Part shown: positions 1 to 6,508 of the stretch, one piece after another
How the letters are laid out: each line of letters starts with the position of its first letter
How positions within the stretch are numbered: position 1 is the stretch's first letter
Virus record (IMG/VR): IMGVR_UViG_2531839146_000005
DNA from: a virus
Lineage: Duplodnaviria; Heunggongvirae; Uroviricota; Caudoviricetes
Length of the DNA: 6,508 bases
Reading direction: 5' to 3' (one strand)
The notes under the pieces: generated by a model
Told to the model about the DNA's origin: nothing
Database searches by the model: none
The model's input: only the letters and a program-made list of their open reading frames with translations
Program-made: the position numbers and the translations under genes

Positions 1-248
1 TGGTGGCGATGTCTCTGTGGCATAACCATCCGAAGAAGACGCAGATGCCGTCCATGAATGAAGCCGTTAAACAGATTGAGCAGGAAGTGCTTACCACCTG
101 GCCCGCGGAGGCAATTTCTCATGCTGAAAACGTGGTGTACCGGCTGTCCGGTATGTATGAGTTTGTGGTGAATGATGCCCCTGAACAGGCAGAGGACGCC
201 GGGCCTGCAGAGCCTGTTTCTGCGGGAAAGTGTTCGACGGTGAGCTGA
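1..248 (+). CDS. G: Tail assembly chaperone G, 3' portion (5' end lies upstream of the window); frame-0 product ends at TGA 246-248
   Basis: ORF 3..248 translates to ...SLWHNHPKKTQMPSMNEAVKQIEQEVLTTWP...AGPAEPVSAGKCSTVS, which I recognise as the C-terminal part of lambda gpG. Sits immediately upstream of the T frame and tape measure gene, the conserved synteny. No start codon in the window (the track's leading M is a GTG read in-frame). Confidence 0.9.
   Translation, partial: VAMSLWHNHPKKTQMPSMNEAVKQIEQEVLTTWPAEAISHAENVVYRLSGMYEFVVNDAPEQAEDAGPAEPVSAGKCSTVS
224..230 (+). other. Programmed -1 ribosomal frameshift slippery heptamer G GGA AAG (G-T recoding site)
   Basis: Sequence gcGGGAAAGtg at 222-232. 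In the G frame the codons are GGA (225-227) and AAG (228-230). A -1 slip re-pairs to GGG AAA and continues at GTG (230-232) in the T frame. This is the same heptamer and position (about 6 codons before the G stop) as the known lambda G-T frameshift. Confidence 0.85.
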
Positions 249-664
249 GTTTTGCCCTGAAACTGGCGCGCGAGATGGGGCGACCCGACTGGCGTGCCAT
301 GCTTGCCGGGATGTCATCCACGGAGTATGCCGACTGGCACCGCTTTTACAGTACCCATTATTTTCATGATGTTCTGCTGGATATGCACTTTTCCGGGCTG
401 ACGTACACCGTGCTCAGCCTGTTTTTCAGCGATCCGGATATGCATCCGCTGGATTTCAGTCTGCTGAACCGGCGCGAGGCTGACGAAGAGCCTGAAGATG
501 ATGTGCTGATGCAGAAAGCGGCAGGGCTTGCCGGAGGTGTCCGCTTTGGCCCGGACGGGAATGAAGTTATCCCTACTTCCCCGGATGTGGCGGACATGAC
601 GGAGGATGACGTAATGCTGATGACAGTATCAGAAGGGATCGCAGGAGGAGTCCGGTATGGCTGA
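230..664 (+). CDS. T: Tail assembly protein T frame, expressed as the C-terminal part of the G-T fusion via -1 frameshift; no independent initiation expected
   Basis: Open frame 230..664 in the -1 frame relative to G, translating VFDGELSFALKLAREMGRPDWRAMLAGMSSTEYADWHRFYSTHYFHDVLLDMHF...EGIAGGVRYG, recognisable as lambda gpT. Stop TGA 662-664 overlaps the H start (ATGGCTGA). Confidence 0.88.
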   Translation: MFDGELSFALKLAREMGRPDWRAMLAGMSSTEYADWHRFYSTHYFHDVLLDMHFSGLTYTVLSLFFSDPDMHPLDFSLLNRREADEEPEDDVLMQKAAGLAGGVRFGPDGNEVIPTSPDVADMTEDDVMLMTVSEGIAGGVRYG

Positions 665-3236
665 ACCGGTAGGCGATCTGGTCGTTGATTTGAGTCTGGA
701 TGCGGCCAGATTTGACGAGCAGATGGCCAGAGTCAGGCGTCATTTTTCCGGTACGGAAAGTGATGCGAAAAAAACAGCGGCAGTCGTTGAACAGTCGCTG
801 AGCCGACAGGCGCTGGCTGCACAGAAAGCGGGGATTTCCGTCGGGCAGTATAAAGCCGCCATGCGTATGCTGCCTGCACAGTTCACCGACGTGGCCACGC
901 AGCTTGCAGGCGGGCAAAGTCCGTGGCTGATCCTGCTGCAACAGGGTGGTCAGGTTAAGGACTCCTTCGGCGGGATGATCCCCATGTTCAGGGGGCTTGC
1001 CGGTGCGATCACCCTGCCGATGGTGGGGGCCACCTCGCTGGCGGTGGCGACCGGTGCGCTGGCGTATGCCTGGTATCAGGGTAACTCAACCCTGTCCGAT
1101 TTCAACAAAACGCTGGTCCTTTCCGGCAATCAGGCGGGACTGACGGCAGATCGTATGCTGGTCCTGTCCAGAGCCGGGCAGGCGGCAGGGCTGACGTTTA
1201 ACCAGACCAGCGAGTCACTGACGGCGCTGGTGAATGCCGGTGTGCGTGGTGGTGAGCAGTTTGAGGCGATCAGCCAGAGTGTGGCGCGTTTCTCCTCTGC
1301 ATCCGGTGTGGAGGTGGACAAGGTCGCTGAAGCCTTCGGGAAGCTGACCACAGACCCGACGTCGGGGTTGACGGCGATGGCACGCCAGTTCCATAACGTG
1401 ACGGCGGAACAGATTGCGTATGTTGCTCAGTTGCAGCGTTCCGGCGATGAAGCCGGGGCATTGCAGGCGGCGAACGAGGCCGCAACGAAAGGGTTTGATG
1501 ACCAGACCCGACGCCTGAAAGAGAACATGGGCACGCTGGAGACCTGGGCAGACAGGACAGCACGGGCATTCAAATCCATGTGGGATTCGGTGCTGGATAT
1601 TGGTCGCCCGGACACTGCCCAGGGAATGCTGGAGAAAGCAGAAAAGGCTTTTGATGAGGCGGACAAAAAATGGCAGTGGTATCAGAGCCGGAGCCACCGG
1701 CGCGGTAAAACCTCAGCATTTCTTGCCAATCTCCGGGGAGCATGGGAGGACAGAGCGAATGCGCAACTTGGGCTTTCCGCCGCCACGTTGCAGGCCGATC
1801 TTGAAAAGGCCAGAGAGATGGCAGCAAAGGACTGGGCCGAGTCTGAGGCATCACGGCTGAAATATACCGAAGAGGCGCAGAAGGCTTACGAACGCCTGCA
1901 GACGCCGCTGGAGAAATATACCGCCCGTCAGGAAGAACTGAACAAGGCACTGAAAGACGGGAAAATCCTGCAGGCAGATTACAACACGCTGATGGCGGCG
2001 GCGAAAAAGGATTATGAAGCGACGCTGAAAAAGCCGAAACAGTCCGGCGTGAAGGTGTCTGCGGGCGATCGTCAGGAAGACAGTGCTCATGCTGCCCTGC
2101 TGACGCTTCAGGCAGAACTCCGGACGCTGGAGAAGCATGCCGGAGCGAATGAGAAAATCAGCCAGCAGCGCCGGGATTTGTGGAAGGCAGAAAGTCAGTT
2201 CGCGGTACTGGAGGAGGCGGCACAACGTCGCCAGCTGTCCGCACAGGAGAAATCCCTGCTGGCGCATAAAGATGAGACGCTGGAGTACAAACGCCAGCTG
2301 GCTGCACTTGGCGACAAGGTTACGTATCAGGAGCGCCTGAACGCGCTGGCGCAGCAGGCGGATAAATTCGCACAGCAGCAACGGGCAAAACGGGCCGCCA
2401 TTGATGCGAAAAGCCGGGGGCTGACTGACCGGCAGGCAGAACGGGAAGCCACGGAACAGCGCCTGAAGGAACAGTATGGCGATAATCCGCTGGCGCTGAA
2501 TAACGTCATGTCAGAGCAGAAAAAGACCTGGGCGGCTGAAGACCAGCTTCGCGGGAGCTGGATGGCAGGCCTGAAGTCCGGCTGGAGTGAGTGGGAAGAG
2601 AGCGCCACGGACAGTATGTCGCAGGTAAAAAGTGCAGCCACGCAGACCTTTGATGGTATTGCACAGAATATGGCGGCGATGCTGACCGGCAGTGAGCAGA
2701 ACTGGCGCAGCTTCACCCGTTCCGTGCTGTCCATGATGACAGAAATTCTGCTTAAGCAGGCAATGGTGGGGATTGTCGGGAGTATCGGCAGCGCCATTGG
2801 CGGGGCTGTTGGTGGCGGCGCATCCGCGTCAGGCGGTACAGCCATTCAGGCCGCTGCGGCGAAATTCCATTTTGCAACCGGAGGATTTACGGGAACCGGC
2901 GGCAAATATGAGCCAGCGGGGATTGTTCACCGTGGTGAGTTTGTCTTCACGAAGGAGGCAACCAGCCGGATTGGCGTGGGGAATCTTTACCGGCTGATGC
3001 GCGGCTATGCCACCGGCGGTTATGTCGGTACACCGGGCAGCATGGCAGACAGCCGGTCGCAGGCGTCCGGGACGTTTGAGCAGAATAACCATGTGGTGAT
3101 TAACAACGACGGCACGAACGGGCAGATAGGTCCGGCTGCTCTGAAGGCGGTGTATGACATGGCCCGCAAGGGTGCCCGTGATGAAATTCAGACACAGATG
3201 CGTGATGGTGGCCTGTTCTCCGGAGGTGGACGATGA
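657..3236 (+). CDS. H: Tail tape measure protein (tail length determinant), 859 aa
   Basis: Long ORF starting MAEPVGDLVVDLSLDAARFDEQMARVRRHF, matching the lambda gpH N-terminus. Shine-Dalgarno AGGAGGAG at 643-650, 8 nt before ATG 657. Large Ala/Gln/Arg/Glu/Lys-rich central region typical of coiled-coil tape measure proteins. Gly-rich hydrophobic segment near the C-terminus. Position after G/T matches the conserved order. Confidence 0.95.
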   Translation: MAEPVGDLVVDLSLDAARFDEQMARVRRHFSGTESDAKKTAAVVEQSLSRQALAAQKAGISVGQYKAAMRMLPAQFTDVATQLAGGQSPWLILLQQGGQVKDSFGGMIPMFRGLAGAITLPMVGATSLAVATGALAYAWYQGNSTLSDFNKTLVLSGNQAGLTADRMLVLSRAGQAAGLTFNQTSESLTALVNAGVRGGEQFEAISQSVARFSSASGVEVDKVAEAFGKLTTDPTSGLTAMARQFHNVTAEQIAYVAQLQRSGDEAGALQAANEAATKGFDDQTRRLKENMGTLETWADRTARAFKSMWDSVLDIGRPDTAQGMLEKAEKAFDEADKKWQWYQSRSHRRGKTSAFLANLRGAWEDRANAQLGLSAATLQADLEKAREMAAKDWAESEASRLKYTEEAQKAYERLQTPLEKYTARQEELNKALKDGKILQADYNTLMAAAKKDYEATLKKPKQSGVKVSAGDRQEDSAHAALLTLQAELRTLEKHAGANEKISQQRRDLWKAESQFAVLEEAAQRRQLSAQEKSLLAHKDETLEYKRQLAALGDKVTYQERLNALAQQADKFAQQQRAKRAAIDAKSRGLTDRQAEREATEQRLKEQYGDNPLALNNVMSEQKKTWAAEDQLRGSWMAGLKSGWSEWEESATDSMSQVKSAATQTFDGIAQNMAAMLTGSEQNWRSFTRSVLSMMTEILLKQAMVGIVGSIGSAIGGAVGGGASASGGTAIQAAAAKFHFATGGFTGTGGKYEPAGIVHRGEFVFTKEATSRIGVGNLYRLMRGYATGGYVGTPGSMADSRSQASGTFEQNNHVVINNDGTNGQIGPAALKAVYDMARKGARDEIQTQMRDGGLFSGGGR

Positions 3237-3562
3237 AGACCTTCCGCTGGAAAGTGAAACCCGGTATGGATGTGGCTTCGGTCCCTTCTGTAAGAAAGGT
3301 GCGCTTTGGTGATGGCTATTCCCAGCGAGCGCCTGCCGGGCTGAATGCCAACCTGAAAACGTACAGCGTGACGCTTTCTGTCCCCCGTGAGGAGGCCACG
3401 GTACTGGAGTCGTTTCTGGAAGAGCACGGGGGCTGGAAATCCTTTCTGTGGACGCCGCCTTATGAGTGGCGGCAGATAAAGGTGACCTGCGCAAAATGGT
3501 CGTCGCGGGTCAGTATGCTGCGTGTTGAGTTCAGCGCAGAGTTTGAACAGGTGGTGAACTGA
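3233..3562 (+). CDS. M: Minor tail protein M, 109 aa
   Basis: ORF MKTFRWKVKPGMDVASVPSVRKVRFGDGYSQRAPAGLNANLKTYSVTLSV... with ATG overlapping the H stop (ATGA at 3233-3236). GGAGG at 3221-3225, 7 nt upstream. Length and sequence match lambda gpM. Confidence 0.93.
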   Translation: MKTFRWKVKPGMDVASVPSVRKVRFGDGYSQRAPAGLNANLKTYSVTLSVPREEATVLESFLEEHGGWKSFLWTPPYEWRQIKVTCAKWSSRVSMLRVEFSAEFEQVVN

Positions 3563-4260
3563 TGCAGGATATCCGGCAGGAAACACTGAATGAATGCACC
3601 CGTGCGGAGCAGTCGGCCAGCGTGGTGCTCTGGGAAATCGACCTGACAGAGGTCGGTGGAGAACGTTATTTTTTCTGTAATGAGCAGAACGAAAAAGGTG
3701 AGCCGGTCACCTGGCAGGGGCGACAGTATCAGCCGTATCCCATTCAGGGGAGCGGTTTTGAACTGAATGGCAAAGGCACCAGTACGCGCCCCACGCTGAC
3801 GGTTTCTAACCTGTACGGTATGGTCACCGGGATGGCGGAAGATCTGCAGAGTCTGGTCGGCGGAACGGTGGTCCGGCGTAAGGTTTACGCCCGTTTTCTG
3901 GATGCGGTGAACTTCGTCAACGGAAACAGTGACGCCGATCCGGAGCAGGAGGTGATCAGCCGCTGGCGCATCGAGCAGTGCAGCGAACTGAGCGCGGTGA
4001 GTGCCTCCTTTGTACTGTCCACGCCGACGGAAACGGATGGCGCTGTTTTTCCGGGGCGCATCATGCTGGCTAACACCTGCACCTGGATCTATCGCGGTGA
4101 TGAGTGCGGTTATAATGGCCCAGCTGTCGCTGATGAATATGACCAGCCGACATCTGATATCTCGAAGGATAAATGCAGTAAATGCCTGAGCGGCTGTAAG
4201 TTCCGCAATAACGTCGGCAACTTTGGCGGCTTCCTTTCCATTAACAAACTTTCGCAGTAA
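3562..4260 (+). CDS. L: Minor tail protein L, 232 aa, with C-terminal cysteine cluster (Fe-S binding in the gpL family)
   Basis: ORF MQDIRQETLNECTRAEQSASVVLWEIDL..., same length as lambda gpL. Start overlaps the M stop (TGATG at 3560-3564). Cysteines in ...ANTCTWIYRGDECGYNG...KDKCSKCLSGC... at the C-terminus. Confidence 0.93.
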   Translation: MQDIRQETLNECTRAEQSASVVLWEIDLTEVGGERYFFCNEQNEKGEPVTWQGRQYQPYPIQGSGFELNGKGTSTRPTLTVSNLYGMVTGMAEDLQSLVGGTVVRRKVYARFLDAVNFVNGNSDADPEQEVISRWRIEQCSELSAVSASFVLSTPTETDGAVFPGRIMLANTCTWIYRGDECGYNGPAVADEYDQPTSDISKDKCSKCLSGCKFRNNVGNFGGFLSINKLSQ

Positions 4261-4265
4261 ATCCC

Positions 4266-5009
4266 ATGACAGAGACAGAATCAGCGATTCTGGCGCACGC
4301 CCGGCGATGTGCGCCAGCGGAGTCGTGCGGCTTCGTGGTGAGAACGCCGGAGGGGGAAAGATATTTTCCCTGCGTAAATATCTCCGGTGAGCCGGAGGAT
4401 TATTTTCGGATGTCGCCGGAGGACTGGCTGCAGGCAGAAATGCAGGGTGAGATTGTGGCGCTGGTCCACAGTCATCCCGGTGGTCTGCCCTGGCTGAGTG
4501 AGGCTGACCGGCGGCTGCAGGTGCAGAGTGATTTGCCGTGGTGGCTGGTCTGCCGGGGGGCGATTCATAAGTTCCGCTGTGTGCCGCATCTCACCGGGCG
4601 GCGCTTTGAGCACGGGGTGACGGACTGTTACACGCTGTTCCGGGATGCTTATCATCTGGCGGGGATTGAGATGCCGAATTTTCATCGCGGGGATGACTGG
4701 TGGCGTCACGGCCAGAATCTCTATCTGGATAATCTGGAGGACACAGGGCTGTATCAGGTGCCGTTGTCATCAGCACAACCGGGCGATGTGCTGCTGTGCT
4801 GTTTTGGTTCATCGGTGCCGAATCATGCCGCCATTTACTGTGGTGACGGCGAGCTGCTGCACCATATTCCTGAACAACTGAGCAAACGAGAGAGGTATAC
4901 CGACAAATGGCAGCGACGCACACACTCCCTCTGGCGTCACCGGGCATGGCGCGCATCTGCCTTTACGGGGATTTACAACGATTTGGCCGCCGCATCGACC
5001 TTCGTGTGA
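4266..5009 (+). CDS. K: Tail assembly protein K, JAMM/MPN metallopeptidase domain plus NlpC/P60-like domain; 247 aa from ATG 4266 (alternative internal start at 4410 would give 199 aa)
   Basis: ORF MTETESAILAHARRCAPAESCGFVV...ALVHSHPGGLPWLSEAD...GVTDCYTLF...NHAAIYCG... JAMM motif H-x-H-x7-S-x2-D at residues 68-81 (nt 4467-4508). Upstream E-x-C-G (E19, nt 4320-4331). Candidate NlpC/P60 catalytic Cys121 (nt 4626-4628). ATG 4266 lies 5 nt after the L stop. Confidence 0.88.
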   Translation: MTETESAILAHARRCAPAESCGFVVRTPEGERYFPCVNISGEPEDYFRMSPEDWLQAEMQGEIVALVHSHPGGLPWLSEADRRLQVQSDLPWWLVCRGAIHKFRCVPHLTGRRFEHGVTDCYTLFRDAYHLAGIEMPNFHRGDDWWRHGQNLYLDNLEDTGLYQVPLSSAQPGDVLLCCFGSSVPNHAAIYCGDGELLHHIPEQLSKRERYTDKWQRRTHSLWRHRAWRASAFTGIYNDLAAASTFV

Positions 5010-5578
5010 AAACGGGGGCTGAAGCCATCCGGGCGCTGGCCACACAGCTCCCGGCGTTTCGTCAGAAACTGAGCGACGGCTGGTATCAGGTACGGATTTC
5101 CGGGCGGGACGTCAGCACGTCCGGATTGACGGCGCAGTTACATGAGGTTCTGCCTGACGGCGCTGTGATTCATATTGTTCCCAGAGTCGCCGGGGCCAAG
5201 TCAGGGGGCGTATTCCAGATTGTTCTGGGGGCTGCCGCCATTGCCGGATCATTCTTTACTGCCGGAGCCACCCTTGCAGCATGGGGGGCAGCCATTGGGG
5301 CCGGTGGTATGACCAGTATCCTGTTTTCTCTCGGTGCCAGTATGGTACTTGGTGGTGTGGCGCAGATGCTGGCACCGAAAGCCAGGACGCCCACGGCAGC
5401 AAGTACAGATAACGGCAAACAGAACACCTATTTCTCCTCACTGGATAACATGGTTGCCCAGGGCAATGTTCTGCCCGTTCTGTACGGTGAAATGCGCGTG
5501 GGGTCGCGGGTGGTCTCTCAGGAGATCAGCACGGCAGACGAAGGGGATGGTGGTCAGGTTGTGGTGATTGGTCGCTGA
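4907..5578 (+). CDS. I: Tail assembly protein I, 223 aa; N-terminal ubiquitin-like region ending in Gly-Gly, C-terminal Gly/Ala-rich hydrophobic region
   Basis: ORF MAATHTLPLASPGMARICLYGDLQRFGRRIDLRVKTGAEAIRALATQ..., matching lambda gpI length (223 aa) and sequence. Overlaps the 3' end of K by 103 nt in a different frame, as in lambda. GG at residues 100-101 (nt 5204-5209) followed by VFQIVLGAAAIAGSFFTAGATLAAWGAAIGAGG. Confidence 0.9.
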   Translation: MAATHTLPLASPGMARICLYGDLQRFGRRIDLRVKTGAEAIRALATQLPAFRQKLSDGWYQVRISGRDVSTSGLTAQLHEVLPDGAVIHIVPRVAGAKSGGVFQIVLGAAAIAGSFFTAGATLAAWGAAIGAGGMTSILFSLGASMVLGGVAQMLAPKARTPTAASTDNGKQNTYFSSLDNMVAQGNVLPVLYGEMRVGSRVVSQEISTADEGDGGQVVVIGR

Positions 5579-5595
5579 TGCAAAATGTTTTATGT

Positions 5596-5620
5596 GAAAC
5601 CGCCTCCGGGCGGTTTTATC
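5596..5620 (+). terminator. GC-rich hairpin followed by T-tract in the I-J intergenic region (putative weak intrinsic terminator or RNA stability element)
   Basis: gAAACCGCC (5596-5604), loop tccg (5605-5608), GGCGGTTTt (5609-5617): a perfect 8-bp inverted repeat (5597-5604 with 5609-5616) followed by tttatcgtttat. It sits between the I stop (5576-5578) and the J Shine-Dalgarno (GGAG 5627-5630). Confidence 0.4.
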
Positions 5621-5638
5621 GTTTATGGAGCATGACGA

Positions 5639-6508
5639 ATGGGTAAAGGCGGCAGTAAGGGGCATACCCCGCGCGAAGCGAAGGACAACCTGAAGTCCAC
5701 GCAGCTGCTGAGTGTGATCGATGCCATCAGCGAAGGGCCGGTTGAAGGTCCGGTGGATGGATTAAAAAGCGTGCTGCTGAACAGTACGCCGGTGCTGGAC
5801 AGTGAGGGGAATACCAATATATCCGGCGTCACGGTGGTGTTCCGGGCCGGTGAGCAGGAGCAGACACCGCCGGAGGGGTTTGAATCCTCCGGCTCCGAGA
5901 CGGTGCTGGGTACGGAAGTGAAATATGACACGCCGATCACCCGCACCATTACGTCTGCAAACATCGACCGTCTGCGCTTTACCTTCGGTGTACAGGCACT
6001 GGTGGAAACCACCTCAAAGGGTGACAGGAATCCGTCGGAAGTCCGTCTGCTGGTTCAGATACAACGTAACGGTGGCTGGGTGACGGAAAAAGACATCACC
6101 ATTAAGGGCAAAACCACCTCGCAGTATCTGGCCTCGGTGGTGGTGGATAACCTGCCGCCGCGCCCGTTTAATATCCGGATGCGCAGGATGACGCCGGACA
6201 GCACCACAGACCAGCTGCAGAACAAAACGCTCTGGTCGTCATACACCGAAATTATCGATGTGAAACAGTGCTACCCGAACACGGCACTGGTCGGCGTGCA
6301 GGTGGACTCGGAGCAGTTCGGCAGCCAGCAGGTGAGCCGTAATTATCATCTGCGCGGGCGTATTCTGCAGGTGCCGTCGAATTATAACCCGCAGACGCGG
6401 CAATACAGCGGTATCTGGGACGGAACGTTTAAACCGGCATACAGCAACAACATGGCCTGGTGTCTGTGGGATATGCTGACCCATCCACGCTACGGCATGG
6501 GGAAACGT
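5639..6508 (+). CDS. J: Tail tip / central tail fiber protein J, N-terminal 290 codons (continues past the window end)
   Basis: ATG 5639 with GGAG 8 nt upstream. Translation MGKGGSKGHTPREAKDNLKSTQLLSVIDAISEGPVEGPVDGLKSVLLNSTPVLDSEGNTNISGV... is open to the window end and matches the lambda gpJ N-terminus. Not in the ORF track because no stop codon is reached. Confidence 0.93.
   Translation, partial: MGKGGSKGHTPREAKDNLKSTQLLSVIDAISEGPVEGPVDGLKSVLLNSTPVLDSEGNTNISGVTVVFRAGEQEQTPPEGFESSGSETVLGTEVKYDTPITRTITSANIDRLRFTFGVQALVETTSKGDRNPSEVRLLVQIQRNGGWVTEKDITIKGKTTSQYLASVVVDNLPPRPFNIRMRRMTPDSTTDQLQNKTLWSSYTEIIDVKQCYPNTALVGVQVDSEQFGSQQVSRNYHLRGRILQVPSNYNPQTRQYSGIWDGTFKPAYSNNMAWCLWDMLTHPRYGMGKR

What the first reader, a model, noticed from the sequence alone, without database searches (positions are those of the whole stretch)
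224..230. Conserved G-T -1 frameshift heptamer G GGA AAG
The slippery heptamer sits about 6 codons before the G stop, with the T frame open from 230 to 664 and no plausible independent start or Shine-Dalgarno for T. This reproduces the lambda arrangement, in which a small fraction of ribosomes shift to make G-T, and that ratio is essential for tail assembly. It confirms the gene-pair identity and that T must be annotated as a fusion, not as the GTG-initiated ORF 230..664 the track suggests.
Basis: partly seen in the sequence, partly recalled or inferred. Interest (0 to 1): 0.4.

Follow-up and report, generated by a model that had tools for sequence, protein, structure and literature searches.

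The report
Lambda G-T tail chaperone frameshift site
This is the well-known ribosome "slip" site of phage lambda's tail-assembly genes G and T, present here unchanged in a lambda-like E. coli phage or prophage; it is real but ordinary and has been understood since 1993.

Summary
Observation confirmed. GGGAAAG lies at 224-230 in the register G GGA AAG of the G frame. Five sense codons follow before the G stop (246-248), and the -1 frame then runs 144 codons to 664.

The window is a lambda-type tail module: 98.8% identical to lambda 9886-10785 over its first 900 bases. The heptamer equals lambda 10109-10115, and the surrounding 64 bases (207-270) are identical.

Thirteen relatives, down to about 72% identity, keep a slippery heptamer at the same codon and register (GGGAAAG, GGAAAAG or AAAAAAG). 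A_AAG is invariant.

The GTG at 230 is a start codon only in the lambda clade. Elsewhere the first start-like T-frame codon lies 10-24 codons downstream of conserved T-frame residues, so T cannot be generally self-initiated.

Pfam places the two frames in the lambda G (PF06894) and T (PF06223) families.

The mechanism is therefore the published lambda -1 programmed ribosomal frameshift, which gives about 4% gpGT.

- The T frame opens at 185, not 230.
- G is cut by the window edge.
- gpG and gpGT are absent from virions.
- Trypsin cuts at the junction lysine.

Novelty: already known. Interest: low.

The parts
1..248 (+). 3' part of gene G (tail assembly chaperone gpG). Codons are read from position 3, and the stop is TGA at 246-248. 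The start of the gene lies left of the window.
   Evidence: Pfam PF06894 Phage_TAC_2, E=1.5e-26, matching profile positions 61-125 of 126. Equals lambda G 9711-10133.
182..184 (+). TGA stop that closes the -1 (T) frame upstream of the slip site. The T frame is open from 185.
   Evidence: In relatives the T frame likewise opens only 5-22 codons before the first T codon (3-20 before the heptamer).
224..230 (+). Slippery heptamer G GGA AAG, the site of tandem -1 slippage. tRNA-Gly moves from GGA to GGG, and tRNA-Lys(mnm5s2UUU) from AAG to AAA.
   Evidence: Register shown. Identical to lambda 10109-10115. Conserved in register in 13 relatives. Mechanism for lambda from PMC3296357, PMC7618472 and PMC5009743.
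230..664 (+). T segment, read in the -1 frame after the slip: 144 codons, then stop TGA at 662-664. With G residues 1-135 this gives gpGT of 279 aa. The correct feature is join(<1..230,230..664).
   Evidence: Pfam PF06223 Phage_tail_T, E=2e-14. Equals the lambda 'T' CDS 10115-10549. Lengths.
238..308 (+). Predicted RNA hairpin starting 7 nt after the heptamer: outer stem 238-245/301-308 and inner hairpin 264-279/284-299. It is a possible but unproven stimulator.
   Evidence: MFE -40.3 kcal/mol, but z=-1.69 and 12 of 200 shuffles fold as well. In the alignment fold, 13 of 21 pairs are invariant and only one shows a clean two-sided change.
657..3236 (+). Gene H (tape measure protein, 859 aa), the binding partner of gpG/gpGT. 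Its ATG overlaps the end of T by 8 nt and has a strong Shine-Dalgarno sequence (GGAGGAG).
   Evidence: Annotated as tape measure in all relatives.

Best explanation
The heptamer is the programmed -1 ribosomal frameshift site of the tail-assembly chaperone gene pair G/T of a lambda-type siphovirus, most likely an E. coli prophage or a close lambda relative.

Most ribosomes translating G read G GGA AAG in frame and stop five codons later, which gives gpG. A few per cent slip back one base, with tRNA-Gly on GGA and tRNA-Lys (anticodon mnm5s2UUU) on AAG re-pairing with GGG and AAA. These ribosomes read GTG at 230 as valine and continue for 144 codons, which gives the fusion gpGT (279 aa if G is 140 aa as in lambda).

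gpG and the G part of gpGT coat the tape measure protein H, encoded immediately downstream. The T part recruits the major tail protein V. The fixed ratio of about 30:1 set by the slip frequency is needed for correct tail assembly, and neither protein ends up in the virion.

Shown here: the site, its register, its identity to lambda, family membership of both frames, conservation in register, and the lack of a conserved independent start. Taken from the literature on lambda, whose sequence is identical: the frameshift itself, its frequency, the role of the tRNA, and the functions of the proteins. Inferred: that this particular phage behaves the same way.
For: - Register and frames.
- Identity to lambda: 98.8% over 1-900, with the heptamer at lambda 10109-10115. 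The junction at 207-270 is identical to lambda.
- Family membership: PF06894 for the G frame and PF06223 for the T frame.
- Gene order G-T-H-M-L-K-I-J as in lambda.
- Conservation: 13 relatives down to about 72% nt identity carry GGGAAAG, GGAAAAG or AAAAAAG at the same codon and register, 5 codons before the G stop (1 in Kp4865-4). The T frame closes 3-20 codons upstream of the heptamer. The N15 and LLS records annotate this site explicitly as a -1 slippery sequence.
- No conserved start: the codon after the slip is a start codon only in the lambda clade. Elsewhere the first ATG/GTG/TTG in the T frame is at codon +10, +16 or +24, although T-frame residues +1..+23 are conserved.
- Coding signature: after the G stop, variable alignment columns fall on T-frame codon position 3 (17/27, against 7/27 and 6/28). 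The T frame is therefore under protein-coding selection from the start of T-only sequence, right after the G stop.
- Weak Shine-Dalgarno pairing for GTG230 (-4.3 kcal/mol, against -10.3 for H and -10.8 for M).
- Internal control: this is the only in-register heptamer among about 2192 codons that opens a long -1 frame.
- Literature: about 96% zero frame, and dependence on tRNA-Lys thiolation (PMC3296357); 30:1 ratio, chaperone roles and absence from virions (PMC5009743); A_AAG is the most shift-prone tetramer in E. coli (PMC4066793); G GGA AAG directs frameshifting almost as well as A AAA AAG (PMC6924986).
Against: Nothing in the data argues against it.

Limits:
- No expression data exist for this particular sequence.
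- The start of G and gene V lie outside the window.
- The GTG at 230 could in principle also initiate at a low level in the lambda clade.
- The primary paper (Levin et al. 1993) and Xu et al. 2004/2013/2014 are not in the held library, so they are cited through reviews and later papers.
Confidence: 0.97

Rival explanations
1. T is an ordinary, independently initiated gene starting at GTG 230, as most database records annotate it, and the heptamer is incidental.
For: GTG is a legal bacterial start codon. RefSeq lambda, PGAP on E. coli genomes and many phage records annotate T as a separate CDS from this GTG. One record even marks GGG within the heptamer as a ribosome binding site. Another gene in the module, K, also lacks any Shine-Dalgarno pairing.
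Against: The GTG is replaced by GTC, GCA or GCC in 10 of 12 relatives, while the amino acids encoded just after it stay conserved. The next start-like codon lies 10-24 codons further on. The putative Shine-Dalgarno sequence pairs weakly (-4.3 kcal/mol) and sits only 3 nt from the GTG. The slippery heptamer is conserved in register where the flanks have diverged. For lambda, which has the identical sequence, the literature states that T is expressed as the frameshift fusion gpGT (PMC3296357, PMC5009743).
Confidence: 0.02
2. The fusion arises by transcriptional slippage of RNA polymerase on the A/G run rather than by ribosomal slippage.
For: Some relatives carry a longer A run at the site (AAAAAAG in Stx1_1649 and ASU11). 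Transcriptional slippage is known in other phage and bacterial genes (reviewed in PMC5009743).
Against: Here the runs are only G3 and A3, far shorter than the homopolymer runs that support polymerase slippage (established knowledge, not tested here). The conserved feature is the codon register X XXY YYZ and the A_AAG tetramer, which matters for tRNA re-pairing and not for the polymerase. Frameshift frequency in lambda responds to tRNA-Lys U34 thiolation, which is a ribosomal property (PMC3296357).
Confidence: 0.01

Closest known systems
Phage lambda G/T (gpG / gpGT) -1 programmed ribosomal frameshift, lambda 10109-10115 (Levin, Hendrix & Casjens 1993)
   Same: Identical heptamer, register and distance to the G stop. 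The flanking 64 bases are identical. T length (144 codons) and gene order are the same, and both products are near-identical proteins.
   Different: There are a few substitutions elsewhere in G and T, at window 14, 33, 105, 149, 174, 189, 206, 271, 574 and 575. The downstream tape measure gene carries a diverged patch and encodes 859 instead of 853 aa. Nothing differs at the frameshift site itself.
N15 gp14/gp15, HK225, phi80, LLS, mEp043 and Klebsiella phage Kp4865-4 tail chaperone frameshifts (G GAA AAG)
   Same: Homologous G and T proteins. The slip site is at the same codon, 5 codons before the G stop in all but Kp4865-4 (1 codon), with the same A_AAG A-site tetramer. N15 and LLS annotate it as a -1 site.
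   Different: The P-site codon is GAA rather than GGA, described as less slippery in vitro (PMC6924986). There is no start codon at the first T codon. T is shorter, at 113-115 codons.
E. coli dnaX (A AAA AAG) and IS3/IS911-type -1 frameshift signals
   Same: The same class of tandem-slippage heptamer ending in A AAG, decoded by the single E. coli tRNA-Lys. The Stx1_1649 and ASU11 relatives use exactly A AAA AAG.
   Different: Those signals depend on an upstream Shine-Dalgarno-like element and a downstream hairpin or pseudoknot, and they shift at high frequency. Here no SD-like element lies 6-17 nt upstream, the downstream hairpin is not statistically supported, and the published lambda frequency is only about 4% (PMC3296357).
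Lactococcus phage TP901-1 gpG/gpT
   Same: The same heptamer GGGAAAG at the 3' end of the chaperone gene, and the same position between the major tail and tape measure genes. Mutating the heptamer abolishes tails, and a permanent fusion gives non-infectious particles (PMC4493119).
   Different: No detectable sequence similarity of the proteins is reported there ('n.s.h.' in the paper's table), and the host is Gram-positive.

Membership tests
Lambda-type G/GT tail assembly chaperone frameshift (Xu, Hendrix & Duda 2004 class) | Two overlapping ORFs located between the major tail protein gene and the tape measure gene | tested here: met
   T is followed directly by H (657-3236) in the window. V-G adjacency lies outside the window but is present in the 98-99% identical relatives.
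Lambda-type G/GT tail assembly chaperone frameshift (Xu, Hendrix & Duda 2004 class) | [quoted passage not shown] | tested here: met
   G GGA AAG at 224-230, with 5 sense codons before TGA 246-248.
Lambda-type G/GT tail assembly chaperone frameshift (Xu, Hendrix & Duda 2004 class) | Downstream ORF in the -1 frame, open across the slip site and closed shortly upstream | tested here: met
   The -1 frame is open from 185 to 661, with an upstream stop at 182-184. The same arrangement holds in 13 relatives.
Lambda-type G/GT tail assembly chaperone frameshift (Xu, Hendrix & Duda 2004 class) | Downstream ORF lacks its own conserved initiation signal | tested here: met
   The GTG at 230 is present only in the lambda clade. 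In 10 of 12 relatives the first start-like codon lies at +10 to +24, after conserved residues. Shine-Dalgarno pairing is weak at -4.3 kcal/mol.
Lambda-type G/GT tail assembly chaperone frameshift (Xu, Hendrix & Duda 2004 class) | Sequence membership of the two parts in the lambda gpG and gpT protein families | tested here: met
   PF06894 at 93.1 bits (cut-off 27) and PF06223 at 54.2 bits (cut-off 25.9).
Lambda-type G/GT tail assembly chaperone frameshift (Xu, Hendrix & Duda 2004 class) | Slip site conserved in position and register among diverged homologues | tested here: met
   13 of 13 relatives. Three heptamer variants all keep A_AAG.
Lambda-type G/GT tail assembly chaperone frameshift (Xu, Hendrix & Duda 2004 class) | A fusion protein is actually produced at a few per cent and is required, at that ratio, for tail assembly | not testable with these tools
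   Published for lambda, whose junction sequence is identical (PMC3296357, PMC5009743, PMC7618472). No expression data exist for this sequence.
dnaX / IS3-type stimulated -1 frameshift signal | Shine-Dalgarno-like stimulator 6-17 nt upstream of the heptamer | tested here: not met
dnaX / IS3-type stimulated -1 frameshift signal | Stable, conserved downstream hairpin or pseudoknot at 5-9 nt spacing | tested here: inconclusive
   A hairpin starts 7 nt downstream, but z=-1.69 (12 of 200 shuffles fold as well). Of 21 pairs, 13 never vary. Two are flagged with two-sided changes, but one of those is broken in 4 of 12 sequences. All of this lies inside a conserved coding region.

The most novel reading that the evidence does not exclude
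The predicted hairpin that begins 7 nt after the heptamer (238-308, inner hairpin 264-299) might be a genuine, conserved, weak stimulator. If so, it would tune the gpG:gpGT ratio across lambda, N15 and phi80-type phages, and the site would not be a 'stimulator-free' slippery sequence. The evidence does not exclude this. The spacing is right, the pairs are kept in all 12 aligned sequences, and one pair switches from G-C to A-U. But the fold is not better than shuffles, and the conservation can be explained by the conserved protein sequence LAREMGRPDWRAML.
Probability: 0.15. Interest if true: 0.2.

Novelty: already known. Interest (0 to 1): 0.05.

Why it matters
The value here is practical rather than conceptual. 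The site shows that 230..664 should be annotated as the 3' part of a join (gpGT) and not as a free-standing T gene. RefSeq lambda, PGAP and most phage records still carry that error. This tail module occurs in 4523 of 5426 complete E. coli genomes, so the error is propagated thousands of times.

Biologically, the site fixes the gpG:gpGT ratio needed to build a tail of correct length. It also makes phage yield sensitive to host tRNA-Lys thiolation (PMC3296357). None of this is new.

Tried and rejected
- **Bare motif statistics:** 2 occurrences against 0.96 expected is not significant. I replaced this with a register and context control.
- **Shine-Dalgarno absence as proof against independent initiation:** rejected as insufficient, because gene K also shows no pairing. 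I used start-codon conservation across relatives instead.
- **Downstream stimulatory structure:** neither the single-sequence fold nor the alignment fold gives convincing support.
- **Upstream SD-like stimulator:** none found.
- **Primary papers:** PMC3762263 (Xu et al. 2013) is not held. Levin 1993 and Xu 2004/2014 are not in the library, so statements about them come from papers that cite them. My recollection that Levin et al. reported a modest effect of downstream sequence could not be verified and is not used as evidence.
- **Sharma et al. 2014:** a search for lambda-specific data found none. Only the general A_AAG hierarchy was used.
- **The second GGGAAAG at 4354:** I considered whether it could relate to the 1-nt difference from reference lambda in gene K. 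Rejected, because it is out of register and the difference is absent from a resequenced lambda.

Full report
**1. The observation**

The window reads GGGAAAG at 224-230. In the frame of the ORF that runs in from the left edge, the codons are GCG (222), GGA (225), AAG (228), TGT, TCG, ACG, GTG, AGC and TGA (246-248). The heptamer is therefore in the canonical X XXY YYZ register, with five sense codons between it and the stop.

The -1 frame carries a TGA at 182-184 and is then open from 185 to the TGA at 662-664. After a tandem -1 slip the next codon read is GTG (230-232), followed by 143 more sense codons. The predicted junction ...PVSAGK|VFDGELSFALK is correct.

Two details need correcting:
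- The T frame opens at 185, not 230.
- The "81-aa GTG ORF 3..248" is the truncated 3' part of a longer gene that runs off the window. The Pfam match covers profile positions 61-125 of 126.

**2. Is it more than chance?**

The bare 7-mer is not informative. It occurs twice in the window against 0.96 expected, and 51 of 200 shuffles had at least two. The context is informative.

Across about 2192 codons of all genes in the window there are only three in-register X_XXY_YYZ heptamers. Those in L (3669) and J (6016) meet a -1 frame stop within 1 and 0 codons. The one at 224 opens 144 codons. The second GGGAAAG, at 4354, lies in gene K in the wrong register (GG GAA AG), so it serves as an internal negative control.

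**3. What the locus is**

The first 900 bases are 98.8% identical to phage lambda 9886-10785, so the heptamer equals lambda 10109-10115. From 207 to 270 the two sequences are identical.

The whole window is 95.7-97.7% identical to lambda-group phages. The best full-length hit is PhiR68_2 at 97.7% (PhiR26_1 reaches 99.1% over 97% of the window). It is 98.9% identical to a prophage in E. coli strain 23-AB02114. Similar modules occur in 4523 of 5426 complete E. coli genomes.

The gene order is G(part)-T-H-M-L-K-I-J(part), as in lambda. The G-frame product matches PF06894 (lambda tail assembly chaperone G, E=1.5e-26). The T-frame product matches PF06223 (minor tail protein T, E=2e-14).

**4. Comparative test of the site**

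A distant-mode search found relatives down to about 72% nucleotide identity, and I fetched a spread of them. In all 13 relatives a slippery heptamer sits at the homologous codon in the same register. It lies five codons before the G stop (one in Klebsiella phage Kp4865-4). The -1 frame is closed 3-20 codons upstream of the heptamer and open for 113-152 codons downstream.

The heptamer varies by clade:

| Heptamer | Phages |
|---|---|
| GGGAAAG | lambda (incl. lambda imm21), HK630, PhiR68_2, PhiR12_4, an Stx2a phage |
| GGAAAAG | N15, HK225, phi80, LLS, mEp043, Kp4865-4 |
| AAAAAAG | Stx1_1649, ASU11 |

The flanks differ freely. The invariant element is A_AAG, which is the most shift-prone tetramer in E. 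coli (PMC4066793). The N15 and LLS records annotate this position explicitly as a -1 slippery sequence, and LLS annotates the product as a two-piece join.

**5. Test of independent initiation**

GTG at 230 is a legal start, and most records annotate T from it. Its best anti-Shine-Dalgarno pairing is -4.3 kcal/mol, made by the GGG of the heptamer only 3 nt away. That compares with -10.3 for H and -10.8 for M. K scores +0.7, however, so a missing Shine-Dalgarno sequence alone proves little.

The comparative result is decisive. In 10 of 12 relatives the codon is GTC, GCA or GCC. The first ATG/GTG/TTG in the T frame then lies at codon +10 (N15, HK225), +16 (PhiR12_4, Stx phages, ASU11) or +24 (phi80, LLS, mEp043, Kp4865-4). 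Yet the T-frame residues from +1 on (xFxGELxFxLKLAREMGRPDWRAML and its variants) stay conserved.

After the G stop, variable alignment columns fall mainly on T-frame codon position 3 (17/27, against 7/27 and 6/28), which is the signature of a translated frame. Those residues can only be reached from G. Independent initiation of T is therefore not the general mechanism.

**6. Stimulatory elements**

No SD-like motif (the set used in PMC4066793) lies upstream of the heptamer. Downstream, a hairpin is predicted to start 7 nt after the heptamer: outer stem 238-245/301-308 and inner hairpin 264-279/284-299.

The single-sequence fold is not better than shuffles (z=-1.69; 12 of 200 fold as well). In the 12-sequence alignment, 13 of 21 pairs never vary. 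Four show only one-sided changes (three G-C/G-U type, one also broken in one sequence). Two differ only by non-pairing cells. Of the two pairs with two-sided changes, one switches cleanly from G-C to A-U between the two main clades, and the other is broken in 4 of 12 sequences. The covariation term is -0.69 kcal/mol.

Because the region encodes a highly conserved peptide, this is not evidence for a structure. It remains an open, minor possibility.

**7. Mechanism**

For lambda, whose junction is identical, the literature states the following:
- gpGT is made by -1 programmed ribosomal frameshifting at G GGA AAG, and the zero frame is kept about 96% of the time (PMC3296357).
- The gpG:gpGT ratio is about 30:1 and is crucial for tail assembly (PMC5009743).
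- Both AAG and AAA are read by tRNA-Lys(mnm5s2UUU). Loss of 2-thiolation raises frameshifting and lowers phage yield (PMC3296357, PMC7618472).
- gpG and the G part of gpGT bind the tape measure protein H. The T part binds the major tail protein V. Neither protein is in the mature virion (PMC5009743).
- G GGA AAG directs frameshifting almost as well as A AAA AAG in vivo, and G GAA AAG is less slippery (PMC6924986).
- In the unrelated Lactococcus phage TP901-1 the same heptamer is used. Destroying it abolishes tails, and a permanent G-T fusion gives non-infectious particles (PMC4493119).

I infer that the phage in this window does the same and makes a gpGT of 135 + 144 = 279 residues. The correct feature is join(<1..230,230..664).

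**8. Rivals**

- Independent initiation at GTG230: about 2%, for the reasons in section 5.
- Transcriptional slippage: about 1%. The runs are only G3 and A3. The conserved features are codon register and A_AAG, which matter to tRNAs and not to polymerase. The lambda frequency responds to a tRNA modification (PMC3296357).

**9.

- A formally possible start codon is present.
- The T frame opens at 185.
- G is cut by the window edge.
- Absence from virions would refute nothing.
- Trypsin cleaves at the junction lysine.

The remark about annotation is right and is worth making. RefSeq lambda (10115..10549), PGAP and most phage records still list T as a separate CDS.

**10. Novelty and interest**

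The site is already known. It is the founding example of the conserved tail-chaperone frameshift, here in an almost unchanged copy. Interest is 0.05.

**11. Noticed in passing**

- **Gene K.** It is a continuous 247-codon ORF here (4266-5009). The classical lambda reference lacks one base at the position equal to window ~4400, which puts the first 44 codons out of frame and leads to a 199-aa K annotated from an internal ATG. That N-terminal part includes the AESCGF glutamate of a likely JAMM motif. A resequenced lambda (PV340536.1) has the extra G and a 247-aa K.
- **Gene H.** It carries a diverged patch at about 1643-1844 and encodes 859 rather than 853 aa.
- **Gene I.** Its start is annotated at three different places in different records.
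- **I-J spacer.** A GC-rich hairpin followed by a T run lies there.
- **A 'Campylobacter phage' record.** It is 98.8% identical to lambda over this region.

Noticed in passing
window 4266-5009 (gene K), indel at about 4399-4400: K is one continuous 247-codon ORF here and in PhiR68_2, in the E. coli prophage NZ_CP172871 and in a resequenced lambda (PV340536.1, GAGGCGTATT). The classical lambda reference NC_001416/J02459 lacks one base (GAGGC-TATT). That puts the first 44 codons out of frame, including AESCGF, the likely catalytic Glu of a JAMM/MPN motif whose HSHP...S..D follows. K is therefore annotated there as 199 aa from an internal ATG. This looks like an error or lesion in the old reference that has passed into RefSeq and UniProt-style annotation.
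   Followed up: yes
window about 1643-1844, inside H (657-3236): The tape measure gene has a strongly diverged patch relative to lambda: 153 differences in 1501-2000, against 0-22 per 250 nt elsewhere, plus several indels with a net gain of 18 nt. This gives 859 instead of 853 aa. Tape measure length sets tail length, so the tail may be marginally longer. The patch looks like a mosaic replacement.
   Followed up: partly
window 4354-4360: A second copy of GGGAAAG lies inside K in the wrong register (GG GAA AG). It has no open alternative frame of note, so it is a chance occurrence that serves as an internal control.
   Followed up: yes
window 4907-5578 (gene I): The start of I is annotated inconsistently. 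It is ATG 4907 (223 aa, overlapping K by 103 nt) in RefSeq lambda. It is about 4973 in PhiR68_2. It is GTG 5006, overlapping the K stop as GTGA, in PGAP and in the resequenced lambda (190 aa). With the full-length K, the 5006 start gives the same stop/start coupling seen at H/M (ATGA) and M/L (TGATG).
   Followed up: partly
window about 5597-5622, between I (stop 5576-5578) and J (ATG 5639): A GC-rich inverted repeat followed by a T run (AAACCGCCTCCGGGCGGTTTTATCGTTT) resembles an intrinsic terminator. It sits inside the late operon just before J. I did not examine it further.
   Followed up: no
public record MW057783.1 (hit H19): A record named 'Campylobacter phage CJLB-4' (host Campylobacter jejuni, 48,361 bp) is 98.8% identical to lambda across G-T-H, with lambda-style gene names. 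It is probably lambda contamination or a mislabelled record.
   Followed up: no
window 645-664: The T stop (TGA 662-664) overlaps the H start (ATG 657) by 8 nt. A strong Shine-Dalgarno sequence (GGAGGAG, -10.3 kcal/mol) lies inside the last T codons. H initiation therefore does not depend on the rare ribosomes that translate T.
   Followed up: partly

Follow-up and report, generated by a model that had tools for sequence, protein, structure and literature searches.

Gene K of the tail module analyzed here is very probably translated from an ATG at position 4266 as a 247-residue protein with two peptidase domains, and the ATG at 4410, from which the classical 199-residue lambda K is read, is most likely an internal methionine of that protein. 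The DNA examined is a 6,508-nucleotide stretch (hereafter the window) of the IMG/VR virus record IMGVR_UViG_2531839146_000005. At the level of sequence and structure modeling, the long form of K is supported by its open reading frame, the conservation of its residues, the family and fold to which it belongs, its junction with the upstream gene L and a discrepancy located in the lambda reference genome. The 247-residue K is in itself already known from RefSeq, from GenBank and from a domain architecture described in 2006. The useful residue of the present analysis is an explicit account of how the textbook 199-residue lambda K arose, together with a warning about start calling.

Organization of gene K and its two candidate starts

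The window contains a lambda-type tail module with genes arranged as G/T, H, M, L, K, I and J, in which the neighbors of K match the Pfam families Phage_min_tail, Phage_tail_L and Lambda_tail_I. All features located below lie on the plus strand. Gene L (3562..4260), found in the list of open reading frames and matching Phage_tail_L with 335.7 bits, encodes the 232-residue minor tail protein L, is annotated as such in PV340555 and in RefSeq, and terminates with TAA at 4258-4260. A spacer of 5 nt, ATCCC (4261..4265), with no Shine-Dalgarno (SD) sequence upstream of the K start, separates this stop from full-length K (4266..5009; 247 residues, 28.3 kDa), in which a JAB/MPN+ domain is followed by an NlpC/P60 domain; among close relatives the spacer is 4-5 nt long. 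The 48 disputed codons (4266..4409) include those for P17, E19, C21, G22, N38 and F47; Glu19, predicted to serve as the catalytic glutamate in the JAMM site, is encoded by GAG at 4320..4322 in the context A-E-S-C-G-F. An SD-like GGAGG (4394..4398), which codes for part of P43-E44-D45, stands 11 nt before the ATG at 4410..4412, the codon for Met49 in the 4266 frame and the classical start of the 199-residue form. Further downstream are the JAMM zinc-site motif HSHPGGLPWLSEAD (H68-S-H70-x7-S78-x2-D81, residues 68-81; 4467..4508) and the NlpC/P60 (C40) cysteine-peptidase domain (Pfam PF00877, residues 111-224; 4596..4937), whose predicted catalytic residues Cys121 (4626-4628), His187 (4824-4826) and His199 (4860-4862) were assigned from where they fall in the Pfam and structural matches. 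Gene I (4907..5578; Lambda_tail_I, 94.8 bits), encoding the ubiquitin-like tail assembly protein, begins within K in a different frame, so that the two genes share the final 103 nt of K; lambda I is annotated at the equivalent position. Direct reading of the sequence recovered the L stop, both ATGs, the GGAGG, Glu19 and HSHPGGLPWLSEAD exactly where the original prediction had located them. Its proposal of two candidate starts holds for this sequence but does not carry over to the lambda reference, in which the two ATGs sit in different frames.

None of the phage records searched matched the window in its entirety; identity over the full length reached 97.7% at best. The segment 3562-5578, comprising L, K and I, shows 100% identity with Escherichia phage PhiR26_1 (PV340555.1), whose record annotates a 744-nt K, and several E. 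coli chromosomes match positions 3900-5100 with 100% identity. A K relative was detected in 4,375 of 5,426 complete E. coli genomes. RefSeq annotates DNA identical to this gene as encoding a 247-residue C40 family peptidase (WP_000140740.1), with the start 5 nt after L, and in contigs from ENA and Logan that carry a 199-residue call the 48 codons ahead of the called start form an uninterrupted in-frame extension. Rfam yielded no RNA family in the window, and promoter and terminator scans of the window gave counts near the shuffled expectation; one terminator-like match corresponded to a hairpin containing the GGAGG and was treated as mRNA structure rather than as a terminator.

Family membership and predicted fold of the long form

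An open stretch of 48 codons has a probability of about 0.10 of arising by chance and is not significant alone, so the weight given to the upstream codons derives from conservation, profile and fold tests and not from the length of the reading frame. The 247-residue K matched the Prok-JAB profile (PF14464; gathering cutoff 25 bits) with 52.7 bits over residues 4-98, spanning profile positions 4-103 of 114, whereas the 199-residue form reached 22.9 bits, below the cutoff, and covered only profile positions 63-103. By themselves, the 48 upstream residues scored 24.3 bits. The complete JAMM motif of K comprises E19, H68, H70, S78 and D81; HSHPGGLPWLSEAD fits the pattern H-x-H-x7-S-x2-D, Glu19 lies 49 residues ahead of His68, and E19 is exclusive to the protein initiated at 4266. 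The claim that the long form alone possesses a complete JAMM/MPN site was borne out by four independent lines of evidence: the profile scores, the distant homologs, the close relatives and the predicted structure. PHROG 30 was matched with 546 bits by the long form versus 440 bits without the upstream residues, and the archaeal desampylase model NF041370 gave a weak match over residues 3-114 with the long form only. In a phmmer comparison, K residues 7-105 were matched with the JAB protein 2kks such that the two P-x-E-x-C-G motifs coincided, Glu19 of K pairing with the glutamate of that motif in the PDB entry.

The AlphaFold2 model of K, computed from an alignment of 97 homologs described below, had a pLDDT of 97.1 and a pTM of 0.91. 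Residues 1-48 form a helix (3-15) and two strands (21-27 and 30-36) that are integral to the MPN domain of the model, so structure prediction, one of the checks originally suggested, placed the disputed residues inside the MPN fold. Foldseek searches with the predicted N-terminal domain retrieved Pyrococcus furiosus JAMM1 (5ld9/5lda), Rpn11, CSN5 and AMSH; the match to PfJAMM1 5ld9 had a probability of 1.00, an rmsd of 2.7 Å over about 110 aligned columns and a target TM score of 0.65. The C-terminal part of K matched NlpC/P60 (PF00877; gathering cutoff 23 bits) with 46.8 bits over residues 111-224, covering the full profile (1-105), and its predicted structure retrieved MepS/Spr, LytE and the Acd autolysins with rmsd values of 2.6-3.1 Å. 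K is accordingly assigned to the JAB/MPN+ (JAMM) family by profile, motif and predicted fold, and to the NlpC/P60 family (MEROPS C40) by profile, modeled fold and catalytic residues. Residues 1 to about 105 are predicted to constitute a JAB/MPN+ zinc-isopeptidase domain with Glu19, His68, His70, Ser78 and Asp81 as its site, and residues 111-224 a cysteine peptidase employing Cys121, His187 and His199. We infer catalytic activity for the JAB domain.

Conservation of the 48 upstream codons

An exhaustive HMMER search returned 2,773 cluster representatives at E ≤ 0.001, and for representatives with 35-60% identity and lengths of about 230-260 residues the alignment began at query residues 1-19. 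From 97 full-length sequences with 33-58% identity we built the homolog alignment. The E-x-C-G region proposed to accompany the JAMM motif proved well conserved, with P17 kept in 88 of the 97 homologs, E19 in 96, C21 in 91 and G22 in all 97; N38 (97) and F47 (95) were likewise retained. In the remainder of the protein, H68, H70 and D81 were invariant (97/97), S78 was present in 90/97, and C121, H187 and H199 were each conserved in at least 90% of the 97 sequences. Position 49 was variable, being occupied by Ile in 65 homologs, Leu in 13, Met in 12 and Val in 5. The N-termini of the homologs matched query residue 1 or 2 in 90 of 96 cases, a figure inflated by the selection of the 97 sequences for near-N-terminal alignment, which does not affect the conservation of individual residues. 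Searching annotated phages with tblastn, we found a K relative in 1,744 records, the matches starting at query residues 1-8 even where identity was as low as 26%.

Among close relatives in IMG/VR, the 247-codon frame beginning at the homologous ATG was intact in all 79 readable sequences. In this set of low divergence (n = 80, pS about 0.09), pN/pS was 0.24 in codons 2-48, compared with 0.13 in codons 49-105 and 0.135 in the remaining codons 106-247, and the 38 polymorphic sites in codons 2-48 were distributed over codon positions 1/2/3 as 10/5/23. The synonymous bias suggested as a test of the upstream 48 codons is therefore present among close relatives, with changes falling mainly at third positions. 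The overlapping reading frames at 4223-4390 (plus strand) and 4281-4709 (minus strand) were set aside as products of a mechanical listing, since polymorphism in the K frame, with its excess at third positions, argues against them. A search for the locus with an 11-sequence alignment retrieved close relatives only and nothing more distant.

Initiation at the L-K junction

Upstream of ATG 4266, the duplex with the anti-SD sequence had a predicted energy of +0.7 kcal/mol, in the 98th percentile of all window 20-mers, in agreement with the earlier observation that this start has no good SD. RNA folding around ATG 4266 revealed no unusual structure (z +0.98). The lack of an SD and the position of this ATG 5 nt past the L stop together point to re-initiation after L, in which ribosomes completing L would resume translation at ATG 4266. 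Such coupling might keep the output of K low, as would suit a non-structural assembly factor and would agree with published findings on lambda gpK, which tail assembly requires but which virion analyses did not detect.

The arrangement recurs in six distant phages, in which K is annotated with 236-260 residues and starts either overlapping the L stop or no more than 2 nt away. The K start and the L stop share 4 nt in Tls, Burkholderia phage SBP33 and Serratia phage Niamh and 1 nt in Erwinia phage Midgardsormr38, and in mEpX1 and Pseudomonas phage CF54a the K ATG comes 1-2 nt after the stop; in several of these six, an SD-like element precedes the K start. Judged from these sequences, the 5-nt, SD-less junction of the window is a variant of a family-wide L-K arrangement. 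Given the proximity of the K start to the L stop both in the distant phages and in the window, we consider termination-reinitiation coupling between L and K the most likely mechanism.

Internal initiation at ATG 4410

The alternative that survives best, although we hold it to be unlikely, would add to the preferred explanation rather than replace it: a nested, in-frame pair in which K247 is made from 4266 and a second product, K199 of 23.0 kDa, from 4410, the latter with the NlpC/P60 domain intact and the JAB domain crippled. Pairs of nested in-frame products are familiar from lambda itself, in C/Nu3 and S107/S105. The element ahead of ATG 4410 is strongly SD-like, with an anti-SD duplex of -9.5 kcal/mol (top 4% of window 20-mers); 77 of 80 close relatives have the GGAGG and 79 of 80 have ATG 4410, and gene finders often pick this ATG. 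The 10-11 nt spacing between the two is, however, longer than the usual SD-start optimum, and both GGAGG and AUG 4410 are enclosed by a predicted stable structure (4382..4421), the segment 4375-4425 having a minimum free energy of -22.5 kcal/mol (z -3.5), which 1 of 200 shuffles equaled. The GGAGG is also accounted for by the conserved P43-E44 codons, and its conservation says little at a pS of about 0.09, three close relatives being without it. Across the family, the replacement of Met49 by Ile, Leu or Val in 83 of the 97 diverse homologs argues that a K199 start is no general feature. Were K199 made in the E. coli lambda-like clade, an improbable event in our estimation, it might by analogy act as a modulator or a competitor of K247 when the tail tip is assembled, and the modeled RNA structure could tune the K247:K199 ratio; the outer stem of this structure is lost in phage-21-type variants.

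Origin of the 199-residue lambda K

The suggestion that ATG 4410 corresponds to the classical start of lambda K was confirmed, K being annotated at 14276-14875 in NC_001416 and ATG 4410 being equivalent to lambda 14276. That K is made solely from this ATG, with 4261-4409 an untranslated spacer between L and K, is nevertheless very improbable. It is the annotation given in NC_001416/J02459, in UniProt-style entries and in the records of DE3 and lambda imm434, and it has in its favor an SD ahead of 4410 and none ahead of 4266. The 48 residues of this supposed spacer, on the other hand, match Prok-JAB on their own, carry invariant residues of the family, are under purifying selection in the K frame and are needed to complete the predicted fold, and the call itself depends on a reference sequence that is short of one G.

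Where NC_001416 reads GGAGGC-TATTTCC, both the window and phage 21 are one base longer, and the base missing from the lambda reference is a G after 14266. In the reference, the ATG at 14133 consequently opens a frame of 76 codons that departs from the K frame after residue 45, and the K frame itself has a stop codon just upstream of ATG 14276. The longer sequence, GGAGGCGTATTTCC, was found in five independently sequenced lambda-derived genomes, namely Lambda_AGU (LC730321), PV340536, KT232076, prophage DE3 (EU078592) and lambda imm434 (OM418626). In whole-genome comparison, LC730321 and PV340536 had eight common differences from the reference, among them the deletion of G138 and the insertion of G after 14266. 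Once this G is put back, lambda K has 247 residues, of which 237 are identical to those of the window K, and three of the ten amino acid differences fall within residues 1-48. The classical 199-residue lambda K is an annotation artifact of one G missing from the 1982 reference; lambda K was called with 199 residues in 1982 because this omission shifts ATG 14133 out of frame. The sequence notes of a commercial supplier for lambda cI857 Sam7 DNA carry the entry 'insert G at 14266'. Nine such differences from the reference have been described in many laboratory lambdas (Feiss et al. 2022, PMC9119081). Our literature search found no paper on the K start or on the missing G after 14266.

The annotated length of K varies with the record: 199 residues in NC_001416, DE3 and lambda imm434, 211 in KT232076, and 247 in PV340536 and phage 21. 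The G is also missing from two further lambda records, OR474059 and OR974322, which look reference-derived and hence supply no independent evidence: the former is marked UNVERIFIED and, designed markers aside, is identical to the reference from 1 to 24513, and the latter has none of the eight differences common to the independent assemblies. We therefore give very little credence to a true deletion in reference lambda, which would leave a dispensable JAB domain and either a JAB-less 199-residue K or a -1 frameshift, since the two records that share the deletion are not independent of the reference and five lambda-derived genomes from different laboratories contain the G, even though a real stf frameshift in laboratory lambda (cited in PMC10721106) offers a precedent. 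A programmed -1 frameshift joining the two lambda frames was rejected: inspection by eye, as opposed to a formal scan, disclosed no slippery heptamer of the X XXY YYZ type between the -1-frame and 0-frame stops, and the re-sequenced lambdas contain the extra G.

Consequences for annotation and experiment

Users of NC_001416/J02459, be it for mass spectrometry databases, expression constructs, structure prediction or mutagenesis, obtain a K that is short of 48 residues, and these residues hold the predicted catalytic glutamate and part of the JAB core. Gene finders that favor SD sequences still truncate K in many assemblies, and SD-biased start calling probably truncates the neighboring gene I as well. 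Peptides encoded upstream of Met49 include TETESAILAHAR and CAPAESCGFVVR, both tryptic, and YFPCVNISGEPEDYFR. The proposal of 2006 that K cleaves I, taken up below, can be properly tested solely with the 247-residue K.

Comparison with known systems

By orthology and gene order, the window K is best assigned as the lambda-type tail tip assembly protein K. Its orthologue is lambda gpK (NP_040598.1, annotated with 199 residues), with which it has in common the gene order M-L-K-I-J and the junction of the L stop with the ATG; the lambda reference entry differs in starting at Met49, and the window K at ATG 4266, a difference caused by the G absent from J02459. In lambda, gpK is needed for tail assembly (PMC12617516), and mass spectrometry of virions did not detect it (PMC10721106).

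Iyer, Burroughs and Aravind (2006, PMC1779556) described the TAPK family as JAB plus NlpC/P60 proteins encoded beside the ubiquitin-like TAPI. The role that they proposed for the JAB domain is to free the ubiquitin-like domain by a cut at the C-terminal glycine of the latter. The window K has the same two-domain architecture, adjoins I and J and differs in nothing that we could find from a typical member of this family. Protein I is, following the same authors, the predicted substrate of K. In cryo-EM structures gpI is visible from residue 101 (PMC11101478) or 135 (PMC10721106) onward, and the I protein of the window reads ...AGAKSG100-G101, with AGAKSGG (residues 95-101) as the glycine-rich end of its ubiquitin-like domain; the two observations are compatible with, and suggestive of, cleavage of I by K, without proving it.

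Outside phages, the closest parallels to the N-terminal domain are the archaeal JAMM desampylases, PfJAMM1 (5ld9/5lda) and Haloferax volcanii JAMM1, whose minimal MPN+ fold, like that of K, comprises about 110-130 residues and bears the E...HxH...S..D zinc site. These enzymes cut ubiquitin-like SAMPs off their fusion or conjugate partners, an activity that parallels the predicted relation of K to I, and 5lda is a complex of PfJAMM1 with the ubiquitin-like SAMP2. The identity between K and the desampylases is, however, 21-24%, and K reaches 28 bits with NF041370 against a cutoff of 130 bits, so it is not an equivalog. Unlike the desampylases, K carries a fused NlpC/P60 domain and is encoded in a phage tail module, and its activity is a predicted one. 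The C-terminal domain has its counterparts in E. coli MepS/Spr (2k1g, 8xup) and Bacillus subtilis LytE, with which it shares the papain-like fold and a Cys-His-His triad, both predicted in K. MepS/Spr and LytE are secreted peptidoglycan D,L-endopeptidases, whereas K has no annotated signal peptide and was not found in the virion (PMC10721106).

Short K calls and the lambda reference

The 199-aa K proteins form large clusters, each with thousands of member sequences, at three loci on ENA and Logan contigs (L182, L183 and L185), and these clusters stem from gene callers choosing Met49. At the same loci, the 149-nt "intergenic" gap upstream of the short calls is open, in-frame K coding sequence, and the gene callers that gave the 199-aa K also called I at 182-190 aa.

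Five lambda-derived genomes that were sequenced independently (LC730321, PV340536, KT232076, DE3 and lambda imm434) carry a G that is absent from the 1982 lambda reference at NC_001416 14266/14267, a site corresponding to 1267-1268 of locus L003 and to about 4399-4400 of the window. Two of these, LC730321 and PV340536, share seven further differences from the reference, namely delG138, 20661 A>G, 22444 A>G, 25662 T>C, 31016 T>C, 34934 A>G and 45618 T>C; in the stf region, LC730321 additionally has one more C, at 20833.

Predicted RNA structure around ATG 4410

A stable RNA structure was predicted at 4382-4421 (-22.5 kcal/mol, z -3.5), in which the SD-like GGAGG is paired and AUG 4410 is bracketed. 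Its core consists of the direct repeat GCCGGAGGA (4391-4399 and 4415-4423) together with the complementary CUCCGG (4383-4388), and a terminator scan also marked 4381-4398 with a T-rich tail. The structure has no covariation support, and its outer stem is weakened in phage-21-type variants.

Start of gene I and its ubiquitin-like domain

Annotations disagree on where gene I (4907-5578, plus strand) begins; other candidate starts lie at 4946 and 5006. The lambda annotation uses the equivalent of ATG 4907, preceded by a GAGAGG SD (-9.3 kcal/mol) and giving 223 aa, and ATG 4946 would give a 210-aa form. PV340555 and RefSeq PGAP place the start at GTG 5006, in a 4-nt overlap with the K stop, giving a 190-aa form; no SD precedes this GTG. 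The Pfam profile Lambda_tail_I matched the 223-aa and 210-aa forms at 94.8 bits (profile positions 2-83) and 94.7 bits, respectively, whereas the 190-aa form reached only 63.7 bits (positions 26-83). In the I homologues of Tls and Erwinia, only two to three residues separate the N-terminus from the start of the domain. Given this domain position and the fall in score and coverage, the 190-aa call has probably lost the beginning of the ubiquitin-like domain.

At its other end, the domain closes in the window I protein with AGAKSGG (residues 95-101, nt about 5189-5209). The K JAB domain was proposed to remove the ubiquitin-like domain of I (Iyer et al. 2006, PMC1779556), and cryo-EM models of gpI start at residue 101 (PMC11101478) or 135 (PMC10721106), leaving the N-terminal domain unseen. 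These models are compatible with such removal, although flexibility of the N-terminal domain would explain its absence equally well.

Upstream tail genes and origin of the window

The G/T junction carries GGGAAAG at 224-230, the sequence at which programmed -1 frameshifting takes place in lambda G-T, and the ORF downstream of it (230-664) corresponds to the T frame. Over its full length the window reaches at most 97.7% identity to any phage record, which suggests that it derives from a mosaic prophage. The tape-measure ORF H (657-3236, plus strand), which starts at ATG 657 behind the SD GGAGGAG (-10.3 kcal/mol), encodes 859 aa in the window as against 853 aa in both lambda and PhiR26_1, and the window is therefore unlike PhiR26_1 upstream of L.

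What the first reader, a model, noticed from the sequence alone, without database searches (positions are those of the whole stretch)
4266..5578. K-I pair resembles a peptidase plus ubiquitin-like substrate built into tail assembly
K combines a JAMM/MPN metallopeptidase motif with an NlpC/P60-like Cys/His domain. The overlapping downstream gene I encodes an N-terminal domain of about 100 residues ending in Gly-Gly (VAGAKSGG, GG at nt 5204-5209), followed by a Gly/Ala-rich hydrophobic tail. This K/I pairing has been noted in comparative-genomics work on prokaryotic ubiquitin-like systems. Whether K actually processes I at the GG, and what the hydrophobic tail does, is as far as I know not well established experimentally. 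This is the most system-like feature in the window, but it is not novel.
Basis: partly seen in the sequence, partly recalled or inferred. Interest (0 to 1): 0.5.

Follow-up and report, generated by a model that had tools for sequence, protein, structure and literature searches.

The report
Lambda tail genes K and I

Summary

In 39 non-redundant K-I gene pairs, all nine catalytic residues of K are invariant, and a ubiquitin-like I gene follows K every time.

One correction: the family-conserved end of the ubiquitin-like domain is P92-x3-G96-A97, which aligns with the terminal Gly-Gly of MoaD. G100-G101 is missing in a quarter of the pairs and in the F-pyocin homologue, whose N-terminus is known to be removed.

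Published structures never show residues 1-100 of I, and one paper reports the closed-state model as starting at residue 101. No one has shown that K does the cutting.

The idea dates from Iyer et al. 2006, so this is already known. It still leaves a cheap, well-defined experiment.

The parts
4266..5009 (+). Gene K, tail tip assembly protein K, 247 aa (JAB + NlpC/P60)
   Evidence: ORF. It is 96% identical to K of resequenced lambda PV340536 and 100% identical to K of phage PhiR26_1.
4275..4559 (+). JAB/JAMM (MPN+) metallopeptidase domain of K, residues 4-98. Motif residues: E19 (nt 4320-4322), H68-x-H70 (4467-4475), S78 (4497-4499), D81 (4506-4508).
   Evidence: PF14464, E 4.7e-14. Residues verified. 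E19, H68, H70, S78 and D81 are invariant in 39/39 non-redundant homologues. The best NCBIfam hit is a desampylase, below cut-off.
4596..4937 (+). NlpC/P60 (C40, papain-like) cysteine peptidase domain of K, residues 111-224. Triad: C121 (nt 4626-4628), H187 (4824-4826), H199 (4860-4862).
   Evidence: PF00877, E 3.2e-12. D120, C121, H187 and H199 are invariant in 39/39.
4907..5578 (+). Gene I, tail tip assembly protein I, 223 aa from ATG 4907. The alternative and probably commoner start is M14 at nt 4946.
   Evidence: ORF. It is 96% identical to lambda gpI of PDB 8iyk. Homologues begin at the M14 equivalent. Public annotations disagree on the start.
4907..5009 (+). K/I overlap, 103 nt (64 nt if I starts at M14); I is in the -1 frame relative to K
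   Evidence: Both reading frames are conserved as protein in relatives.
4946..5182 (+). Ubiquitin-like beta-grasp domain of I, residues 14-92 (MoaD/ThiS/SAMP type)
5183..5203 (+). Flexible linker R93-S99 (RVAGAKS) holding the conserved G96-A97 (nt 5192-5197). This is the predicted scissile region and the homologue of a ubiquitin-like C-terminal Gly-Gly.
   Evidence: Coil between strand 87-92 and helix 100-118. P92 is 63/63 and 39/39; G96 is 61/63 and 38/39; position 97 is A/S/G in 61/63 and 39/39. A profile alignment puts 'PPVAGG' of the MoaD-related protein 1v8c on P92-A97, and the end of CysO-like 4n6e_B on G96.
5204..5209 (+). It is the N-cap of hydrophobic helix 1, not the end of the ubiquitin-like domain.
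   Evidence: nt GGGGGC. G100 is 29/63 and 21/39; G101 is 55/63 and 29/39; the pair is absent from a whole clade (10/39) that keeps the full JAMM motif. It is also absent from PA0640 ('GSKQSGLFQ'). The helix starts at residue 100.
5204..5371 (+). Gly/Ala-rich hydrophobic helices of I, about residues 100-155 (H1, H2)
   Evidence: Helices 100-118, 123-130 and 136-155 in the AF2 model at low confidence; hydropathy. In cryo-EM these helices surround the C-terminal coiled coil of gpH, and they disappear after LamB binding (PMC11101478, PMC10721106).
5381..5575 (+). C-terminal plug/insertion domain of I, residues 159-223
   Evidence: Residues 134/135-223 are modelled in lambda virions as a trimer. 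It plugs the tip lumen and pairs by beta-augmentation with gpJ. Conserved F176, N181, G186, P190, G194, G199 and S204.
5585..5633 (+). Stable hairpin in the I-J intergenic spacer (context only, not part of the K-I pair)
   Evidence: RNA fold -23.2 kcal/mol, z -2.6 against shuffles.

Best explanation
K and I are the lambda-type tail-tip assembly pair.

I is made as a precursor with four parts:
- a MoaD/SAMP-like ubiquitin-like domain (residues 14-92);
- a seven-residue flexible linker (RVAGAKS);
- two hydrophobic Gly/Ala-rich helices (about 100-155);
- a C-terminal domain (159-223) that threads between the hub domains of J.

The ubiquitin-like domain probably acts as a removable N-terminal chaperone or steric shield. 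It would keep the membrane-active helices soluble and hold the tip in an immature state. K is a cytoplasmic assembly factor that is not kept in the virion. Its JAMM zinc peptidase most likely docks on the ubiquitin-like domain and cuts the linker. The likely site is at or next to the conserved G96-A97, which is the homologue of the Gly-Gly that JAMM enzymes cut after in SAMP, CysO and QbsE precursors. The mature I of about 126 residues then sits as a trimer in the tip lumen and grips the C-terminus of the tape-measure protein H. After receptor binding it is released towards the outer membrane.

Shown here: the domain identities, the fold, the conservation of both active sites, the conserved linker motif and the strict K-I synteny. 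[quoted passage not shown] Inferred: that K's JAB is the enzyme, the exact bond cut, and the shield role. The role of the second (NlpC/P60) active site is unknown.
For: - Domains and motifs: Pfam hits for JAB, NlpC/P60 and Lambda_tail_I; catalytic residues verified.
- The JAB of K has the archaeal desampylase as its best NCBIfam hit, although below cut-off. This matches the SAMP-like fold of I.
- Synteny: every locus with enough flank has a JAB+NlpC gene followed by an Ubl+I-C gene. In 39 pairs under 90% identical, E19/H68/H70/S78/D81 and D120/C121/H187/H199 are 39/39.
- Linker: P92 is invariant, G96 is 97%, position 97 is A/S/G. It aligns to the terminal Gly-Gly of MoaD-type proteins.
- K homologues covering both domains occur in 1,720 of 50,697 phage records, across lambda-, HK97-, N15-, T1-like and Dhillonvirus phages and Klebsiella, Ralstonia, Burkholderia and Pseudomonas phages.
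- Literature: Iyer et al. 2006 predicted this reaction (PMC1779556). Lambda virion maps show gpI only from residue 134/135 (PMC10721106, PMC12617516). One paper reports the closed-state model as resolved from residue 101 (PMC11101478).
- gpK was not detected in virions by mass spectrometry. The one gpI peptide found covers 9.87% of the protein, which equals the 22-residue C-terminal tryptic peptide.
[quoted passage not shown] The gpK homologue PA0639 is needed for tip assembly, and the protease is stated to be unknown (bioRxiv 10.64898/2026.02.24.707460).
Against: - No experiment links K to the cleavage of I.
- The residue at the predicted P1 position is Ala or Ser, not the Gly of classical JAMM substrates.
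- PA0640 expressed alone in E. coli lost its N-terminal region to unknown host proteases, so a dedicated enzyme may not be strictly needed.
- Iyer et al. describe prophage variants in which TAPI sits next to a K that has only the NlpC/P60 domain. I did not see such variants, but my loci were selected through K.
- Missing cryo-EM density cannot tell a cleaved domain from a flexible one. The lambda mass-spectrometry coverage of gpI is a single peptide.
- A K+I co-fold could not be run, so no docking evidence was obtained.
- I could not read the coordinates of the closed-state model (PDB 8IYK/8IYL), so 'from residue 101' rests on one sentence of one paper.
Confidence: 0.6

Rival explanations
1. 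I is processed, but not by the JAB domain. The NlpC/P60 cysteine peptidase of K or host proteases remove the ubiquitin-like domain. The JAB either only binds and holds the ubiquitin-like domain or has another substrate.
For: - The NlpC/P60 triad is as invariant as the JAMM motif (39/39).
- The papain-like fold is shared with most eukaryotic deubiquitinases, and Iyer et al. raised this option.
- PA0640 alone is trimmed by host proteases in E. coli.
- The P1 residue is Ala/Ser rather than Gly.
- NlpC-only K variants next to TAPI are reported.
Against: - All five JAMM catalytic residues are kept down to 31% identity, always next to an Ubl-bearing I. A mere binding module would be expected to lose them.
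- JAMM enzymes are the known processing enzymes of MoaD/SAMP-type proteins, which is exactly the fold found.
Confidence: 0.2
2. The ubiquitin-like domain is not removed. It stays on I in the virion as a flexibly tethered, invisible domain, and K is a folding or assembly chaperone whose peptidase motifs serve something else.
For: - Cryo-EM averaging loses flexible domains.
- Authors describe the N-terminal domain as 'unresolved' or 'unseen' rather than as cleaved.
- Lambda mass-spectrometry coverage of gpI is one peptide.
Against: - In F-pyocin the N-terminal peptides are detected in stalled tips but not in mature particles.
- Residue 101 lies in the tip lumen beside the gpH coiled coil. Three 80-residue globular domains would be hard to place there (inference).
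- None of the good N-terminal tryptic peptides (ALATQLPAFR, LSDGWYQVR, ICLYGDLQR) was reported, whereas the C-terminal one was.
Confidence: 0.1
3. The JAB of K is mainly a counter-defence deubiquitinase. It strips host Bil-type ubiquitin-like conjugates from the central tail fibre J. Hör et al. suggested this as a speculation.
For: [quoted passage not shown]
- The authors note that phage tail-assembly DUB domains are 'not currently understood' and propose this anti-defence role (bioRxiv 10.1101/2023.09.04.556158).
Against: - K always sits next to a gene that itself encodes a ubiquitin-like domain (39/39). That supplies a resident substrate.
- K is needed for tail assembly in hosts not known to carry Bil. 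For lambda in E. coli K-12 this is established genetics; the PA0639 deletion abolishes F-pyocin tips.
- Phages carrying K homologues, such as Dhillonvirus, are still sensitive to Bil.
- The two roles are not exclusive.
Confidence: 0.05
4. The NlpC/P60 domain of K is a virion-borne cell-wall hydrolase used during DNA injection. One paper also speculates that the N-terminus of I is that enzyme.
For: - There is a weak match to TIGR02219, 'putative phage cell wall peptidase, NlpC/P60 family'.
- NlpC/P60 enzymes are typically peptidoglycan peptidases.
Against: - gpK was not found in lambda virions by mass spectrometry, nor PA0639 in F-pyocin particles.
- The N-terminus of I is a ubiquitin-like beta-grasp with no hydrolase features.
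Confidence: 0.04

Closest known systems
Phage lambda gpK / gpI (TAPK / TAPI of Iyer, Burroughs and Aravind 2006)
   Same: It is the same gene pair. K is 96% identical to K of resequenced lambda and I is 96% identical to gpI of PDB 8iyk. Gene order H-M-L-K-I-J and the 103-nt overlap are the same. The JAB+NlpC/P60 and Ubl+C-domain architectures are those described in 2006.
   Different: There are only point differences. Unlike the reference record J02459/NC_001416, this window carries the intact 247-aa K. The reference lacks one base and annotates a 199-aa K without the N-terminal third of the JAB domain.
F-type pyocin PA0639 / PA0640 of Pseudomonas aeruginosa
   Same: These are homologues of K and I in a phage-tail-like bacteriocin. 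Only residues 127-200 of PA0640 are seen in the particle, as a plug around the tape-measure C-terminus. The N-terminal region is removed during maturation, and PA0639 is required and absent from particles.
   Different: The linker reads G93-S94-K-Q-S-G with no Gly-Gly. It belongs to a tailocin, not a phage. The authors did not connect the cleavage to the JAB domain of PA0639.
JAMM-processed MoaD/ThiS-type proteins: archaeal SAMP1/2 with the desampylase HvJAMM1, CysO with Mec+, QbsE with QbsD
   Same: A MoaD-like beta-grasp is paired with a JAMM metallopeptidase that cuts right after its C-terminal tail. The structural hits are exactly these proteins, and the JAB's best NCBIfam hit is a desampylase. 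That these enzymes cut linear fusions after Gly-Gly is established knowledge, not tested here.
   Different: There is no E1-like adenylating enzyme, no sulfur chemistry and no conjugation. The ubiquitin-like domain is a built-in N-terminal pro-domain of a structural protein. The tail ends in Gly-Ala/Ser, and the JAB is fused to a second peptidase.
Eukaryotic ubiquitin-ribosomal protein fusions (UBA52, RPS27A) and other N-terminal ubiquitin-like pro-domains
   Same: An N-terminal ubiquitin-fold domain is made in one chain with a cargo. It is thought to aid the cargo's folding or solubility and is clipped off by a deubiquitinase before the cargo enters a large assembly (established knowledge).
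Phage T5 baseplate hub protein pb3, plug domain
   Same: It takes the same place and role as the C-terminal part of I: a trimeric plug that closes the tube under the tape-measure protein and is proposed to reach the outer membrane.
   Different: The plug is an insertion within one large hub protein. No separate I gene, ubiquitin-like domain or K gene is described for it.

Membership tests
JAMM / MPN+ metallopeptidases (Pfam Prok-JAB PF14464) | Profile match above the curated threshold | tested here: met
   K residues 4-98, 52.7 bits against a cut-off of 25, E 4.7e-14. PDB sequence hit 2kks, a JAB-like protein, E 1.6e-5.
JAMM / MPN+ metallopeptidases (Pfam Prok-JAB PF14464) | Catalytic motif E-x(n)-H-x-H-x7-S-x2-D (zinc ligands and general base) | tested here: met
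   E19, H68, H70, S78 and D81 are present and invariant in 39/39 non-redundant homologues down to 31% identity.
JAMM / MPN+ metallopeptidases (Pfam Prok-JAB PF14464) | MPN fold of the domain | not tested
   No model of K was made. Deep K alignments from loci were not accepted by the predictor.
JAMM / MPN+ metallopeptidases (Pfam Prok-JAB PF14464) | Zinc-dependent cleavage after the tail of a ubiquitin-like protein | not testable with these tools
   Needs biochemistry: K plus I, mass spectrometry, active-site mutants.
NlpC/P60 (MEROPS C40) papain-like peptidases | Profile match above the curated threshold | tested here: met
   K residues 111-224, 46.8 bits against a cut-off of 23, E 3.2e-12.
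NlpC/P60 (MEROPS C40) papain-like peptidases | Cys-His-His/polar catalytic triad | tested here: met
   C121 (in TDCY), H187 and H199 are all 39/39.
NlpC/P60 (MEROPS C40) papain-like peptidases | Peptidoglycan (or other) peptidase activity and access to that substrate | not testable with these tools
   The substrate is unknown. K is reported absent from virions, which argues against a cell-wall role at infection.
MoaD/ThiS/SAMP/Urm1-type ubiquitin-like beta-grasp domains | Beta-grasp fold | tested here: met
MoaD/ThiS/SAMP/Urm1-type ubiquitin-like beta-grasp domains | Gly-Gly at the end of the flexible tail after the last strand | tested here: inconclusive
   At the homologous position the family has G96 (97%) followed by A/S/G97, that is Gly-Ala here. 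The literal Gly-Gly at 100-101 is four residues further on, is not conserved (G100 46-54%), and is absent in 10/39 pairs and in PA0640.
MoaD/ThiS/SAMP/Urm1-type ubiquitin-like beta-grasp domains | Partner E1-like (ThiF/MoeB) adenylating enzyme, i.e. a conjugation or sulfur-carrier system | tested here: not met
   The neighbours in the window and in related loci are only tail genes (tape measure, M, L, K, I, J). It is therefore a protease-plus-pro-domain pair, not a conjugation system.
Lambda tail assembly protein I (Pfam Lambda_tail_I PF06805) | Profile match, near-identity to lambda gpI, and position between K and J | tested here: met
   94.8 bits against a cut-off of 23.8. E 3.9e-137 to the 8iyk gpI sequence over 1-223. 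Gene order L-K-I-J.

The most novel reading that the evidence does not exclude
K could be a dual-purpose deubiquitinase-like enzyme. Besides clipping the phage's own ubiquitin-like pro-domain off I (at G96-A97), its JAB or NlpC/P60 site might also remove host Bil-type ubiquitin-like conjugates from the central fibre J. In that case the resident Ubl-JAB pair of lambda-like tails would double as a counter-defence. Hör et al. floated the anti-Bil half as a speculation, and nothing here tests it. A still weaker variant is that the second peptidase domain performs the orphan gpH to gpH* cleavage.
Probability: 0.07. Interest if true: 0.7.

Novelty: already known. Interest (0 to 1): 0.3.

Why it matters
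The pair itself is textbook lambda, and the enzyme-substrate idea is twenty years old. It is worth keeping in view because recent structural papers leave the question open without citing that idea. The lambda papers call the first 100 residues of gpI 'unresolved', and one guesses that they form a wall hydrolase. The 2026 F-pyocin preprint shows that the homologous region is cut off and says the mechanism is unknown. The Bil paper says phage tail DUB domains are not understood.

Part of the reason is annotation. The lambda reference record truncates K so that the JAB domain is split, and several records start I inside the ubiquitin-like domain. With the intact genes, as in this window, the hypothesis is sharp and cheap to test: co-express K and I, find the new N-terminus, and mutate H68/H70, C121 and G96/A97.

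If confirmed, it would be a clear viral case of a ubiquitin-like pro-domain with a dedicated JAMM protease timing a step of capsid-tail morphogenesis. It would apply to about 3% of sequenced phages and to F-type tailocins.

Tried and rejected
- **K+I co-fold.** I built a chain K-(GGGGS)5G-I(14-135) with 24 paired homologue rows (A7).
- **Locus searches with I alignments.** A2 and A3 failed for lack of a conserved 7-10 column stretch. A5 failed on genome contigs.
- **Viral-contig scan with A5.** It returned only 96-98% identical loci, so they were not used for conservation.
- **Programmed K-I frameshift fusion: rejected.** Database proteins joining K and I (P0010, P0013, P0015, P0019, P0033, P0076 and others) are mostly single-member clusters. 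Each has a different junction, as expected from independent frameshift errors. P0036 is a deletion fusing K residue 66 to I residue 44. P0124, P0150 and P0155 are chimeras with unrelated phage proteins. The second GGGAAAG (4354-4360) is not in the K frame for a -1 slip, and two copies per window is within chance.
- **Internal initiation at M135 as the source of the virion form of I: rejected.** One structure paper reports residues from 101, and M135 is not conserved.
- **N-terminus of I as a peptidoglycan hydrolase (suggested in PMC11101478): rejected** on the fold.
- **Other reading frames.** Antisense and alternative-frame ORFs inside 4266-5578 have no Pfam match above any threshold.
- **Literature searches.** Searches for an experimental test of K-dependent cleavage found nothing.
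- **Deep K homologue search.** I chose not to spend a database-wide protein search on K, because the locus-derived set already gave 39 divergent pairs.
Full report
**What the window is.** The 6.5-kb window is a lambdoid tail module. Over its full length it is 97.7% identical to Escherichia phage PhiR68_2, about 95.7% identical to lambda-derived genomes, and 99.1% identical to PhiR26_1 over 97% of its length. The ORFs and Pfam matches give the order G/T (3-664), H tape measure (657-3236), M (3233-3562), L (3562-4260), K (4266-5009), I (4907-5578) and the start of J (5639 onward). The finding therefore concerns lambda genes K and I.

**Check of the observation.** All stated details are present. 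K is 247 aa. E19, H68, H70, S78 and D81 form a complete JAMM motif, and C121 lies in 'TDCY'. I is 223 aa from the ATG at 4907, and residues 94-101 read VAGAKSGG with G100-G101 at nt 5204-5209. A hydrophobic Gly/Ala-rich stretch follows.

Pfam places the following domains, all well above the curated cut-offs:
- Prok-JAB on K residues 4-98 (E 4.7e-14);
- NLPC_P60 on K residues 111-224 (E 3.2e-12);
- Lambda_tail_I on I residues 14-97 (E 4.3e-27).

Alternative-frame and antisense ORFs in the interval have no significant family match. The description leaves out the C-terminal domain of I (about residues 159-223).

**Gene K is whole here but truncated in the lambda reference.** The reference record (J02459/NC_001416) annotates K as 199 aa starting at M49. 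It leaves a 76-aa ORF upstream that carries E19. An alignment shows that the reference lacks one base at window position about 4399. Independently sequenced lambda genomes and many relatives have the extra base (302 against 301 nt). These include PV340536, LC730321, KT232076 and DE3. PV340536 annotates a 247-aa K directly after L. The missing base lies just after a GC-rich hairpin at 4381-4398, so a gel compression in the 1982 sequence is a likely cause (inference).

This has consequences in the literature. A 2020 survey working from the 199-aa K saw only 'a peptidase domain'. Working from a 190-aa I, it saw only an 'alpha-beta-alpha-beta motif' (PMC7291167).

**The N-terminus of I is a MoaD/SAMP-type ubiquitin-like domain.** A library-wide HMMER search found 3,193 relatives of I at E ≤ 0.001. 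Most begin at the equivalent of M14. With 63 of them as the alignment (A2), AlphaFold2 gave pLDDT 92-97 for residues 11-93. The strands are 14-19, 29-33, 60-64 and 87-92, and the helices are 37-47 and 49-57. Then comes a coil at 93-99, followed by low-confidence helices at 100-118, 123-130 and 136-155.

**Where the ubiquitin-like domain ends.** Conservation does not single out G100-G101.

| Position | 63 relatives | 39 non-redundant K-I pairs |
|---|---|---|
| P92 | 63/63 | 39/39 |
| G96 | 61/63 | 38/39 |
| 97 | A 50, S 9, G 2 | A 33, S 5, G 1 |
| G100 | 29/63 | 21/39 |
| G101 | 55/63 | 29/39 |

Ten pairs from enterobacterial prophages (Atlantibacter, Phytobacter, Rahnella, Erwinia, Hafnia, Enterobacter, Citrobacter, Pantoea and others) lack the K-S-G-G segment altogether ('FVPVVEGA-ITAAA'). 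They still keep every JAMM residue in K.

A profile of the domain (A4) was searched against PDB sequences. It aligned 'LDLFPPVAGGG' of the MoaD-related protein 1v8c with 'lhivPvvaGak'. It also ended on G96 at residue 89 of the 90-residue CysO-like 4n6e_B. These are weak E-values, but the same proteins were found independently by fold. So G96-A97 is the counterpart of the terminal Gly-Gly, and G100-G101 is the N-cap of the first hydrophobic helix.

The F-pyocin homologue PA0640, whose N-terminal region is removed, reads G-S-K-Q-S-G at this place and has no Gly-Gly. One paper states that in the closed-state model (it cites PDB 8IYK/8IYL) gpI is resolved 'from position 101 onward'. If so, G101 is part of the mature protein and the cut lies before it. 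I could not read the coordinates to confirm this.

**K and its link to I.** Divergent I homologues (36-46% identity) sit in the same H-M-L-K-I-J order. A scan of one genome per bacterial species returned 80 loci. In every locus with enough flank, home-made HMMs found JAB then NlpC/P60 in one ORF, followed by Ubl then I-C in the next. Two variations appeared: Oxalobacter has two tandem I genes, and Pandoraea has an extra gene between K and I.

In the 39 pairs, E19, H68, H70, S78, D81, D120, C121, H187 and H199 are all invariant, at K identities down to 31%. Both active sites are therefore under selection. The JAB's best NCBIfam hit is the archaeal desampylase, below cut-off, which fits the SAMP-like fold of I. 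By tblastn, K homologues covering at least 80% of the protein occur in 1,720 of 50,697 phage records, across many siphophage groups. These loci were selected through K, so they cannot reveal K-less or JAB-less variants; Iyer et al. report some.

**What is known from experiments.**
- Iyer, Burroughs and Aravind (2006) found the Ubl in TAPI and the JAB+NlpC/P60 in TAPK. They wrote that TAPI is 'quite probably' processed by TAPK at the C-terminal-most glycine of the Ubl.
- Lambda virion structures place the C-terminal part of gpI as a trimer in the tip lumen. It holds the C-terminal coiled coil of gpH and pairs with gpJ. Residues 134/135-223 are modelled.
- The hydrophobic helices vanish after LamB binding and are proposed to enter the outer membrane.
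- gpK was not detected in virions. gpI gave one peptide at 9.87% coverage, which equals the 22-residue C-terminal tryptic peptide.
- For F-pyocin, N-terminal peptides of PA0640 are found in stalled tips but not in mature particles. PA0639 (the K homologue) is required and is not in particles. The authors call the cleavage mechanism unknown.
- Searches found no direct test of K acting on I.

**Most likely mechanism.** The Ubl of I is a removable pro-domain. It keeps the hydrophobic helices soluble and the tip immature. K's JAMM site cuts the seven-residue linker at or next to G96-A97, leaving a mature I of about 126 residues.

I put this at about 0.6. The rivals are:
- cleavage by the NlpC/P60 site or by host proteases (0.2);
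- no cleavage, with the Ubl flexible but still attached (0.1);
- JAB mainly as an anti-Bil deubiquitinase, as Hör et al. speculated (0.05);
- a wall hydrolase role for K (0.04).

The role of the NlpC/P60 site remains open.

**Novelty and verdict.** The pair is known, and so is the hypothesis. This work adds four things:
- a confident fold assignment;
- the shift of the predicted site from G100-G101 to G96-A97;
- the invariance of both active sites across 39 pairs;
- the observation that reference mis-annotation hides the JAB and the Ubl.

Interest is modest (0.3). A specialist would not be surprised. However, the open question of who removes the N-terminal domain of gpI/PA0640 is directly testable.

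Noticed in passing
window 4381-4400 (lambda NC_001416 about 14264-14266; L001 1265-1267): The lambda reference sequence lacks one base here ('GAGG-CTAT' against 'GAGGATTAT'). This splits K into a 76-aa ORF and the annotated 199-aa K. Resequenced lambda genomes and relatives have the base and a 247-aa K. The site follows a GC-rich hairpin (4381-4398), which suggests an old gel-compression error.
   Followed up: yes
window 4907, 4946, 4973, 5006: Public records start gene I at four different codons, giving 223, 210, 201 or 190 aa. Homologues and the Pfam match begin at the M14 equivalent (4946). A GAGAGG Shine-Dalgarno-like motif precedes 4907. The two shortest annotations cut into the first strand of the ubiquitin-like domain.
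   Followed up: partly
window 5585-5633: The I-J intergenic spacer has a stable hairpin (-23.2 kcal/mol, z -2.6), with a GC-rich core (GAAACCGCC/GGCGGUUUU) followed by a short U-rich run. It looks like a terminator, but the simple terminator scan did not call it.
   Followed up: partly
loci L094-L106, L109, L115-L116, L118-L119, L123, L126, L131, L137-L138, L143, L169: Near-identical (94-98%) lambda K sequences sit on short or low-coverage contigs (where a coverage value is given in the title, about 1-2x) in assemblies of unrelated bacteria. Examples are Neobacillus, Enterococcus, Paenibacillus, Shewanella, Bradyrhizobium, Streptomyces and Vibrio. This is most likely lambda DNA contamination of the sequencing libraries.
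   Followed up: no
proteins P0010, P0013, P0015, P0019, P0033, P0036, P0076, P0124, P0150, P0155: Database 'proteins' that join K to I, or I to terminase-, capsid- or tail tube-like sequence, have a different junction each time and are mostly single-member clusters. They look like frameshift or assembly artefacts, not natural fusions. PHROG phrog_35166 may be a true JAB+I fusion family and was not examined.
   Followed up: partly
protein P0167: A 2,783-aa highly repetitive protein matches residues 10-64 of I in 23 separate stretches (summed E 1.4e-37). By eye there is no convincing similarity, and its origin and meaning are unexplained.
   Followed up: no
L163 3396-4684; L170-L172, about 3200-3750: An Oxalobacter prophage carries two tandem I genes, each with an Ubl and a C-terminal part. 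Pandoraea prophages have an extra gene of about 500 nt between K and I.
   Followed up: no
window 224-230: The GGGAAAG heptamer lies at the end of gene G. It is the known -1 frameshift site that produces the G-T fusion in lambda.
   Followed up: no

Follow-up and report, generated by a model that had tools for sequence, protein, structure and literature searches.

The closest described relative of the protein treated here is protein I of phage lambda (gpI), on whose hydrophobic hairpin the relevant published work dates from 2023 to 2026. In the closed lambda tail tip, gpI is resolved from residue 101 onward, and its N-terminal domain is treated as present and unresolved (PMC11101478). The resolved part comprises two helices, H1 and H2, a plug in the lumen of the tube (residues 159-175), and beta strands that run through the gaps of gpJ (PMC11101478, Ge and Wang). 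In the open state reached after LamB binding, gpI is visible only from residue 167 onward; H1/H2 are simply absent from the map (PMC11101478). Both helices are predicted to be transmembrane by TMHMM, and their insertion into the host outer membrane has been proposed (PMC11101478). Xiao et al. modelled residues 135-223 as a trimeric tripod that supports the C-terminal coiled coil of gpH, described beta-sheet augmentation of the C-terminal strands of gpI with gpJ, noted that the stretch 137-GILFSLGASMVLGGVA-152 is highly hydrophobic and might touch the outer membrane, and detected gpI, and not gpK, by mass spectrometry of virions (PMC10721106). In the Ur-lambda study, residues 134-222 were modelled, bound to residues 818-849 of gpH, and the membrane hypothesis was repeated; the in situ tomograms of Ur-lambda cannot resolve gpI (PMC12617516). 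H2 is modelled in three independent lambda structures from residue 133-135 onward.

Comparable arrangements are found in other tail-like machines. In F-type pyocins, the PA0640 plug protein has N-terminal helices that encircle the C-terminus of the tape measure protein (bioRxiv 10.64898/2026.02.24.707460), and the same two predicted transmembrane helices (residues 94-142) have been reported for the F7 pyocin protein (PMC12874032). These proteins resemble gpI in that they plug the lumen as a trimer around the C-terminus of the tape measure and in that their N-terminal part is invisible in maps, but they are about 200 aa long, have a shorter hairpin, and are part of a bacteriocin, which kills, and not of a DNA-delivering virus. 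[quoted passage not shown] As in lambda, a plug closes the T5 tube and touches the C-terminal coiled coil of the tape measure, and a hydrophobic stretch is stored in the tail. In T5, however, this stretch belongs to the tape measure protein itself, the hub protein supplies the plug as one of its domains, and a ubiquitin-like domain is lacking; the likeness is a functional one.

[quoted passage not shown] It shares with the MoaD/ThiS/SAMP/Urm1 proteins the fold, a terminal conserved glycine and a genetic link to a JAB peptidase, and differs from them in that the beta-grasp domain here precedes a structural virion protein, for which cleavage is a prediction.

A lambda-type tail locus and its protein I

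The window, by which we mean the whole stretch of DNA analysed, is 6508 bases long and carries lambda-type tail genes in the customary order, including the H-M-L-K-I-J block (Table 1). By megablast, it is 97.7% identical to Escherichia phage PhiR68_2 and 95.7% identical to lambda variants over its whole length, and the matching phage records bear the same gene annotation, with I between K (JAB plus NlpC/P60) and J. K and I overlap by 103 nt. Relative to the lambda gene, 26 of the 37 nucleotide differences in I fall at third codon positions, and the differing codons comprise 22 synonymous and 7 non-synonymous ones; this pattern identifies the frame of I as the coding one. Other ORFs overlap it on both strands within 5170-5567; since the substitutions fit the I frame, these ORFs were taken as by-products of GC-rich codons. 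A terminator and promoter scan of 4800-5800 returned nothing by its own criteria.

Table 1. Coordinates of the tail genes in the window and of the parts of protein I
Feature	Position	Strand	Remarks
T, 3' end	3-248 and 230-664		ORFs
H	657-3236		859 aa
M	3233-3562		Pfam Phage_min_tail
L	3562-4260		Pfam Phage_tail_L
K	4266-5009	+	247 aa; Prok-JAB and NLPC_P60; predicted processing enzyme for I
I	4907-5578	+	223 aa plus stop; tail tip (assembly/insertion/plug) protein I
Ubiquitin-like beta-grasp domain	4946-5197	+	residues 14-97; ends in the motif P92-x3-G96-A97
Gly100-Gly101	5204-5209	+	dipeptide meant in the initial annotation
Hydrophobic helix H1 region	5210-5299	+	about residues 102-131; invariant G108
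Gly-rich turn AGGM	5300-5311	+	residues 132-135; between H1 and H2
Hydrophobic helix H2	5312-5377	+	about residues 136-157; G143-ASMVLG-G150-VAQMLAP; invariant G143 and G150
Plug segment	5381-5431	+	residues 159-175; lumen closure assigned by homology to lambda gpI (PMC11101478)
C-terminal beta-strand domain	5432-5575	+	residues 176-223; threads between gpJ hub domains (in lambda)
J, start	from 5639 onward		

Residues 1-223 of protein I align to residues 1-223 of lambda gpI, represented by chains of PDB 8IYK, 8IYL, 8K35 and 8XCG (E 3.9e-137), to which 9E7M may be added as a further lambda gpI structure. The protein matches Pfam PF06805 (Lambda_tail_I) over residues 14-97 (E 4.3e-27; 94.8 bits against a gathering cut-off of 23.8) and PHROG 32, 'tail assembly protein', over residues 12-214 (E 9.8e-83). 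Like its lambda counterpart, it is 223 aa long, is encoded between K and J and has the same domains. The two differ by 7 substitutions, namely A65S, T81V, G137S and a patch in the plug (R163T/I164A/Q165A/T166S); H1 is identical, and G137S in H2 is the single change within the hydrophobic segment. Judged by its sequence, the protein belongs to the lambda gpI family by every feature that could be tested.

Run without an alignment, AF2 modelled the protein poorly (mean pLDDT 46), and the model was replaced by one built with a 65-sequence alignment, which was used solely for secondary structure and for the beta-grasp domain. In the latter model, the beta-grasp domain is confident (pLDDT 92-97 over residues 11-90), and with this domain Foldseek retrieved SAMP1 (E 2.1e-4), MoaD, CysO, Urm1 and ubiquitin at target-normalised TM scores of 0.67-0.73, so the ubiquitin-like domain that had been assigned by Iyer et al. 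(PMC1779556), and placed before the hydrophobic segment from the sequence alone, is borne out by fold. Helices are predicted over residues 100-118, 123-127 and 136-155, with no helix over residues 128-135. The hairpin itself has a pLDDT of only 53-64, which is expected because it is a part that folds in a hetero-oligomer.

Composition and conservation of the hydrophobic segment

Translated in the frame of I, positions 5210-5380 give VFQIVLGAAAIAGSFFTAGATLAAWGAAIGAGGMTSILFSLGASMVLGGVAQMLAPK, that is, residues 102-158, which lie directly after G100-G101 and equal the string quoted in the initial annotation plus a final lysine, K158. The 57 residues include 14 Ala, 10 Gly (at 108, 114, 120, 127, 131, 133, 134, 143, 149 and 150), 6 Leu, and 4 each of Val, Ile, Phe and Ser; Gly and Ala together make up 42%, and the terminal K158 is the sole charged residue. 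The longest run free of D, E, K, R and H in protein I covers 59 residues (99-157; 44% Gly+Ala), whereas the longest such run in shuffled versions of the protein averages 22.8 residues (sd 5.9), and 59 was reached in 2 of 20,000 shuffles. The Gly/Ala-rich hydrophobic stretch described after the Gly-Gly in the initial annotation is real and not a chance feature.

Its hydrophobicity is borderline. Kyte-Doolittle averages over 19 residues peak at 1.58-1.64 (residues 100-124) and 1.58 (residues 130-148), around the classical threshold of about 1.6, and approximate sums on a Hessa-type scale, taken over the best 19-residue windows, range from +1.5 to +2.7 kcal/mol. With the former peaks near 1.6 and the latter sums positive, H1 and H2 do not look like classical strong transmembrane segments; published TMHMM runs on lambda gpI call both of them transmembrane (PMC11101478). 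Two other readings of the helices were rejected. Amphipathic helices do not fit hydrophobic moments as low as 0.05-0.20 at a mean hydrophobicity of 0.58-0.67, values that indicate uniformly apolar helices, and a glycine zipper (GxxxGxxxG) does not fit a segment with a single i/i+4 glycine pair (127/131) and other spacings of mostly 6-7 residues.

Searched with phmmer, a set of 1.8 billion cluster representatives yielded 3193 relatives at E <= 0.001, from which conservation was assessed in a sample of 57 full-length representatives with 33-70% identity; the alignment comprised 65 sequences. A charge-free, Gly/Ala-rich stretch occupies the same place in all 57 homologues, with a median length of 54 residues (range 26-82), a median Gly+Ala content of 38% and a median Kyte-Doolittle mean of 1.31. 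G108, G143 and G150 are invariant in the family alignment, and H1 follows the family consensus QIVxGAxLIAAAFxTGGA. Mean column conservation is 0.51 for H1 and 0.56 for H2, compared with 0.46 and 0.54 for the ubiquitin-like and C-terminal domains, respectively; in the latter, F176, N181, G186, P190, G194, G199 and S204 are conserved residues. Across the 65 aligned sequences, the columns of G108, G143, G150, F176, N181, G186, P190, G194 and G199 show at least 90% conservation or full invariance, and all nine residues are present here. The loose parts by the same measure are the plug (0.33) and the turn at 132-137 (0.28), the latter being the least conserved part and differing in length among homologues. 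By this alignment, the hairpin is a conserved, sequence-specific element.

These values bear on an older view. In 2006, the segment was described as a glycine-rich, low-complexity flexible linker between globular domains, a description that agrees with its 42% Gly+Ala and with the variable length of its middle part among homologues. Three invariant glycines, the motifs QIVLGA and GASMxLGGVxQML, and a conservation on a par with that of the folded domains would hardly be expected of a linker, and the segment is helical both in cryo-EM and in the AF2 model, being linker-like only at the turn; we therefore regard this view as scarcely tenable.

Conservation also extends beyond phages. The F-type pyocin plug/THIP proteins (PA0640-like; 25vf_9, 9l9p_A) align through the segment (E ~1e-10, over the C-terminal 122 residues) and share the motifs FQxVLGAA... 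and GASMxLGGVxQMLxP. The order of beta-grasp domain, Gly/Ala hairpin and C-terminal domain, which had been called unusual for a tail assembly factor, recurs in 57/57 divergent homologues and in F-type pyocin proteins; this architecture is not unusual but defines the gpI family.

Storage in the tail tip and a proposed outer-membrane step

The segment is the published H1/H2 hairpin of gpI, for which a resolved structure, a hydrophobic character, a transmembrane prediction and a proposed role have already been reported. As an overall explanation, a conserved hydrophobic helical hairpin of a lambda-type tail tip protein I is probably the right one. The question of whether protein I occurs in mature virions is answered in the affirmative for lambda gpI by cryo-EM and mass spectrometry (PMC11101478, PMC12617516, PMC10721106). 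The term 'tail assembly factor' is accordingly too narrow: in lambda, the C-terminal part, including the segment, belongs to the mature tail tip as a trimer, and the protein does not merely serve assembly.

Following the lambda structures, the tail tip would take in three copies of the C-terminal part of gpI, a step that is shown for lambda and is transferred to the present protein from its near-identity. In the closed tip, H1 and H2 would lie in the lumen beside the coiled coil at the C-terminus of the tape measure protein, the tube would be plugged by residues 159-175, and the C-terminal strands would thread between the hub domains of gpJ. On LamB binding, the plug would open and H1/H2 would leave the stored position, where they are no longer seen in lambda maps. 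The released helices may well then enter the host outer membrane and help to form or anchor a DNA exit channel, a step to which we give slightly better than even weight. A Gly/Ala-rich composition with marginal hydrophobicity would suit a soluble state in the cytoplasm, tight packing in the lumen and later partition into lipid. For the outer-membrane step, the T5 pb2* stretch is, by analogy, the closest functional parallel.

Alternatively, the helices might be a purely buried packing element for the coiled coil and the plug, expelled or disordered after triggering and devoid of a membrane function. In the closed virion the segment does sit in a protein lumen and not in lipid, no density for it has been reported in the nanodisc of the open state (PMC11101478), its hydrophobicity is only marginal, and small residues together with invariant glycines fit tight helix-helix packing. 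Yet packing alone needs no 50-60 charge-free residues, which are nevertheless conserved down to 33% identity; moreover, the residues that follow H1/H2 point to the outer membrane in the open state (PMC11101478), and the 46-residue tape-measure stretch of T5 is placed at the same spot, with density that merges with the nanodisc (PMC10038345). A role confined to packing is thus unlikely, albeit one to be taken seriously.

A different membrane would be involved if the segment were a transmembrane anchor in the producing cell, where I would be an inner-membrane assembly factor and tip assembly would start at the membrane. The two hydrophobic stretches of about 20-25 residues with basic flanks (K98; K158 and R160) and the positive TMHMM prediction (PMC11101478) are what such an anchor would be expected to have. 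However, the same residues are resolved in the lumen of the mature, soluble tail, the protein has no N-terminal signal sequence and its hydrophobic part comes only after a soluble domain of 100 residues, and the approximate insertion free-energy sums are positive, which together make an anchor of this kind very improbable. The membrane association suggested for the segment in the initial annotation hence stands in part: it is plausible in light of TMHMM and of the published proposal (PMC11101478, PMC12617516), but the membrane concerned would be the outer membrane of the next host and not that of the producing cell, the segment being buried in the lumen of the closed virion.

The ubiquitin-like domain, K and a predicted cleavage

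P92 is invariant in the family, and among 64 homologues, G96 is found in 62, G101 in 56 and G100 in 33. By this count, the conserved glycine that closes the ubiquitin-like domain across the family is G96, not the G100-G101 pair. G96, part of the motif P92-x3-G96-[A/S]97, follows the last strand by four residues. The ubiquitin tail has the same four-residue spacing from the last strand to the glycine. Because G96 is better conserved than G100-G101, the predicted cut, if any, may fall at G96/A97 rather than after G100-G101. No gene for an E1-like enzyme was found among the ORFs of the window, and neither a sulphur-carrier nor a conjugation role is indicated.

The candidate enzyme is K, in which Pfam recognizes Prok-JAB at residues 4-98 (E 4.7e-14) and NLPC_P60 at residues 111-224 (E 3.2e-12). 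Its JAMM motif, HSHPGGLPWLSEAD (residues 68-81), is intact, and the upstream Glu is also present. A K-like gene (NlpC/P60 plus JAB region) immediately precedes the I homologue in each of seven distant loci, which supports the functional link between JAB and I put forward by Iyer et al.; the canonical HxHx7[ST]xxD motif is found in 6/7 of these genes. In the literature searched, no experimental demonstration of gpI cleavage by gpK was found. In the mass-spectrometry data tabulated for virions by Xiao et al. (PMC10721106), gpI is represented by a single peptide that covers 9.87% of the protein; this amounts to 22/223 residues and can be matched only to the tryptic peptide at the C-terminus, 202-223. 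No well-behaved peptides of the ubiquitin-like domain are listed there, and gpL, likewise present in three copies, gave eight peptides. This single-peptide pattern is a weak hint in favour of cleavage.

K also sets this locus apart from laboratory lambda. In the latter, a net loss of 1 nt (AT to C at window positions 4399-4400) splits the JAB domain, and as a result K is annotated there as a 199-aa 'C40 family peptidase' with an internal ATG start. The JAB domain is uninterrupted in the window, HK630, ev099, Stx phages and HK97. The lambda strain used for the published structures carries the split-JAB K. Given the split domain, JAB-dependent processing may not occur, or may not be needed, in laboratory lambda.

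Whether the N-terminal ubiquitin-like domain acts as a removable pro-domain, solubilising or targeting the protein and cut by the JAB domain of gpK at G96/A97 or G101, is in our judgement evenly balanced. More specifically, and more tentatively, the domain could be a cleavable intramolecular chaperone that keeps the hairpin soluble until it is locked in the tail tip, after which the JAB domain of gpK would cut at one of these two sites. If so, this would represent a viral maturation step of the ubiquitin-fusion/deubiquitinase type, and laboratory lambda, with its K frameshift inside JAB, would be a naturally occurring partial mutant in this respect. The cleavage idea itself dates from 2006; the intact K here and the split K in lambda offer a ready-made comparison.

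As a finding, the hairpin adds little, having already been described. It nonetheless touches two questions of lambda biology, namely, the conduit by which DNA crosses the outer membrane and the role of two peptidase domains in gpK, a protein that is essential but non-structural, and for both, the conserved residues G108, G143, G150 and G96 provide concrete targets for mutation.

Start, overlap and plug of the tail tip protein gene I

Many database homologs of I begin at the equivalent of Met14 (4946 in the window, against 4907 for the called start), for example, a 210-aa entry with 5268 member sequences (P0012). In addition, several of the cluster representatives matched by phmmer align from residue 14, and residues 1–13 lie outside the Pfam domain and are modeled by AF2 with low confidence. 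Either codon, 4907 or 4946, may be the true start. From the former, I begins 103 nt upstream of the end of K in a different frame, the two genes overlapping at 4907–5009. Several database proteins of 335–389 aa carry both NLPC_P60 and Lambda_tail_I (P0010, P0013, P0015, P0019, and P0020); they would be K–I fusions, a type mentioned by Iyer et al. (PMC1779556), and the entries could be genuine fusions or frameshift errors.

Further downstream, 14 of the 37 nucleotide differences from the lambda I gene are found within 22 bases (5386–5407, I residues 161–167), replacing RIQT of lambda with TAAS at residues 163–166, inside the segment that plugs the tail tube. These differences look like a small mosaic patch. 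Among the phmmer matches to I, P0130 is a gpI in which nearly all Ala are changed to Val, Thr to Ile, and Ser to Leu or Phe, a C-to-T pattern. The 2783 aa of P0167 consist of one degenerate repeat after another of this converted sequence. Both are artifacts of the database rather than real biology; they look like translated lambda control DNA, bisulfite-converted or otherwise deaminated, in public assemblies.

Features of the tape measure protein H and of the I–J interval

The tape measure protein H contains two charge-free runs that resemble the hydrophobic hairpin of I in composition (see table). The first overlaps gpH 116–140, the stretch favored as a possible membrane-spanning region, and the second falls in the glycine-rich region in which the cleavage of gpH to gpH* has been placed, by a protease that is unknown according to the same paper (PMC12617516). 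K, with two peptidase domains, is a candidate for this protease.

Coordinates of features in H, K, and the I–J interval
Feature	Window	Location or counterpart
Charge-free Gly/Ala-rich run 1 of H, 35 residues	993–1097	H residues 113–147
Charge-free Gly/Ala-rich run 2 of H, 35 residues	2757–2861	H residues 701–735
K 5′ part	4266–4420 (indel 4399–4400)	lambda locus L001, 4634–4864
Perfect 8-bp GC-rich hairpin	5597–5616	I–J intergenic (I stop 5578, J start 5639)

The hairpin between I and J reads AAACCGCC-TCCG-GGCGGTTT, and TATCGTTT comes after it. Folding of the 76-nt region gives −27.4 kcal/mol (z = −3.0 against shuffles), and a simple terminator scan did not call the hairpin as a terminator. 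Inside the late operon, the hairpin might act in the manner of a terminator or as an element for RNA stability.

An intact K in the window and a split K in laboratory lambda

[quoted passage not shown] As a result, JAB codons 1–44 of lambda, with the catalytic Glu region AESCGF among them, fall into an ORF of their own of 76 codons, and the annotated K, 199 aa long, starts at an internal ATG. The JAB domain of K is intact in HK630, ev099, Stx phages, and HK97. The stf frameshift is a known lesion of laboratory lambda, and the indel in K may be a second one in the same manner. It is relevant to the question of whether JAB processing happens in the strain used for cryo-EM.

Follow-up and report, generated by a model that had tools for sequence, protein, structure and literature searches.

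A candidate intrinsic terminator between tail genes I and J of a lambda-like phage

In phage lambda, RNA polymerase loaded with the antiterminator Q reads through downstream terminators, and tR', next to the late promoter, is an experimentally defined regulatory terminator. REP-type hairpins, which lie between the cistrons of an operon (e.g., malE-malF), are known to stabilise the upstream message. The record of phage HK225 (NC_019717) carries a sequence-based annotation, 'rho-independent terminator', 18 nt before the J homolog. The hairpins that flank lom in lambda match the promoter-gene-terminator layout of 'moron' insertions (PMC3594210). In the EPEC prophage PP6, the Hfq-dependent small RNA PasB has been described (PMC8550237, table S6); in papers on PasB, we found no statement that it lies between I and J. 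The literature search returned no paper testing or naming an I-J terminator in lambda, and the papers on CRISPRi, the lysogeny transcriptome and Stx Term-seq say nothing about the I-J junction. The site is unannotated in both the lambda RefSeq and the PhiR26_1 record.

The DNA analysed here, called the window throughout, is a stretch of 6508 nt covering the tail-tip region of a lambda-like phage. Positions 5300-5900 are 100% identical to Escherichia phage PhiR26_1, the closest record, and ~93.5% identical to lambda. A stable hairpin followed by a T-rich tract occupies the gap between I and J. We propose, with somewhat better than even confidence, that this element is an intrinsic (Rho-independent) terminator-type signal on the + strand of a Q-antiterminated late operon; on its sequence features, it is most likely a terminator of moderate strength.

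Anatomy and rarity of the I-J hairpin

The genes and elements of the window that bear on this proposal are the following.

657-3236: gene H, from the ORF list, followed by M, L, K, I and the 5' part of J
4907-5578, + strand: tail assembly gene I, longest ORF (Pfam Lambda_tail_I, E = 4e-27; PhiR26_1 annotation)
5579-5638, + strand: I-J intergenic spacer, 60 nt
5594-5619 (5594-5604 / 5609-5619), + strand: extended 11-bp hairpin, with added G-U and U-A pairs
5597-5604, + strand: hairpin 5' arm AAACCGCC, from the inverted-repeat list, G-C core at 5600-5604
5605-5608, + strand: tetraloop TCCG, of UNCG type (TGCG, TCAG and TCTG in relatives)
5609-5616, + strand: hairpin 3' arm GGCGGTTT, from the inverted-repeat list, G-C core at 5609-5613
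5614-5626, + strand: T-rich tract TTTTATCGTTTAT, counted from the G-C core (tail score 3.81)
5627-5630, + strand: Shine-Dalgarno GGAG of J, with the ATG 8 nt downstream
5639-6508, + strand: 5' part of the tail tip / host specificity gene J, from ATG 5639 and continuing beyond the window

Gene I, whose annotated start in relatives corresponds to 5006, ends with the stop codon TGA at 5576-5578. Everywhere else in the window, neighbouring genes overlap or lie no more than 5 nt apart, which makes the 60-nt I-J gap the only sizeable one, as a preliminary description of this DNA had claimed. In the lambda h434 imm21 record, the same GGAG ahead of J carries a ribosome-binding-site annotation. At the other end of the window, the H ORF has 859 codons (657-3236) compared with 853 annotated in PhiR26_1 (31074-33635), and upstream of M the window coordinates are offset by 18 nt relative to that phage; either a difference of 18 nt at or close to H or simply a differently annotated start may account for this.

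The two arms of the hairpin are 100% complementary over 8 bp, five of them G-C pairs, around a 4-nt loop. The stem starts 18 nt past the I stop codon, in non-coding sequence, and the hairpin ends upstream of the J ribosome-binding site, giving the order G-C core, TTTTATCGTTTAT, GGAG and J ATG. The first T residues of the tract can also pair with AAA at 5597-5599. Folding yields a stable hairpin of -13.2 kcal/mol for the 8-bp stem and -16.9 kcal/mol for the 11-bp stem (z = -5.6 versus shuffles, with 0 of 200 shuffles folding as well); the core of five G-C pairs contributes -9.7 kcal/mol. The preliminary description had placed a perfect 8-bp inverted repeat with a 4-nt loop and a T-rich run at 5596-5620; every one of these elements is found, and the repeat was correctly bracketed. 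The U-tract is broken by other bases (UUUUAUCG) and is moderate, not strong. The - strand at the hairpin has no comparable T-tail.

Terminator-like sites were scored in the style of d'Aubenton-Carafa, from hairpin energy per length and a T-tail term. A single + strand site in the 6508 nt scores above zero, with its core at 5600-5613 and a score of 19.3, a relative measure only, the formula following d'Aubenton-Carafa 1990 and being run with modern energy parameters. Shuffling the window 200 times with dinucleotides preserved gives a mean of 0.01 such sites. Bare 8-bp inverted repeats are common enough, several appearing in the window's repeat list; it is the combination of hairpin and T-tail that is unusual. 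The score of 19.3 is moderate, certain other sites reaching 30-43, and because the U-tract is interrupted as well, the termination efficiency of the I-J hairpin may be low. A terminator acting on the - strand or in both directions was considered and rejected: no - strand site scores above zero in the whole window or in lambda 1-24000.

The two terminator predictors disagree. A second, built-in scan of the window leaves the I-J site unlisted and names 8 others, all intragenic, against 4.8 +/- 2.1 expected. Its longest-stem rule probably absorbs the T-run, so the omission reflects that rule and is no evidence against the I-J site, which stands out in the hairpin-plus-T-tail scorer. Over 5300-5900, the best Rfam 15 matches reach 12.9-19.2 bits against cut-offs of 40-55, corresponding to no curated RNA family, and a promoter scan gave no promoter-like match in the window's I-J gap. 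A 22-codon ORF (5577-5645) bridges I and J, its ATG overlapping the I stop (TGATG) and its TAA falling just inside J. Most lambda-like variants keep it open; it was rejected as a coding explanation because the variants include frameshifts and a premature stop, and most of their substitutions change the amino acid.

Conservation in close and diverged relatives

Phage records and IMG/VR contigs yielded 40 distinct I-J spacers of lambda-like type. The stem varies in 1 of its 16 columns, in one sequence variant, where a C to T change leaves a G-U pair in place; outside the stem, 22 of the 44 spacer columns vary, including 2 of 4 in the loop (Fisher p = 0.002 versus the stem). The 40 spacers are too similar for covariation to show. 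The viral contig scan supplied only J copies that are 99-100% identical, and it informs within-type variation, not depth. Three copies (L128, L129 and L130, from Shigella SFBU1023 and E. coli ECMA0423) were left out of the counts; they carry many single-base indels that break J and the hairpin, and look like error-prone assemblies or decayed prophages.

Two further observations concern these close relatives. Variants at window positions 5586 and 5632 (alignment columns 17 and 63), which flank the hairpin, occur in all four combinations, suggesting frequent recombination within or beside the conserved hairpin. In addition, lambda DNA at 96-98% identity appears in assemblies of unrelated organisms, including Shewanella, Pseudomonas, Streptomyces and Bacillota. 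These matches (L093-L113, L123, L125-L127, L136 and L142), some on contigs of ~48.4-48.5 kb, look like control or spike-in contamination.

A profile scan with the J N-terminus, taking one genome per species, extended the comparison to loci with J proteins 32-82% identical. Of 19 non-redundant diverged loci, 16 have a + strand terminator-like site immediately ahead of J that is either the only one in the locus or among its two best. The distance from hairpin to J start is mostly 17-27 nt, and at least nine different stem sequences are represented. A junction hairpin with a T-tract but an unrelated stem is present in Citrobacter, Budvicia, Limnobaculum, Serratia, Providencia, Phytobacter, Stx-type and T1-like loci, and hairpins of the HK225 type occur in Pseudescherichia, Phytobacter, Serratia and Providencia prophages. 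Representative elements are given below.

Limnobaculum: stem ACCTGC/GCAGGT
Budvicia: hairpin AACCCGC-TTCG-GCGGGTT
Enterobacteriaceae bacterium: stem AAACCTCAGC/GCTGAGGTTT
Serratia: stem GGTCGC/GCGACC
Providencia: stem GCGGC/GCCGC
Pseudescherichia: stem GCCACC/GGTGGC
Stx-type phages: stem CAGGCACCC/GGGTGCCTG, then TCGTTTTT

Because the diverged hairpins were found by a hairpin search, the counts of paired and covarying positions partly follow from how the set was assembled: the six loop-proximal pairs of 20 distinct elements are paired in 120 of 120 cells, with several pair types at each except the loop-closing C-G, and the 11 elements with 4-nt loops have 100% of cells paired, changes on both sides in 5 of 7 pairs and a covariation score reached by 0 of 500 shuffles. 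The MAFFT alignment was reduced from 13 diverse hairpins to 11, two being misaligned. The independent evidence is the presence at all of so rare a signal at the I-J junction. A near-invariant stem beside a variable spacer, together with substitute stems in which pairing and T-tract persist, indicates purifying selection on the hairpin and not drift. Comparison with relatives, named in the preliminary description as a check on the hairpin, comes out in its favour both among the 40 close spacers and, with other stem sequences, in most of the diverged loci.

The element is not universal. It is absent from Morganella IME1369_01 and Burkholderia PR2b, which both lack the gap, and from MagusPhagus, Stenotrophomonas CUB19 and three further loci (L115, L137 and L143); since some phages carry J without the gap or the hairpin, the element is dispensable in some contexts. 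The T1-like virulent phages pSf-2, ACG-M12 and Salmonella phage 36 have a hairpin and T6-T8 right after the I homolog, which the built-in scan also calls in two of them. Their terminator is followed by cTGTATAAT, gTGTAGAAT or aTGTACAAT (L148 ~1420-1445, L149 ~1417-1435 and L152 ~1410-1430). The shared motif TGnTAnAAT ahead of J looks like an extended -10 promoter; the built-in promoter scan of L148 and L152 does not call it, presumably since that scan requires a -35 match.

This T1-like arrangement, a terminator and then a promoter-like motif at the I-J junction, suggests an old unit boundary. The hairpin could accordingly be read as a relic, a terminator left behind by an ancestral transcription-unit boundary or a lost insert, neutral under Q and kept by descent and recombination. 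Its absence from some J phages and the recurrent insertion, into this gap, of cargo that brings or uses terminators agree with such an origin. A neutral leftover is nonetheless hard to reconcile with a stem that hardly changes while neighbouring spacer bases are free to vary, or with replacement stems that keep both pairing and T-tract, and we regard a relic as improbable.

Selection on the palindrome as DNA, in the form of a protein-binding site or a recombination linker at the edge of an exchangeable J module, was also weighed. The palindrome is perfect, and the flanking variants in all combinations suggest crossovers in or near it. Across lineages, however, the palindrome sequence is not conserved, only the pairing and a one-sided T-tract, and the element is asymmetric, with a T-run 3' only on the + strand and no - strand terminator score. 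A DNA-level role is therefore very hard to credit.

The position of the hairpin just ahead of J raises the question of translation. The minimum-energy fold of 5579-5645 pairs the GGAG, with a mean unpaired probability of the ribosome-binding region of 0.17 in the window and 0.27 in lambda. In principle, an outer helix (5585-5593 / 5625-5633) built onto the hairpin could keep the ribosome-binding site hidden, to be exposed by a ribosome completing I. A second version makes the hairpin and U-tract a ribosome standby or S1-binding platform; in many lineages, the U-tract ends 2-10 nt before the ribosome-binding site. The comparative data point away from both versions. The one informative pair of the outer helix is U-G in 15 cases, U-A in 11, C-G in 9 and unpaired in 5, close to independent assortment and equalled by shuffles. 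The unpaired probability of the ribosome-binding site ranges from 0.13 to 0.80 in diverged loci, so its pairing is not conserved, and 52-106 nt separate the hairpin from the J start in Stx-type, E. albertii and T1-like loci. The outer helix, predicted in the window, was consequently rejected as the main function, and the earlier suggestion that the structure modulates J translation found no backing; we give translation control a slim chance.

Cargo at the junction and the place of the hairpin

The I-J junction is a recurrent cargo site. The inserted genes and RNAs are as follows.

Fels-1, Citrobacter prophage and E. albertii prophage, - strand: Cu/Zn superoxide dismutase (SodC)
IMG/VR contig L050, 785-1093, + strand: lipoprotein-like ORF
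Stenotrophomonas CUB19, + strand: two HNH homing endonuclease genes
HK225: small ORF in the I-J junction
E. coli E2348/69 NC_011601 (L154), 962-1044, - strand: PasB, in EPEC prophage PP6
Coordinates of the remaining cargo listed here: L007 614-1138 (-), L120 1834-2364 (-), L115 ~213-760 (-), L147 927-1475 (+), L151 1144-1410 (+)

The Pfam domain Sod_Cu is confirmed for Fels-1 and Citrobacter, and the E. albertii gene is assigned by sequence motifs only. Rfam found nothing in the cargo-bearing I-J gaps. In PP6, PasB occupies the I-J gap on the strand opposite to the tail genes, with its own terminator abutting the I stop codon; a separate + strand hairpin (~1131-1152) stands ahead of gpJ. PasB was rejected as the identity of the window's hairpin: blastn-short matches the E2348/69 locus and fragments in L116 and L117, with no match in the window. 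By eye, a diverged PasB copy is seen in L008 at ~571-655.

Where cargo is present and a + strand hairpin is retained, the hairpin is the last element before J. The hairpin then adjoins J and lies hundreds of nt from the I stop, so it is not tied to the 3' end of I, and an insulating terminator appears to fit this position better than an element belonging to the end of I.

The same geometry bears on a role in RNA stability. With little or no termination, the hairpin could block 3'-to-5' exonucleases after a transcript cut and protect the upstream tail message, or it could stand as a 5' hairpin on the J message. It is stable, has a UNCG-type loop and borders a gene of 3.4 kb; genes E and J of lambda are likewise flanked by similar hairpins. 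A terminator would, moreover, be silent under Q antitermination, and another role could explain why the hairpin is retained. However, an exonuclease block needs no T-tract, and the T-tract is kept in every lineage despite replacement of the stem. With cargo present, the hairpin stays at J rather than at the end of I. M, L, K and I encode minor tail-tip and assembly proteins, and these upstream genes would be expected to need no extra message. Stabilisation as the main function is thus unlikely, although, by sequence, protection of a 3' end is inseparable from termination and may coexist with it.

The signal in its operon and among known systems

In PhiR26_1, the antiterminator gene Q (15043-15426) precedes the lysis, head and tail genes, all of which lie downstream on the same strand; the late promoter is unannotated in that record. 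The scorer applied to the window finds six + strand sites in lambda 1-24000 (NC_001416). Five of them coincide with the five late-operon gaps of at least 40 nt, namely D-E, E-FI, I-J, J-lom and lom-stf, and PhiR26_1 has the same set.

Lambda gap sites, + strand: 6101-6114, 7164-7179, 15466-15479, 18920-18935, 19613-19632
PhiR26_1 gap sites, + strand: 26633, 27696, 35999, 39474, 40149

The sixth lambda site lies inside gene C (4487-4502). The late-gap hairpins lie 17-29 nt before the next start codon. As each of the five gaps has such a site, the I-J hairpin is one of a family of gap-filling, terminator-like signals.

These data can be assembled into a model of how the candidate terminator would act. 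Polymerase without Q, originating from stray promoters, from inserted cargo genes or from read-through of the first late terminator in a lysogen, would pause on the U-tract; the hairpin would form in the exit channel, and the RNA would be released just before the J ribosome-binding site. During lytic growth, Q-carrying polymerase would ignore the signal and transcribe J, lom and the side-fibre genes on one long late transcript. The same hairpin would also shield the 3' end of any upstream RNA ending there. Among the functions raised in the preliminary description, which included a weak terminator read through under late-gene antitermination, message stabilisation and control of J translation, the terminator is best supported, by the anatomy of the element, the invariance of its stem, its recurrence at the junction, the HK225 annotation and the location of Q upstream; the translational reading fell away.

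A broader reading can be offered only tentatively. Selection may have preserved the I-J hairpin as an ancient transcription boundary of the siphovirus tail-tip module, one that temperate lambda-like and virulent T1-like phages have in common. In lambda-like phages, it would then act as an insulator making J and the downstream genes strictly Q-dependent, and it would provide a landing pad for cargo such as SodC, PasB, the lipoprotein-like gene and homing endonucleases. Where the hairpin is retained, cargo sits upstream of it, and cargo transcription in the lysogen would thus be kept out of J. If unmodified polymerase does stop there, the site would be one of several internal checkpoints that silence a late operon of more than 20 kb without Q, bearing on how tightly structural genes are silenced in lysogens. 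The comparison also marks the I-J junction as a repeated site of prophage cargo of benefit to the host, exemplified by superoxide dismutase and an Hfq-dependent small RNA. For annotators and phage engineers, it points to a defined, unannotated and putative regulatory site directly before the host-range gene J.

Measured against described systems, the I-J hairpin is an ordinary, unannotated instance of a textbook kind of element and opens no new question; what is mildly new is confined to the breadth of its conservation and its association with a cargo hot spot. REP-type hairpins resemble it in being stable and in lying between cistrons of one operon, but the I-J hairpin has no other copy in the window's inverted-repeat list, adjoins a T-tract and belongs to no curated RNA family. 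PasB shares with it the I-J gap of a lambda-like tail module and a terminal hairpin with a U-tract, yet PasB runs on the other strand, measures 83 nt and lies in a 240-nt gap. The other late-gap hairpins of lambda (D-E, E-FI, J-lom and lom-stf) have the same + strand layout of hairpin and T-tract with different sequences; I and J are core tail genes, unlike the moron-type lom. The likeness to lambda tR' and Q extends to the operon, the strand and the type of signal, and a phage of the window's type has Q upstream; tR' is experimentally defined and sits at the late promoter, whereas the I-J site lies ~19 kb further along and is a candidate.

A close parallel in layout comes from HK225. There, as in the window, a G-C stem-loop with a 4-nt loop and a T-tract separates the preceding tail gene from J on the late strand, near the J start. 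The HK225 stem (GCCACC/GGTGGC) is unrelated to AAACCGCC/GGCGGTTT, its T-tract is an uninterrupted T7 where the window has TTTTATCG, and an extra small ORF separates I from the terminator.
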